Assembly: GCA_963666055.2 (NCBI GenBank) | Contig: CAXWPH010000010.1 | Coordinates: forward strand, 64,001 to 128,000 | Source: Acidobacteriota bacterium | Lineage (GTDB): Bacteria > Acidobacteriota > UBA890 > WLXD01 | Direction of reading: 5' to 3' | DNA: 64,000 bases | Shown here: piece by piece, positions 1 to 64,000 of the stretch | Position numbering within the stretch: position 1 is the first letter of the stretch | How the letters are laid out: the number at the start of each line of letters is the position of its first letter | The notes under the pieces: model-generated | Database searches by the model: none | What the model was told of the DNA's origin: nothing | What the model saw: only the letters and a program-made list of their open reading frames with translations | Made by a program: the position numbers and the translations under genes

Positions 1-1599
1 GCGATCACCTCGAGCAGTGGTGTGACGCCGCTGCACCTCGCCGCAGCGGCGATCGGCGGCACCGACGCGGTTGCTGCCCTTGTGGCTCACGGTGCGGACC
101 CCAATGTCCTGGAATGGTCGGCCGGGCAGACTCCGCTGATGTTTGCCGCCGGATCCGGTCGCGCCGGGGCCGTGCGGAAGCTCCTCGCGGCCGGCGCGGA
201 CTCCGGGATCAGCACTCAGGTGGTGGACGTTCTGCCGCGCCTGGCGCTGGATCGCGAGGCCAGGCGGCGCCTACAGGAGATGGTCGGCGCATCGCCGGCC
301 GCTGCGGACCGCTACGGCGCGGGGACAGAAAACGCTGTGACCGTGGAGCCGGATCCTGCCGACGTCCAGGCGGCCATTCGCGCCCAGCGCGAGTTCCTGC
401 GTTCCGGCTACGATGTCGGCGAGGTCGACCCATACTCGCTGGCACGCGTCCGCCCCGACTACCCTGGCGGCCCCGACGTCGTGCGACCCCCCTATCGGGA
501 GACCCTGGTCAGAATAACCGGCGGCATGACAGCGCTCCTGCACGCGGCTCGGGAGGGCCATATCGAAGCGGCCGTGGCGCTTCTCGATGGCGGCGCAGAC
601 GTCAACCAGGTGAGCGACGGAGATCGAACCAGCGCGCTGCTCATGGCGGCGCTGAACGGCCAGCTCGATCTCGCACTGATTCTTCTCGAGGCAGGTGCGG
701 ATCCCGACCTGGCTGCGTCCACCGATGGAGCCACGCCCCTGTTCGCCGTGCTACAGACACAGTGGGCTCCGAAGTCGAACTACCCCCAGCCGCGGGCGCA
801 GGATGATCAGCGGTCGGAGTACATGGAAGTGCTGGAGGCCCTGCTCGCCGCCGGTGCCGACCCCGACGTCCGGCTGAACACACATCTGTGGTACTGGGAG
901 TTCGGGCTCACCAAGATGGGGCTCGATCTGACCGGCGCGACGCCGTTCTGGCGTGCCGCGTTCGCCCAGGATCTCGAGGCCATGAAGCTGCTCGCGGCGC
1001 ATGGCGCCGATCCGAACATCCCGACTCGTTGGCCGGAGGTCGGGATGCGCGAGCGACGTCAGCAAGACGGCCGACAGCAGGAAGACTCGCGCCTGCCCTA
1101 CATCCCCGAGGGGGCGTCTAACGCCTATTCGATCCACGCCGCGGCGGGCGGCGCTTACATCGGGCTCGGCGCCTTCAGCGTGCGGAGCGCGCCGGAGCAG
1201 TTTCTTCCGGCGGTCAAGTACCTGGTCGAGGAGCACGCCGCCGATGTCAACCTCGCTGACTCCTGGCTCTACACGCCCCTCCACTACGCGGCATCGCGTG
1301 GGGACAACGAGCTAATCGAATACCTCGTAGCGCAGGGCGCCGACGTCAACGCAATCACAAGACTGGGCCAGTCGACGGCCGACATGGCACGCGGCGGGCA
1401 AGGCGGGTTCTTCGTGCGCGTGGCGTACCCGGAGACGGTCGAGCTGCTCACCAGCCTGGGCTCGACGCTCGAATGCCTCAACACCCATTTCCTCGGCACC
1501 GGGGACGTCTGCGCGGGCGCCGGCGTCAACGACCCGTGGGCGCCGCCGGCGGATGGTGACGAGTCTGCGCCATCGGGGAACCCAAAGACACCGCGCTAG
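1..1599 (+). CDS. Ankyrin repeat protein (5' end probably outside window)
   Basis: Repeated ankyrin motifs TPLHLAA, GQTPLMFAA, TALLHAA, GATPLFA, YTPLHYAA with GAD(P/V)N turns; frame is open back to position 1. Confidence 0.9.
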   Translation, partial: AITSSSGVTPLHLAAAAIGGTDAVAALVAHGADPNVLEWSAGQTPLMFAAGSGRAGAVRKLLAAGADSGISTQVVDVLPRLALDREARRRLQEMVGASPAAADRYGAGTENAVTVEPDPADVQAAIRAQREFLRSGYDVGEVDPYSLARVRPDYPGGPDVVRPPYRETLVRITGGMTALLHAAREGHIEAAVALLDGGADVNQVSDGDRTSALLMAALNGQLDLALILLEAGADPDLAASTDGATPLFAVLQTQWAPKSNYPQPRAQDDQRSEYMEVLEALLAAGADPDVRLNTHLWYWEFGLTKMGLDLTGATPFWRAAFAQDLEAMKLLAAHGADPNIPTRWPEVGMRERRQQDGRQQEDSRLPYIPEGASNAYSIHAAAGGAYIGLGAFSVRSAPEQFLPAVKYLVEEHAADVNLADSWLYTPLHYAASRGDNELIEYLVAQGADVNAITRLGQSTADMARGGQGGFFVRVAYPETVELLTSLGSTLECLNTHFLGTGDVCAGAGVNDPWAPPADGDESAPSGNPKTPR

Positions 1600-1652
1600 C
1601 GCGGGGAGCCGGGCGGCACACCCCTACCCCGCCAACCACGCAGGGAGAGGCC

Positions 1653-2807
1653 ATGAGGACTCGTTCCGCTCCGCTCGTCGTCGTGTGTGCCTTCGTGGCG
1701 GTCTTGCCCGCCTGCCTGGGTGAGGACTCGGCTCCGCCGCTTCCGGATTCGAACGGAGCGATCAGCAAGGGCGGTGACGACAGGACGGGTCACTACGACC
1801 CCGTGGACGGCTGGTGGAAGCAAGCACCCAACCACGACGACGAGTGGTCGTGGGGCCAGGTGGCGGGCGTCGCGGCGGACCACTCCGACCGGATCATCGT
1901 GGTGACGCGCGGCGACTGGCCGGCGAACCGAGCGCAGCCGCGGGAGGGGCGGCTGCGACGCACCAACTTCATCGTCGTCGCAGATGGAAACGGCAACATC
2001 GTCGAGCAGTGGAGCCAATGGGACTCGATCATGACCTTGCCACATCAGGTCTACATCAGCCCCTACGATCTCGAGCGCCACGTCTGGGTCATCGACAGTG
2101 GTGGCGGCCAGGGCCACATGCAGGTCTTGAAGTTCACCAACGACGGCAGCGAGCTGGTGATGCAGCTCGGCGAGCGCGACCACCCCAAGACTCGCGAGGC
2201 GGCCCGCGCACGGTTCGACTGGGGTCCGCATACCTATGGCTGGCCGTCGAAGCTCGCCTTCCTCCCCGACGGCAGCTTCTTGCTGGCCGACGGCTACTGG
2301 AACTCACGCATCATCAAGTACACCGAGGACGGAGAGCTGGTGACGCAGTGGGGAGCGCTCGGAGACGGCCCCGGGGAGTTCGATCTCCTTCACGGCCTCG
2401 CCGTGGACGAGGATCGCGTCTATGTCGGCGACCGGCAGAATCAGCGCATCCAGGTCTTCACCCACGAGGGCGAGTTCATCGAGGAATGGCCGAACATCTT
2501 CGATCCGGTCAACATCTGGGTCGACGAGAGCCATGCGGTGTGGGTGTTGGACGCGAGCTTGAACCGGGTCCTCAAGTACAGCCGCGACGGTGAGCTCCAG
2601 TACCACTGGGGGGCCTATGGCCAAGCAGGAGCAGTCGGGCGAGGGATCTGGCCGGGTGGTCTGTCGCTTCCCCATCAGCTCGACATGGATGAGGACGGCA
2701 ACCTCTACATCGCCTCCTACAGCGGCGGCTGGGTGAACAAGTTCGTCCCGAAGCCGGATGCCGATCCGAGCAAGCTCCTGGGCAGGCGGCTACTGCTGAC
2801 GAACTGA
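1653..2807 (+). CDS. NHL-repeat beta-propeller (peptidyl-alpha-hydroxyglycine alpha-amidating lyase-like), probable lipoprotein
   Basis: Signal peptide ending LPAC; NHL motifs ADGYWNSRIIKY, GPGEFDLLHGLAVD, VYVGDRQNQRIQVF; GGGAGAGG RBS. Confidence 0.85.
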   Translation: MRTRSAPLVVVCAFVAVLPACLGEDSAPPLPDSNGAISKGGDDRTGHYDPVDGWWKQAPNHDDEWSWGQVAGVAADHSDRIIVVTRGDWPANRAQPREGRLRRTNFIVVADGNGNIVEQWSQWDSIMTLPHQVYISPYDLERHVWVIDSGGGQGHMQVLKFTNDGSELVMQLGERDHPKTREAARARFDWGPHTYGWPSKLAFLPDGSFLLADGYWNSRIIKYTEDGELVTQWGALGDGPGEFDLLHGLAVDEDRVYVGDRQNQRIQVFTHEGEFIEEWPNIFDPVNIWVDESHAVWVLDASLNRVLKYSRDGELQYHWGAYGQAGAVGRGIWPGGLSLPHQLDMDEDGNLYIASYSGGWVNKFVPKPDADPSKLLGRRLLLTN

Positions 2808-2916
2808 GAGCGTGCTTCAACCCTGGTATCGCATCCGAATACACGACGGCAGGCCTCGATTCTGAGAAGCTGGCCGGTCTGAGTCCGCAACAGCAGCAAT
2901 GCTACGGAGGGGAACG

Positions 2917-3405
2917 ATGTCCGACGAGACGATTCGCTATGACGGAAGGTGCGCGTGCGGAGCCGTGCGGGTCACCGCCACCGGCAAGCCTACCGCCGCC
3001 GGCTACTGTCACTGTGAGTCGTGTCGTCGGTGGCACACGGCTCCGATCAATGCCTGGGCGGCGTGGCCGGGCGACGCCGTCACTATCACCCAGGGCGAGG
3101 ACGAGCTCGTCCGGTTCGATACCCGCGATCAGGGCGGCTCCAACGTTCGCTGCTCGTGTGGCCGGTGCGGTTCGGGGGTGATGAACCAGCGACACGACGG
3201 CGTGACGGTGGTCTACCCGTCGGCGCTGCACGGCTCCGGCTTCGAGCATGATCCGATGGTGCACATCCACTACCAAGAGCGTGTCCTCGACGTCAACGAC
3301 GGCTTGCCCAAGTTCGCCGACAGCCCGGCGGAGTATGGCGGATCCGGGAAGATGATCGAGGAGCCAACTCGTACCGGGCCGTCCAGCGGCCAGGAAGCGT
3401 CGTGA
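2917..3405 (+). CDS. GFA/CENP-V family zinc-binding protein
   Basis: GRCACGAV, YCHCESCRR and CGRCGS motifs; GGAGG RBS before ATG 2917. Confidence 0.9.
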   Translation: MSDETIRYDGRCACGAVRVTATGKPTAAGYCHCESCRRWHTAPINAWAAWPGDAVTITQGEDELVRFDTRDQGGSNVRCSCGRCGSGVMNQRHDGVTVVYPSALHGSGFEHDPMVHIHYQERVLDVNDGLPKFADSPAEYGGSGKMIEEPTRTGPSSGQEAS

Positions 3406-3482
3406 CGTCGTTCTGAAAGCGCCGCTCGGCGACTGCCCCGGACCGGCAGCGTGGATTCGTGCCAGTGCTCGCAGCGCGGTGT

Positions 3483-4772
3483 TCAGTGCCAGTCGATCCG
3501 ATGCGCGCTGGCAATCGCTTCGACGCGTGCGGGTGGGACGCCCGCTGTGGCGGCGAACTGCGTCCACCGCGCCACCGTCGTCGACACCTCGTCGAGGATC
3601 GCCCGAGCTAGACCTCGCCGCAGCAGGGCAAGCTTGCCGACGACCTCGAAGTCGGCCGCCTCGAAGCCGTCGCGCTTGCCGTTGAGGCTCATCTGCTGCT
3701 CGGCAGTCCACGCCCCGTCCGGGTTGTAGCTGTAGGTGACGTCGAAGGCCGGGGCGAGCCACCAGTTGCCGGCCCGGTCCATCAGGAACGCAATGTTCTT
3801 GACGTGATCGTCCTGGTTGCGAGCCACGATGTTGAACACCATGCGCCGAAACATCTGCTCGCGGCTGGCCGCGGGTAGATCGAGTCGCGTCACTACCTCG
3901 AATGCCTGCTCGTACGAGTGTGCTCCGGCAAGATTGAAGTCGTAGTGGGCAATCGCTCCCAGCGACTGCATGTGGAGCTTGTACCCGGCCGCAGTCCGGT
4001 CGAAGCGGCGGGTGAGGAAATGATGTCGCGGTCCTTCGTCGAGGACGCGGCACTCGGCCATCTCGATGCCCGCCTCGACCGCCATGAGGTGATACGCGTA
4101 TTCGATCAGACCGTAGCCGGGGGGGTCCTCAAGCTCCCTATCCCGGTTGCCGGCGACACCATCGAACTTCAGGATCCAGTGAGAAAAGCCAGCGGGCGCA
4201 TCGAGCTGCCCGGAACGCACCTCGCCGGTGTCGGGATTCCACGTGATCACCGCCTTGGCGCGGGCGCCACCTGCCGAAGTACCGACGCGCAGGATCTGCC
4301 CCAACCCGTCGGCGTCGAGCACATGCGCGAGATCCTGCCGTTGCGAAAGCACCGCGCTTGCCAGCTCGACGAGATGGTCCACCTGGAGTCTCTCGTCCGC
4401 CGTGGCGCTGGGACCGAGCACCGGTCGGAACTCCAGCGCACCCATCCCACGTCGACCCACGTAGCAAAGTCGCTCGACGGCATGGAAGTCGGCCGCGGCG
4501 CGTCCTTGTGCGGCCAGCCAGGCGTCGATCAGCGCGTTGCCGAAGAGGTCGGGCAGGGAGTCGGCCAGCAGACCGGGCAGCCCTTGGAAGGTCTCCCGCG
4601 ACAAACCAGGGAACGAGTAGATCCTCGCACCCAGCGGCATCGTCAGCGGCGCGACTTGAATCCCACTGGCACGGAATGCCTCGGCGTACTCGAAGAATGC
4701 CAACGCCCGGCCGGTGTCCCACGAAACCGCGCCCACGGTTCGACCCCAGAGACGGACCTCGGCGAGGGTCAC
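3483..4772 (-). CDS. hipA: HipA-family toxin kinase (type II TA)
   Basis: LADSLPDLFG, GTSAGGARAK, RRFDR, NQDDHVKN and LAPAFD motifs; GTGA overlap with upstream HTH gene. Confidence 0.92.
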   Translation of the reverse strand: MTLAEVRLWGRTVGAVSWDTGRALAFFEYAEAFRASGIQVAPLTMPLGARIYSFPGLSRETFQGLPGLLADSLPDLFGNALIDAWLAAQGRAAADFHAVERLCYVGRRGMGALEFRPVLGPSATADERLQVDHLVELASAVLSQRQDLAHVLDADGLGQILRVGTSAGGARAKAVITWNPDTGEVRSGQLDAPAGFSHWILKFDGVAGNRDRELEDPPGYGLIEYAYHLMAVEAGIEMAECRVLDEGPRHHFLTRRFDRTAAGYKLHMQSLGAIAHYDFNLAGAHSYEQAFEVVTRLDLPAASREQMFRRMVFNIVARNQDDHVKNIAFLMDRAGNWWLAPAFDVTYSYNPDGAWTAEQQMSLNGKRDGFEAADFEVVGKLALLRRGLARAILDEVSTTVARWTQFAATAGVPPARVEAIASAHRIDWH

Positions 4773-5125
4773 CTCTCGTCACCCCACGTCCAGGGCTTGG
4801 CGGACGGCGCCTGATCGGAGCTCACGGAACCACGTGAGGCACGCTGCTTGCGACGACCCATTGTCCGCAGCTGCAACATCGGGCTGACCGGCGGCTCGGG
4901 CACCAGCCCATCGAGGTTGCCGACCAGGTCGAGCGCCCGCAGCACCCGCAACAGATTCGTCAGGCTCGTCGACCTGCCGCGCTCGAGCCGCGAGACGGTC
5001 GGTACCGACACGCCAGCCTCCTCGGCCAGCTTCTCCTGAGACCAATCGCGGTTCAGCCGCTGCCGCGCAAGCCGCTCCCCTAGCCGCGCCAGGATCGCGG
5101 TGTCGGATTCTGCAGATCGATACAT
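4769..5125 (-). CDS. XRE/HipB-like HTH antitoxin
   Basis: RLNRDWSQEKLAEEAGVSVPTVSRLERG Cro/C1 HTH, directly upstream of hipA. Confidence 0.88.
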   Translation of the reverse strand: MYRSAESDTAILARLGERLARQRLNRDWSQEKLAEEAGVSVPTVSRLERGRSTSLTNLLRVLRALDLVGNLDGLVPEPPVSPMLQLRTMGRRKQRASRGSVSSDQAPSAKPWTWGDER

Positions 5126-5189
5126 AACAAATCAATTATGATTTCTTAATCAATTTTAGTCAATCTATAAATCATATTTGATCTGTTAT
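5124..5189 (-). promoter_or_regulatory. Sigma70 promoter of hipBA with two AAATCA-N4-TGAT(T/C)T operator palindromes
   Basis: Minus-strand TTGACT (5163-5158), 17-bp spacer, CATAAT (5140-5135); 21-bp inverted repeat 5124-5144/5169-5189 with 2 mismatches. Confidence 0.75.
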
Positions 5190-7961
5190 ATCATCTCCGG
5201 CCGCCATTCGGCGGAGCACGGTGTGCAGGATGCCACCGTTGCGGTAGTAGTCGACCTCGACCGGGGTGTCGATACGCACGACCGTATCGAACTCCGTCAA
5301 GGCGCCGTCGGGCTTGGTCGCACGCACCGTCACGGTCTGCTTCGGCTGCAGCTCATCGGGTAGGTCGATGTCGAAGGTCTCGGTACCGTCGAGGCCCAGG
5401 CTGTCGGCCGTGTCACCAGGGTTGAAAGTGAGCGGCAACACGCCCATCCCCACCAGGTTGGAGCGATGGATGCGCTCGTAGGACGTGACGATCACCGCCT
5501 TCACGCCCAGCAACAGCGTGCCCTTGGCGGCCCAGTCGCGCGACGAGCCCATGCCGTAGTCCTTGCCCGCCAGCACGACCAGGGGAATGCCGGCGGCACG
5601 GTAGCTCTCCGAGGCCTCGAAGATCGTCTTCACGGCGCCATCGGTGAAGTCGGTGGTAAAGCCACCCTCGGTGCCGGGTGCCAGCTGGTTGCGCATGCGC
5701 ACGTTGGCGAAGGTGCCGCGCGTCATCACGTTGTGGTTGCCGCGGCGCGAACCATAGCTGTTGAACATCTGGCGCTCAACGCCGCGTCCGTTCAGGTACT
5801 GCCCCGCTGGAGTATCGGGGCCGATGGCGCCCGCCGGCGAGATGTGGTCGGTGGTCGTCGAGTCGCCCAGCTTGGCCAGACATCGGGCACCGTGAATGGA
5901 GGCGATCGGCGCTGGCTCGGGCGGCATGTCCATGAAGAACGTCGGCTCCTGGATATAGGTGCTGTCGTCGGACCACTCGTAGTTGGCGTCGTCGGAGGTG
6001 GCGATCGCCTTCCACTCGTCGCTGCCCTCGAAGACGTTGCCGTACTTGTCGAGGAACTGGTCGCGCGACAGCGACTCGGCGATGACAGCCTCAATCTCGT
6101 TGTCCCTCGGCCAGATCTCGTGCAGGAACACGTCGTTGCCGTCGGGATCCTGGCCGAGCGGATCGTTGACGAGGTCGATATCGACGGTGCCAGCAAGCGC
6201 GAATGCGACCACCAGCGGCGGCGACGCCAGGTAGTTGGCCTTGATGTCGGCGTGGATGCGGCCCTCGAAGTTACGGTTGCCCGACAGCACCGAGGCGACG
6301 GTGAGGTCGTTGTCGCGCACCGCATTTCCGATCGGCTCTGGCAGCGGGCCCGAGTTGCCGATGCAAGTCGTGCAGCCGAAGCCGACGACGTAGAAGCCCA
6401 TGGTCTCGAGCTCGTCGAGCAGGCCGGCCTTCTCGAGGTAATCGGTAACCACCTGCGAGCCCGGCGCCAACGAGGTCTTCACCCAGGGCTGTCGCTGCAG
6501 GCCGCGCCGCGCCGCGTTGCGCGCCAGCAGACCGGCGCCCACCATGACGCTCGGGTTCGAGGTGTTCGTGCAACTGGTAATGGCTGCGATGACCACCGCT
6601 CCGTCGCGCAGCTCGAAGGTATCACCGTCGAGATCGACCTGGACCGAGCGCACCTGCCCGGCGTCGACTGCGGTGGCTGTCGCGCCGCCGGCTACCGTCA
6701 CCGCGCCGCCACCTGCTGATGCGCCGCCGGCAGACGGCTCCGCGCTGCTTTCGGCATCGCGCCGCGCAAACGTCGTGGCGAGCCCCTCCTGCCACTTGGT
6801 GCCCATGTCGCCCAGCGCGATGCGATCCTGCGGCCGCTTGGGCCCGGCAAGCGCTGGCTCGACGCTGCCGAGATCGAGCGACAGCTGGTCGGCGTAGGTG
6901 ATCGAACGATCGTCGTCGCGCCAGAGGCCCTGGGCGCGGTAATAGGTCTCCACAGTGTCGATGAGCTCCTGCGGCCGGCCCGTGAGCCACAGGTACTCGA
7001 GCACGCGATCGTCCACCGGGAAGAAACCGCAAGTGGCCCCGTATTCCGGCGCCATGTTGGCGATCGTCGCCCGGTTGGCGACCGGCATCGACGCCAGGCC
7101 GGGCCCGTAGAACTCCACGAATTTCCCCACCACGCCGAGCTCGCGCAGCATCTCGGTCACCCGCAACACCATGTCGGTGGCGGTGCTACCGGCGCGCAGC
7201 TCACCGTCGAGGCGAAATCCGACGACCTCGGGCATCAGCATGTAGATCGGCTGCCCGAGCATTACCGCCTCGGCCTCGATGCCGCCCACGCCCCAACCGA
7301 GCACGCCGAGACCGTTGATCATCGTGGTGTGTGAGTCGGTACCGACAAGCGAGTCGGGATAGAGCTGCTGGCCGTCGTCCCAGACCACCTTGGCGAGATA
7401 CTCGAGGTTCACCTGGTGCACGATACCGGTGGCCGGCGGCACGACGCGGAAGTTGTCGAAGCCGCTCTGTCCCCACTTGAGGAACTCGTAGCGCTCGCGA
7501 TTGCGCTCGAACTCCTTCGCGGCGTTGATCTGCAACGCCGCGCCGGAGTTGAACGCGTCGACCTGCACCGAGTGATCGATCACCAGGTCGCAGGCCACCA
7601 GCGGGTTCACCTTCGCCGGATCGCCGCCCATGCGCACCATCGCCGAGCGCATGGCGGCCAGATCGACCACCGCCGGAACGCCGGTAAAGTCCTGCAGGAC
7701 GACGCGACCCGGCGTGAACGGTATCTCGACCGCGGCAACGTTGGTCGCGTCGTAGGCGGCGAGCGCCTCGAGGTGCTCCGCGGTGACAACGTGATCGTCG
7801 TAACTACGCAGGCACGACTCCAGCAGCACCTTGATGGTGTAGGGCAGCGAGTCGATCGGTCCGAGCGCACCCAGCGCGTCGAGGCGAAGGATCTGGCGCT
7901 CTCCGACAGCCGTATCGAGGCTCTGACGAGCGCTGCGGGCAAGCTCAGCGGTATCCGGCAT
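5172..7961 (-). CDS. acnA: Aconitate hydratase A
   Basis: [69 protein letters not shown]. Confidence 0.97.
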
Positions 7962-8070
7962 ACGGTCGATTCTAGCGCAGGACCCGCTACGTGACTCCCA
8001 CCGGGACCTCCCGTGCTCGCCTACCAGAGGCGCCCCGTCGCTCCCTCGATGTGCAGGCGGCGTTCGGATC

Positions 8071-8255
8071 GTGCGCGCCTACGATGCAAGACCGGTGAAC
8101 TGCTCTGGAGCCACAGGAGACAAGGCTTGAACATCCGGTTCGAAGATGTTGCGGTCGACAACGATGGCGTCTACGTGGCCGGGCGGCTAGACACCGCCAG
8201 CGGCGACGACGGCTGGCTCGTCTCCGGGTGGTGCGCGCCTAGCCAGGCTCAGTAG
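8071..8255 (+). pseudogene. Frameshifted remnant of a PQQ-like beta-propeller repeat protein
   Basis: VRAYDA|KTGELLW motif split by a 1-bp deletion near 8088, followed by DVAVDNDGVYVAG. Confidence 0.4.
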
Positions 8256-8260
8256 GAGAG

Positions 8261-8761
8261 TCAGCCAACCAGGCGCCCCAGACGCCTCAGGCAACTGTCC
8301 CAGCCCTGCTCGTGCGCTCTGGTGGCCTCGCTATTCGGGAACCCCTCTTGCGTAATCACCACCTCGGTGGATCCGCCCCTGTCGTTAAGCTCGATGGTCA
8401 CCAAGGTCTCACCCATCTGTGAGTCAGCCTCCTCCCAATCCCAGGTGTATACGAGACGGTTCGGAGGCTCGATCTCGCGATATGCACCGAACGCCGTATG
8501 CACCTTGCCGCCGGCTCCTTTCATGACGATACGGAACGCACCGCCCACGACCAGGTCGACCTGCGCGTCTTCGACGTTGGCATCCTCGGGGCAGGACCAC
8601 CGGCGAAGCTGGTCGGGCTGCGTCCAGGCATCAAAGACCCTGTCAGGTGACGCGTTCACGACACAGGACACTCGCAGCGAGGTGGCGTTGTCGGCGCCGA
8701 GGTCGGTGCCAGTGCCTGTTTCGGTGCCGGTGTTCGTTGGGGTCTCGGTGTTCGGGCTCAT
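8261..8761 (-). CDS. SRPBCC/AHSA1 (START-like) domain protein
   Basis: ASPDRVFDAWTQPDQLRRW, YREIEPPNRLVYTW, HEQGWDSCL; coupled to ArsR gene. Confidence 0.9.
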   Translation of the reverse strand: MSPNTETPTNTGTETGTGTDLGADNATSLRVSCVVNASPDRVFDAWTQPDQLRRWSCPEDANVEDAQVDLVVGGAFRIVMKGAGGKVHTAFGAYREIEPPNRLVYTWDWEEADSQMGETLVTIELNDRGGSTEVVITQEGFPNSEATRAHEQGWDSCLRRLGRLVG

Positions 8762-9132
8762 GGCTGTTGCTCCTTGATCCAGTCCTTGCTGGTGTCCGTG
8801 CTTGTCGCGGGTTTGACGGTCGCCTCCCCTTCCAAGTAGCGAGACAGGGAGCCAAGCTGACCTTCCCAGAACTTCCGGTAGTAGCCCACCCAGTCGGCAG
8901 CGGCGCGCAACGGTGACGCATCGAGCTCGCAGCGGCTGAGGCGACCATCGCGCTCACGACGAACCAGGCCGGCTCGCTCGAGCACACGCAGGTGCTTGGA
9001 GATCGCTGGGCGCGAGACGTTGAACGGCCTCGCCAGCTCGCCAACTGTGGCTTCCCCATCCCCGAGACGCGCCAGGATCGAGCGGCGGGTCGGATCCGCC
9101 AGCGCGCTGAAGGTGAGGTCGAGTTGCGACAT
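8758..9132 (-). CDS. ArsR/SmtB family transcriptional regulator
   Basis: FSALADPTRRSIL...SRPAISKHLRVLERAGLV; alternative start at 9144. Confidence 0.92.
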   Translation of the reverse strand: MSQLDLTFSALADPTRRSILARLGDGEATVGELARPFNVSRPAISKHLRVLERAGLVRRERDGRLSRCELDASPLRAAADWVGYYRKFWEGQLGSLSRYLEGEATVKPATSTDTSKDWIKEQQP

Positions 9133-9134
9133 AT

Positions 9135-9154
9135 TGGTAACCATTCGGTTACCA
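9135..9154. promoter_or_regulatory. Putative ArsR autoregulatory operator
   Basis: Perfect 8-4-8 inverted repeat TGGTAACC-attc-GGTTACCA just upstream of the ArsR start. Confidence 0.7.
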
Positions 9155-9340
9155 TTTCTACCCTACCGCTGTGCGCTCGTCAACTAGTGGCCTGTAACAG
9201 AGGTTCGTTGCGTATTGCTGGGCCGAGATGGGGGCCAGCTCAAGGCGCGATGAGGATGGCGATGCCTCGCCCATCGTCGACGAATCGCAACACTGAGATT
9301 GCCGCCATATCGGCCCAGCCCTCCGAGTGCCCGCGGGACA

Positions 9341-10771
9341 CTAGCGGACGCGCTCGAACCACAGGTCGACGACGCGCCCGGCATCCAACTCGAAGCCGCT
9401 GACTCGTCCGGCCGAGTCGCGCTCGAAGCGGAACAAGACCGGCCATTCGTCAGCGCGCATGCGGTCCCGGCCTTCCGAGGCCAAGCGGTTGCGCAGGCGG
9501 AGCGGGATCTCCCAGTACAGCTCGCCCTCCTCGATCTCCAACACGTAGCTCGAGCGCAGCTCGGAGCTCACGTACCGGCCTTCGAACTCACGCAGCTCCG
9601 CAACGGAAAGCGCGAACTCCTGCGGCGCCGCCGCCGGCTCAGGCGCGGCGTCGGGGCCGCGCGTACCGAGCTCATCAGCGAGATAGACATCGGCTACCCG
9701 CCGGCCGAGCTGCGAGGGGTTGGCGGTAGCGACGTTACAAAGCACGATGGCGGTAAAGCGCTGCTCGGGGAACCGCAGGATGTTGGCTCGGAACCCGACA
9801 TACGATCCCCCGTGACTGACGAGGCGTACTCCCCTGTAGGTGCCGTCGGTGATACCTGCCGCATATTCGATGGGCTCGCCGCTGTCCAAGCTGCCCGGCC
9901 GCAACCAGCGCGTAATGAGCTCGGGCGAGCCGGATCCGAGGCGGTTTTCGTAGAAGTTCCGGTCCCACGCGAGCAGATCGTTGACCGTGGTGAACACGCC
10001 GCCATCACCCACGATAGGTAGGGTCGTCATGCTGATATCGAAACCATCGTCGCCAGGCGCGTAACCGCTGGCGCGATGCGGCACCAGGCGACTGTGATCG
10101 TCGTGAAAGTGTGTCTGGCTCATTCCGAGCGGCGCGAAGATGCGCTCATCGGCGACTGCCGCCAAGCTCTGCCCGGTGACCCGCGCGACGATCTCGCCGA
10201 GCAGAAAGTACCCCGAGTTGGAGTAGAGATGCTCAGCGCCTGGCCGGAAGTTGAGATCGCGCTGGCGTGCCAGCATCGCCAGGAGATCGGCCGCCGAGAA
10301 GTAGTCGGCATCGCGGTACCCGGCGAGCGCCATGAGGGTCAGATAGTCGCGGATTCCGCTGGTGTGATGGAGCAGCTGCCGGACCGAGATTTGGTCACCG
10401 AAATCGCGCAGCTCCGAAATCCACCCGCGAACGGAATCGTCGAGCGACAACCGGCCTTCTTCCGCCAGCAAGAGCACGATCATCGCGGTGAACTGCTTGC
10501 TCACCGAGCCCGTTCTAAACACCGTGTCGGCATTGATCGGAACGGCGTGCTCGAGGTTGGCCATGCCGTAGCCACGACGGTAGATGAACTCACCATCGCG
10601 AATCACCCCGAGGGCACAGCCCGGTGTTTGATCGCCATACGACGCAAAGACCGCATCGATCTCGGGCATCGCCCCGATCAGCGGTTGATCTACGGGAGCT
10701 GCGCAGCCCGTCACACACGCCAGCAGTGCAGCGCTCGGCGCGAGGTGCCGCCAGGTGGCGCAGACCATCAT
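9341..10771 (-). CDS. Serine hydrolase, beta-lactamase class C/PBP family, probable lipoprotein
   Basis: SVSK (SxxK), YSNSGY (YxN), HGG motifs; N-terminal signal with Cys. Confidence 0.9.
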   Translation of the reverse strand: MMVCATWRHLAPSAALLACVTGCAAPVDQPLIGAMPEIDAVFASYGDQTPGCALGVIRDGEFIYRRGYGMANLEHAVPINADTVFRTGSVSKQFTAMIVLLLAEEGRLSLDDSVRGWISELRDFGDQISVRQLLHHTSGIRDYLTLMALAGYRDADYFSAADLLAMLARQRDLNFRPGAEHLYSNSGYFLLGEIVARVTGQSLAAVADERIFAPLGMSQTHFHDDHSRLVPHRASGYAPGDDGFDISMTTLPIVGDGGVFTTVNDLLAWDRNFYENRLGSGSPELITRWLRPGSLDSGEPIEYAAGITDGTYRGVRLVSHGGSYVGFRANILRFPEQRFTAIVLCNVATANPSQLGRRVADVYLADELGTRGPDAAPEPAAAPQEFALSVAELREFEGRYVSSELRSSYVLEIEEGELYWEIPLRLRNRLASEGRDRMRADEWPVLFRFERDSAGRVSGFELDAGRVVDLWFERVR

Positions 10772-10798
10772 GACCTCTCCAACCTAGACCCTGCCCTG

Positions 10799-11716
10799 CT
10801 AGCGTCCCCGCACGCTGCGGCGCAACTCCGCCGGCTCCGGCAAGATCCCCGTCCAGACCTGCACGGTCTCGCCATCGCGCAAGTACACAAGCTGCGGCAC
10901 CGACCCCACCCCGGTGATACGAATGAAGGTCTGGGGAGGCAGAACCTGAACCGGCATCTGCAGGTCGTAGCGCTCGCGGTAGCTGTTGACGTCCGAGCCG
11001 GATGTCTCGTAGGTGAGGCCGACGACCGGCGGCAGCGCTCCGTCCTTGGTGTACTCAGACACGCGGGGGCTCATCGCTGCGCAGTGCGGGCATTCGTGAT
11101 GGAACAGATATAGGAGATGTTCGCCGCGCTCTAGGTCAACCTCGCGCATGTCCATGGTCCTGCCAAGCGCCGCCGCCGATGCGCCGCTCGGACCGCTCGT
11201 GTAATTCACGAAGCTCATACCGAGCGCCGCGACAGACGCGATTGCCAGCGCCGCTGCCCGCCAGTCGGTGCGCGAACGGGTCGCAGGTGTCCAAACGCAT
11301 ACCCCAAGGGCGATCGCCATGAACGCGAGGTCCATGAGGAAGGCGTCGCGTGGCTCACGCTCCATCATGGGGCCAAAGCAGCCACACTCTTGCAGCGTTC
11401 CGGCCGCCCAGCCGTAACCGACAGCGACGAGAAACACCGCCATGAGGGCAGCCGCCACCGTGGCCGCCAACCGCATCTGCCAGCGCAACAGCAACATCAC
11501 TCCCACGCCGACCTCTACAGCCGGAAGCACCAGGGCCACCGGTGTTCGCATCCAGCCGGGAACGCCGTAGCCGCCGAGCGAACCGAGAAAGCTCCACGGG
11601 TCGAGCACCTTGGCAATACCGGCGACCAGGAACACTAGGCCGAGGATCACTGGCCCGAATGACCGAATCAGGTTCGCCCATGCGGGTCCGGACGATGAGG
11701 CCTTGCTTGATGGCAT
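10799..11716 (-). CDS. MauE/DoxX membrane domain fused to thioredoxin-like CxxC domain
   Basis: GLVFLVAGIAKVLDP and ECGCFG (MauE); HHECPHC and GSVPQL (thioredoxin fold). Confidence 0.8.
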   Translation of the reverse strand: MPSSKASSSGPAWANLIRSFGPVILGLVFLVAGIAKVLDPWSFLGSLGGYGVPGWMRTPVALVLPAVEVGVGVMLLLRWQMRLAATVAAALMAVFLVAVGYGWAAGTLQECGCFGPMMEREPRDAFLMDLAFMAIALGVCVWTPATRSRTDWRAAALAIASVAALGMSFVNYTSGPSGASAAALGRTMDMREVDLERGEHLLYLFHHECPHCAAMSPRVSEYTKDGALPPVVGLTYETSGSDVNSYRERYDLQMPVQVLPPQTFIRITGVGSVPQLVYLRDGETVQVWTGILPEPAELRRSVRGR

Positions 11717-11731
11717 TGCAGTTACCCCTGG

Positions 11732-13588
11732 CTACCAGGCAATTCCGTAGTCCTCGCCATGATGGCTCGAGCCACCCCAGAACGTACCGTGCTCCCAGTC
11801 GATGAACACGGCGTTGATTGGCCCCGATGTGCGCTCACGGTCGACGAGCGCATAACCCATACGTCGCAGCTCGTCACGCACCCACGGCGGCGTGGCCGAC
11901 TGGATCAGCAGTCGCCCAGGGCTCGACTCGTGTTCGGCGAACGATCCCTGCATCTGGAAGCTATTGATATTGGGTGCCTCCACCGCCTGCTGCACATCCA
12001 TTCCCCATTCCACGAAGTTGAGGAAGAACTGCAGCAGGTTCTGATCCTGGCCGTCACCGCCCTGCACCGCGAACGACAGGTAGGGGCGACCATCCTTGAG
12101 CGCCATACCCGGGGTCAAGGTAGCGCGCGGACGCTTTCCCGGCTCCACCACGTTGTAGGGATTCTGTGCCGCATCTAACACGAAGCTCTGCATGCGCTGG
12201 CTCATGCCGATACCGGTGCGACCTGCGATCACCGCCGGGATCCAGCCGCCGCTGGGCGTAATCGAAACCACCCAGCCTTCGGCGTCGATCGCCTGGATGG
12301 AAGTCGTGCCAGCGTAGAAGTCGTCCTCGAACTCGGCCAGCGCGGCAGAGCCGGCATCCGGAGAGATCGTGGAGCCGCCCCAGTTCTCTAGCTGCTGCCG
12401 GAAGGGATTCTCGCCGCCCTGGAACGGATAGGGATCGCCGGGCTTTACGGACTCGTTGTTGCGCTCCCAGTCGATTTCGGCGACGCGCTGGGCAGCGTAG
12501 TCTTTAGACAACAACCCATCGATCGGCTCGGCAGGCGGAAAGTAAGGATCGCCGTAGTAGAAATCGCGATCCGCGAAGGCCATGTTCATGACCTGGTAGA
12601 GCGTGTGTATGTAGCGCGCGCTGTTGTACCCCATTCCCTTGAGGTCGAGGTTCTCGAGCATGTTGAGCGCCTGCAACATGACCGGTCCTTGCACCCAGGT
12701 GGTGAGCTTGTAGACTTCAATGCCCTTGTAGTTGACCGAAACGGGCTCCTCGAGATAGACCTCCCAGTTGGCGAGATCGTCGAGCGTGTGGAGCCCGCCC
12801 ATTTCCTGCGACCCGCGCACGAACTCCGCGGCGATATCGCCACGATAGAACCTGTCGTTCGCAGCCTGGATTGCCTCCTCTCGGGAGGCTCCACCGATCA
12901 GCGCCTCGGCTTCGGCGTCGACCATCTTGCGCAGCGTCGCCGCCAGGTCCTCCTGCCTGAAGATCTCGCCGGCGTACGGGGCGGCGCGATCGCCCTCACC
13001 CAGGTGCGGCAGGAACACCTTCTTGGAGTAGGGCCATTGCTGTAACCGTTCCTTCTCGCTCTCGATCGAGTTCGCCGTGTCCTCTTCGATCGGATAGCCG
13101 TCGGCCATCTCGATCGCCGGCGCCAGCACCTGCGCCAGGCTCATGGTGCCGAAGTTCTCCAGCATCACCAGCAAGCCGCCGGGCGTGCCGGGCGTGACCG
13201 CGGCGTGCACGCCGAACTCGGGCGGGTAGCTCATGTCCATGTTCTTGAAGAACTCGGGAGTGGCGCCGGTCGGCGCGACGCCGAGCGCGTTGACGCCGAT
13301 GACCTTCTTGTCGTTCGGGTCGTAGATCAGCGCCTGCGTCTCGCCGCCCCAACCGAGCACGTCCCACATTGTCGCCGTCGCGGCGAGCATGGCACATGCT
13401 GCATCGACGGCGTTGCCGCCCTGCTGGAAGATCATTGCGCCAGCCGTAGCTGCCAGCGGCTTCCCCGTAATCGCCACCCAATGGCGCCCGTGCAACACCG
13501 GTTTGGCAGTGCGTTGAGCGAGGCCGGGGCTGGCTATCGTCAGAGCTGCGACAAGAATTACGACGACGGCGAAACGGCGGTTGCGCAT
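11732..13588 (-). CDS. ggt: Gamma-glutamyltransferase family protein
   Basis: GGNAVDAA, TPGTPGG, FADRDFYYGDP, nucleophile GTTSIQAID, PGKRPRATLTP; signal peptide. Confidence 0.92.
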   Translation of the reverse strand: MRNRRFAVVVILVAALTIASPGLAQRTAKPVLHGRHWVAITGKPLAATAGAMIFQQGGNAVDAACAMLAATATMWDVLGWGGETQALIYDPNDKKVIGVNALGVAPTGATPEFFKNMDMSYPPEFGVHAAVTPGTPGGLLVMLENFGTMSLAQVLAPAIEMADGYPIEEDTANSIESEKERLQQWPYSKKVFLPHLGEGDRAAPYAGEIFRQEDLAATLRKMVDAEAEALIGGASREEAIQAANDRFYRGDIAAEFVRGSQEMGGLHTLDDLANWEVYLEEPVSVNYKGIEVYKLTTWVQGPVMLQALNMLENLDLKGMGYNSARYIHTLYQVMNMAFADRDFYYGDPYFPPAEPIDGLLSKDYAAQRVAEIDWERNNESVKPGDPYPFQGGENPFRQQLENWGGSTISPDAGSAALAEFEDDFYAGTTSIQAIDAEGWVVSITPSGGWIPAVIAGRTGIGMSQRMQSFVLDAAQNPYNVVEPGKRPRATLTPGMALKDGRPYLSFAVQGGDGQDQNLLQFFLNFVEWGMDVQQAVEAPNINSFQMQGSFAEHESSPGRLLIQSATPPWVRDELRRMGYALVDRERTSGPINAVFIDWEHGTFWGGSSHHGEDYGIAW

Positions 13589-13698
13589 GAGTAGTCCTTG
13601 TCCTGGGTCTGCTGTCGGGTGCGTCCCGAATCTCCTATGAGCTGCGACGAAACGAGCCTACAGCCCCGCATCCGACGGCGTCGAGGGGCTCGAGTCCC

Positions 13699-13726
13699 CT
13701 AACCGGGTGCTGAAGAACTCTGCTAA
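13699..13726. repeat. 20-bp IS-end-like micro-insertion between CTAA direct repeats
   Basis: CTAA-CCGGGTGCTGAAGAACTCTG-CTAA; shares 16 bp with 43026-43041. Confidence 0.55.
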
Positions 13727-14265
13727 GGGTCGATCTCCACGACCATCTCGATCTCGACCGAGATATTACGCGGCAATGACGCCATTCCGACGGCGGCTCG
13801 GGCGTGTCGGCCGCGGTCGCCGAAAACCTCCACCAAGAAGTCCGATGCACCGTTGATCACCTCGGGCTGCTGACCAAAACCCTCCACCGCATTGACCATC
13901 CCGAACACACGAACGATGCGGCGCACGCGACCGAGATCGCCGATCTCCTTCTTGAGGGAGGTCAGTAAGCTCACGGCCGTCAGACGGGCCGCTTCATACC
14001 CCTGCTCGATGGTCACATCGGAGCCTACCTTCCCCGTTGCGAACGTCCCGTCGGCCTGCGTCGGGCCGTGCCCGGCAAGGAAGACCAGGTTGCCGGTGGT
14101 CACCGCCCGTACGTAGTTGGCTACCGGCGGCGCCGGATCGCCGAGCTCGATGCCGAGCGACTTCAAACGAGCCTCGGGATCGTAGTCTTCCTGAGCCAAC
14201 GCGGGCATTGCAGCCAGTGCCGCAACTACCAACAGGAACGGAGCCGCGCCTGAGAGCTTGCTCAT
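13723..14265 (-). CDS. RidA/YjgF family protein with signal peptide
   Basis: PVANYV, LVFLAGHGP, VINGASD, GRHARAAVG, SLPRNISVEIE. Confidence 0.9.
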   Translation of the reverse strand: MSKLSGAAPFLLVVAALAAMPALAQEDYDPEARLKSLGIELGDPAPPVANYVRAVTTGNLVFLAGHGPTQADGTFATGKVGSDVTIEQGYEAARLTAVSLLTSLKKEIGDLGRVRRIVRVFGMVNAVEGFGQQPEVINGASDFLVEVFGDRGRHARAAVGMASLPRNISVEIEMVVEIDP

Positions 14266-14351
14266 CGTTTTGTCATGTCCTCGCAGTAGAGAGTGCCGTG
14301 TTCAAGATGGGATTAGGCCACCTGCGAAAGCTTTCGTCCAGCCTGCGCAGG

Positions 14352-14906
14352 CTAGGAACCCGTTGCGGCGCCACGATCTCGCCAAAGCAGCAGAGCGGCG
14401 AAGCCTGGCAGGAATGCCACGCACCAGTACACGAAACTACGCCAGTACACAGGCCCAGGGTCGTGGGCGCCTAGCCAGATATCGGAAATCACCCAGAACC
14501 CGAGCCCCGCAAGCAGTGCCGCGAGCACACCACGCGTGACGGTGCGCGAGCCGCTCTCGCCACTGCCGCCGGCGATATTGCCTACGACGGCAAGCGCAAC
14601 CCAGAGCGCCATCCAGGCGACCACCATGGCGGTAACGCCAATGACCGGGAATAGTAAGTAGAAGAGCGCCGCAGACAGCACCCCGACCAGGAGACCTGCG
14701 AGCGCTGCGAACCCGTTTCGGCCCCCGCCCGTGGCCCAGGCAATCACCAAGCCCATCACGGCGAGCAACAGCCCACCGTGAACGAGCCCGTAGAGAGCGC
14801 GGTGCTCGGAGATCGCGGCGGCCCAGAATGCATCGGCGAAAGTGCTCGCCGCCGCCATCACGACCGTGGCGATCAGGCTCTCGCGAAGTCCCCTAATTGC
14901 GCCCAT
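14352..14906 (-). CDS. Hypothetical membrane protein
   Basis: 184 aa with about 6 hydrophobic segments, co-oriented in the operon. Confidence 0.7.
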   Translation of the reverse strand: MGAIRGLRESLIATVVMAAASTFADAFWAAAISEHRALYGLVHGGLLLAVMGLVIAWATGGGRNGFAALAGLLVGVLSAALFYLLFPVIGVTAMVVAWMALWVALAVVGNIAGGSGESGSRTVTRGVLAALLAGLGFWVISDIWLGAHDPGPVYWRSFVYWCVAFLPGFAALLLWRDRGAATGS

Positions 14907-14918
14907 CTTGCCGACTCC

Positions 14919-16283
14919 TCAGTGGATCAGGTGTAACTCGGTTTGGCGCCGCAGCGACCAGCGCCGATCGCCCCACGGCGTGACCTCGGCTTCTTCCTCC
15001 ATCATCATCCGAACCCGCTGCCCGTCCCATTCCGGCACCGGCGTGGTGACCTGTAACTCGGTCGAGAACCACATGTTCGCCAGCACCGGCACGTCACCGC
15101 GACCCGGCACACCTTCCTGATAGTCCCACAGGCCGATCAATGGGCCGGCACCATGCCCGTGGTCGCCGATCGGGTGCGTGTACATGGTTCCGTCGAGTCC
15201 GTTGGCATGCATCCGCTCGAGCACGCTGTAGAGCACCTCGTTACCGGTCCGGCCGACTCGCATCTCCTCCAGAAGAATGTCCTGCAAACGCTTGCTGTTG
15301 TCCAGCGCCAGCCGCAGACCGGCCGGCGCCTCAGTCTCGCCCTCGCGTAGCACGTAGGCCATGTGCTGGGTATCGGTGTTTAGACCCATCACGGTGATGC
15401 CGAAGTCGGTGTGCAGCACGTCACCGGCCTCGATCACCGGGTCGTCACCGAGGTCGCCCGCCTCAACCCCACGGCGCTGGATGCTGACGGAAGGCTGGAA
15501 CCATGTCCCAAAGCCGAGATCGAGGACGCGCTGGCGCATCCACCAGGCGACGTCCTCCGTGCTCGTCGTCCCCGGCCTGATCACCGCGTTGGAGAACGCC
15601 GTTCCGATGATCTCGTGAACATACGCCTGCATGCGCCGATAGACCGGTGTCATGCCGGGGACGCGCAAGGCCAGATAGTCGATCGCCAGACGCGGGTTCG
15701 GGACGACGCGCGCCACCAGCTCCGGTCCGAGCGCTGCCTGCATCTGCTCCCACTCGCCCGCGGTCAGGCCGTCGGCGAAGTTGTGCTCGCGGGAAATGTT
15801 GACGGCGATCACACGGGGATCGCGCTCGCGAATCAGATCCGCAAGAAGCGTCCACTGCGACGAGCCCCAGAGCTCGGCCTGAACTCCTTCGCGACTGGTA
15901 GCGACGTTGGCACGGTAGGCTTCGTAGAGTCCTCCTTGTGAGCCTCCGCCGAGCGCCAGCGGCTCGACGCCTCGTTCGGGGCCGCGGTCGGTGAAGACAT
16001 AAATCGTACGGCGCCGGGCGGCGAAGCTCGTTGGTGCGACGAGGGCGCGAAACACCGGGTCTTCGTTGTACTCGCGCATCGGCACCACCCACATGTCGAC
16101 CCCATGGTCACGCATCACCTTCGGTAGGTTGACCGTGATCCGCTGCTTCAGCCAGGCCTGCTGGATCTTCGCCTGCTCGCGCAGCGTCCCGAACGGCGGC
16201 GTGGGGCGAACGCTCGGCTCCTGGAACAGGAGCGTCGGGAGCGAGGCGGCGAGGGCAAGCGTCAGGGCGGCAAGACGGGTCAT
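14919..16283 (-). CDS. M24 family (Xaa-Pro-like) metallopeptidase, secreted
   Basis: Metal-ligand motifs HTDFG, NTDTQH, THPIGDHGHGAGP, STELQ, MEEE. Confidence 0.85.
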   Translation of the reverse strand: MTRLAALTLALAASLPTLLFQEPSVRPTPPFGTLREQAKIQQAWLKQRITVNLPKVMRDHGVDMWVVPMREYNEDPVFRALVAPTSFAARRRTIYVFTDRGPERGVEPLALGGGSQGGLYEAYRANVATSREGVQAELWGSSQWTLLADLIRERDPRVIAVNISREHNFADGLTAGEWEQMQAALGPELVARVVPNPRLAIDYLALRVPGMTPVYRRMQAYVHEIIGTAFSNAVIRPGTTSTEDVAWWMRQRVLDLGFGTWFQPSVSIQRRGVEAGDLGDDPVIEAGDVLHTDFGITVMGLNTDTQHMAYVLREGETEAPAGLRLALDNSKRLQDILLEEMRVGRTGNEVLYSVLERMHANGLDGTMYTHPIGDHGHGAGPLIGLWDYQEGVPGRGDVPVLANMWFSTELQVTTPVPEWDGQRVRMMMEEEAEVTPWGDRRWSLRRQTELHLIH

Positions 16284-16526
16284 CCAATTCCTCGGGGTCG
16301 ACGTTGAGGGTCATCGGGGTCCTGGCGTTGGCCACCGTACACCCTATGGGCTGCTATCCAACCGCGCCTTGCCCGGGCCTGCAAACGGCAGACCAGCTGT
16401 ACGGTCTCTGAAGACAACGGGCAACACGAGCGAAACGGGGCCGGTGTGGCCTGTTCCGCTACCGACCCGGGCTCACTCCGCACGCCTGGTGTCTCGGCCG
16501 CGAGGTGAAAGTGTGGCGGCGCGACC

Positions 16527-16805
16527 CTAGCAGGCCGTGGTGAAAGTGTGGTGGGTCTGGTTACGGCGAGTTGGGGCCAGATGCAAGGCAGCCTGACACA
16601 GGTGATGCCCCGGCCATCGTCGAGGAAGGACAACGCTACAGATGGCCCCAAATCGCCGTAACCCTTCGGGCGACAGGGGGTTGCGCGCGTATGCGGCGTC
16701 GTTCCTCGTCAACGATGGGGTAACCATCGCCTCCTCCTCTCTCCTTGCCTCCACTTCGCAAGTCCCTGTCGCCAGACCCACCACACTTTCACCACGGCCT
16801 GCTAG
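16527..16805 (+). mobile_element. MITE copy A (271 bp, 30-bp perfect TIR, CTAG duplication)
   Basis: CTAG + CAGGCCGTGGTGAAAGTGTGGTGGGTCTGG (16531-16560) ... its inverse (16772-16801) + CTAG; near-identical to 43822-44092. Confidence 0.9.
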
Positions 16806-17755
16806 CGACCCAGCTCGGCCGGCGAGCTCAGCGGGCGAGCAAAAATGTCGAGATCGCTCAGGCGCTCGTGAAGATCCCGGAACTCGCCGTCGTGCAGTGG
16901 TCGCAGCGGCAGGCGCACGATTCCGCAATCGACACCGAGCATCGACACCAACGCCTTGCCGGCGCGCACGGCGCCGAACTCCTGCAGGACGCGCCCTAGC
17001 TGCAGAGACTTGGCATGTTCCGCACGAGCGCGATCGATGTCGCCGGCGGCAAACGCTTCCTCGATTCGCCGGTAGAGTGGCGCCGCGAACCCGATGGTGC
17101 CCCCGACGGCCCCCTGAGCTCCGAGGGCCAGGCCTGGCAGCCAGCTTTCCTCGCTTCCGATGAGCACGTCGAAGTCGCCGTCCAGTTGTTGACAGCGCGC
17201 GAACGTCTTCAGGTCGGACGAAGTGAGGTTGACACCCACAAGGTTGGGGATGCGTAGCCGCCCCCACTCGAGCACCTGCTCGGTCGGAAAGCTCACGCCG
17301 CTACGGTCGGGCACATCGTAAAAGAAAAACGGCGTGTTCGGCACGGCCGCGGCAATGGCCGCAAGGTACTCGATGAGCTCTTCCAGGGTGGCCGGCGGGT
17401 GGTACGTGGGGGCCATGGCTGCCAGCGCCGTCGCGCCAGCTTTGGCGGCGTGCTCGGCAAGCCGCACAGCATCGCGCAGCGAGCTATGACCTACGTGCGC
17501 GATCAACGGCAGTTCGCCCGACGTCACCCCGACCCAGGTTTCGAGAACGGCGCACCTCTCGGCCACGGACAATGAATGACCTTCGCCCTCGATACCACAA
17601 ATGAACACGCCGCTGACGCCGGCATCGCGAAACAGCTCGTACTGCCGGACAACCGTGCTGCCGTTGAAACGGCCGTCCGCATTGAAGGGTGTAGGGGCCG
17701 AAGCAAATAGGCCGCGAAAGGGCTCCGGGTGCACGCCAGCATCGGTGTCGCTCAA
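16802..17755 (-). CDS. N-acetylneuraminate lyase/DHDPS family protein with altered catalytic motifs
   Basis: TPFNADG, CGIEGEG, LIAHVGH, FFFYDVP, GVNLTSSD (Lys replaced by Asn), GAQGAVGGT. Confidence 0.8.
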   Translation of the reverse strand: MSDTDAGVHPEPFRGLFASAPTPFNADGRFNGSTVVRQYELFRDAGVSGVFICGIEGEGHSLSVAERCAVLETWVGVTSGELPLIAHVGHSSLRDAVRLAEHAAKAGATALAAMAPTYHPPATLEELIEYLAAIAAAVPNTPFFFYDVPDRSGVSFPTEQVLEWGRLRIPNLVGVNLTSSDLKTFARCQQLDGDFDVLIGSEESWLPGLALGAQGAVGGTIGFAAPLYRRIEEAFAAGDIDRARAEHAKSLQLGRVLQEFGAVRAGKALVSMLGVDCGIVRLPLRPLHDGEFRDLHERLSDLDIFARPLSSPAELGR

Positions 17756-17774
17756 GCTGCCGCCGGCACGCTGA

Positions 17775-18197
17775 TCAGCGCGGCGATCGCGCCACGACGG
17801 TGGCTTCGGTCTCGATCACGGCGCCCGGGTCGGCTGGCGCGTCGCGCCGCGCGCCGAACCAACGCGCCGATACGCGCCGCGATCGGGCTCGCATCTCGGG
17901 AGTGACCGACGCAGCTACGGCAGTGAGCGCCATTATCAGCACACCCAGATCGTCGCTGTAGCCGGCACCCGGAATCAGATCGGGAATGGCATCGATCGGC
18001 GCAATGAAATAGCCCAGCGCCCCGATCACCGTTGTCTTCGCCCACACCGGGGTACGCGGGTCGCGCAGGACTTGCGACAGCAACACCGCCTTCTCGACTA
18101 CTTCACGGCCTGCGGCGCGCGCGTAGCTACGAAGTTTGGCGATGAGCCCGTCCGCCGAATACACCTCTCGATAGGCGGAAGTGCGATCATCATCCAT
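17775..18197 (-). CDS. YkvA/DUF1232 family membrane protein
   Basis: TPVWAK...ALGYFIAPIDAIPDLIPGAGYSDD. Confidence 0.9.
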   Translation of the reverse strand: MDDDRTSAYREVYSADGLIAKLRSYARAAGREVVEKAVLLSQVLRDPRTPVWAKTTVIGALGYFIAPIDAIPDLIPGAGYSDDLGVLIMALTAVAASVTPEMRARSRRVSARWFGARRDAPADPGAVIETEATVVARSPR

Positions 18198-18263
18198 GCT
18201 GCTAGCCTAACATCCGGCCGACAGGCGAAAGCGGACCCTATTTGACGCCGCTGCCCGGCGACA

Positions 18264-19310
18264 TCACGGCCGCAACACGACCTTGGTGTAGCCGTCACGG
18301 CGCTCGTCGAATTGGCGATACGCGTCGGGGCCATCAGCAAGCGGCAACCGGTGCGAAATCACCCGCGTAATGTCGAGCTCGCGATCGCGCACGATCGGGG
18401 CGAGCCGCTCCATATAGGCACGCGCGGGGCAACGCCCGACTCGATAGGTCAGGTTCTTGTCGTAGGCCTCGACCGGGCTGAACGGGAAGTTGTCGTCGGT
18501 GTGTACCCCGACGACCGAGATGGTCCCGCCCGGACGCACGAGCTCGATTGCCAGGCGTGCCGCATCGTAGGTACCGGCCGCCTCCATCACCGCGTCCGCG
18601 CCGGGTGCATCGGCGCGGTCGCGAATCGCCATTACCGGGTTCTCAGCCTGAAAATCGATCGGCACCGCACCGACCTCCTGTGCCAAATCGAGTCTTTCAG
18701 GCACGCTGTCGATCGCGTAGATCATCTCCGCACCGAGCTCCCGTGCCGCGACGATCGCCAGAATTCCGACCGGGCCGCATCCGACGACTGCGTAGACACC
18801 ACCGGGCTTGATACTCGCCATCTCGGCGCAGAAGTACCCGGTGGAGAAAACGTCGCCGAGCAACAACGCCTGTTCGTCGGTCACCCCCTCTGGGATACGC
18901 AGCAGCGTTGAGTCCGCCAGCGGCACCCGCACGAGCTCTGCCTGTCCGCCCTGCAGTCCCTCGCCCATTCCGACCCAACCGAACAGCTGGCCTCGTTGGC
19001 AACGGCTCGTGAGACCAGAGCGGCAGTACGAGCACTCACCGCAGTTGGTCGTGAATGGGCTGAACACACGATCGCCGACCGCTAGACCGCGAATATCGGC
19101 GCCAGTTTCGACAACCTCTCCGACGAACTCGTGCCCCATGATGGTGCCGATGTCGAGACCCTCCTCGCGCTCGTTGTAGGGGTGCAAGTCGGACCCGCAC
19201 ACGCCGGCGATATCAACCTTCACGATGACATCGCCGGGAGTCTCGATCTCGGGGTCGGGGACGGTCTCGTGAACCGCCGTACGATAGCCACCAAACGTAA
19301 TCGCTTTCAT
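18264..19310 (-). CDS. Zinc-dependent alcohol dehydrogenase (MDR family)
   Basis: GVCGSDLH, GHEFVG, CGECSYCRSG...C, VGCGPVG. Confidence 0.93.
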   Translation of the reverse strand: MKAITFGGYRTAVHETVPDPEIETPGDVIVKVDIAGVCGSDLHPYNEREEGLDIGTIMGHEFVGEVVETGADIRGLAVGDRVFSPFTTNCGECSYCRSGLTSRCQRGQLFGWVGMGEGLQGGQAELVRVPLADSTLLRIPEGVTDEQALLLGDVFSTGYFCAEMASIKPGGVYAVVGCGPVGILAIVAARELGAEMIYAIDSVPERLDLAQEVGAVPIDFQAENPVMAIRDRADAPGADAVMEAAGTYDAARLAIELVRPGGTISVVGVHTDDNFPFSPVEAYDKNLTYRVGRCPARAYMERLAPIVRDRELDITRVISHRLPLADGPDAYRQFDERRDGYTKVVLRP

Positions 19311-19398
19311 TCGCGTTCAACTCGGCCGGGTTATCGAATCGTCGCTACAAATCATAGGGTACCGAGCAATCACTCAACTCACAGAATCGCCTTGTGTC

Positions 19399-19545
19399 AC
19401 CCTTCGGGCGATAGGGGGGGGGGTGTGCGCATGCTGTGTCGTTCGTCGTCGACGATGGGGGAACCATCGCCTCCTCCTTTCTCCCCGCCTCCACCTCCCA
19501 AGAGCCTGTCGCCAGGCCCGCTTCACTTCCACCCCGGCCTGCTAG
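19399..19545 (+). mobile_element. MITE copy B, degenerate right half
   Basis: ACCCTTCGGGCGATAGGGG...CGATGGGGGAACCATCGCCTCCTCC...CCACCCCGGCCTG-CTAG aligns to the 3' half of copy A. Confidence 0.8.
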
Positions 19546-19554
19546 CTGTGCGGC

Positions 19555-21054
19555 CTAGAGGCGCAGGCCACGCGGCACGATCAAGCGCTCGAGGAGATCG
19601 AACGCGCCCTGAACGAACAGCGCAAGCACCGCCGCCGGTATCGCACCCTCGAGAATGAGAGCCGTGTTGTTGAGCCGAATGCCGGCGAGAATTGGCTGAC
19701 CGTACCCGCCGGCGCCGATCAGCGCGCCGAGGGTCGCGGTGCCGACGTTGATTACCGCCGCGGTCTTTATGCCAGCGAGTATCGGTCGCGACGCGAGGGG
19801 TAATTCCACCCGCCACAGGCGTGCACCACGGGGTAACCCGAGGGCATCGGCCGACTCGAGTAGACCCCGCGGGATCGACGTCAGCCCGGTGGCGGTGTTG
19901 CGCACGATCGGCAGAAGACTGTAAAGGAACAGCGCCACAATCGCAGGCGGGGCACCGATACCGAGCGGGGGTATCAAGAACACGAGCAACGCCAGCGAGG
20001 GGATCGTCTGCAGGATCCCGGTGGCGCTGAGGACAAACCGGCCCAACCGCGGCCGACGCGACGCGAGCATCCCGAGAGGCAACGCCACCAGGATCGCCGC
20101 GGCCAGTGAGACGATCACCAAGCCAAGATGATCGAGCGTGTTGTCCCACAGCCGATCTCCGAAGCCAGCGGCGACGCGATCGGCGGCAACCCCGAGTTGG
20201 CGCTGCAAGAAGCGGTTGGCAACGTCGGTCTCGGGTTGGCGCTCGATCTGGGACGCCGCGTTCATTTCAACCATCGAGGCGGTGTCGATGCTGCCCTGTA
20301 ACCGCTCGATCACATCGACCACAGCCGGCCACGACTCGAGCTCCGCACGATAGAGGATGACGGCGCGGTAGTCAGGAAAGTAGTCGCGGTCGTCGGTCAG
20401 GATGCGCAGGTCGTAGTGGCGAATCTCGGCGTCGGTGGAGTACAGGTCGGTCACCTCGAGCTCGCCAGCTTCGAGGGCGCGATAGGCAAGATCGTGGTTG
20501 AGGCCGCGCACGTCGCGGTGCGGAAGAGAATAGCGCGCGCGCAGGCCGGGCCAAGCGTCCTGCCGCTGCATGAACCCTTCCGAGAACCCGAGCTGTAGCT
20601 CCGGGTAGCTTGCCAGGTCGCTGATGGTCTCGATACCCAGCGCATCGGCCACCTGCCGCAGCATGCCGATCGCATACGTGTTGGCGAATCCCAACGGAGC
20701 GCTGATCCGCAGCCCCTCGGCGGTTACCGCTTGGCGGAGCGCCGCGAGGTCGGTCGCTACACGGCCGCCGAAGATCTCCTCGCCGAGCGTGCCCGTGTAC
20801 TCGACATAGGCATCGATCTCGTCAGCCAACAAGGCGTTCCAAAGCACCAGGCTACCGCCGAGCTGACGACGATGCTCGACCCTGGCCCCGGTAGACGCGA
20901 ACGCCCCCGCCATGACCTCGCCCAGGATGACGCTCTCGGTGAAGGCCTTCGAGCCCACCACCACCCCCGGAGCTGCCCCTGCCGATTCGCCACTCGTGCA
21001 CGCCGAGCTCAACAACATCAACGTGAGCGCGCCGCAACCAACGCGGGCGCTCAT
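19555..21054 (-). CDS. Osmoprotectant/glycine betaine ABC transporter, fused substrate-binding + permease
   Basis: VGSKAFTESVILGE, YVEYTGT, GFANTYA, DLYSTD; TIPSLALL and ESADALG EAA-type loop. Confidence 0.9.
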   Translation of the reverse strand: MSARVGCGALTLMLLSSACTSGESAGAAPGVVVGSKAFTESVILGEVMAGAFASTGARVEHRRQLGGSLVLWNALLADEIDAYVEYTGTLGEEIFGGRVATDLAALRQAVTAEGLRISAPLGFANTYAIGMLRQVADALGIETISDLASYPELQLGFSEGFMQRQDAWPGLRARYSLPHRDVRGLNHDLAYRALEAGELEVTDLYSTDAEIRHYDLRILTDDRDYFPDYRAVILYRAELESWPAVVDVIERLQGSIDTASMVEMNAASQIERQPETDVANRFLQRQLGVAADRVAAGFGDRLWDNTLDHLGLVIVSLAAAILVALPLGMLASRRPRLGRFVLSATGILQTIPSLALLVFLIPPLGIGAPPAIVALFLYSLLPIVRNTATGLTSIPRGLLESADALGLPRGARLWRVELPLASRPILAGIKTAAVINVGTATLGALIGAGGYGQPILAGIRLNNTALILEGAIPAAVLALFVQGAFDLLERLIVPRGLRL

Positions 21055-21797
21055 CCAGAGTCCTCGGTGCTCTGAAGATACCGTTGGGCGCGCACGAACG
21101 GTCGCACGAAGTCGTTGGCCGGGGCCGATATGAGGTCGCTGCCGGTGGCCACCTGCTCGATCTTCCCGGCTCGCATCAAGACGACGCTGTCGGCAATGTA
21201 GACAGGCTCGGCGAGATCGTGCGTTACCAGCACGACCGTAGTCTCGAGACGCCGAAAGATGGCGCGTAGATCCTCCTGTAGGTCAGAGCGGATCATCGGA
21301 TCGAGCGCCGCCAGCGGCTCGTCGAGCAGCAGCACCTCGGGCTCCAGCATAAGGGCCCGCATGAGCGAGATGCGTTGCGCCTGACCGCCCGAGAGCTCGG
21401 CGGGGAAGCGCTCGAGCAGCCCCGGCCTCAAGCGAGTGAGCTGTGCCAGTTCGTCCAGCCGCTGGTCAATGCGCGCCGACTCCCACCCGAGGAAGCGAGC
21501 CATCAGCGTGATGTTGTCCGCTGCGCTCAGGTGCGGGAACAGGCCGCCGTCCTGGATCACGTAGCCCATCCGACGCCGTAGCGCTTGCACATTCGACGCG
21601 GTCATGCGCTCGCCGTCGAAACACACCTCACCGGTATCGGGGAACAGGAGCCCGTTCAACAACCGTAGCAGGGTCGACTTGCCGCACCCGCTGGGTCCGA
21701 TGAGCGCCGTGATCTGGCTCTGCGGCAACCTCAGCTCAGTCGCGTGCAGCGCGACGGTGTCACCGAAAGACTTGCTTGCGCCCTTCAGTTCCAGCAT
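21051..21797 (-). CDS. Osmoprotectant ABC transporter ATP-binding subunit
   Basis: GPSGCGKS, YVIQDGGLFPH, LSGGQ, LLLDEP, VTHD. Confidence 0.93.
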   Translation of the reverse strand: MLELKGASKSFGDTVALHATELRLPQSQITALIGPSGCGKSTLLRLLNGLLFPDTGEVCFDGERMTASNVQALRRRMGYVIQDGGLFPHLSAADNITLMARFLGWESARIDQRLDELAQLTRLRPGLLERFPAELSGGQAQRISLMRALMLEPEVLLLDEPLAALDPMIRSDLQEDLRAIFRRLETTVVLVTHDLAEPVYIADSVVLMRAGKIEQVATGSDLISAPANDFVRPFVRAQRYLQSTEDSG

Positions 21798-21837
21798 CTG
21801 CCAAGCTCATCCATCGCGCCTCACCTGGATCGTATGA

Positions 21838-22311
21838 TCAGTCGTCGCGCACCCAATCGAAACTCGTACGGCATGTCACACAGTAGTATTGCGCCAGGCA
21901 GCCGTAGATCGAGACCGGCTCGGTATCCGCGCTGCCGCAAAAGACGCATGCCACCGTCGGCATGGCGGCGCGGGGAACTACCGGCTGGCGGCGGCGTCCA
22001 CGCCGGTTCGGCAACTCGATCAGCTTACCGCCGGGGCCGACGCCCATCGAACGCGCGTGAGCTCCGGTGAGCATGTGTGCGTGGGCGAGCTCATCCTGGA
22101 TGATCGCCATCGCCGAGATCATGCTGTTGACGGACGGCGCCTTGCGAGCCGCGTAGTAGTAGGCGGGCGCGCTCAGCGGCTCGGTATCGCCCGACACGGT
22201 GACAATGTGGCGCAGCTCGCGCTTGTACTCCTCGGTCATCTCGCTGACCGACTCGATCAGGCCGCCTGCCTGAACCGTCTGTCGAAGAAGCAGATCGGCG
22301 TCGGTGCTCAA
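21838..22311 (-). pseudogene. Deletion chimera of phenylacetyl-CoA epoxidase PaaA-like N-terminus and PaaD-like Zn-ribbon C-terminus
   Basis: IESVSEMTEEYKRE...GDTE...APS...IIQDELAHAH, then VACVFCGSADTE...YYCVTCRTSFDW; only 157 aa. Confidence 0.7.
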
Positions 22312-22471
22312 AGATACCTTCGGCCGCGATTAGGGGGCGTAGAGTGGCGAGGGGACCGCTGGCCCGGCCCTCAGAATCTACCTTAGAAGGCGCCCGAGAG
22401 GCAGACAAGTTGGGTGACAGCCGCCGATCTCACGCGACCTGCCGAGACCGGCCCCGCGGGCCAATGGTCCA

Positions 22472-22650
22472 CTAGCAGGCCGTGGTGAAAGTGTGGTGGG
22501 TCTGGCGACAGGGTCTTGCGAAGTGCAGGCAAGGAGAGAGGAGGAGGCGATGGATACCCCATCGTTGACGAGGAACGACGCAGCATACGCGCGCAACCCC
22601 CTATCGCCCGAAGGGTTACGGCCCACCACACTTCCACCACGGCCTGCTAG
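22472..22650 (-). mobile_element. MITE copy C, reverse orientation, 100-bp internal deletion (171 bp)
   Basis: CTAG-flanked, both TIR ends retained (22476 and 22646). Confidence 0.88.
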
Positions 22651-22874
22651 CGCGCCACCTCGCGATGGGTCGACGAGGGCCCCGGTACGTCCCGACGCAG
22701 ACGCTCTTCGAGCCGCTGGCCGCAGTCTACGCAAACGAGACAGTGGGCCAGAATGGCCACCGCATGGCCGCTCGCCAGCGTCCCGCGCACGTATTGGCGT
22801 AGCTCGATCTCGGCCGGGTGCAACTCGCCCCCAGCACGCAACCTGAGATCGGGGCTGCCTCGGTTGCCGGTCAA
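22647..22874 (-). CDS. Stand-alone zinc anti-sigma (zf-HC2/ZAS)-like microprotein 2
   Basis: HPAEIELRQYVRGTL...AHCLVCVDC; TTG start overlaps upstream TGA (TTGA). Confidence 0.6.
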   Translation of the reverse strand: MTGNRGSPDLRLRAGGELHPAEIELRQYVRGTLASGHAVAILAHCLVCVDCGQRLEERLRRDVPGPSSTHREVAR

Positions 22875-23089
22875 TGCGTCGTGCCTGAGGCTGCGTACAC
22901 CTCGCCAAGGCCGACGCTCGGCACGGCCAGCCCGGCAGCCGCTCGCAGCCACAGTAGCGCCCGTGCCTGGCTGCCGCAGGTGTCGCAAACAAGGCAGTGG
23001 ATGTGCAGCAGGTACGCTTCCTCGCGAGCGAGCGATCCGCTCACGAACGCAGCGATATCCAATGCGTCGGGGTGGATCGGGCGATTCAT
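22871..23089 (-). CDS. Stand-alone zinc anti-sigma (zf-HC2/ZAS)-like microprotein 1
   Basis: MNRPIHPDALDIAAFVSGSL...HCLVCDTC; GAGAGG RBS. Confidence 0.65.
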   Translation of the reverse strand: MNRPIHPDALDIAAFVSGSLAREEAYLLHIHCLVCDTCGSQARALLWLRAAAGLAVPSVGLGEVYAASGTTH

Positions 23090-23249
23090 CAGGGACGTCC
23101 TCTCGATCCAGACCCGCGTCGAGCCAGTCGGACCTGGAAACCGCGTGCGCAGCCACCTGAGCGGCCGCGCACGCGATGGGTCCACAGCGAGTGACCTGTG
23201 GCAGATCCAGCGCAGCATCCGTGGTCAGCACCGCCGAGCCGGCGCCTGG

Positions 23250-23817
23250 CGCTGTCATGGCAGAGCGTGCCCAGGTGTGCACAACTGCCTGATCAGCGTC
23301 GTTCAACACGCCGTTCCAGGCGGCAATGCCGCGGGTCACGGGATCGATACCCAGGGTGCTTGGATACGCAGACAAGCCGAGGAGCGGCAGCACCGCCGGA
23401 TCGACCAGCCGTACCGGCAGGTCGAGGTCATGCGTCGCGAGAAATTCGCGCGTCTCGCGGTCACCGCTGACCGACAGCACATAGATCTCGGGCGCTCGGG
23501 CGCCGAGCTCGGCAACCCTTGCTGCCAAGCTTCGCCATTCCGGCATGTTCTGCTCGCAGAAGGGGCATGTAAGTGCTCAGCACGAACAGCATCAACGGCC
23601 GGTCACGGTCGCTTACCTGCAGCGCGACCTCGTCTCCGGCGAGCGTCCGACCGGGTATGTCGACCGGCGCCGTAACCGGACCGTCGAGTCGCGACGCCTG
23701 TCCGTGTGTAACGTAGTTGTGTTGCACCATCTGGCCCAGCCAGGCGGTCCCGGCAACCAGCGCCAGAACGAACCCAACCTCGGCGATCTTGGCAACCCTG
23801 GACATCGACATCGTCAA
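23250..23817 (-). pseudogene. Membrane-anchored TlpA/peroxiredoxin-like thiol-disulfide oxidoreductase, +1 frameshift (3' end uncertain)
   Basis: N-terminal TM and LMLFVLST in one frame; TCPFCEQNMPEW...YPSTL in another; extra base at 23571-23572. Confidence 0.7.
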
Positions 23818-24051
23818 CTAGAGCAGTGCGCAGGTGCTCGAGCCGCCGCCGCCCTCGACGCAGGTCCAAACACACTTACACCCTCGTTTGCGGTATGCCC
23901 CACATTGCTCACAGTCGTTGGCGCACTCTGAGGCGCACGAGCTAGAGTCATGCAAGGCTTCGGCTTGTTCGGCCTGAAACGACAGACCGAAGACCAAGAG
24001 AACAGCCCAGCTGATCAGCAAGACCTTCTTCCAATTGATTGAGCTTCGCAC
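23818..24051 (-). CDS. Small secreted cysteine-rich peptide (8 Cys)
   Basis: GGAGG RBS, GTG start, Sec signal ending AEA, mature LHDSSSCASECANDCEQCGAYRKRGCKCVWTCVEGGGGSSTCALL. Confidence 0.75.
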   Translation of the reverse strand: MRSSINWKKVLLISWAVLLVFGLSFQAEQAEALHDSSSCASECANDCEQCGAYRKRGCKCVWTCVEGGGGSSTCALL

Positions 24052-24101
24052 TGTGCTCCTCCAGGAACTGAGTGACGGGTACCTGTCACAGCGTTCCTGG
24101 G

Positions 24102-24117
24102 GCAAAGTGCATGCCAG
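24102..24117 (-). promoter_or_regulatory. Putative sigma-54 (-24/-12) promoter
   Basis: Minus strand CTGGCATGCACTTTGC = GG-N10-GC matching TGGCA-N6-TTGC, about 50 bp upstream of the peptide start. Confidence 0.65.
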
Positions 24118-24270
24118 CGCCCCATCAAAGCTGGGCGGCCCGGTAAGGCTCGCCTCATCAACGGCTTACGGGCAATCGCCCGGACACCGTCGGGGGGCGA
24201 TCCGGCCCGAGATAACGACGGGCCGCCAGTGGCGCGGGCGTCTGCGCCAGCCGGCCGGCAGGCGCCGGTC

Positions 24271-25128
24271 CTAGTCCAGTTCGAGCAGGAGTTGGCGGAC
24301 GGCTGTCTGTACGAGATCGAGGTCGGATTCCAGAGCGAGATCGGTCGCACCTACCGTGGCCGCTTGGCGCAGGAGCTGTCGGGCTGCGCCGGACCGACCA
24401 GCCTCGAGATGGAGCCGCGCGAGGTAGTAGGCGGTGGTGCGACCGGCCGAGTCCCAATCGGTACGCCCAGGATCGCCTAGTGCCGACAGATGGGTCTCCA
24501 GCGCCTGCCGGGCATCCGGCAGCCGGCTGCCCTCGAAAAACAGCGCCAAGCCGAGCAGGTACGTCCCGGCAGGGTGGTAAGAATCCCCGAACCGATCCAG
24601 GTAACCCGCCGCCTTGCCATAGTCACCACCGGCCAGGGCGCCCACCCCCGCCTGCACAGAAGACAACGTATCCGCGGCCTCGCTGCCCGCCGCGGCCGGG
24701 ACCTCGAGGCCGCTGAGCTGACCCTCGACCAGTGCGATCAGGTTGATGATCTCTACGTCCGCTGCCGTCAGCGCGGCAAACCCGCCCGCGCCGGGCAGCG
24801 AGTCAATCGATCGGTCCGGCGACGCCACCACGTCGCCGTTGTCGACTACCCCCCTCGGTCCAGCGCCCACGCCGAGGCCGACGAGCCAGGCCGACGCACC
24901 GACGAGCAACACGACGCCAGCAGCTGCAGCGACCCATCGAGAGGCGTACCAGGGAACCGACGCCCGCACCGGAGCGGCGCCGCGCAAGAGAATGATGGCG
25001 GCCAGCTGATCGCCGCAATCGCGGCAGGCGAAGCAGTGTTTCCGCACTTCCTCGGCGCGCGCCTCGCTCAGACAGCCCCGAACGTAGGTCACCATGTCCA
25101 ACGGATCCGCGTGCACAATCACCGTCAT
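24271..25128 (-). CDS. Zinc-binding anti-sigma factor (ZAS) with TM helix and TPR-like C-terminus
   Basis: HADPLDMVTYVRGCL...KHCFACRDC; TM WVAAAAGVVLLVGASAWLVGL; helical YYLARLHLEAG; ATGA overlap with sigma gene. Confidence 0.8.
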   Translation of the reverse strand: MTVIVHADPLDMVTYVRGCLSEARAEEVRKHCFACRDCGDQLAAIILLRGAAPVRASVPWYASRWVAAAAGVVLLVGASAWLVGLGVGAGPRGVVDNGDVVASPDRSIDSLPGAGGFAALTAADVEIINLIALVEGQLSGLEVPAAAGSEAADTLSSVQAGVGALAGGDYGKAAGYLDRFGDSYHPAGTYLLGLALFFEGSRLPDARQALETHLSALGDPGRTDWDSAGRTTAYYLARLHLEAGRSGAARQLLRQAATVGATDLALESDLDLVQTAVRQLLLELD

Positions 25129-25685
25129 GTCTCCCAGCCTTCGCCGGACTCCGTTTCCATGCGACGCCCGATCTGCAGCAATGCTGCTTGTAGCCGACTG
25201 TGCACCGTGCTGATCGGAGCTGACTGGATCGCCGCTACCTCGCGTAGCTTCATCGGCGGATCACGCAATACCAACAACTCGAGCACCTCGCGATGAACCG
25301 GCTCCAAGTCGCCTATTAGTCGTAGCGCCACCTCGACAAGATGCCGGCGGGTGCGGGATTCCTCTTCACGAAGCAACGTGCGCAGTGGATCGGAAGAGAT
25401 TTCCTCGCCCGGCACCGGCAGCGGTACCTCGTCGAGCGGTAACAGCCGCCGCCGTTGCTGGAATATCTGCAGAGCCGCCGTGCGAACCGCAGTAAGCACG
25501 TAGTTGTGCGCGTCTTGTTCGCTGCCGAACTTCGGCCGCGCGCGAACCGTGCGAGCGACGGCTTCCTGAACTACCTCCTCGGCGTCCGTCACATTACCCA
25601 TGAGGGACAACGCGTACCCTCTCCAACGATGAAACCGGGCGCGCCACGCTTTTTCGATGTAGCCGTAGGAAGCTGGTTGAGACAC
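25125..25685 (-). CDS. ECF RNA polymerase sigma factor
   Basis: Region 2 DAEEVVQEA...YVLTAVRTAAL; region 4 LREVAAIQSAPISTVHSRL; GTG 25685 has GGAGG RBS (frame open to 25802). Confidence 0.85.
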   Translation of the reverse strand: MSQPASYGYIEKAWRARFHRWRGYALSLMGNVTDAEEVVQEAVARTVRARPKFGSEQDAHNYVLTAVRTAALQIFQQRRRLLPLDEVPLPVPGEEISSDPLRTLLREEESRTRRHLVEVALRLIGDLEPVHREVLELLVLRDPPMKLREVAAIQSAPISTVHSRLQAALLQIGRRMETESGEGWET

Positions 25686-25900
25686 AGGCCTGCGATCCTC
25701 CTGGCGCTCGCCGGCACCGACGAGGTAACCATCCTGGTATGGCGGCCGCGACGGCGTCAATGGGTGGCCCGGAAAACCCCAGACGCCTGAGAGCAGATGC
25801 AAAAAACTTCTACAAATACGAGACTCGACAGCCGTACACCTGGTGATTCGACGGGCTCCGCCAGGTACGATCCGTACGGGGGCAGAACTTCGGACGGCTA

Positions 25901-26411
25901 GTGCGACGTACCACAGCTCAGCCTCGGCCGGCTCGGCACAACGAAAGCCGCTTGCTCGGTGGCAGCGATGCGATGTGTCGGGTCCGCGATCAAATCGAGG
26001 TCGCCGCCCAATATACGGAGCCGGCGCTCGTACTCGGCGAGACGGGCGTCGGTAAGGAGCTGGTGGCGCGGCGAATTCACCGTCGTAGCTCCAGATCGCT
26101 CGCCGAGCCAGAGATCGTGAATTGCGCCGGGCTGAGCCCGGACGTGCTTGCCTCGGAGCTGTTCGGTCACCGCCGTGGCGCGTTCACCGGCGCGGATCGC
26201 GATCGCGCCGGCCGCATCAGGGCCGCCGACGGCTCGACCTTGATCCTGGATGAAATCAGCGCAGCGCCCCCGTCACTTCAGGCCACCGTGTTGCGCGCGG
26301 TGGAATACGGCGAGGTCCAGCCAGTCGGATCCGATTCCGTCTTCCAAGTCGACGTGCGATTCGTCTGGTCAAGTACCGGATACAGGCGCCCGCCCGCGGA
26401 CGCGCCGCCCG
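25901..26411 (+). pseudogene. Truncated sigma-54 enhancer-binding protein (AAA+ domain)
   Basis: GETGVGKE, VNCA, ELFGHRRGAFTGA, LILDEI; homology stops after VDVRFV (~26366), just before MITE D; no HTH. Confidence 0.8.
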
Positions 26412-26690
26412 CTAGCAGGCCGTGGCAGAAGTGTGGCGGGCCTGGTTACGACGAGTTGGGGCCAGATGGAAGGCGGCCTGACACTGGCGATGCCCTAGCC
26501 ATCGTCGAGGAAGGCCAACGCCACAGATGGCCCCAAATCGTCGTAACCCTTCGGGCGATAGGGGGTTGCGCGCATATGCTACGTCGTTCCTCGTCAACGA
26601 TGGGGTATCCATCGCCTCCTCCTCTCTCCTTGCCTCCGCCCCGCAAGACCCGGCCGCCAGGCCCGCCACACTTCCGCCACGGCCTGCTAG
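26412..26690 (+). mobile_element. MITE copy D (271 bp, diverged variant)
   Basis: CTAG-CAGGCCGTGGCAGAAGTGTGGCGGGCCTGG...CCAGGCCCGCCACACTTCCGCCACGGCCTG-CTAG. Confidence 0.88.
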
Positions 26691-26771
26691 GGGCAATCGC
26701 CCCGCTGGCGAAGGGATCCAGCCAAGGATCTCGGAAAAACGGCAGCAACCAGCTTCCTCCTAGCGAAAGCT

Positions 26772-27314
26772 GTGTTTTCCGGGTGGTTCTCTGTCGAGCG
26801 AAGTATCCAAACTGCAACGAGCGGAGCAATCATGCAGGTCTCGTCAGAGGGTGGACGACCGTCGGGACGCGAGGTGGCGGAGCTTGCACGTGTGCACATA
26901 GAGCGCCACTACGCATCGGCTGTCGGATGCGGCACTACCAGCATCGCGACACTGCTGGGAGTCTCCTCGTCGCTGCTGTGCCATCGATATCGCGCTGCCT
27001 ACGGGGTGACGATCGGCCAGCACGTTCGTAGGCTGCGCATCGGCAAGGCGCGTGAGTTGCTGAGCTCGCGATCTGGCCAGCTGATCAAGGAAGTCGCAGC
27101 CGACGTGGGCTACTGTCGGCAGTCATACCGTACGTTCCTTAACGCCTTCCGGGCGGAAACCGGTATGCCGCCGAGCCGTTACCAGCGCCAGGCGCTCGCC
27201 CCGATTCAGGCCACACCGATCGAGGTAGAGGTGCCGCAGCAGCGCCCGGATCAAGCTCGCTCCGCAAACCTGACGCACCGCCTCACACCAGCATCGACGC
27301 CCCGATTCAGGTAG
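26772..27314 (+). CDS. AraC-family HTH protein (DNA-binding domain only)
   Basis: IATLLGVSSSLLCHRY...HVRRLRIGKARELL...IKEVAADVGY...FLNAFRAETGMPPSRY; start may be ATG 26832. Confidence 0.75.
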   Translation: MFSGWFSVERSIQTATSGAIMQVSSEGGRPSGREVAELARVHIERHYASAVGCGTTSIATLLGVSSSLLCHRYRAAYGVTIGQHVRRLRIGKARELLSSRSGQLIKEVAADVGYCRQSYRTFLNAFRAETGMPPSRYQRQALAPIQATPIEVEVPQQRPDQARSANLTHRLTPASTPRFR

Positions 27315-27720
27315 GCTCGGCCTGACGTTCGAAGGCCCGGTCAGTCAGAATCTCGCCGATCAGAGCGATGTTGGGCACCGCCACGACAAACGCTGCGGCA
27401 CCGTCAGTACGAGTACTCACCGTGTACGAGTGCTCGATGTTGATTCCAGCCTCGCCGAGCTCCTGGGCGATCTCCGCCAGGTTGCCGGGCTCGTCGGGAA
27501 CCACCAGTCGCAGCACATCGACGAGCTCGACAGCGAACCCCGCCTCGGTCAGGAGCTCGGCGGCTCGCTCCGGGTCGCTCGCGAGGACGTGGGCAGTAGG
27601 CTCCCACACGGCGAAGCCGACGATGTTGATTCCGCTGGCGCCGAGCATCTCAGAAATCGTTCCCAACACGCCGGGCTCGTCGGCCACCCGGATCCTCAGC
27701 TCGCGCGCCGCCGCCATCAT
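27307..27720 (-). CDS. Tandem ACT domain protein
   Basis: DEPGVLGTISEMLGASGINI and DEPGNLAEIAQELGEAGINI. Confidence 0.85.
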   Translation of the reverse strand: MMAAARELRIRVADEPGVLGTISEMLGASGINIVGFAVWEPTAHVLASDPERAAELLTEAGFAVELVDVLRLVVPDEPGNLAEIAQELGEAGINIEHSYTVSTRTDGAAAFVVAVPNIALIGEILTDRAFERQAEPT

Positions 27721-27876
27721 CCCTCCACGGTGAGCCCCACCGGGCACATCGTAGCAGCCGCCCGCAGGACGTAGTAGAGGTAGGCTTTGGCCTACTTCGC
27801 AGACGCGGCCTGCCGCCGGCGATGACCTATCGTTACGACTCCGGTGGGCCTTGTTAGGCGGCAGCAGGAGGCGACG

Positions 27877-28095
27877 ATGCGGTTTCGCGTCAAAGTGAAC
27901 GCAGGCTCCAAGTCAGAGGGTGTGCGCCTGCTCGAAGAAGGCTTCTACCAGGTACGCACTCGCGCCCCGGCTGAAGGGGGAAAGGCCAACCGACGTGTGC
28001 TGGAGCTGCTGGCGCGCGAGCTCGGATGTAGCTGCGATCGCCTGCGCATCGTGGCCGGATCCAGCGGCTCGATGAAGCGGGTGGAATGGGTCTGA
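27877..28095 (+). CDS. DUF167/YggU family protein
   Basis: VKVNAGSK...APAEGGKAN...LRIVAGSSGSMKRV; GGAGG RBS. Confidence 0.85.
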   Translation: MRFRVKVNAGSKSEGVRLLEEGFYQVRTRAPAEGGKANRRVLELLARELGCSCDRLRIVAGSSGSMKRVEWV

Positions 28096-28114
28096 GCCTC
28101 GCAGCGTTCCCGCG

Positions 28115-28762
28115 TCACACGAGCACAGGCCCGCGCGCAACGCGGCGCGCGAGCACCAGGCCCCACGGGCCCCAGAGTACGTACGCCATGCGGACGGGCG
28201 CCGCACCGGCGGGCACGTCCAGCATCAAGTGGGCCCCCACGGCAACGATCGACAGCACCGCGCAGGCACTCGACAGATACCCGAAGGCGCGCCCGGACGC
28301 TGAGCCGGGCTCTTTGCCGTTCGTCCGCCCTAGCACATGCCATCCGATCATCGCCCACCAGGCCCCAACGGCCAGGACAGCCATCACTTCGCTCAGCACG
28401 ATCGGCCAGTCGGCAAGATCAGCAAGCAGTCCTACACCGGACACCAGAAAGCCCGCAGCGCCGAGGAGAGCCCACGAGCGTAGCTGCCTGGCCCGACGCG
28501 GCAATACCGGCCTGGCGCCAAGTGCTACCGACGCGGCGGCCAACGCCACGGCTGCCAATGCGAACCCCCAGCCCACTACAAGTCCGGATCGGCCTGCGAG
28601 ATGGAAGAATAACGCTACCGCAGACAGGAGCGCGAGCGTACCGCCCGCAAGTGCGGAGCGCGCCACCGGCAGCTGCCAGCCAGAGGCAGGATCGTCGTCG
28701 TTCGCGGCGACCTGCGGATCGTCGCCCGCGTTTTCTGTCGAACCTTCATCGCTCGGTTGCAT
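28115..28762 (-). CDS. Hypothetical membrane protein
   Basis: 215 aa with several hydrophobic helices. Confidence 0.6.
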   Translation of the reverse strand: MQPSDEGSTENAGDDPQVAANDDDPASGWQLPVARSALAGGTLALLSAVALFFHLAGRSGLVVGWGFALAAVALAAASVALGARPVLPRRARQLRSWALLGAAGFLVSGVGLLADLADWPIVLSEVMAVLAVGAWWAMIGWHVLGRTNGKEPGSASGRAFGYLSSACAVLSIVAVGAHLMLDVPAGAAPVRMAYVLWGPWGLVLARRVARGPVLV

Positions 28763-28871
28763 CGGTCACCGGTTGCAGGGCCGGGATCTAAGAGTACCAG
28801 CTAGTGGCGCGCGCAGCGGACGGCAAAGGCTCGGAGCGGCCGAGCGCCAGCAATGCGCCAGCGCCACGTGC

Positions 28872-29183
28872 TCAGGCGAGCAATACGAAAGCCGCTGCTG
28901 AGGCGGCGACTTGGATCGTGAAGTTGTCGAGACCGTGGTTGCTAATCGCCTTAACAAGCGCGCCGAAGACGCCGCACGCAACGCCGGTGGCCACCGCCGT
29001 CCCGGCGGAGAGCCCCTCACGGCTCAGAAGAAACTCGAGCACGTAGGCCATGTCGATGTCGTCCTCGGCTACCATCAGACGGGGAATATGCAGTGCGCGC
29101 GCGGGCTCGGCTCCTAGGGTCATCTGTAACGTCGTTCGTCCTAGGCGGGTGACCGCCTTCACATACAGGGTGTCAGCAGGCAT
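28872..29183 (-). pseudogene. Chimeric remnant: receiver-domain start fused to phytol/dolichol kinase (CTP-transferase family)-like C-terminus
   Basis: RLMVAEDDIDMAYVLEFLLSREG, then GALVKAISNHGLDNFTIQVAASA. Confidence 0.5.
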
Positions 29184-29287
29184 GTTAGCAACGTGTATTG
29201 AATGTCAGAAGCTACTTATGATTAGGCTTAATTTTTACTAGATATTATCAATTATAATTAATCACTAAAAGATATCTGAGGCCGGCC

Positions 29288-30115
29288 ATGGACGCCGATT
29301 TCAGCGGCCTGCTTGAATTCGCTGTCTCTATGGCGCAGCAGGCGGGCCGCAAGACGCTGCGCTATTTCGACGCCACCGTGCACGTGGAGCTCAAGGCTGA
29401 TTCCACCCCGGTGACGCAGGCCGATCGCGAGGCCGAACAACTGTGTCGAGCTCTGATAGAGGCCCGCTTCCCCGACGATGGCATCGTCGGCGAGGAGTTC
29501 GGTGCCTGCCGCGCCGACGCGACGCGCCGGTGGATCATTGACCCAATCGACGGCACCAAGAGCTTCATCCGGGGCGTACCGCTGTACGGCGTGCTGATCG
29601 CACTCGAGGAGGCTGGCCGACCAGTGCTCGGCGTTGCCCACTTCCCGGCCCTCTCGGAGACGGTGGCGGCTGCCCGTGGAAGCGGCTGCTACTGGAACGG
29701 TCGCCGCGCCCGGGTATCAGAGATCGGCACTCTGAAGGACGCGCTAGTGCTGAGCACCGATGCCGAGTCGTTCGCCGAGGAGGGTCGTGGGGCGGAATGG
29801 GACCAGCTAACGACCTGCGCCGCGATGGTGCGAACGTGGGGAGACTGCTACGGGCACGCGCTCGTCGCCACCGGCCGCGCTGAAGCGATGCTCGACCCGG
29901 TTCTGGCGCTGTGGGACTCTGCGGCACTGCTCCCCATCGTCGAGGAAGCCGGCGGTGTCTTCACCGATTGGGCCGGCCGGCCGGTACATGATGGGGGGTC
30001 CGGAATCGCCACCAACGCAGCGCTGGCAAAGGAGGTTCGAGAGCTGCTCGGCGCCGGCGACTCGGTTTCCTGCAGCGGTCACGGTAGTTGCCCGCACGAC
30101 CCAATGGCACAATAG
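29288..30115 (+). CDS. hisN: Histidinol-phosphatase, inositol monophosphatase family
   Basis: KADSTPVTQADREAE, GEEFG, WIIDPIDGTKSF, WGDCYG, WDSAAL. Confidence 0.85.
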   Translation: MDADFSGLLEFAVSMAQQAGRKTLRYFDATVHVELKADSTPVTQADREAEQLCRALIEARFPDDGIVGEEFGACRADATRRWIIDPIDGTKSFIRGVPLYGVLIALEEAGRPVLGVAHFPALSETVAAARGSGCYWNGRRARVSEIGTLKDALVLSTDAESFAEEGRGAEWDQLTTCAAMVRTWGDCYGHALVATGRAEAMLDPVLALWDSAALLPIVEEAGGVFTDWAGRPVHDGGSGIATNAALAKEVRELLGAGDSVSCSGHGSCPHDPMAQ

Positions 30116-30121
30116 GCGTCC

Positions 30122-31282
30122 ATGGACCAGGAACTCGAGGAACTAGTACGCCCACGCATCGAGGACAGCTACCTCCGCATCCTCGTGGTTGAAGAGGATC
30201 CCGAGCTCAGATCCCTGGTCGTTTCCACGCTTGCCCACTTCGGGTTCGGTTGTCAGGAGGCAATCGATGCCGGTGATGCGCTGCGCATCCTGCGCGAGGC
30301 CGCTGCCGGTCGCGACGATAGCCCGCTACAACCGGAGGGCGGCACGCTCACCCCGATCGGCGGACGCTACGCCAGCCTGGCGTGCGAGTTCGGGATGGTG
30401 ATCTGTGACGTGCGGATGCCCGACCGTGACGGCCTGTGGTTTCTCGACCAGGTGCTCACCACATACCCGGACGTCTCGGTCATCATGTTGACGTCCGTGG
30501 ATCGCAGCCGTCTGGCAGTCGAGTGCCTGCGCCGCGGGGCCACCGACTACTTGGTCAAGCCCATCGACATGGACGATCTGCTGATCTCGGTCCATCAAGG
30601 GCTGGAACGGCGGCGCCTGGTGATCGAGAACCAGCTCTATCAGACGAAGCTCGAACGCATGGTTCAGGATCGGACGTTCGAGCTGCGACATACCCTCGAC
30701 AAGCTGCGAGACAGCTACAACGAGACGCTCACGGCCCTGGCGGCCGCGCTGGACGCACGCGAGCAGGAGACTGCCAACCACTCCGTGCGTGTTTCCGAGG
30801 GCTGCACCCGGCTGCTCCGTCGGCTCGGCATAGACGATGACGAAACGCTACGAGTGATCGAGGCCGGGGCGTTGCTGCATGACATCGGCAAGATCGGCAT
30901 TCCCGACTCGATCTTGCTCAAGGAGGGTCCGTTGGACGTCAGCGAGCGCGCCGTGATGAAGCGCCACCCGCAGATCGGCTACGACATGCTGCGCGGCATC
31001 CGCTTCCTCGACCCGTCGTTAGAGCTCGTCCTTTACCACCAAGAGCGCTACGACGGCACGGGGTATCCGCATGGCCTGGCCGGTGAGCACATCCCCCTGG
31101 CGGCGCGCGCCTTCGCAGTCGTAGACGCATGGGACGCGATGACCAACACCCGCCCCTACCGTCAGGCAATGACGGCAAAGCTGGCAGCAGAGGAGCTGCG
31201 TTCGTGCGCCGGCGCGCACTTTGACCCGGTGGTCGTCGAGGCGTTCCTCGATATGAAACGCTCCGAAGGGGCCCTCATCTGA
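30122..31282 (+). CDS. Response regulator with HD-GYP c-di-GMP phosphodiesterase
   Basis: Receiver CDVRMP...KP; HDIGK; HQERYDGTGYP; DAMTNTRPYR. Confidence 0.92.
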   Translation: MDQELEELVRPRIEDSYLRILVVEEDPELRSLVVSTLAHFGFGCQEAIDAGDALRILREAAAGRDDSPLQPEGGTLTPIGGRYASLACEFGMVICDVRMPDRDGLWFLDQVLTTYPDVSVIMLTSVDRSRLAVECLRRGATDYLVKPIDMDDLLISVHQGLERRRLVIENQLYQTKLERMVQDRTFELRHTLDKLRDSYNETLTALAAALDAREQETANHSVRVSEGCTRLLRRLGIDDDETLRVIEAGALLHDIGKIGIPDSILLKEGPLDVSERAVMKRHPQIGYDMLRGIRFLDPSLELVLYHQERYDGTGYPHGLAGEHIPLAARAFAVVDAWDAMTNTRPYRQAMTAKLAAEELRSCAGAHFDPVVVEAFLDMKRSEGALI

Positions 31283-32568
31283 GCCCGCCGAGCCAGCGAG
31301 CGCCGCGCAGAGAGCTGTTCGCCTGGTGCACCTTCGACTTCGCGAACTCCGGATACACGACCGTCATCATCACGGCCGTCTATAGCGTCTACTTTGTCAG
31401 CGTCGTGGCCGAGAACCGCCCCGAGGCTACCCTCGTATGGACGCTGGCGCTCTCGGTTTCCTACCTGCTCGTGCTCCTCACCGCGCCGTTGCTGGGTGCC
31501 ATCGCCGACTACTCGGCCTGCAAGAAGCGGCTGCTCGTCTGGACCACCAGCTTGTGCGTGCTCGCCACGGCTGCGCTGGTGACAACCGGGCGGGGTGATA
31601 TCTGGCTCGCCTGCGGCTTGATCATCGTGTCCAACACCTTCTACGCGGCGGGCGAGAACCTGATCGCCGCCTTCTTGCCCGACCTGGCGCCACCCGAGGA
31701 CATAGGGAAGCTGTCTGGATACGGTTGGGCCTGGGGTTACATTGGCGGGCTGGTGGCGCTGGCGCTGTGCTTGGTTTACATACGAACGGCTGTTGCTGGC
31801 GGCGCGCTGGAGGAAGAGGTTGTCCCGAACACCGCATTGATCGTCGCAGGCCTGTTCGCGGCGGCCGTAGTGCCGTCCTTCCTATGGCTTCGTGAGCCCC
31901 GCGCCAGCGGTCAGCTGGACAGCGTTTCGGAGTATGTTCGGGTAGGCTTCGCGCGCCTCCGGACGACACTACGAGAAGCGCGCCGATTCGACGACCTGTT
32001 CCGACTGTTGCTCTGCATCTGCGCATACAGCGCCGGGGTGGCGGTTGTGTCCACGGTCGCAGGAGTGTACGCGCAACAAGTGCTGCAACTCAGTCAGGTC
32101 GAGACAATCTCCCTGCTGGTCATCGTCAACCTGAGCGCCGCAGCCGGCGCCTTCGCCTTCGGCCACCTACAAGACCGATTCGGCTCTAAGCGGACGATCG
32201 CCATGACCCTACTGTTGTGGACCGCAACCACGTTGGGTGCGGCATTCATCGAGACCACGATGCAGCTGTTCCTCATCGGAAATATGGCCGGTGTAGCCAT
32301 AGGATCGAGCCAGTCGGCCGGCCGCGCGATGGTGGCGCTGTTCTCCCCTGCCGCCAAGGCAGCGGAGTTCTTCGGTCTCTGGGGGATGGCAGTGAAGACG
32401 GCGTCAATCATCGGGCCGCTGACCTACGGGATAACCAACTACGCCACCGGCTCACACCGCGTCGCCCTGGCGATCACCACCGTCTTCTTTCTCGCCGGCC
32501 TGGCGTTGCTGTGGCAGATTGACGAGGAACGTGGGCGCCGGACAGCCGAAGCCTACGTTGAGGGCTGA
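31279..32568 (+). CDS. MFS transporter (UMF1/ATG22-like)
   Basis: AWCTFDFANSGY N-terminal motif lies upstream of the tracked start; GAIAD, SGYGWAWGYIGG, EFFGLW; probable CTG start. Confidence 0.85.
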   Translation: MSPPSQRAPRRELFAWCTFDFANSGYTTVIITAVYSVYFVSVVAENRPEATLVWTLALSVSYLLVLLTAPLLGAIADYSACKKRLLVWTTSLCVLATAALVTTGRGDIWLACGLIIVSNTFYAAGENLIAAFLPDLAPPEDIGKLSGYGWAWGYIGGLVALALCLVYIRTAVAGGALEEEVVPNTALIVAGLFAAAVVPSFLWLREPRASGQLDSVSEYVRVGFARLRTTLREARRFDDLFRLLLCICAYSAGVAVVSTVAGVYAQQVLQLSQVETISLLVIVNLSAAAGAFAFGHLQDRFGSKRTIAMTLLLWTATTLGAAFIETTMQLFLIGNMAGVAIGSSQSAGRAMVALFSPAAKAAEFFGLWGMAVKTASIIGPLTYGITNYATGSHRVALAITTVFFLAGLALLWQIDEERGRRTAEAYVEG

Positions 32569-35435
32569 GGTGGCGCGGCGGCAACGACGCGGTTGCGGCC
32601 GCCCGATTTGGCCTGGTACATCGCCTGATCGGCACGCTTGAGCAAATCGTCCGCGATCGCGTCGTCGTAGCGCGACGGCGAGGAAAGCGTCGCCACACCC
32701 ACCGAGATCGTGACGGTCACGTTGTGGCCATCAAATCGGAGCCGCTCGCCCTCGACTTCGGTGCGCAGCTTCTCGGCCAGGAACTGAGCGCCTTCGGCTC
32801 CGGTGTTCGGCAGCAGGATGGCGAACTCCTCGCCGCCGAATCGCGCTGGAAGATCGGTGGCGCGCACCGTCTGGGAGAGCCCTCTCGCCACCAGCCGCAA
32901 CACCTCGTCGCCGGCGGCATGGCCGAAGCGATCGTTGACCGTCTTGAATCGGTCGAGATCGAGCACCAGCAGTGACAGATGCTGGTCGGTCGGAACGCGG
33001 GTCAGCTTGCGTAGCTCGCGTTCCAGGCTTTCGAGGAAGAACCGCCGATTCGGTAGGCCGGTCAGCTCGTCGGTAGTCGCCATGCGCTCGAGCTGGGCGT
33101 TCTTCTCCACCAGTTCGTGTGTGCGAGCGTCGACCATGCGGCGCAGTCGGCGACGATCATCCTCGACGTGCCGCAACCTGCCCCTGAACAACACGCCGAC
33201 GAGGAGCAGCGAAAGAGCCGCCAAAGCGACGCGAAACCAGATCGTCTCCCACAGCTCTGGCCGCACCACGAAGCGCAGGCGGGCGGGCTCCCTGCTCCAC
33301 AAGCCACTCTCGTTGATCGCCTGCAACTCGAAGGTGTACTCACCCGGGGCAAGGTCCATGAACGTAACGCTGCGCTCTTCCGTGGGGCGGGACCAGACGT
33401 CCGACTGTCCGATCAGTCGGTATTGGAAACGACTGCTCGATTCATCTCGATACGACAGCGCGCTGTACGCGATGGTTACGCCGTTGTGATCAGGAGGAAG
33501 GTCGGCGAGCTCGGACTCGGTTGCCGGATCGCCGTCGACGAGCACGCCGCGAATCACTACCGCCGGCGGCACCGTCGACGCGACGCGAATACCGGGGCGA
33601 AAGACCGTCAACCCTGCGGGAGTACCAAACCAGAGGCGTCCGTCGTCGCCCGCAACGGCAGCGCCGGGGTTGCCGGCCGCAGCAACCAGCCCGTCTCCAA
33701 GATCGTAGTGGGACACACCCAGCGACGGGTCCCAGCGATCGAGACCGCGGTTGGTGTACAGCCAAACGCGCCCGCGGCGATCAACCACTACTTGGTGTAC
33801 GAAGTCACTGGCCAGCCCGTTGCCGTCACGGGTGAGCGCCGAAGTGCTGCCGTCTGGCAGGAATCGGATGGCGCCGTGGCCGTTCGTCGCCGCCCACACA
33901 CTGCCGTCGGGCGCCGGCGCCAGCGACCATACAGGCGACCGTTGCCAGCCCTCTTCCTTGTCGGGCCGTACGAACCCGCCGTCGACTTGCAGCCATACAC
34001 CGCGATCTCGGGTTCCGACCCACAGGCGCCCTAGGCTGTCGTTCGTGAGGGCGGTCACCGGTGCGTCGGCCAGGCGCGGGCCGGCCGGAGCTGGCGCGAT
34101 GCGATCGCCGATCACACGATGCAGGCCGCTGTCGGTCCCCACCCACACGGCGCCCCCGTGACGACGCAGCGCTCGCACCGCCGGACCGCGTACGAGGCGC
34201 GGGTTCCTGCCACGCGGCGCCCGCAGCAGACCACGTGTTGTGCCGACGATCAGCTCTTCCCCGGTGGCCACGAGGGCCGTGATCTGCCCAGCAGCGTCGG
34301 CGTTCACGTCGAGCTCGAGGCTCGGTCCGTCGCTGCCCCGGAACGCCACGATCCCATCTCGGGTGGCGGCCCACACGGTCCCTGTCGCATCAATATCGAG
34401 CGCCACCACGAAGTCGCCCGGCATGCCGTGAGCGGTCGCATAGGTCACGAAGCTCGAAGCCACCAGTTTGGCAGCGCCACTATCTGTCCCGAACCAAACG
34501 TTGCCTTCATGGTCTACCAGCACTGCGTTGACGCGGTCATCACCCAGCCCAGCGCGGACGTCGTATACCTCGACAGTCGGAGGGCGCACGTGGATCGCGC
34601 CGCGATCGGTGCCGAACCATAGGCCGCCTTCCGGCGCGCGCGCCGCACCAAGCACGTGCTTGCCGTCCGCCTCAGGTACTGGAATGAGTCGACCACCAAC
34701 CAGGCGGTACAGTCCGCGGTCGGTTCCAACCCACAGCAAGCCGCCACTATCGACGATCAGCACCGTGACCGCGGCGCCGGTAGGCAAGCCGACATCCTCG
34801 CGTAGCAACCGGTCGCGGTGCAGACGATACAGGCCACCAGGGCCGCCAACCCACGTTCGAGACGAAGGGTCCACGGCTACTGCCGTACAGCATCCTGGCG
34901 GGACTTCAGACTCGGGCACGGCGCGCCGTGGCCCTTCCGCCGTAATCGCTACCAGGCCGCGTGATGTCGCGAACCAGAGCGAGCCCCTGGGATCCGGGTA
35001 AATGGAGCGCACGACAGCACCGTCGAGACCATCCCCCAGCAGGACGCGAACGACGCCATCCTCAATGACCCCGACCCCACCTTCACGCGCGGCGAACACG
35101 ACGCTGCCATCCTCGGCTTCAGCCAGCGTCACGATGGTGCTACCGATCAGACCACCGGCGGCGGCGAAGCGCCTGAATTCCGACCCGTCGTAGCGCGCCA
35201 GACCGCCGCTAGTACCGAACCAGAGGTAGCCTTGCCGGTCCTGCAAGACGCTGTGCACTCGACTCGCCGGCAGCCCGGTGGCAACGGTATAGCGGGTGAA
35301 GTGGAACTGCTGCGCAGCGGCGCTCAACGGCCAGGATGCGGCCGACGCGGCGAGCACCAGGCACACAGGTACCAACACGCTCACACGGCGCGGGCGAGGT
35401 CGAACCTGTGGCAAGAAAGGCACCGTCGTAGTCAT
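32553..35435 (-). CDS. Diguanylate cyclase with periplasmic two-component-regulator beta-propeller and Y_Y_Y domains
   Basis: Repeated DxxGxLWxGT propeller motifs, LAPGEYTFEL, TM helix, DELTGLPNRR, RATD I-site, RFGGEEF. Confidence 0.92.
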   Translation of the reverse strand: MTTTVPFLPQVRPRPRRVSVLVPVCLVLAASAASWPLSAAAQQFHFTRYTVATGLPASRVHSVLQDRQGYLWFGTSGGLARYDGSEFRRFAAAGGLIGSTIVTLAEAEDGSVVFAAREGGVGVIEDGVVRVLLGDGLDGAVVRSIYPDPRGSLWFATSRGLVAITAEGPRRAVPESEVPPGCCTAVAVDPSSRTWVGGPGGLYRLHRDRLLREDVGLPTGAAVTVLIVDSGGLLWVGTDRGLYRLVGGRLIPVPEADGKHVLGAARAPEGGLWFGTDRGAIHVRPPTVEVYDVRAGLGDDRVNAVLVDHEGNVWFGTDSGAAKLVASSFVTYATAHGMPGDFVVALDIDATGTVWAATRDGIVAFRGSDGPSLELDVNADAAGQITALVATGEELIVGTTRGLLRAPRGRNPRLVRGPAVRALRRHGGAVWVGTDSGLHRVIGDRIAPAPAGPRLADAPVTALTNDSLGRLWVGTRDRGVWLQVDGGFVRPDKEEGWQRSPVWSLAPAPDGSVWAATNGHGAIRFLPDGSTSALTRDGNGLASDFVHQVVVDRRGRVWLYTNRGLDRWDPSLGVSHYDLGDGLVAAAGNPGAAVAGDDGRLWFGTPAGLTVFRPGIRVASTVPPAVVIRGVLVDGDPATESELADLPPDHNGVTIAYSALSYRDESSSRFQYRLIGQSDVWSRPTEERSVTFMDLAPGEYTFELQAINESGLWSREPARLRFVVRPELWETIWFRVALAALSLLLVGVLFRGRLRHVEDDRRRLRRMVDARTHELVEKNAQLERMATTDELTGLPNRRFFLESLERELRKLTRVPTDQHLSLLVLDLDRFKTVNDRFGHAAGDEVLRLVARGLSQTVRATDLPARFGGEEFAILLPNTGAEGAQFLAEKLRTEVEGERLRFDGHNVTVTISVGVATLSSPSRYDDAIADDLLKRADQAMYQAKSGGRNRVVAAAPPQPST

Positions 35436-35696
35436 CAGTTTCAGGAATACCGTCCATGAGTTAGCAAAACTAACTAATAATGATTAAATAACTTTAAGTC
35501 TGATTCAAGACAATCATAGATATCTTTATCTTTTCACTATAGATCATCAATGACTTGGAGTAGCTGTGGAGACCGGTCACGAGACCGACCCGACCCGCTC
35601 CGCCTGTCGGTGCGCGCCATCAGCGATCGGCTTCTGTAGAATCGATGTGAGGCTGGCTCATTGGAGCCGCCGTCAAGCCCGCTGGGCGAGGAACCG

Positions 35697-35939
35697 ATGC
35701 AGAGTCCGCAGCTGCTGGCACCCGATGAGCTTCAGCGCATCATCGAGGCCGCGATCCCGAGCGCCACTGTGCTAGTCACCGATCTCACCGGCACGCGCGA
35801 TCACTATCGAGTGGAGGTGGTGGCGGAGGAATTCGAAGGCAAGACGCGGCTGCAGCAGCACCAGCTCGTCTACAAGGCTGTCGGTGACCACATGACGCAG
35901 GCAGTCCATGCGTTACAAATCCGCACGAGAACACCCTAG
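35697..35939 (+). CDS. bolA: BolA family protein
   Basis: DHYRVEVVAEEFEGKTRLQQHQLVY...VHALQI. Confidence 0.92.
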   Translation: MQSPQLLAPDELQRIIEAAIPSATVLVTDLTGTRDHYRVEVVAEEFEGKTRLQQHQLVYKAVGDHMTQAVHALQIRTRTP

Positions 35940-35951
35940 GAGCACCATCCG

Positions 35952-36293
35952 ATGAGCGAAGAACTGCGCAGCAGCATCGATGCCGCCGTCGCTAATAGCC
36001 CCGTTCACGTCTTCATGAAGGGCACGCCGGACTCGCCCCAGTGTGGGTTTTCCAAGGCGTCCTGCGATGTTTTCCGGGCGCTCGGTGTGGAGTTCACAGC
36101 CACCAACGTGCTCGAGAACCTAGACGCGTATCGTGCCGAGTTGGGCCAGATGACCCAGTGGCCTACGATCCCGCAGATCTTTGTTAACGGAGAGTTCATC
36201 GGCGGCTGCGACATCCTCATCGAGATGTACAACCAGGGCGAGTTGCACAAGCTGCTGGGAGCCGAGACAGCGGTCGTCCAGGACGGCGAATAG
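35952..36293 (+). CDS. grxD: Monothiol glutaredoxin (Grx4 family)
   Basis: FMKGTPDSPQCGFS, WPTIPQ, GGCD. Confidence 0.95.
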   Translation: MSEELRSSIDAAVANSPVHVFMKGTPDSPQCGFSKASCDVFRALGVEFTATNVLENLDAYRAELGQMTQWPTIPQIFVNGEFIGGCDILIEMYNQGELHKLLGAETAVVQDGE

Positions 36294-36329
36294 CGCCCCG
36301 CACGTCGCCAACGATCCACCGGGTTCCCG

Positions 36330-37184
36330 GTGAACCCATACCGTCTGCTGGCCGCATTCACACGCGCCCTCGGACGCGCTGGCCACCAGTTCTGGTTCAA
36401 CAACGGTTTCAACGACTGCGCCGCAATCTCGTACTACGCGTTGCTGTCGATCGTACCGTTGGTGGGGCTGGTTATCGGGGTTCTCAGCCTGTTCGTAGGG
36501 GTAACCTCGGAGGAGATCGAGCAGATCCTCCGCGAAGGCGGCTGGATCGCTCCGGAGTTCGGCGCGGTAATCAACGCCGCGGTCACCGAGCTGCTGCGAC
36601 ACGGCACCAGCATCGGCCTCGTGTCGTTGGTAACCACGGTCTGGTTCGCGAGCCTGGTGTTCGGCTCCATTCAAACGGCGTTCGACCGAATCTTCCAGAC
36701 GTTCCATCCGCCACTGTGGGGGTTGATGAAACCGCGCCTGGTCGCCCTCGCCGCCGCCATTCTGCTGATGCTGAGCTTCGTGTTCAACATCCTGATGACG
36801 GTAGTGCGGAGCGTAGAGGCGCCGCTGGCCGCACGGATGATCGACTTCGTGGAGCGCTCGGCTTTCCTGAACTTCGCCAGCTCCTTTGTGCTCGACATCC
36901 TGGTGTTCATGCTCATTCTTTACACCCTGCCTCCGCGGCAACTGCATGATTGGCGAATGGTCATTCCTGCCGCATTGGTCGGCGCGGTGGGATGGCGCGT
37001 CGCCCGTGCCGGCTTCGGCATCTACCTGAGCTACGCCACCACGACCCTGACCTTCACCGGCTCGGCCGGCGCCGCCGTTATCTTCATGCTCTGGATCTAC
37101 TACGCAGCGCTCGTGCTGCTATTCAGCGCGGAGCTGCTGGTGGCGCTTGATCAGGCGCGCCGGGACAGCCCGATCGACCGGTAG
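36330..37184 (+). CDS. YihY/virulence factor BrkB family membrane protein
   Basis: AAISYYALLSIVP...GSAGAAVIFMLWIYYAALVLLFSAE. Confidence 0.88.
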   Translation: MNPYRLLAAFTRALGRAGHQFWFNNGFNDCAAISYYALLSIVPLVGLVIGVLSLFVGVTSEEIEQILREGGWIAPEFGAVINAAVTELLRHGTSIGLVSLVTTVWFASLVFGSIQTAFDRIFQTFHPPLWGLMKPRLVALAAAILLMLSFVFNILMTVVRSVEAPLAARMIDFVERSAFLNFASSFVLDILVFMLILYTLPPRQLHDWRMVIPAALVGAVGWRVARAGFGIYLSYATTTLTFTGSAGAAVIFMLWIYYAALVLLFSAELLVALDQARRDSPIDR

Positions 37185-37203
37185 GCCGCGGCGAAGTGTG
37201 TCC

Positions 37204-37725
37204 TCAGCGCTCAAGCTCGAGGATGGCCGGCTTCCATGCCCTCGGGTCCGACGCCACACCGTGTGCCGGGCTCACTACCTCGACTCGATGAGCGACGAAA
37301 CGCACCAGGACGTAGTCGTCACCGCGGTTGCCCTCGACGTAGAACTCGTCCCACTCCGGCTTCCATCGCCGCGCCTTTTCGTCGGCATCGGTGATCACCC
37401 GCGCCACCCCGGTCAGGGTCACGTAGGCGCCGCTCGACGCGTCGAGGTAGTAGAGCGTGGCGCGCGAATCGTTGGCCAGCTCGCGCACCTTGCGGGTCGA
37501 TTTATTGGTGGCCATCCACACTCTGAAGTCGCTGTCAGCTGGAAAGGGGTCCATGGCTCGTGCCTGCGGTGCGCCGTCGGCATCGAGGGTGATCAAGGCG
37601 CAGTACCGTGCCGCCGTCATCACGGCGTGCGCCGCCTCGGCGATACGGTCGGGCTCTAGCAGGCCGTGGTGAAAGCCTGCCCCCAGAAACACCGACGCCA
37701 CCGCCACCACGAGGGCGCGCGTCAC
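37204..37725 (-). CDS. Pyridoxamine 5'-phosphate oxidase-like FMN-binding split-barrel protein
   Basis: CALITLDADGAPQARAMDP, WMATNKSTRKV, YVTLTG; signal peptide. Confidence 0.85.
   Translation of the reverse strand: MTRALVVAVASVFLGAGFHHGLLEPDRIAEAAHAVMTAARYCALITLDADGAPQARAMDPFPADSDFRVWMATNKSTRKVRELANDSRATLYYLDASSGAYVTLTGVARVITDADEKARRWKPEWDEFYVEGNRGDDYVLVRFVAHRVEVVSPAHGVASDPRAWKPAILELER
37656..37679. repeat. MITE TIR remnant embedded in frame in a CDS
   Basis: CTAG-CAGGCCGTGGTGAAAG-CCTG, identical to the MITE end; encodes GFHHGLL. Confidence 0.7.
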
Positions 37726-39215
37726 TCAGTTCCGCCACCCGTCGCCCGGACCTCGCCGATCGCCGCGCGAATGTCCTCCAGCGCCATGCGCAGACGATCC
37801 GCATGAGCCCTGAGCGGCAAGACGCAGATACGAATCACGAAACGGCCGTCGAGCCGCGTGCCGGTCAGATAGATGCGCCGGCGGGAGTTGATCCGCGCCA
37901 TCAATCGCTGGTTGAGCGCATCGAGATCTTCTCCGGACAACCCCGGCGGCTTCAACCGCCAGGCAAGTATGGTCAGCTGGGGCTCTGCAACAATCTCGAT
38001 GTCGTCGATCTCGCGCAGGCGAGCCGTTATCCAGTCGGTGAGCTCGAACTTCTCCTGCAGGGCGTCCCGATACGGCCCGATGCCGTGACGCTTCAACGGC
38101 AGCCATACCTTGAGACCGCGAAACTCGCGCGAGAGCTCCGGGGAGATCTCACAGAAATCGACCAGATCAGGCTCGTCCTGAAGCGGCGGCAAGTAGTCAG
38201 CGCTGGCTGAGTGCGCTCGCCGCAACGCTTCGCCGTCGCGCACCAGCAGGCTGCCGACACCGTACGGAACGAACAAGCTCTTGTGCGGGTCCAGCACTAC
38301 CGAATCGGCCCGGTGAAGGCCGTGCAGAACCTGCCTGCCGCGCTCTGTAAGCGCAAAGAACCCGCCATAGGAGGCGTCGACGTGAAGCCACAGGCGCTCC
38401 TGCTCGCACAGGTCCGCGAGCTCGTCGAGCGGATCCACTGCGCCGGAGTTCGTGGTTCCCGCACTCGCTGCGACAAGGAACGGTGTGAGGCCGGCGTCGC
38501 GATCCGCGCGGACGGCGCGCAGCAGCGTGTCTGGACGCATCCGATACCGTTCGTCGGTCGGCAGGGAGCGCACCGATGCGATCGGAAACCCCGCCAACAA
38601 AGCCGCTTTGAGCACGCAGTGGTGTACTTGATCGGACGTGTAAATGATGCCGTTCAGGAAGTGCGCTGGCAGCCGCTCCCGGCGCGCCGTGACCAACCCG
38701 CTGAAGTTCGCCAGCGAGCCGCCGCTAGTGAGAAATCCGCCAGCCTCGGGCGGATAGCCGATGATCTGCGCGAACCACTCGATGACGTTGGCCTCGATCT
38801 TCGCCATCACCGGACCGGCCGCAAAGACACCCATGTAGCGGTTGACCGAGTCGTTGATGAACGAGGCGAGGGCCGACTCGAAGACGGCGTTGCCGTTCAC
38901 ATAGGCGAAGTAGCCCGGTGACGCGGTGTTCAGCGATCGCGGGATCGCCTCATCGAACAGCAGGTCGAGCAACTCGTCGAAGGGTGTGCCCTGCTGCGGG
39001 AGCGGCTCATCGAGCGTGCGGGCAAACTCGGTGGCGCCGTCTGTATTGGAGGCGGGCTGCTCGGCGAACGACATTACGTGCGGCACGACACGGGTCACGG
39101 TGGCGTCGATGAGGGCCCGTATCTCGGCCTCGTCGGGCTCGAGAGGCCAGGATCTTTCTGCGGCCGACGTTTGTGGGGCTAGACCCCGAATGTCGTCGTC
39201 GTGTGCTTCGGACAC
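37722..39215 (-). CDS. PLP-dependent group II (aromatic-L-amino-acid-like) decarboxylase
   Basis: TSGGSLAN, AGTTNSGAVDPL, LHVDASYGG, DPHKSLF. Confidence 0.92.
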   Translation of the reverse strand: MSEAHDDDIRGLAPQTSAAERSWPLEPDEAEIRALIDATVTRVVPHVMSFAEQPASNTDGATEFARTLDEPLPQQGTPFDELLDLLFDEAIPRSLNTASPGYFAYVNGNAVFESALASFINDSVNRYMGVFAAGPVMAKIEANVIEWFAQIIGYPPEAGGFLTSGGSLANFSGLVTARRERLPAHFLNGIIYTSDQVHHCVLKAALLAGFPIASVRSLPTDERYRMRPDTLLRAVRADRDAGLTPFLVAASAGTTNSGAVDPLDELADLCEQERLWLHVDASYGGFFALTERGRQVLHGLHRADSVVLDPHKSLFVPYGVGSLLVRDGEALRRAHSASADYLPPLQDEPDLVDFCEISPELSREFRGLKVWLPLKRHGIGPYRDALQEKFELTDWITARLREIDDIEIVAEPQLTILAWRLKPPGLSGEDLDALNQRLMARINSRRRIYLTGTRLDGRFVIRICVLPLRAHADRLRMALEDIRAAIGEVRATGGGTE

Positions 39216-39314
39216 CGCCGCTCCGTCTACAAAGCAACGGCCGCCGAACCGCCGGCGACCTCACTACGGACCCAAGATGGTCGGATGCTACCATGGCGCT
39301 CGTGTGCGGACGCT

Positions 39315-39887
39315 TCACGCGCTACCCGCGCCATGCTTGGCTCTCTCGGAATCCGATACCAATTCTGTACCATCGCCCTGCGCATCGGTGTGCAACGCTG
39401 CGCTCCACTGCGCCGACGCTTTGCGGATCATGCGGGCGTCCTCATGCACGTAACGCATCGTCGTTTTGATGTCCGAGTGGCCCATCGCCCGCTGCGTTCC
39501 CACTAGATCCCGGTACGCCATGAACGTCCCGTAGGTGTGGCGGAAGGTGTGGATCGTGATGTCCTCGGGCAACTCCAACCGAGTCCTTTCTTCCCGCCAC
39601 ATCTTCTGTAGCGTCGATGTGCAGCCAGCCACGAGTTGCAAGTCGCCACGAGCGTTCGCCAACTTCACCAGCTTGCGGAAATGCTTGATCGCCTCGTCCT
39701 CGAGCCAGACGATTCGCTCCTTGGAGCCTTTGCCTATCACCACCAAGTGAGCTCCCGGCGTGTTGACCTTCACGCTCTTGACCGGCAAGCCGGACAACTC
39801 GAAGGCTCGCAGCCCCGTCAGCAGATAGGCCAGCCTCCTTCGTAACCGTGCAGGCCGGCTTGCCGGCGGTGCTCCACCCCAGCGATC
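39315..39887 (-). pseudogene. Tyrosine recombinase/integrase, catalytic domain only
   Basis: LLTGLRAFEL, GKGSKER, HTFRHTYG, MGHSDIKTTMRY; in-frame TGA at 39890-39888 removes the N-terminal domains. Confidence 0.85.
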
Positions 39888-40030
39888 TCAGCCGGAAGCA
39901 GCGCCAGCTTCTAGGTGCGGCCACGGCCGGGCGATGACACTTGCCCCTCCAGGCGGCGAGAGGTACCTTCGCACATCCTCGCGGCCGTGACCTCTTGTGC
40001 ACCGGGTATACAGAAATGGGAGAAACGCGA

Positions 40031-40801
40031 ATGCAGCAACACAAGCCTGCCAAGCTCATATTTGCCCCGGTGGCAGTCTCGCTCCTACTGCTTGCGCAGC
40101 TAGCGATACCAGCATTGGCGGAATCGAGCGTTGCGTCTGCCGGTGCGCCCACCATCCGCAAGGTGGACGTCACCGACGATGAAACGCAGATACTGATCTA
40201 CGGTAAGAATTTCTGTGCCAATCCTGTCGTGAAGCTCTCGACCATCACGCTAGATATCGACTCTGTTGACCTAGGCGGCCCAGAGTTGATCGTCGCAGAT
40301 TTGCCCGAGAATCCTCTGGTTCCGGCAGGCTACCGACTATCGGTAGACTGCGGTGTCAACAACCGCGGCAATGGGCTCCTCGGCTACGTATTCGTCAGCA
40401 TCGGAGACATTGGCCCACGGGGGTACCCGGGGGCAAGCGGTGCGGACGGAAAGGACGGCGCCGATGGGAGCGACGGAGCCACTGGAGCCCCTGGCACTGC
40501 CGGAGCCACCGGGGCGGTCGGTGTTTCGCAATGGGAGCGACTTAAAGGGGCCTGCCTGACCGTCCCCATTGGGGCGATAACGTCGACCGTAGTAACGTGC
40601 ACCGTTGGCAAGAAGCTCTTGGGAGGCGGTTACTTGAAGGCTGACTCGAATGCGTGCAACGTCGATATCGGAGCAGCACATACAACAACCATCCTGTCGA
40701 GCGGTCCAACAACGGATAACGCTTGGAGGCTTTCGTTGTTCAATCAAAGCGGCGTCGTCGTATTCTATTCCGCTTACGCCATCTGCGCGGTCGTCGACTG
40801 A
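40031..40801 (+). CDS. Secreted protein with IPT/TIG-like domain and short collagen-like Gly-X-Y repeat
   Basis: Signal peptide (PALA), ILIYGKNF, GPRGYPGASGADGKDGADGSDGATGAPGTAGATGAVG, C-terminal CTVGKKLLGGG...YAICA. Confidence 0.8.
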   Translation: MQQHKPAKLIFAPVAVSLLLLAQLAIPALAESSVASAGAPTIRKVDVTDDETQILIYGKNFCANPVVKLSTITLDIDSVDLGGPELIVADLPENPLVPAGYRLSVDCGVNNRGNGLLGYVFVSIGDIGPRGYPGASGADGKDGADGSDGATGAPGTAGATGAVGVSQWERLKGACLTVPIGAITSTVVTCTVGKKLLGGGYLKADSNACNVDIGAAHTTTILSSGPTTDNAWRLSLFNQSGVVVFYSAYAICAVVD

Positions 40802-40817
40802 CCGGCAAGCGGTATAA

Positions 40818-41021
40818 CTAGTCCCGACTGTCGACCCCAGCCACCTCAGCAGCCTCGAGCAGTATCACCAGCTGATCCTCGTGGATCTCCGACGGTGTCG
40901 TGGCCAGGTTGACCAGCGACAGGTCGGCCAGCGTGCGGATGTTGCATTGCCGCAGGGCGAGCGACGTAGAGATCCAGATGCCGTCGAGGTGGACGATCTG
41001 CGTAGTCGGGGTGAGCTTCAT
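40818..41021 (-). CDS. Small hypothetical protein, RNAP alpha-CTD/HhH-like
   Basis: LALRQCNIRTLADL resembles the alpha-CTD LxxxxIxTxxDL pattern; no clear RBS. Confidence 0.4.
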   Translation of the reverse strand: MKLTPTTQIVHLDGIWISTSLALRQCNIRTLADLSLVNLATTPSEIHEDQLVILLEAAEVAGVDSRD

Positions 41022-41138
41022 GCGTTGGAGCTAACACCCCCGAAATGGCCGAATACCAAAAAAATACCAACTTCGGTGGTTTTAGGGGTGTTTTGATACC
41101 CTTAGGAGCCCCCAACCACGCTGGTATCACTGAATCGT

Positions 41139-41837
41139 ATGTGCGGACGCTTCACGCTTCGGACCCCGGCCAACATCGTCAAAGACATGTTCGGCCTCGA
41201 GCCGTTGCCCGAACTCCGACCGCGCTACAACATCGCGCCGACGCAGCCGATTGCCGTCGTTCGTTCGGAGGACGCGGAGCGCCGTTTGCATATGCTGCGG
41301 TGGGGCCTCATTCCATGGTGGGCCAAGGACGTCTCCATCGGTAACCGCTTGATCAACGCCCGCGCCGAGACCGTTGCCACCAAGCCCGCATATCGTGAGT
41401 CGTTCGAGCAACGACGCTGCCTGATTCCCGCCGATGGCTTCTACGAATGGCAGCGCCTCGGCAATGGCCGCAAGCAGCCCTTCCATGTCGATCTTTCCAC
41501 CGGTGACCCTTTCGCATTCGCCGGTGTCTGGGATCGTTGGCGCGATCCGGTCAGCGATGCTGTCACCGAGTCGTGTGCTCTCATCACCATCGAGGCGAAC
41601 TCGGTGGTGGCGCCGATCCATCACCGCATGCCGGTAATGCTGCCGCCATCCAGCTTTGCCGCTTGGCTCGAGCCCGATGCCCAACCGGAGGGGTTGCAAG
41701 AGATGTTGCGCCCGATTGCCGGCGAGCGAGTGCGCGCCACACCGGTGAGCGTCTTGGTCAACCGTCCCGAGAACGACGACCCGCGCTGCCTCGACCCGGT
41801 CGTTGCGCCTTCTCTGCAGCCCACCTTGTTTGGCTGA
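41139..41837 (+). CDS. yedK: SOS response-associated peptidase (SRAP/YedK/HMCES), abasic-site protection
   Basis: MCGRF, RYNIAPTQ, WGLIPWW, INARAET, PADGFYEW, HHRMP. Confidence 0.95.
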   Translation: MCGRFTLRTPANIVKDMFGLEPLPELRPRYNIAPTQPIAVVRSEDAERRLHMLRWGLIPWWAKDVSIGNRLINARAETVATKPAYRESFEQRRCLIPADGFYEWQRLGNGRKQPFHVDLSTGDPFAFAGVWDRWRDPVSDAVTESCALITIEANSVVAPIHHRMPVMLPPSSFAAWLEPDAQPEGLQEMLRPIAGERVRATPVSVLVNRPENDDPRCLDPVVAPSLQPTLFG

Positions 41838-41975
41838 GCGTAGACGGGACGCGGCGTCAAGAACGCGGCTGGCCACACCCGACCACCGTACTGGGCGTGC
41901 GCGCACTTGGGGATTGTCCCGCCGACTGGCGGCTGCCTATTCTGCGGGCTGTCTCACCTGTTCCCGGAGTCGTCA

Positions 41976-42977
41976 ATGGCCGCAGCTCGCCCGAGCATCT
42001 ACACCACCTGTCCAGAGTTCGACCGCGACCGACGGCGGTCGATCGTCGAGCGCGTCATCGAGACGGCCCAATGGTGTGAGGCTCACGGTCACGCCGGGAT
42101 GCTGATCCGCTCGAACAATCGCCTCGTAGACCCCTGGACGATCGCCCAACTTCTGCTCCACGAGACCGAATCCCTGCAACCGGTGGTCACCGTGCAGCCG
42201 CTCTACATGCACCCGTACACGGTGGCCAAGAAGGTGGCCACGCTAGCTAGCGTGTACGGCCGCTGCCCGGATCTGTACCTGGTGGCGGACGGCTCGACGG
42301 CCGACCTGCTGGCGCTCGATGACCGAGTGGCACACGACGACCGATATCGCCGTTTGACCGAGTACGCCGAAGTCATCACCGCCCTGCTCACCGCGGTACG
42401 CCCCGTTACCCACGTTGGCGAATGCTATCGGGTCTACAAGCCCGCCACGTTGACTCCCCTGACCGACGAGCAAAGGCCGCGCTTCTTCATAGCGGCGAGC
42501 AGCGGCGCCGGGCGGCGGGCAGCGCAGGAGCTCGGAGCACGGTCGGTGTCTTCATTGGGTCTCGGCGACGGCGCCGACTGCCTCTTGTTGGGACTGGTGG
42601 TTCGCGCCAGCAGTGAAGAAGCTTGGGAAGTAGCCCGCGCGCGCTTCCCCACCGACGCGGCGGGCCGCCTGGCGCACGGCTTGGAGATGGCCTGGAGCGA
42701 CTCGATCTGGAGCGAGCGACTGCGCGGACTGGCCGACTCGAACACAAGCGACAGCGAAGGATTGTGGCTCGGGCCGTTCGAGAATCGGCAGGCGCGCAGC
42801 CCTTATCTCGTCGGCGACACCCGAACAGCGGCGCGTCGGCTACAAAAGGCCCTCGGCGCCGGAGCCCGGACTTTCTTTCTGGAGCCGCCGCATTGTCGCG
42901 CCGATGTCGAGCAGGCCAACTACGCGTTCGAGGGCGCCTGGACGCGCTTTCAGTCACCCCTCACACTGACCGCCTGA
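41976..42977 (+). CDS. LLM-class flavin-dependent oxidoreductase
   Basis: IYTTCP, LVDPW, VQPLYMHPYTVAK, RYRRLTEY, PYLVGD. Confidence 0.8.
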   Translation: MAAARPSIYTTCPEFDRDRRRSIVERVIETAQWCEAHGHAGMLIRSNNRLVDPWTIAQLLLHETESLQPVVTVQPLYMHPYTVAKKVATLASVYGRCPDLYLVADGSTADLLALDDRVAHDDRYRRLTEYAEVITALLTAVRPVTHVGECYRVYKPATLTPLTDEQRPRFFIAASSGAGRRAAQELGARSVSSLGLGDGADCLLLGLVVRASSEEAWEVARARFPTDAAGRLAHGLEMAWSDSIWSERLRGLADSNTSDSEGLWLGPFENRQARSPYLVGDTRTAARRLQKALGAGARTFFLEPPHCRADVEQANYAFEGAWTRFQSPLTLTA

Positions 42978-43017
42978 CCAGCGCTACGATCCGCTCCGTC
43001 GGAAATGCTAGACGGAC

Positions 43018-43042
43018 CTAGCGTCCTGAAGAACTCTGCTAG
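43018..43042. repeat. 17-bp IS-end-like micro-insertion between CTAG direct repeats
   Basis: CTAG-CGTCCTGAAGAACTCTG-CTAG; shares CTGAAGAACTCTGCTA with 13710-13725. Confidence 0.55.
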
Positions 43043-43482
43043 GCGCGCGCCTCGATAGCGTCGGCGAGCCGTCTGAGCCCTTGCTTGGTGAGCACACGCG
43101 CCGTCATGTCGAGCAGGCGTTGCCCGAGTCCGGCGAGGCGGCCGCCGACCTGGATATCGAGGTCGTACTCGAGCACAGTGTGTTCGCCGTCGTCGTGCAG
43201 CCGGATGCCTCCACTGCCCTCGATGAACCCGGGACCACCGCGTCCCTCGATACGCATCGAGTACGACTCCGGGGGACACAGGTCGTCGAGCTTCACACGG
43301 CCTTCGAAGCTGCCCTGAACAGGGCCAACGCCGAGCACCAACGCACCGGCGAACTCGTTGTCCCCCACCTGCTTCAGACGACGAAAGCCTGGCAACGTGC
43401 CGGCGAGAACCTTCGGGTCCAGTAGTGATTCCCACACGATCTGCCGCGAGGCAGCTATTTTCTGTCGACCTGACACCTTCAT
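43039..43482 (-). CDS. coxG: CoxG-like SRPBCC protein
   Basis: VWESLLDPKVLAGTLPG, GVGPVQG, VGGRLAGLGQRL. Confidence 0.85.
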   Translation of the reverse strand: MKVSGRQKIAASRQIVWESLLDPKVLAGTLPGFRRLKQVGDNEFAGALVLGVGPVQGSFEGRVKLDDLCPPESYSMRIEGRGGPGFIEGSGGIRLHDDGEHTVLEYDLDIQVGGRLAGLGQRLLDMTARVLTKQGLRRLADAIEARA

Positions 43483-43544
43483 GACGCCTCCATTCTACGT
43501 CCTCCGCGGTTCGGGTAGACTGCGCCGGGCGAGGAAAGGATCCC

Positions 43545-45142
43545 ATGACCGAGGTGGTGTACAGCATCGACGAGCAGCCACGGCATTGGTGGGAGACGCT
43601 GCTCTACGGCTGGCAGCACACGCTCGTCGACATCTCCCCTTTCGTTCTTCCGCTGGCGGTGGCAACAGCCATCGGGCTGGACGATGGTGCGCGTGCGGCG
43701 CTGATCAACTACTCGCTCATCGCCATGGGGCTGGCGACGCTGATTCAGACCACTGTCGGGAACCGACTGCCGATTGTTCAAGGACCGTCGGCGACGCTCA
43801 CCGGCACGCTCGCTCCCCTAGCAGGCCGTGGTGAAAGTGTGGTGGGTCTGGTTATGGCGAGTTGGGGCCAGATGCAAGGCGGCCTGACACAGGCGATGCC
43901 CCGGCCATCGTCCAGGAAGGCCAACGCCGCAAATGGCCCCAAATCGCCGTAACCCTTCGGGCGACAGGGGGTTGCGCGCGTATCCTGCGTCGTTCCTCGT
44001 CAACGATGCGGTAACCATCGCCTCCTCCTCTCTCCTTGCCTCCACTTCGCAAGACCCTGTCGCCAGACCCACCACACTTTCACCACGGCCTGCTGGGTGC
44101 CCAACTCGGACCGGCGGCCATGTGGGGCGCAGCGTTCGTCGGCGCGGCGGTCGAGGCGCTCATCGGCAGTACCGGCGCGCTCGGCGCGCTGCGACGTTTC
44201 TTCCCGCCGGTAGTCTCGGGCGTCGTCGTTGTGACTATTGGGCTGTCGCTCGGATAACTCGCGGTACGCCTGAGCGTCGGCGACGGCAGCGCCATCAACC
44301 TCGGGTTCGCGGTAGCGACCATCCTGTTGGTGGTGGTGTTGCAGGTGGCCGGCCGCCGTGTCGCCGGGGGTCTGCTATCGCGCGCGGCCATATTCGTGTC
44401 GATCTGGGTCGTGGGGCTCGGGGGAGGCAGCCTGCTGGACCGCGTCGACTGGAATCTGGTGGCCACGAAGCCCTGGTTTCAAGCACCCCGAGCGTTCCCG
44501 TTCGGCGGGCCGGGATTCGGATGGGAATTTGGCACTGTAGCGATCGTCGCAGTACTGGCCGGGTACTTCGGATCCATGGTGGAGTCAATCGGCGACTACG
44601 TCGCCACCTGCTCGGTAGTCGACGAGCCGCTTACCAGGCGTCATGTCGACCGTGGCATCGCCGCCGAGGGAGTGGGGTGCCTGCTGGCGCTGTCGGTGGG
44701 CGGGTTACCGTGCACCAGCTATACCCAGAACATCGGCATCATCAAAGTCACCGGTGTCGGCAGTAGGGTCGTCGTGCGCGTAGCGGCGGTCATTCTGCTG
44801 CTTTATGGGCTGTGCCCGAAGTTCGGCGCCCTGCTGGTAGCGTTGCCACGGCCGGTACTCGGCGGCGTGTTCGTGATCGTTTGCGGCCTGATCGCGACCA
44901 CCGGCATCGCCATGCTGGCGAGTGCCCACCAGGACGACGGCGCAACATTGATCGCCGGCATCACGCTGGTGGTGGCGTTGGGACTGCCCACATATGCTCA
45001 GTCAGTGCTCGGTCCCGCCTGGCTCAAGTCGTTGCCGCAGCTGGCCCGGCTCCTGGTGACCAACCCGGTTGTACTGTCGGTGCTGCTGGCGGTATCCCTC
45101 AACGCCGCCTTGGGCGCCATACCGACCGCTCCCGAAGCGTGA
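43545..45142 (+). pseudogene. Uracil/xanthine (NCS2) permease disrupted by MITE E and a nonsense codon
   Basis: GWQH, GNRLPIVQGPS, FPPVVSG, ESIGD, SYTQNIG; 275-bp insertion (frameshift) plus TAA at 44255-44257. Confidence 0.9.
43818..44096 (+). mobile_element. MITE copy E (271 bp) inside the permease gene
   Basis: CTAG...CTGG flanks; removing the element restores GTLAPLGAQLGPAAMWG. Confidence 0.92.
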
Positions 45143-45198
45143 GCACAAGCAGGCTATGCGCCGCTGGCGGTCCACAGTGCGCAACATGACCCTACGGA

Positions 45199-46406
45199 TC
45201 AGGCTTCGAGCAATGCGGGAACCCCGATCGGCCGCAGCGCTTGCACCGCGGCCGCTGCCGACAGGGCGTGGCCCTCGCCTCCCGGACCAGCAACAATCTG
45301 CAACCCCACCGGTAAACCGCTGGCGTCGAGGCCTGCCGGCACCGACGCCACCGGCAGTCCCGCCAGGCTCAGCAGGAACGTCGGAGCGACCCAATCGATG
45401 TAGGTCTCCATCGGCTTGCCAGCGATGGTCTCCGGGTAGTTCTGCTCGACCGCGAAGGGGGGTATGGCCATCGTTGGGGTGAGCAGATGATCGAAGTGAC
45501 GGAACAGTTGACGGAACTGCTCCCAGACGCGTCCACGGACCTGCTCGGCGGACGCGAAGTCCATTACGGTGGTCCCCAGGCCGGCCTCGACGTTGTTGCG
45601 TAGGTTGTCGCCAAACTCGGCGCGGCGCTCGAGGCGCGCATACTGCTGCGCCACCATCCAATACCCCCGCAGTGCCAGGAACGCCGGGCGTGCGTACGAG
45701 AGATCGAAATCGATCTCTTCAACGCTTGCTCCGGCGTCGGCCAGTGCGTCGATTGCTGCGCGGCACACACGGTCCACCTCGGGGTCGATGCCGATCGCGG
45801 CAATATCGCCACAGTACGCCAGCCGCATTCCCTTCACCGGGCGACTCTGCACCAGGTCGACGAAATCGCGGTAGTCGATCGATTCGCCAATCGGCACAAA
45901 CGGGCTCGGCCCCGCCACCGCCTGCAACGCCATCGCCAGGTCCTCGGCAGTGCGCGCCATGAGACCGGTGACTTGCATCGTGTCCCAGGGATAGTCAGAT
46001 GGCCATGTCGGCACCAGGCCCGGGCTTGGTCGGATGCCGACAACACCGCAAAACGACGCCGGAATGCGCAGCGAGCCGCCCAAATCGGTCCCCTCGGCAA
46101 TATCGATCATACCGGTGGCCAGCGCCGCTGCCCCACCCCCGGTTGATCCGCCGGCCGACAGTGCTGGATTCCACGGATTACGGCGCAGAGCGGGCCGGCC
46201 TCCTCGCCGCTGCTCAGCCGTGCTTCGAGGTCGCGAGCCTGGTCCATTGCGGTGTCCGACAGGGTCACCAGCGCGTTGAGAGCGGGACTCAACGCCTCGA
46301 TACGGCGCAACGCGGTCTCGATCACCTCTACCGGAGATAGCTCGCCGGCGGCGATCCGTCGAACGGTCTCACACGCTCTCGGTAACGAGGGTCCGTCCGA
46401 GCTCAT
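45199..46406 (-). pseudogene. Amidase (amidase signature family) with internal deletion/frameshift
   Basis: N-terminus ...EEAGPLC joined out of frame to RNPWNPALSAGGSTGG...GTDLGGSLRIPAS; the KD (catalytic Lys) segment is missing, junction ~46185. Confidence 0.85.
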
Positions 46407-46436
46407 GCCGATCCTCTCCCGTGCTGGTGTCCGTTC

Positions 46437-46456
46437 CTAGCAGGCCGTGGTGAAAG
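46437..46456. repeat. Solo MITE end supplying the cyclase C-terminus and stop
   Basis: CTAGCAGGCCGTGGTGAAAG reads FTTAC* on the minus strand. Confidence 0.75.
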
Positions 46457-47228
46457 CCACGACGCGGCAGAAGGCCGCCTCGCCTCCCCGGAACTTCCAC
46501 GGGAAACAGCCCAACGTCAGCCGGCGGTCATGTAGCTCCGGGTTGGCGATATCGGCGCCGAGGTTCTCGATGTGCATGCAGTTGGAGGGAAACAACTCAT
46601 TGTGCGTGAGCTGATAGTCGGACTCCGGGAACAGCTCTGCGACCCCTTCCGGACCACCGAACTTGTCCTCGCAGGCTTTCCGCACGCGGTCGCAATGATT
46701 GAACATCCCCTTGCCCAGGAAGCGCCCTATGGGGAGGTTCATGGGGTGATCGGTTGAGACTGCGTCGACGCCCCAAATATGGATCTTCTTGTCCAACAGC
46801 CAGGGAACGAGGTCGGGATGGGCGCCTGGATGCCGATGGATGTACTTCTCCTCGTCAGGCTCGGAACCGAACTGCGCGTGCTTCTCCCAGCCGGTATGCA
46901 GCAGCAGCATGTCCCCCTCACGCACCTCGACGTGCGACTCGATCATCTCGGGCGTGTAAACGGCGAACTCATCGAGCTCGTCGGCCAGGTTGACGATCAC
47001 TCCAGGCCCGTACAGCCAGTCCATCGGGATCTCGTCGATCGTCATGCCGCCGGTTACAAAGTGTCGCGGGGCGTCCAGGTGGGTCCCAATGTGGTTCGAC
47101 GTCTGAATGTACTGCGCGTTCACACCATGCTCGGCCTTACGCTTGATGTATTTGACCTCGAACGGTGGGTAGTAGGGCCAGAAGGAAACTTCCTGATTGA
47201 GCGGCTGCGAAAGGTCGTAGGGTTTCAT
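46437..47228 (-). CDS. Cyclase family (kynurenine formamidase-like) metal-dependent hydrolase
   Basis: HIGTHLDAPRHF (HxGTHxDxPxH), LLHTGW, GVDAVSTD, HIENL; ATG 47228 overlaps the NCS1 stop. Confidence 0.9.
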   Translation of the reverse strand: MKPYDLSQPLNQEVSFWPYYPPFEVKYIKRKAEHGVNAQYIQTSNHIGTHLDAPRHFVTGGMTIDEIPMDWLYGPGVIVNLADELDEFAVYTPEMIESHVEVREGDMLLLHTGWEKHAQFGSEPDEEKYIHRHPGAHPDLVPWLLDKKIHIWGVDAVSTDHPMNLPIGRFLGKGMFNHCDRVRKACEDKFGGPEGVAELFPESDYQLTHNELFPSNCMHIENLGADIANPELHDRRLTLGCFPWKFRGGEAAFCRVVAFTTAC

Positions 47229-48784
47229 CGTGTCTCCGGTTCCGTTATGTGGCGCGAGGATCGTAGCAGGAGCTTCTGGTGTTCGTCTGGCGACGATTCG
47301 ACCACCCGAGAGTCGGTTCGCGACCGCATCAGCACCCAGTAGACGACAACGCTCACCGACGCGGCCGAGAACCAGGCGCCATCGAAGAGAAATGACACCG
47401 CCGGGACCAGCTTGCCGAGCAGCGCCGTACCGATCCCGGCGGCCAGTGCCACCATGGCGCGGCCGTTGACCCCGTTGCCGTACGTGTACTCGCCATGCTC
47501 GGCGTAAAGATCCTCGACTCGAAGCCGCAGCCCGCGCAGCAAGTAGTCGCACGCGATCACGCCGCCCACTGCTCCCAACAGCCCGGAGTAGCTGATGAGC
47601 CATCCCTGATATCGGTCGAGCAGCTGCCACGGCATGCTGACGACTGCGAGGAGCCCAGCGATCAAGCCGCCGGTGCGGAAGCTGATCCGACGCGGTGCCA
47701 GTGCCGAGAAACTGTTGGCGGGGGCGACGACGTTGGCGGCGATGTTGGTGCTCAGCGTGGCGAGCATCAGCGCCCCCATCGCCAGCAAACCCAATAGCGG
47801 ACTCTGATACTCGTTCGTGAGCCGTGCCAGCAAGTCGACGGGGTTCCAGATTGCCTCGCCGTACAGAATCACCGTGGCGCTGGTCACCGCCACACCAATG
47901 AAGGCGAACAGCGGCATTGTGGTCAACAGCCCGATCGCCTGGCCCGAGATCTGATCGCGCTGGCTGCGCGCGTAGCGCGTGAAGTCGGGGATGTTCAACG
48001 ACAAGGTGGCCCAGTAGCCCACCATCGCGGTGAGCCACGGCATGAAGAAACCGAAAAACCAGCGCAACGGTGGCAGCGGCTCGGCATCGGATACCAGCGC
48101 GTCGGTACGCGCCAAGATTGCTCCGATGCCGCCGACCCGCGCTGCCGCCCAGTAAAGAAGAGCGAGGCCGACAACGATGAGGAACGGTGCGCTTACCGTT
48201 TCGAGCCAGCGAATCGACTCCGTCCCGGCGTAAACGAAGTACATGTTGAGCGCCCAGAAGAGCAGGAACGAGACATATTCGGGCGCGCCGTATCCCATGA
48301 ACGCGAAGCCGGCACCGAGCTTCGCCCAGCCGTCCCAGAGAATCGACAGGATGGCATTGACGGCGGTGCCGCCGATCCACGTCTGGATGCCAAACCAACC
48401 GCAGGCGACCACCGCGCGAAGCAAGGAGGGCACGTGCGCGCCCCGAATCCCGAACGCGGCGCGCGCGAAAGCCGGGAACGGGATTCCGTAGCGGGTGCCG
48501 GCGTGACCGTTGAGCGCCAGCGGCACCAGCACAATCGCGTTTCCGAGCACGATGGTGAGCAGCGCCAGGCGCCAACCCATACCGGCCTGCACCATGCTGG
48601 ATGCCAGCATGTAGGTGGGGATACAAACGCTCATTCCGACCCACAGCGCCGCCAGGTTCCAGCGGCTCCAGGTACGAGCGGACAGGGGGGTGGGGGCGAG
48701 ATCGGCGTTTAGCAGCTCGGAGGTGGGAAGCGGCGCCGCCAGCTCTACCGGCGGGTCGTCGAGTAGCGCGCCTAGCCAACTCAC
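47225..48784 (-). CDS. NCS1 nucleobase:cation symporter (cytosine/uracil/allantoin family)
   Basis: LWVGMSVCIPTY, GTRYGIPFP, ACGWFGIQTWIG, WATLSLNIPDFTRY, NIAANVVAP. Confidence 0.92.
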   Translation of the reverse strand: MSWLGALLDDPPVELAAPLPTSELLNADLAPTPLSARTWSRWNLAALWVGMSVCIPTYMLASSMVQAGMGWRLALLTIVLGNAIVLVPLALNGHAGTRYGIPFPAFARAAFGIRGAHVPSLLRAVVACGWFGIQTWIGGTAVNAILSILWDGWAKLGAGFAFMGYGAPEYVSFLLFWALNMYFVYAGTESIRWLETVSAPFLIVVGLALLYWAAARVGGIGAILARTDALVSDAEPLPPLRWFFGFFMPWLTAMVGYWATLSLNIPDFTRYARSQRDQISGQAIGLLTTMPLFAFIGVAVTSATVILYGEAIWNPVDLLARLTNEYQSPLLGLLAMGALMLATLSTNIAANVVAPANSFSALAPRRISFRTGGLIAGLLAVVSMPWQLLDRYQGWLISYSGLLGAVGGVIACDYLLRGLRLRVEDLYAEHGEYTYGNGVNGRAMVALAAGIGTALLGKLVPAVSFLFDGAWFSAASVSVVVYWVLMRSRTDSRVVESSPDEHQKLLLRSSRHITEPETR

Positions 48785-49671
48785 CCCGACGCGCCGGCCA
48801 GCGCCCGATCGCCGGCGCGGTGGACGACGCGCCGCACCAACACGCGTACCAGATGGCGCCGGAACTCGGCGCTGGCATGCAGATCGGCAGGCGGGTCGAT
48901 GTCGGCTTCCGCGGCGAGCTCCGCCGCCTCGATCACCAGCGCCTCGGACAATTCCTCGCCGATCAGCGCGCCAGCGGCGGCCTCGGCCAGAACCGGGCCC
49001 TCACCCACCGACAGCAGGCCGATCCGTGCGTCGGTACAGCGCCCATCGCCAGCCAGGGTCACAGCAGCGGCAACACCGACCAGTGCATAGTCACCATGCC
49101 GCCGGGCCATCTCGTCGAACGCCCAACCGGTCCGCGGCGTTGGGGCCGGCAGGATGACCTCCGTTAGCACTTCCCCGGGCTCCAGGGCGGTGGTCAACAG
49201 GCCGAAGAAGAAGTCGCCGACAGCGATGGTGCGCTCACCACCGTCGCGGCTACGAGCACAGAGCGTGGCGTCGAGTACCAACGCCACCGTCGGCAGCTCA
49301 CCGGCTGGATCGGCATGCGCAATGCTCCCACCGAAGGTGCCACGATTACGGATCTGCGGATGGGCAATGTGCGGCATGGTCTCGCGCAGCAACGGTGCGC
49401 GTTCGGCAACCAGCGCGTCGCGTTCCACCACCGCCTGTCGAGTCATCGCGCCAATGCGGAGCCCTCCGTCGTCGGTCGCCTCCACGTAGGCAAGCTCGGC
49501 GAGCCTGTTCAGATCCACCAGGATTGTCGGTTGTGCCAAGCGGAAATTCATCGCCGGGATCAGGCTCTGGCCACCCGCCAGGATCTTTGCCTCCCATGGA
49601 TCCTCGGCAAGGATGTCGAGCGCCTCCTCGAGCGTCTCGGGCGCGTGGTAGCGGAAGGGGGCAGGCTTCAT
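48781..49671 (-). CDS. Xanthine dehydrogenase family FAD subunit (CoxM-like)
   Basis: MKPAPFRY, AGGQSLIP, HPQIRNRGTFGGS, ADPAGE, RRHGDYA. Confidence 0.92.
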   Translation of the reverse strand: MKPAPFRYHAPETLEEALDILAEDPWEAKILAGGQSLIPAMNFRLAQPTILVDLNRLAELAYVEATDDGGLRIGAMTRQAVVERDALVAERAPLLRETMPHIAHPQIRNRGTFGGSIAHADPAGELPTVALVLDATLCARSRDGGERTIAVGDFFFGLLTTALEPGEVLTEVILPAPTPRTGWAFDEMARRHGDYALVGVAAAVTLAGDGRCTDARIGLLSVGEGPVLAEAAAGALIGEELSEALVIEAAELAAEADIDPPADLHASAEFRRHLVRVLVRRVVHRAGDRALAGASG

Positions 49672-49702
49672 CGCGATCCCCCTGCGGTGGCCCTCGCAGG
49701 CG

Positions 49703-52051
49703 TCACGACTCGCCACCGCGGGCGTCACGCACCAGCTCGAACAGTCGATTGGGGCTGAGCGGAATTTCGCGAATCTCCAACCCGTCGATTCCCAAGGCGT
49801 CCTCCACCGCTTGGGCGAACGCCGCCGCCGTCGGTATGCAGCCCGCCTCACCAGCCCCTTTCACGCCCAGCGGCGTGTCTGTGGCCGGTGTTTCAATGTG
49901 GTCGATGCGAACCCTGGGCACGTCGGTGGCAGTGGGCAGCAAGTAATCCATGAACGAGGCGTTCAGCAGCTGCCCGTTATCGTCGACCACCAAGTGCTCG
50001 TAGAAGGCATTGCCGATTCCCTGCGCCACGCCCCCCTGGATCTGACCGTCGAGAATCATCGGGTTGATGACACGCCCGCAGTCGTGGACCACGACGTAGT
50101 CGACGATATCGACGTCAAACGTCTCCGGATCGACCTCCACTCGCATGGCGTGGACACCGCTTGCGGTGGTCCCGCGGCTTGGCCCGAAGTAGGCGGTCGC
50201 CTCCAGCCCCGGCTCGGTGCCCGGCGCCACCGCGCCGCGTAACGGATTCGACGCCACCGCCAGATCGGCGAGTGTGATGCGGCGCTCCGGGTCGCCGTCG
50301 ACGCGAACTTCACTGCCACCGAGCAAGAGGTGCTCTTCGGGAGCCTCGAGCAGCTCACTGGCGAGCCGCAGGATCTTGGCGCGCACGAGCTCGGCCGCCG
50401 CATGGCAGGCGTTGCCGGCAACCACCGCTCCGCGACTGGCGAAGGTTCCGGTCCCCCAGTTGAACTCGCGTGTGTCGCCGGTAACCACACTGATGTCGGC
50501 CACGTCGACGCCGACCTGGTCGGCGACGATCTGTGCCAGCGAGGTGTAATGACCCTGCCCCTGCGTGCCGACGCCGGTTGCCACATGCACCTTCCCACTC
50601 GGCTCGACCGACACGCGAGCACCTTCGTAGGGGCCGATGCCGGTGCCCTCTACGTAGGAGACAACGCCGACCCCGACGCGCCGCCCCGACTGACGCGGCG
50701 GCGGGCGCTCGTCGCCTTCGAACTCTCGGTAGCCAATCAATTCGACGGCGCGATCGAGGGCCGGCTCATAGTTGCCGCTGTCGTAGGTCAGCGAAGAGAA
50801 GTCCTGGTAGACAAGGCCATGGTGGTGTGGGAAATCGTCTGGCCCCAGGTAGTTGAGTCGCCGGATCTCGACACGATCGATTCCGAGCTCACCGGCGGCG
50901 ATGTCGAGCAGGCGCTCCATCACGAACACACCGTGCTGCCGGCCGGCGCCGCGCACCGGCGTCACGATGGGGCGGTTGGTGAATACAACACGAAACTCGG
51001 AGTGGTAGTTGGGTACGTCGTAACAGCCCAGCAAGGTGCATTGGCTGTTTATGGGAATGGTCAGTCCGTAGGGATCGTAGGCACCGGTGTCGTGCAGGAA
51101 CTCGTCGCGAATGCCGAGGATGCGCCCGTCGGTGGCGAGCGCCATTTCCGCCTCGTGAATTTGCGCACGCTCCTGTGTGGTGGCGTAGAAGTTCTCGCTA
51201 CGATCCTCGATCCACTTCACCGGACGACCGAGCTGCATCGAGATCCAAGGGATCAGCACCTCCTCCGGGTAGAACATCATGATCTTCGGTCCGAACGCAC
51301 CACCGATGAACGGCGCCACCACGTCGACTTCACGCTCCGCCAACCCCAGCCATCGGGCGAGTCCGTTGCGCACCGGAATCGGCGCCTGTGTGGTATCCCA
51401 GATCATCATCTTGCGAGCCCGTGCGTCCCAGCTCGCCACCACGCCGCGGTTCTCGATGGCGGCAGCGGCCCCGCGGTCGTAGTCGAAGCGGCGGCGTATG
51501 ACCAGATCCGCAGACTCGCAGGCCGCCCCGTAGTCGCCCTTGGTCTGCACACAGTGGGCCGCGAGGTTCGACCCCAGGTCCTCGTGCACAATGGCCGGCT
51601 CACCGCGCAACGCCGCCTCGAGGTCGACGACTGCCGGTAGCGGGTCCAGTTCGATGGCGATGTCCATCAGCGCGTCTTCCGCCAGATAGCGGCTGTCTGC
51701 CACTACCAGGGCGATCGGCTCGCCCGCGTACAGCACCTTGTCGCGCACCAAAGGCACCTGGGTACGCTCGTGGAAGATCAGGCCGTCGATCGGCGGCGGC
51801 CCCACCAGCAGTGGGCCATGTTGCCAGTAGTCTCCCAGGTCGGCGGCAGCGTATGCCGCCACGACCCCCGGCCGACGACGAGCGCGTGACAAGTCCACGT
51901 TGTTGAGGCGGGCATGCGCGTAGTCGCTACGGACGAAGGCGACGTGCAGCAATCCCGGAAGGTCGATGTCGTCGATGAACTGCGCTGCGCCGGTAAGAAG
52001 GCTGGCATCCTCGTTGCGCGGCAGCCGCCGCCCGAAGAAACGGCCGCTCAC
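49703..52051 (-). CDS. Xanthine dehydrogenase family molybdopterin subunit (CoxL-like)
   Basis: GGAFGPK, PVRGAGR, QGQGH, GTFASR, GQIQGG, KGAGE; GTG start overlaps the CoxS stop. Confidence 0.92.
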   Translation of the reverse strand: MSGRFFGRRLPRNEDASLLTGAAQFIDDIDLPGLLHVAFVRSDYAHARLNNVDLSRARRRPGVVAAYAAADLGDYWQHGPLLVGPPPIDGLIFHERTQVPLVRDKVLYAGEPIALVVADSRYLAEDALMDIAIELDPLPAVVDLEAALRGEPAIVHEDLGSNLAAHCVQTKGDYGAACESADLVIRRRFDYDRGAAAAIENRGVVASWDARARKMMIWDTTQAPIPVRNGLARWLGLAEREVDVVAPFIGGAFGPKIMMFYPEEVLIPWISMQLGRPVKWIEDRSENFYATTQERAQIHEAEMALATDGRILGIRDEFLHDTGAYDPYGLTIPINSQCTLLGCYDVPNYHSEFRVVFTNRPIVTPVRGAGRQHGVFVMERLLDIAAGELGIDRVEIRRLNYLGPDDFPHHHGLVYQDFSSLTYDSGNYEPALDRAVELIGYREFEGDERPPPRQSGRRVGVGVVSYVEGTGIGPYEGARVSVEPSGKVHVATGVGTQGQGHYTSLAQIVADQVGVDVADISVVTGDTREFNWGTGTFASRGAVVAGNACHAAAELVRAKILRLASELLEAPEEHLLLGGSEVRVDGDPERRITLADLAVASNPLRGAVAPGTEPGLEATAYFGPSRGTTASGVHAMRVEVDPETFDVDIVDYVVVHDCGRVINPMILDGQIQGGVAQGIGNAFYEHLVVDDNGQLLNASFMDYLLPTATDVPRVRIDHIETPATDTPLGVKGAGEAGCIPTAAAFAQAVEDALGIDGLEIREIPLSPNRLFELVRDARGGES

Positions 52052-52569
52052 CCCTCGGACTCCCCATCGTCGGCGTGCATGCGGCGGGCCGCCAGCGCCA
52101 CCGCGTCGACGATGTGCTGGTAGCCGGTGCAACGGCAGAGGTTGCCCGACAGCGCCGCGCGGATGTCGTCTTCGGAAGGCTGCGCGTTGCGCTCGACGAA
52201 CGGCAACAAGGTCATCAGGAACCCTGGCGTACAGAACCCGCATTGCAGCGCGTGGGTTTCCCTGAACGCAACCTGCAGTGGATGCAGCTCCTCGGTGCCG
52301 GCGGGTGCGAGCGCTTCGACGGTGCTGATATCGAGACCATCGGCCTGCACCGCGAACATCAGGCAGGAACGTACTGGAGCCCCATCGACCAGCACGGTGC
52401 AAGCGCCACACACACCATGCTCACATCCAACGTGGGTGCCCGTAAGGCGCAGGTCAACGCGAATAAAGTCCGACAGCAACAACCGCGGCTCCACCACCCC
52501 GGTCACTTCGCAGCCATTTACCCGCAGCCGGACGTCCACTGTCTGGGGACTGGATCCTGCTTCGCTCAC
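52048..52569 (-). CDS. 2Fe-2S subunit (CoxS-like)
   Basis: GCEHGVCGACT, QCGFCTPG, GNLCRCTGY. Confidence 0.93.
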   Translation of the reverse strand: MSEAGSSPQTVDVRLRVNGCEVTGVVEPRLLLSDFIRVDLRLTGTHVGCEHGVCGACTVLVDGAPVRSCLMFAVQADGLDISTVEALAPAGTEELHPLQVAFRETHALQCGFCTPGFLMTLLPFVERNAQPSEDDIRAALSGNLCRCTGYQHIVDAVALAARRMHADDGESEG

Positions 52570-52630
52570 GGCCGGTAACTATACAGACGGCCGGCGCCCG
52601 GCCGCGACCGCTTCCCCGGTCGTGTTCGGC

Positions 52631-54445
52631 CTACGTTGCCGCGTCGAGAACCGACTCTCCGCTGCTCTTGAGAAGGATCGAAACGGTCGTTCCCTCGCCT
52701 GGAGTGCTCTGCAGGTCGATGTGGCCTCCATGCGCCTGGACGATGTCGTGGCAAATGGAGAGCCCGAGACCGGTTCCTTGGTCACCCGGCTTGGTTGTGA
52801 AGAACGGTTCGAAGACGCGGTCTCGTAATTGCTGGTCCATGCCACAACCGGTATCTGAGACGGAGATCTTCACATAGCGGCCCGGCACCAAGCCCTCGAC
52901 CGACCTGTCGTATTCCTCCACCAGCAGGTTGCTCGTCTCGATCGTTAACACCCCGCCACCGGGCATGGCATCCCGAGCATTGATGGCGAGGTTCATAATG
53001 ACCTGTTCGATTTGGGACGCGTCGGCCCAGACGTTGTCGACGACCGGGGCGATGCGGAACTCTGGCTTGATCCCGTGACCCATCAGCCGGTCCAGCAATC
53101 GTGAGATGTTCGCAGTCAGATCGTTGAGTGCGAGATCACTGAGCTCGGGTGGTTCGTGTCGGCTGAACACTAGGAGCTGTTTCGCTAAACCAGTGGCCCG
53201 TGCGGTGGCTTCAAGCACCTGGTGCAGATCATCAGCGACCTCTGAACGTTTCGGCGTCTGGTCGAGCGCGAGCTCGGTAAAGGCCCTTACTGGGACCAGT
53301 AGGTTGTTGAACTCGTGCGCGATCCCAGCAGCGAGCTTCCCGACCACCTCGAGCTTCTGGGAACGACGCAGCTGCTTCTCGCGCCGTGCCAAGTCTCTGA
53401 CGGCTCTATCTCGCTGCCCACTGGAGTATCGCTGCTGTACGAAGGCGAGGGCTCCCAGAACCACGAGTGTCGTCGCAGCGCACGCGGCACGAGTCCGACT
53501 GGCCTCGTAGTTCTGGAAACCTATTGCCACGAGCCCAAGATGGAGAGCAGGAAGAGTCACGGCGAAGGCTAGCAAACGACCCGTACCCCACAGTTGTTCC
53601 TGGGGCTGCGGGATCGGCGCCACTTCCATCCGTTGTGCTGTAGCGGGCGCACTCACGACACCGACGCACGCCGCCACGATGACGAGCGCGTAGGGCAGCA
53701 GCCAGAGAGTGTCCCACAAGCTAACTGCATCTACGGCCGAGATCGCCTTGGCTTCGATCGCCCCCTCGATAACGTCCAACACAGACCAAGCCGCGACGTT
53801 GAGCGCCAAGAGACCGTAGACCCATCGCCAGTAAGACGCAGCATCTGTAGCGTGCCAGAGGGCCAGTAGGGTTCCGAGCAGGAGCAAGTTAAAAACCCCG
53901 AACATGAGGAACGGGGTGATCGACTCGAGATGTTGACTGCGGTCCTCGCTAGCAGGGATGAACACGAAATAGATCAGCAGACCGAACGCGAAAAGCAGAG
54001 TACCGAGAACCTCGATCCACCGTCCGGCGCTACTGGTCGTGGCGGCCTGCGCCAGATGCGGTCGGAAGGAGACGGCTACAAGCAGCCCCGCGTAGTAGCA
54101 AAGATACAGACCATCGGCCGCTAGTAGGCTGGACCCGGTGTCCTCCGGTACCGCCAGATACAGCACCCGAACCCCCAGCCAGGCAATGTAGGCGGCTGCG
54201 ATGGCAAGCCAGAACCTCCGGTGGGCTTGCTGGCGGCAGGCTCCCATGCCATGCAGGAGTGCGACAAGGGTGACAATGATGAGCAGCAGGTGCGTGTAGT
54301 TGTTGGCGAACTCGAGCAGCCACTCGGAATCGATTGCCGGCAGAAGAAACGGCAGCATCACGACAGCGTAGACGAGCCCCGAGACACGGACTACGCGATC
54401 GGCTAGCAGGTTATGCAGCATGCCGGCCTTCTCGTGCTGCGCCAC
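52631..54445 (-). CDS. Membrane sensor histidine kinase
   Basis: About 9 TM segments; AGIAHEFNN, NLAINARDAM, DTGCGM, FEPFFTTK, GTGLGL; no receiver domain. Confidence 0.88.
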   Translation of the reverse strand: MAQHEKAGMLHNLLADRVVRVSGLVYAVVMLPFLLPAIDSEWLLEFANNYTHLLLIIVTLVALLHGMGACRQQAHRRFWLAIAAAYIAWLGVRVLYLAVPEDTGSSLLAADGLYLCYYAGLLVAVSFRPHLAQAATTSSAGRWIEVLGTLLFAFGLLIYFVFIPASEDRSQHLESITPFLMFGVFNLLLLGTLLALWHATDAASYWRWVYGLLALNVAAWSVLDVIEGAIEAKAISAVDAVSLWDTLWLLPYALVIVAACVGVVSAPATAQRMEVAPIPQPQEQLWGTGRLLAFAVTLPALHLGLVAIGFQNYEASRTRAACAATTLVVLGALAFVQQRYSSGQRDRAVRDLARREKQLRRSQKLEVVGKLAAGIAHEFNNLLVPVRAFTELALDQTPKRSEVADDLHQVLEATARATGLAKQLLVFSRHEPPELSDLALNDLTANISRLLDRLMGHGIKPEFRIAPVVDNVWADASQIEQVIMNLAINARDAMPGGGVLTIETSNLLVEEYDRSVEGLVPGRYVKISVSDTGCGMDQQLRDRVFEPFFTTKPGDQGTGLGLSICHDIVQAHGGHIDLQSTPGEGTTVSILLKSSGESVLDAAT

Positions 54446-54595
54446 GGTCGTTACCCCGCCCCGCTCTTGGAGTTCTACCCCACTGTGCGCCTTCTTCCGT
54501 CTTCCTCGCCCACTATCTCTATGTAGTAATCCCTTACGTCACGTTCTTACGAGGGGTTGCATCACCGCAGGGCTGCCCGTCCTCGGAATGCACAG

Positions 54596-55750
54596 CTAGG
54601 CGCCCAGATGCGCGGCGCGCTTGAGCAGCAACCGCTCGCCAAGCGGGGCAGAAACCAGGATCCGCACGATGCGCTCCGCAGCCTGGCCGTCGCCGTAGGG
54701 ATTCTCCATTCCGTCGAGCGAAGCTCTGAGCTCCGGCTGCAGCGCCCGCTCGATGGCAGCACCAATGGAGTCGGCCGCGGCCTCCACATCGATGACGTTG
54801 GCGGCGCGCTGACGCCCCTGCTGGCGGATGCCGACGTTGACTACCGGTATACCTAGCGATGCCGCCTCCATGATGCCGCTCGAGGAGTTGCCGACCAGCA
54901 CCGCGGCGTGGCCTAGCAGCCCCCAGTAGACCGTGGAGCCCAGGTTGACGTGCAGGCGCGCATCGGCACGCGCGGCGCAGAAGCGTTCGGCCCGAGCAAT
55001 AAGCTCACGGCTGCCGGCGTCGCTGTTCGGAAACAAGAAGACGATGGGAAGTTCCACCGCGTCGAGCGCCACGAACAACTCGTCGGCCTCGCGGACGGTG
55101 TCGCGCGCCAACGTAACGGGATGGTACGCGGCCAGGACCGGCGACGGAACCAGCGACATGCCGAGCTCGGCCTCAAGCTCCCGGCGCGATGGGAGCTGAC
55201 TTCGGCGGAGGTGGTCGAGCGATGGCGCGCCCACCTGATGAACCCTCCATTCCTCCTCGCCCATCGTCAGCACCCGTCGACGGGCCAGGGCGGTCGGTGT
55301 CAGGTGAATATGGCTCATCATGGTCAGCGCATTGCGCACTGCATGATCGATCGCCCCCTCGCTGACCTCGCCCCCCTCGATGTGCGCGATGGGAATGCGT
55401 AGCGCTAGCGCCGCCGCCGCCGGCGCAAGCATCTCGTAGCGGTCGGCGACCAGCAGCAGCAGGTCCGGGCGCATCCGCCCGAGGACGTCGGCGAGGCCGA
55501 GTATCGCCACGCCGATGGTCTTCGCCATGCCGACGTCGGTATCGGAGCTCAGCAGGCACTCTATCCGTTCGTCGACGATGAGACCATCGGCCTCGATCTC
55601 GGCGACCGTCGTTCCAAACTCGGGGGAAAAATGCGGCCCGAGCGCGATCAGCCGCCGGTCGATCTCCGGGTGTGCGTCGAGCTCACGCAGGACCCAGTAG
55701 AGATGGCTGTAGTCGGCCCGCGACGTGGTGACGACAGCGATGCAACGCAT
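54596..55750 (-). CDS. neuC: UDP-N-acetylglucosamine 2-epimerase (hydrolysing)
   Basis: VTTSRADY, ADRYE, AHIEGGE, YHPVT, GNSSSGIMEA, NVGIRQQGR, NPYGDG. Confidence 0.88.
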   Translation of the reverse strand: MRCIAVVTTSRADYSHLYWVLRELDAHPEIDRRLIALGPHFSPEFGTTVAEIEADGLIVDERIECLLSSDTDVGMAKTIGVAILGLADVLGRMRPDLLLLVADRYEMLAPAAAALALRIPIAHIEGGEVSEGAIDHAVRNALTMMSHIHLTPTALARRRVLTMGEEEWRVHQVGAPSLDHLRRSQLPSRRELEAELGMSLVPSPVLAAYHPVTLARDTVREADELFVALDAVELPIVFLFPNSDAGSRELIARAERFCAARADARLHVNLGSTVYWGLLGHAAVLVGNSSSGIMEAASLGIPVVNVGIRQQGRQRAANVIDVEAAADSIGAAIERALQPELRASLDGMENPYGDGQAAERIVRILVSAPLGERLLLKRAAHLGA

Positions 55751-55811
55751 GTACCGATGGTATAGGCCGAGCCGGCGCAGACGAATCAGGCAGAACACCC
55801 GTGATAGATAG

Positions 55812-55845
55812 TCTACAATGTGAACTGTAAATTCGACAATGTCGA
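55812..55845. promoter_or_regulatory. Putative PadR operators
   Basis: Perfect palindrome TCGACA-A-TGTCGA (55833-55845) and degenerate TCTACA-A-TGTGAA (55812-55824), 21 bp apart. Confidence 0.6.
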
Positions 55846-55890
55846 CTCGTCGGCAGAATTCAAGAACTCTGCGCTAATCGAGATTGACTG

Positions 55891-56220
55891 TTGGGAAAGA
55901 GCTATCTCGGCGAATTCGAACAGATGCTCCTGCTCGCAATCCTCCGCGGGGGTGACGACGCCTACGCTCTCGAGATCCGGCGCGAGCTACAAGAGCACGC
56001 CGGCCGACGTGTCAGTCGCGGAGCTTTCTACACCACGCTCGACCGTATGCAGGCCAAGGGCTACCTGAGGTGGACGACCCGTCCGATCAGCAACGCTCGT
56101 GGCGGCCGCCCGCAACGACACTTCCAGGTCACCGAGGAAGGGCTCGAGCAGCTGCGGCGCGCCCACCGGGCGCTGACCAGTCTGTGGGATGGCCTCGACC
56201 AGTACTTGGCACAATCATGA
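55891..56220 (+). CDS. PadR family regulator (acidobacterial type)
   Basis: LGEFEQMLLLAI, GAFYTTLDRM, RGGRPQRHFQVT. Confidence 0.9.
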   Translation: MGKSYLGEFEQMLLLAILRGGDDAYALEIRRELQEHAGRRVSRGAFYTTLDRMQAKGYLRWTTRPISNARGGRPQRHFQVTEEGLEQLRRAHRALTSLWDGLDQYLAQS

Positions 56221-58910
56221 GCCGCGCCGGGAAATGCTCCCCTGCCCCGCCGCGGGCAGCCGAGCGCCTGCTCGAAGCAGCGCTCCCCCGAGGACAGGTC
56301 GGGAGCAGCATCATTGGCGACCTACATCAGGAATATCAGGAGCGCGGTGCACAGAGCGGGCGCCTGCGGCTCATAGCCTGGTACTGGCTGCAGGCGCTGG
56401 CGCTGGCATGGCACTACTCCAGGCGCGTCTCACCGCATGGAATCCCCCTCAACGACAAGGGACACGAGCCGATGACATCGCTGATCTCAGACCTGCGCTA
56501 CGGCGTCCGCATGCTCGTAAAGACGCCGCTCGTGTCGGTGATCGCGACCCTGACGATCGCCATGGGAATAGCTCTTACGGTGCACACCTTCAGCATCGTC
56601 TATGGCAGCGTCATGCGCGGCCTGCCGCTCCCGGATGACGATCGCTTGATGCAGATCCTGCAGAACGACACCGAGGCGGGCTTCCAGGGGATGTCGCTGG
56701 GAATTCACGACTACCTCGATTTCCGTGATCAGAGCGACTCGTTCGAGGAGCTCGGAACGTATTACTGGGGGACGGTGAATCTGGCCGGCGACGATCAGCC
56801 GCCGGAGCGCTACGAGGGGGCTTTCGTCTCGGCGAATGCCCTGTCGTTGCTGGGGGTTCCTGCATTGCTGGGCCGTACGTTCGTCGCCGGCGAGGACTCC
56901 TCCGACGCCGAACCCTCGATCGTGATCGGCTACGCGGTTTGGCGCAATCGCTTCGGCGGCGACCCCAACATCGTCGGACGAACGCTGCGAATCAACGGCG
57001 AGACCGGCACGGTACTCGGCGTCATGCCGGAGGGCTTCCGCTTCCCCTTCAATCACGAGGTCTGGATACCGCACCGGGCCGAAGTAGACGGGGCAGCGGA
57101 CCGCGGTGGCGGACGCTTCGAGACCTTCGGCCGCCTGCGTACCGACGTCAGCGTCGAGGCGGCCACCGCGGAGATCAGTGCAATCACCGAGCGGATCAGG
57201 TCGGAGTTCCCGGAGGAGATGGCCGGTATCGAATCGTACATTTCCCTGTTCGAGCATCGCTATATGCCGCCGCAGATCACCGCTGCGGTGTGGGTGCAGC
57301 TGGTCGCAGTGTTCGGCGTGCTAATGATCGCCTGCGCCAACGTCGCCAACCTGCTGCTGGCGCGCGCCTCGGTGCGTGGACGGGAGGTGGCAATCCGCTC
57401 CGCCCTCGGCGCCAGCCGCGCCCGCGTGATCCGCCAACTGCTGATCGAGGCCTTGGTTCTGGGTATCGTCGGCGGCACCATCGGACTGATCGCCGCCAAG
57501 ATCGGCGTCGACCGATTCAGCGCCGCGCTAGTGGATATCCAGAAGCCCTACTGGATCGACATACGAGTCGACGCGCCCGTCGTCTTCTTCTCCATCGCCG
57601 TGACCCTCCTGGCGGTGGCCCTCGCCGGCACCCTTCCGGCGTTGCGCGCTTCGGGATGCGGGGTCAGCACGATCCTTCAGGACGAGAGCCGCGGCACCAG
57701 CCTGCGGATGGGCCGTCTGAGCGGCGTTCTGGTGATCGGTGAGATCGCTATTTCGGTGGCGCTGCTGATCACCGCCGGCTTGATGATCAAGAGCATCATC
57801 AACGTGAACCGAGTCGATCTGGGCTTTCGGACCGACAACATCCTGACGGCACGGGTGGGGCTGTTCGAGGTCGACTATCCGGCTCGGACCGACCGGGAGA
57901 GTTTCTTCATCAGCTTGCTCGACCGCTTGCGCTCGCAGCCAGGCATCGACAAAGCGGCGCTGACGAGCCATGTTCCGGGTAGAGGGTCGATGCGTCTGCT
58001 CACCAGCATCGAAGGCGAAGACTATGCGTCGACCAGCGACTACCCGGTGGTGGCAGCGACGATCGTCAGCTCAGGCTTCTTTGACGCCTACGACGTGCCG
58101 ATTCTTCAGGGCCGTGACTTTCGACCGGAGGAGGCACGATCCGATTCGGACGCGGTGGTCATCGTCAACGAGTCGTTCGTACGCCGATTCCTCCCCGATG
58201 ACAACCCACTCGGGCAACTCGTCAAGGCCGGCCGAGTCGATTCCGATGACCCCTGGATGCGGGTAGTCGGGGTGGCCGCCGACATGCACATCGGCGGCGG
58301 CGTGGGCGGGCTCGGAAGCGATCGCAATAACCCCGAGCAGTACTACGTGCCCTTCGGTGCCTTCGACACGCGCTTCTCCAGTATCGTGCTACGAACGCCC
58401 GGCACCCCGCAGGAAGCGACCTCGGTGATGCGCAGCACGGTCACCGACCTCGATTCCAACATGCCGATCTACGAGGTCGCCACGATGGAGCGAGCAATGG
58501 AGCAGGCGACCTGGGCGTTCAGGGTCTTCGGGCAGCTCTTCGCCACCCTGGGGGTGGCAGCGCTGTTCCTTGCCTCCGTCGGCCTGTACGGCGTGATGTC
58601 GTTCTCGGTGTCGCTGCGCCGGACGGAGCTCGGTATCCGCATGGCGCTGGGAGCACAGGCGAGAGACCTACTCGGCACGGTCATGCGGAAGGGCGCCTGG
58701 CAGCTCGCGATCGGCATCGTGCTGGGCTTGGGGATTGGCGTCATCCTGAGTCGGCCGCTAAGTGCGATCACGTTTGGTGTAGAGACCACCGACCTCTCTG
58801 TATACGCGGCCATCGTGGCGACGATCACGGTTACCGGGTTGCTGGCAACGCTATTGCCGGCGCGCAAAGCGACACAGGTAGACCCGAACGATGCCCTGCG
58901 AATCGAGTGA
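56217..58910 (+). CDS. ADOP-type duplicated MacB/FtsX ABC permease
   Basis: IIGDLHQEY prefix, DLRYGVRML, IACANVANLLLAR, REVAIRSALGA, GLYGVMSFSV...ELGIRMALGA; ATGA overlap with PadR. Confidence 0.92.
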   Translation: MSRAGKCSPAPPRAAERLLEAALPRGQVGSSIIGDLHQEYQERGAQSGRLRLIAWYWLQALALAWHYSRRVSPHGIPLNDKGHEPMTSLISDLRYGVRMLVKTPLVSVIATLTIAMGIALTVHTFSIVYGSVMRGLPLPDDDRLMQILQNDTEAGFQGMSLGIHDYLDFRDQSDSFEELGTYYWGTVNLAGDDQPPERYEGAFVSANALSLLGVPALLGRTFVAGEDSSDAEPSIVIGYAVWRNRFGGDPNIVGRTLRINGETGTVLGVMPEGFRFPFNHEVWIPHRAEVDGAADRGGGRFETFGRLRTDVSVEAATAEISAITERIRSEFPEEMAGIESYISLFEHRYMPPQITAAVWVQLVAVFGVLMIACANVANLLLARASVRGREVAIRSALGASRARVIRQLLIEALVLGIVGGTIGLIAAKIGVDRFSAALVDIQKPYWIDIRVDAPVVFFSIAVTLLAVALAGTLPALRASGCGVSTILQDESRGTSLRMGRLSGVLVIGEIAISVALLITAGLMIKSIINVNRVDLGFRTDNILTARVGLFEVDYPARTDRESFFISLLDRLRSQPGIDKAALTSHVPGRGSMRLLTSIEGEDYASTSDYPVVAATIVSSGFFDAYDVPILQGRDFRPEEARSDSDAVVIVNESFVRRFLPDDNPLGQLVKAGRVDSDDPWMRVVGVAADMHIGGGVGGLGSDRNNPEQYYVPFGAFDTRFSSIVLRTPGTPQEATSVMRSTVTDLDSNMPIYEVATMERAMEQATWAFRVFGQLFATLGVAALFLASVGLYGVMSFSVSLRRTELGIRMALGAQARDLLGTVMRKGAWQLAIGIVLGLGIGVILSRPLSAITFGVETTDLSVYAAIVATITVTGLLATLLPARKATQVDPNDALRIE

Positions 58911-58934
58911 CGTGAGAGTGTGGCGTGCCTGCTA

Positions 58935-60038
<1,104 letters not shown>

Positions 60039-60081
60039 GCGCGTTTCCTGTTCGCGTCGCCTGAGCTGCGCGACGGCGTGT

Positions 60082-60114
60082 CTAGCAGGCCGTGGTGGAA
60101 GTGTGGCCTGCTAG
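60082..60114. repeat. 25-bp collapsed MITE footprint with both ends and CTAG duplication
   Basis: CTAG-CAGGCCGTGGTGGAAGTGTGGCCTG-CTAG. Confidence 0.8.
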
Positions 60115-60238
60115 CATCAGACGGAAGCATATTCGAGATGGTGGCGAATGGCCTCTATGACGATAGCGGGATGCTCGCGGCCTCCCGTGACCAGCGTGAT
60201 CTCGAGCTTCGCCCGGCAGCGCGCACGAGCGACCGTGG

Positions 60239-60724
60239 CTATGCATCGTCATTTGGCCCCAGCTTCTCGGCGCGCTCGCCGATCAACTCGACGACCCGGG
60301 CCACTCGCTTCGTCCGCATCGTGACGCTTTGGGCATCACCTACGAAGCGCAGCATCTCGCGACGGAGTCCCGGCGGCAGCAGCTCCAGCGCCTCGACGCC
60401 CCTCTCTAGACGCTCCACCGCTTCGACGATGTCATCCGGCAAAACGTCGATCGGAGCATCATCAACCACCAACTCGACGCGCACCATATCTCCCGCGTCC
60501 ACCCCGGCAGCGCGACGCAACTCGTCGTGCAGGAACAGTCGAAAGCCGCCGCCACTGCGACGCATCAGCGTAGTAGCGCGCTCCCGCCCGCCGACGGTCG
60601 CAACCACCGGCGGATACTGCCAATCGTCGAGCGCAGCAGCCAGCTGCTGCGGAACGTCGACACAGCGCAGGATCCCCTGCCGGTAGACGCGCGCCTCGAA
60701 CGCCCAGGTAGCAGCACCGGGCAT
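60239..60724 (-). CDS. DUF1905 + YdeI/OmpD-associated family protein
   Basis: PVVATVGG...LRRAAGVDAGDMVRVEL...LPDDI...REMLRFVGDAQS..R.KRV. Confidence 0.75.
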   Translation of the reverse strand: MPGAATWAFEARVYRQGILRCVDVPQQLAAALDDWQYPPVVATVGGRERATTLMRRSGGGFRLFLHDELRRAAGVDAGDMVRVELVVDDAPIDVLPDDIVEAVERLERGVEALELLPPGLRREMLRFVGDAQSVTMRTKRVARVVELIGERAEKLGPNDDA

Positions 60725-60727
60725 CGG

Positions 60728-61900
60728 TCAGTGGCTGCCCTCGTGGGCGTGATCAAAGCGTTCGTGATGCTGTCGCAGAAGGTCCTTCCCGTAGTCGTTG
60801 CCGTTCGGGGTGCGCACCACGGCGTGCACATGGTTACGCGACGGGGCGTCGCCTTGCAGCGCTATCGGTCGCTGGTGATCAAACTCGATCAAGATCACGG
60901 GGCTGTGTACTCGGTAATAGAACACCGCGTCATCGTCGGTCGCACCCACCCAGCCGAACCAGGTGTCATCGAGGTGCTGGCGCGCCTCCACCATGCGGAT
61001 CGCGGCGTGCTCGTCTCGCATATCGCCCACGTACTCGGCGATCAGCGCGATCAACAGACCTCGTTGATGTTCGTCGAGGGCGCTGGCGCGGAGCCCCTCG
61101 TAGCGCATCTCGAAGTTGTCGCGAAACGCGGCCGTGAACACGTTGCGCGGCAACTCGTCGGCGATCTTCGCCACCGCCTGTTGTTCCGCGTTGAGCGATT
61201 GGATGAGTGCCAAGCCGCGCGCTTCTTCATCTTCGAACACCCGCGTGCCAGCGTACTTGCCGCCCGCAGCGTACGTCGGCTCGGAGCCCAGGAACGTAGG
61301 GGTCATGACCACCTGGTCGCCAAGCACGAAGTAGTTGATCACCAGATGATGTCCGTCGAGCTGCCAGCCCCACGGCTCCGCCTCAGACGGCTCCCCCATC
61401 ACGGTGAAGAAGTACAGTCCTTCGCCGTACTCCTCGAAATTGTTCACCAGCTCAGCGATCGTGGTGTTGAGGCGCATGATGTCGCGCGCCTTCCGCAGCC
61501 CCTTCGCCGAAAGGCTGGCACCCAGAAGCTCGTAGGCGGCGGTGCGTTGGGCCGCCGACATATCGCCGAAGCTCACACCGCGGCGGTCGTAGCGATGCAC
61601 GTTGTTCCAGCGCCTCCACTCGATGTCGTCGACGCCAAACGTCGTTGCACTCCGTTGCTCGGCGTCGAGCGCATCCAGGAATGTCGACGCGGCAGTCACC
61701 ACCGATGCGGTGGAAACACCAGTGGCGCGCAACGGAAAGAGATCAGCAACGACTTCACCATCCGCCGTGATACCGCGGAACGCCTCTGCCAGCGCGGTTG
61801 CCTCACCGCCCCCCTGGACCGCGGGCGAGCCGGCCAGCCCATACGCGCCCAACGATGCAGCGATTCCGACGACTGCGAACAACCCCAACAGGCTTCTCAT
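60728..61900 (-). CDS. DUF3500 domain protein, secreted
   Basis: WGWQLDGHHL, TPTFLGSEP, YYRVHSPVILIEFD, HVHAVVRTPNGNDYG. Confidence 0.88.
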   Translation of the reverse strand: MRSLLGLFAVVGIAASLGAYGLAGSPAVQGGGEATALAEAFRGITADGEVVADLFPLRATGVSTASVVTAASTFLDALDAEQRSATTFGVDDIEWRRWNNVHRYDRRGVSFGDMSAAQRTAAYELLGASLSAKGLRKARDIMRLNTTIAELVNNFEEYGEGLYFFTVMGEPSEAEPWGWQLDGHHLVINYFVLGDQVVMTPTFLGSEPTYAAGGKYAGTRVFEDEEARGLALIQSLNAEQQAVAKIADELPRNVFTAAFRDNFEMRYEGLRASALDEHQRGLLIALIAEYVGDMRDEHAAIRMVEARQHLDDTWFGWVGATDDDAVFYYRVHSPVILIEFDHQRPIALQGDAPSRNHVHAVVRTPNGNDYGKDLLRQHHERFDHAHEGSH

Positions 61901-61947
61901 ACTTCGCTCCTTCTCAGACCGTCACCATCGGAACCGCCGTACGCCGC

Positions 61948-63081
61948 TCAGCAGTCTAGCAAGCCGCTGCCACGAAGCTCGTGCAGCGTGTCGGCCAGGT
62001 GCCGCAGGTCGTCTTCATCGTTGTACAGGTGAACCGACACGCGGATGCCGTCGCCACGCGCCGATACCAGCACGTCGTGTTCGCGGAGCGCATCCCGGAG
62101 GCCGGCCGCGTCAGCACACCGCGCCAGCACGATTCCCGAAGCTGCACCTGGCCGCGCCGAGGTGGAGACCGGCAACCCGGCATCGACGAGCACTTTGCGT
62201 AGCAGGCCGCTCAGCTGCAGCACCCGCGACTCGATGGCGGCGGCGCCGAGCTCGTGCTGGAGCCCCAGCGCAGCGCCGAGAGTGAAGACGTTCGGGAACG
62301 GCGGATGCCCGGCTTCCATCGCACGGGCGTCGGGCGTGAGGTCCAGCTCGTCCGACACCAGCGCGTAGGGGTCGCGCGCGCTGCGCCAGCCCACCACCGG
62401 GTGGTTGCCGGCGTGGCGCTCGTTGACGTAGAAAAACCCGATACCGTAACCGGAGTTAAGCCACTTGTAGCCGGTGCAGGCGAGGAAATCGACGGCACCG
62501 CCGGATACATCGATCGCCAGAGCTCCGAGGCTCTGCGTGGCATCGACCACGAGCACTATCTGGTGTTCTCGACAAAGCTCACCAAGGGCGTCGAGGTCGT
62601 GTCGAAAGCCGGTTCGGTAGTGCACGAGACCGAGGGTGAGGATTCGAGTGTGCGGTTGGAGCGCCGCCGCGATGGCTTCGACCGTCACGCCGCCGTCGTC
62701 GTCCGTGTCCAGGAAGTCCACCTCGTAACCCAGCTGCAGCCACGGCCAGGTAACGGAGGGGAAATCGCCGCGGAGGGCAACTACAGACCCCGTTCCCAGT
62801 AGTTTCCGAGCCGCGAAATTGAGCGCCGAGGACGCGTTGTTGGTGAATGCGATCTCATGGCTGTGTGCGTTGATCAGGCGCGCCACGGAGCCGCGCACGT
62901 CCTCGACGCGGTCGAGCCAGGCGTCCCAGTGCACGTCGCCATCCCGGGCCGTGGCCTCATAGTAAGAGCACCCCGCCGCCGCCGCCGCCGCGGTGGATAT
63001 GGGCCCCCCGGCCGCGGTGTTCAGGTAGCAGCAAGTAGCTGCCGCCGGAAACGAAGCACGCACCTCAGGCCAGTCGGTCAC
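61948..63081 (-). CDS. Class V PLP-dependent aminotransferase (cysteine desulfurase/kynureninase-like)
   Basis: YLNTAAGG, VDATQSLG, TGYKWL, IRVSVHLYN. Confidence 0.88.
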   Translation of the reverse strand: MTDWPEVRASFPAAATCCYLNTAAGGPISTAAAAAAGCSYYEATARDGDVHWDAWLDRVEDVRGSVARLINAHSHEIAFTNNASSALNFAARKLLGTGSVVALRGDFPSVTWPWLQLGYEVDFLDTDDDGGVTVEAIAAALQPHTRILTLGLVHYRTGFRHDLDALGELCREHQIVLVVDATQSLGALAIDVSGGAVDFLACTGYKWLNSGYGIGFFYVNERHAGNHPVVGWRSARDPYALVSDELDLTPDARAMEAGHPPFPNVFTLGAALGLQHELGAAAIESRVLQLSGLLRKVLVDAGLPVSTSARPGAASGIVLARCADAAGLRDALREHDVLVSARGDGIRVSVHLYNDEDDLRHLADTLHELRGSGLLDC

Positions 63082-63231
63082 TCGTCCCCCACCCTACGAC
63101 TGACGCTGGCGCGCCGCCGAGCATCGATCTCCAGCCTAAACACCTCCGGGCACGAGCAGGGGCCATCGGTGTCGAGGCGCATGCGACCTTCGTCGATCCG
63201 GGCCGGGTGGTGAATCGCCGCTCCGATCCGA

Positions 63232-64000
63232 TCATCCCACGACAGTCCGATAGATCTGCTCGTCGGTAGCACCCTCGGTGGAGATCAACAGCACGTTGGC
63301 AGCAGCGTCGAGCCGCAGCCGCTCACGAATCAAGGCATTCTCGGAGTCGACGCATACAGCCTCGACGAGCCCGGTGGTCACCGCGCCGGACTCACCAGAC
63401 ACCACCATCGCATCGCCGGCAACCGGACGGGCCAACCGGCGCATACCCGACCTGGCAACTTCATCGCCACAGGTTACCCAGCCGTCGACGTGTCGACGCA
63501 AGATCGTCCAGGCCGAGGTGCTCAATTGTCCGCACGACAGACCCGCCATGAACGTGTCCGGAGCGTCAGCGAGTCGCGGGGGCAACAGCTCGTCGCTCTC
63601 CATCGCCTCCATCCCGCACCCGGCCCCCTCGGGCTCGACCAGGAAGACCGCCGGCCTTTCGGCGCCGAAGCGCTCCACCAGATACGCGGTGATGGATGCG
63701 GCGAACGAGCCCACGCCGCATTGCAGGAAGACATGTGTCGGCCGCTCTTCCCCGAGTTGGTCCATAGCCTCGTGAATCAGCGTGAGATATCCCTGCATTA
63801 CCCAGCGCGGGATTTGCTCGTACCCCGGCCACGCCATGTCTTGTAGCAACACCCAGCCATTGGCTTCGGCGTCGGCGCGAGCCTGCTCGACGGCCTCGTC
63901 GTACGTCCCCTCCACACGGCTCGCTCGCGCTCCGAGCTTGACGATCGCCTCGAGGCGCGCGTCGCTGGCCTGGCGGGGCAGGTACACGACGGCGGCATGG
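63232..64000 (-). CDS. dpaL: Diaminopropionate ammonia-lyase (5' end outside window)
   Basis: QDMAWPGYEQIPRWVMQGY, THVFLQCGVGSFA, TFMAGLSCG, SGESGA, ISTEGATD. Confidence 0.88.
   Translation of the reverse strand, partial: HAAVVYLPRQASDARLEAIVKLGARASRVEGTYDEAVEQARADAEANGWVLLQDMAWPGYEQIPRWVMQGYLTLIHEAMDQLGEERPTHVFLQCGVGSFAASITAYLVERFGAERPAVFLVEPEGAGCGMEAMESDELLPPRLADAPDTFMAGLSCGQLSTSAWTILRRHVDGWVTCGDEVARSGMRRLARPVAGDAMVVSGESGAVTTGLVEAVCVDSENALIRERLRLDAAANVLLISTEGATDEQIYRTVVG

Follow-up and report, generated by a model that had tools for sequence, protein, structure and literature searches.

An Acidobacteriota bacterium carries, at the start of its SRAP/YedK gene, a 1.8-kb segment left over from a mobile element that has decayed. 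The arrangement is real, precisely bounded and repeated in two genera; it is of a known kind, and the element is dead in the genome analyzed here. The explanation that we favor, as the probable one, is that a tyrosine-integrase element entered the first codons of the SRAP gene, at a site that has been used more than once, and that it was grounded there while its end was kept as the 5′ region of the gene. In the following, the window is the whole stretch of 64,000 nucleotides that was analyzed, and G000 is the genome that carries it, in an assembly of 5.73 Mb that is 95.7% complete.

The repeat pair and the empty site

An exact 18-mer, TGTGCGGACGCTTCACGC, is present in two copies, at 39303–39320 and 41140–41157, and a third copy was absent from the 5.73-Mb genome when up to two mismatches were allowed. 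The base 5′ of the 18-mer is G in the left copy and A in the right copy. The left att site (39302..39320, plus strand), defined by the genome repeat search and the empty site in the relative G004, is a stranded SRAP start that reads GTG-TGC-GGA-CGC-TTC-ACG. It has the GTG-N11-CAC form, the inverted-core shape found at most sites of this integrase family. The right att site (41139..41157, plus strand), defined in the same manner, carries an ATG start rebuilt with an A from the element. The first-pass annotation had described this pair, with GTG on the left, ATG on the right and TGCTACCAT 7 nt before the GTG, and had credited the element with the A of the start codon. Its coordinates were confirmed, the pair proved to be unique in the genome, and the A indeed precedes only the right copy.

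Exact repeats of at least 18 nt within 5 kb are common in G000 (639 runs, the printed ones being mostly duplicated genes), so the 18-mer alone is little proof and relatives are required. In G004, which belongs to the same genus, the DNA matches the window from 37798 to 39320 and then directly from 41140 to 42975, and the SRAP gene starts with GTG, with TGCTACCAT 7 nt upstream. Given this base-exact empty site, the repeats are an att pair. The same alignment bears out the earlier proposals that the 5′ end of SRAP is the attB site and that a relative would join 39320 to 41158. The pair of direct end repeats, their uninterrupted single copy in G004 and a tyrosine recombinase gene adjoining one att site are all features of an integrative element. 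A chance duplication or an assembly artefact, unconnected with the integrase, could appeal to the frequency of exact 18-mers within 5 kb, but it is hardly credible: the G004 empty site already contradicts it, the same anatomy is present in G008, a genome of another genus, in the related elements L070 and L071, too, the stop codon of the integrase lies over the core or directly next to it, and the contigs of sequencing runs span the island unchanged.

The island is reproduced without differences in the contigs of runs X1, X2 and X3, which may include the source data. The 39320–41158 joint was not among the joints listed for any of the eight public runs; these are assembled contigs, which drop rare variants, so its absence says nothing about excision. 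One 151-nt record in X10 terminates at 39320, which is uninformative.

The SRAP gene downstream of the island (41139..41837, plus strand) is intact and encodes 232 amino acids. It is the only SRAP copy in G000, and the presence of both the PF02586 domain (E 1e-72) and Cys2 identifies its product as a SRAP/YedK abasic-site protein. On the other side of the island lies the host gene for a PLP-dependent decarboxylase (37722..39215, minus strand; PF00282, E 6e-64), which is divergent from SRAP in the empty site and syntenic in eight relatives. The minus strand contains a G+C-rich hairpin with a T-rich tail (39239–39260) in the interval that separates the decarboxylase start from the SRAP promoter motif. 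Similar hairpins in G002, G003, G004, G006 and G010 indicate that it is host-derived; it has no Rfam match, and Rfam gave no matches across 37500–44300. REP-like repeats (CTAGCAGGCCGTGGTG...), both direct and inverted, are located at 37656–37675, 43817–43851 and 44063–44097, with many copies genome-wide.

Decay of the integrase and contents of the island

The gene adjoining the left att site is a tyrosine integrase remnant (39315..39835, minus strand; PF00589, E 1e-16), whose TGA stop codon (39315–39317) falls within the left repeat and thus within the att core. The first-pass annotation had recognized both the catalytic domain and the position of the stop codon, and to this we add that the gene is truncated. 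The remnant keeps the catalytic motifs R, K, HxxR, H and Y, but its N-terminal half and start codon are gone. It aligns to residues 187–355 only of the 357-aa homolog P0001 (73% identity), the first ~186 residues being absent in G000, and no in-frame ATG, GTG or TTG was found upstream of the catalytic Arg. Neither a full-length relative of the integrase nor an intact helper was found in the G000 assembly. The island thus lacks the complete, expressible integrase and the excisionase of an autonomous element. At the cut point of the integrase, a 37-bp piece (39832–39868) resembles part of the interior of an unrelated gene (97%, G000:C15:197722; similarly L105 and L108), which suggests that a gene fragment was captured during decay.

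L071, a complete relative of 8.5 kb at an intergenic site, shows the ancestral plan of the element. It contains the integrase, an HTH_17 excisionase-like gene, a Prim-Pol/DUF927 protein of 987 aa and a 67-aa ORF, and its end repeat is 11 bp long. The DNA homology of the window to L071 stops at 39835, before the HTH_17 gene. With its gene set, its size and its end repeats, L071 resembles the small Prim-Pol-bearing integrative elements, or phage-satellite-like islands. The island in the window differs from this class in that it keeps no replication genes and in that no relative was found in viral contigs, where an alignment search gave one distant match, and the end pattern gave two matches with no integrase relative nearby. 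L071 itself (L071:2665–11232), which also carries GDSL-like cargo, is inserted in a palindromic TGTAT-N5-ATACA word, which resembles a GntR-type operator; the empty word is located in G000 on contig C7 near 201,640.

Paired TACCA-type repeats within the 3′ end of the integrase gene (39355..39373, plus strand) recur in other elements of the family and are predicted to be arm-type binding sites. ATACCAA direct repeats at the far end (41053..41070, plus strand), likewise predicted arm-type sites, align with TGATACC repeats that other far ends carry. Between them lies a cargo gene (40031..40801, plus strand; PF01391, E 4e-7) with possible upstream starts; its product is hydrophobic at the N-terminus, contains a short collagen-like repeat and has a 46% paralog on contig C7. 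The cargo gene is followed by the 67-aa ORF (40818..41021, minus strand), which adjoins the far end in the complete relative of the element. About seven further copies or fragments of this ORF are found in G000, and its product gave a helix-hairpin-helix-like lead only, with atlas matches of 0.86–0.89, under 0.9.

Occupancy of the SRAP start and its new 5′ region

SRAP was found in 9 of the 11 genomes of the family, G000 included; the query used detected none in G001 and G009. In four of these nine (G000, G002, G003 and G008), element ends are located at the same base. G002 and G003, of the same genus as G000, each carry different DNA at the SRAP position, 2.8 kb long in G002 and 2.0 kb in G003; both islands end in a window-like far end and ATG, and both lack the integrase and the left repeat. 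The G002 remnant holds an RtcB RNA ligase gene (L046:15409–16647), and the RtcB-like counterpart of G000 lies elsewhere (C7:114,869–116,130, 80% DNA identity). G008 has two identical copies of the SRAP-start pattern, on different contigs (C248 and C110). The first is the SRAP gene, with ATG behind a related far end. The second, at the syntenic decarboxylase locus, consists of the promoter motif, ATG-TGC-GGA-CGC-TTC-ACA and then the last 31 codons of the integrase, a stub with 64.5% amino acid and 80% nucleotide identity to the same integrase. In G005, G006, G007 and G010, the decarboxylase gene adjoins SRAP and there are no element ends. Since the motif lies 54 nt (G006) and 72 nt (G010) before the start, G004 is the only base-exact control. 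Across the phylum, the SRAP-start pattern matched in 84 of 401 genomes, and two identical copies were found in G000 and G008 only; the other genomes with two matches have non-identical pairs. A second match in G005 was discarded, as no SRAP start is present there.

A host tree of four genes grouped G000 (occupied) with G002 (occupied) and G003 (occupied) with G004 (empty), with support of 100/99, and G008 (occupied) with G007 (empty), with 87/91. To explain this patchy occupancy, no fewer than three gains or losses must have taken place at a single base. In a tree built on ends of ~100 nt, the SRAP-linked far ends of all four genomes form one group (80/84). The far end of G008 is 62% identical to that of G000, versus 48% for the far end of G003, the reverse of host relatedness, which favors a separate arrival in G008, with modest support from a short sequence. 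The integrase-side ends of G000 and G008 were not resolved as a clade (53/86) in a tree that omits the closest integrase remnant, from G004.

The insertion also exchanged the DNA in front of the gene. TGCTACCAT, an extended −10-like motif (39286..39294, plus strand), is a predicted leaderless promoter, and it is also found 6 nt before the stranded ATG in G008. Within the order, 8 of 12 unoccupied genomes have TAnnnT 6–7 nt upstream of the start; it is absent from that position in all 6 more distant genomes and at all 4 occupied loci. This spacing in the unoccupied genomes makes it likely that the native SRAP promoter is leaderless, and the earlier claim that such a motif was left stranded on the left agrees with the counts. 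On the element side, the extended −10-like motif TGATACCCT (41094..41102, plus strand), located 36 nt upstream of the SRAP ATG, is the foremost candidate for a replacement promoter: TGATAC(C/G)CT occurs 35–37 nt before the ATG in all four occupied far ends, against a background of 0.1 per kb. It may equally be an extra arm site, given its likeness to the arm repeats; among non-SRAP far ends, 8 of 10 contain something similar at a greater distance from the core. The promoter swap that had been proposed has in its favor this candidate extended −10, conserved in every occupied far end. Against it, a sigma-70 scan of 39100–41300 predicted no promoters, and none of the four occupied loci has a Shine-Dalgarno word before the rebuilt ATG. 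In all four, ATG-Cys2 is rebuilt, a restoration of the start of the type seen at dusA.

Purifying selection on SRAP is maintained. Between G000 and G002, both occupied, dN/dS is 0.26 (22 nonsynonymous and 26 synonymous changes; Fisher p 7e-6 versus neutrality). This is somewhat higher than the 0.13–0.17 of other pairs, and three of four neighboring genes also tend higher in this close pair.

Elements that regulate gene integrity are known from mutL, comK, spsM and similar genes. The SRAP island resembles them in its insertion inside a DNA-repair/stress-response gene and in its precise empty site. However, integration does not inactivate SRAP, which is intact when the element is integrated. An active regulatory switch of this kind, in which damage-induced excision would restore the leaderless promoter and alter SRAP expression, is very unlikely. 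Both att cores and both predicted arm regions do survive in G000, the empty state exists in G004, and SRAP is reported to act on abasic sites via Cys2 (PMC6821365). On the other hand, the integrase is truncated and without a start codon, with no intact helper found in G000, the left repeat is gone in G002 and G003, the G008 integrase is down to 31 codons, and SRAP is full-length in both states. With SRAP intact in the presence or absence of the element and with a broken integrase, gene integrity is not being switched on and off, and the analogy with mutL, comK and splB drawn in the first-pass annotation is weak. Given also that related integrases occupy many other sites, the element in G000 is likely a fixed, grounded relic rather than a working switch.

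Targets of the integrase family and use of the SRAP site

An alignment search of 26 genomes of the order yielded 19 integrase matches at E ≤1e-40, in seven genomes, and four full-length homologs share 66–73% identity. A scan of genome contigs gave six distant integrases (23–37%), and 26 of 28 metagenome loci were distant and two close. It had been expected that integrase homologs would consistently sit at split SRAP starts. This failed: none of the 18 genomic matches outside the window and neither of the two close metagenomic homologs lies at a SRAP start, and no intact integrase was found among the occupied loci. At the family level the targets are unrelated, and the integrases do not form a clade dedicated to one target gene, as would be expected of an island of the dusA type.

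Among the integrase C-termini found, the nearest (83% over 64 aa) belongs to a 13-kb remnant in G004 (C2:5697414), at a non-SRAP site with a 12-bp end repeat; this remnant, L070, L071 and L031 are each at other sites. In a sister subclade, eight near-identical integrase ends (94–99% DNA identity) are located at eight different GTG-N9-11-CAC sites in G004 and G007, and GTG[AT]-N9-[AT]CAC has 324 matches in G000. All of this speaks for an explanation without a SRAP-preferring lineage, in which a family of relaxed specificity would hit many GTG-N11-CAC palindromes and the SRAP start by chance, the survivors being ends that restore ATG, and the patchiness reflecting one or two old insertions followed by excision or allele exchange. 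We regard this as rather unlikely, though deserving of weight. The same base is occupied in two genera, by related far ends with a proximal TGATACCCT-type motif that is absent at that position in all 10 non-SRAP far ends. Moreover, the integrase-side arm matches SRAP beyond the 7-bp overlap (18/18 nt in G000 and 22/23 in G008), whereas the paired ends of the promiscuous subclade share, by eye, 6–8 nt (three pairs) or 16 nt (one pair).

The ends suggest a narrower, SRAP-using sublineage, known from ends only; as no intact integrase was found at a SRAP site, a dedicated lineage is deduced from ends of ~100 nt. In the explanation that we favor, a decayed element at a repeatedly used site, the integrase was most likely of the lambda type and would have followed the general mechanism of these enzymes. 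It would have bound inverted GTG/CAC half-sites around SRAP codons 1–6 and, we infer, exchanged strands within CGGACGC, with the result that the native start and its predicted promoter would be stranded at the left end and ATG-Cys2 rebuilt at the right. Since the element end reads ATG-TG, Met1-Cys2 is rebuilt, and this matters because YedK/SRAP crosslinks abasic sites through Cys2 (PMC6821365). With an ATG and an outward-facing extended −10 at the far end, integration would not kill SRAP, and the element-borne motif likely now drives the gene. One sublineage of this fast target-changing family would have used the SRAP site more than once, at least once per genus in two genera. Deletions would later have taken xis and the replication genes, together with the whole integrase or half of it, the last ~50–100 bp of the far end being kept, likely because SRAP now depends on them.

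A more ambitious version is conceivable, in which an integrase sublineage specialized on the SRAP Cys2 codon swaps in its own promoter and controls abasic-site protection, intact members excising on damage and decayed members leaving the att end as a permanent promoter, repeatedly, and independently in two genera. We consider it decidedly improbable. If true, such a switch would matter more, but the evidence points to a relic.

According to their description, dusA-associated integrase islands enter the 5′ end of dusA, strand the old end and supply a replacement with putative promoter elements, and their integrases are mostly target-specific (PMC4482086). The SRAP island likewise strands the old 5′ end and supplies a replacement. 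It differs in its target, in a crossover at codons 1–6, with the consequence that only a promoter region and the A of the start codon come from the element, without a new β-strand, and in an integrase family that uses many sites. It works like the dusA islands but is not a member of them, being set apart by its target. Domesticated or grounded elements are described as undergoing deletions that remove att sites and core genes but spare some other parts (PMC13626063); here, unlike in those cases, the part kept appears to be the att end that bears the start of a host gene. SRAP/yedK was not found as an integration target in the literature searched, including the available portions of PMC13626063, PMC8138268 and PMC12424338. 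As the TIGER/Islander compilations, which lie outside this search, may list SRAP, the novelty of the target is provisional. The Srap of strand-biased circularizing elements (SE-associated recombination auxiliary protein) shares the name only and is unrelated to PF02586 (PMC10214605).

The present analysis adds SRAP/YedK to the host genes whose start serves as an attachment site. It also captures domestication in series, in four genomes where little survives except the att end with the start codon. In addition, it brings to light an integrase family whose targets change fast and whose near-identical copies occupy unrelated sites, a case relevant to how tyrosine integrases gain new specificity.

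Several further loci of the family deserve mention. Near-identical elements of one subclade lie at unrelated sites in two genera (G007:C2:774135/814209, G007:C2:4351614/C1:18173, G007:C1:708235/728120 and G004:C2:2319806/2774643; L126–L141). By eye, each copy repeats the 6–8 nt core of its own site at both ends, like a target-site duplication, which is not expected of a strictly homology-dependent integrase. The ends of the G004 pair are 455 kb apart and in an unexpected order. A second site is common to G000, as a remnant (C15 near 462,240 and 460,508), and G004, with a full-length integrase (C1:24,950 and C2:25,007), and belongs to another subclade of the same integrase family. Finally, in a distant subclade of ~35% identity, L045 and L043 (G007:C2:3,813,700 and 468,100) are inserted at the same motif inside two genes, which we take from the translated motif to be serine/threonine-kinase-like.
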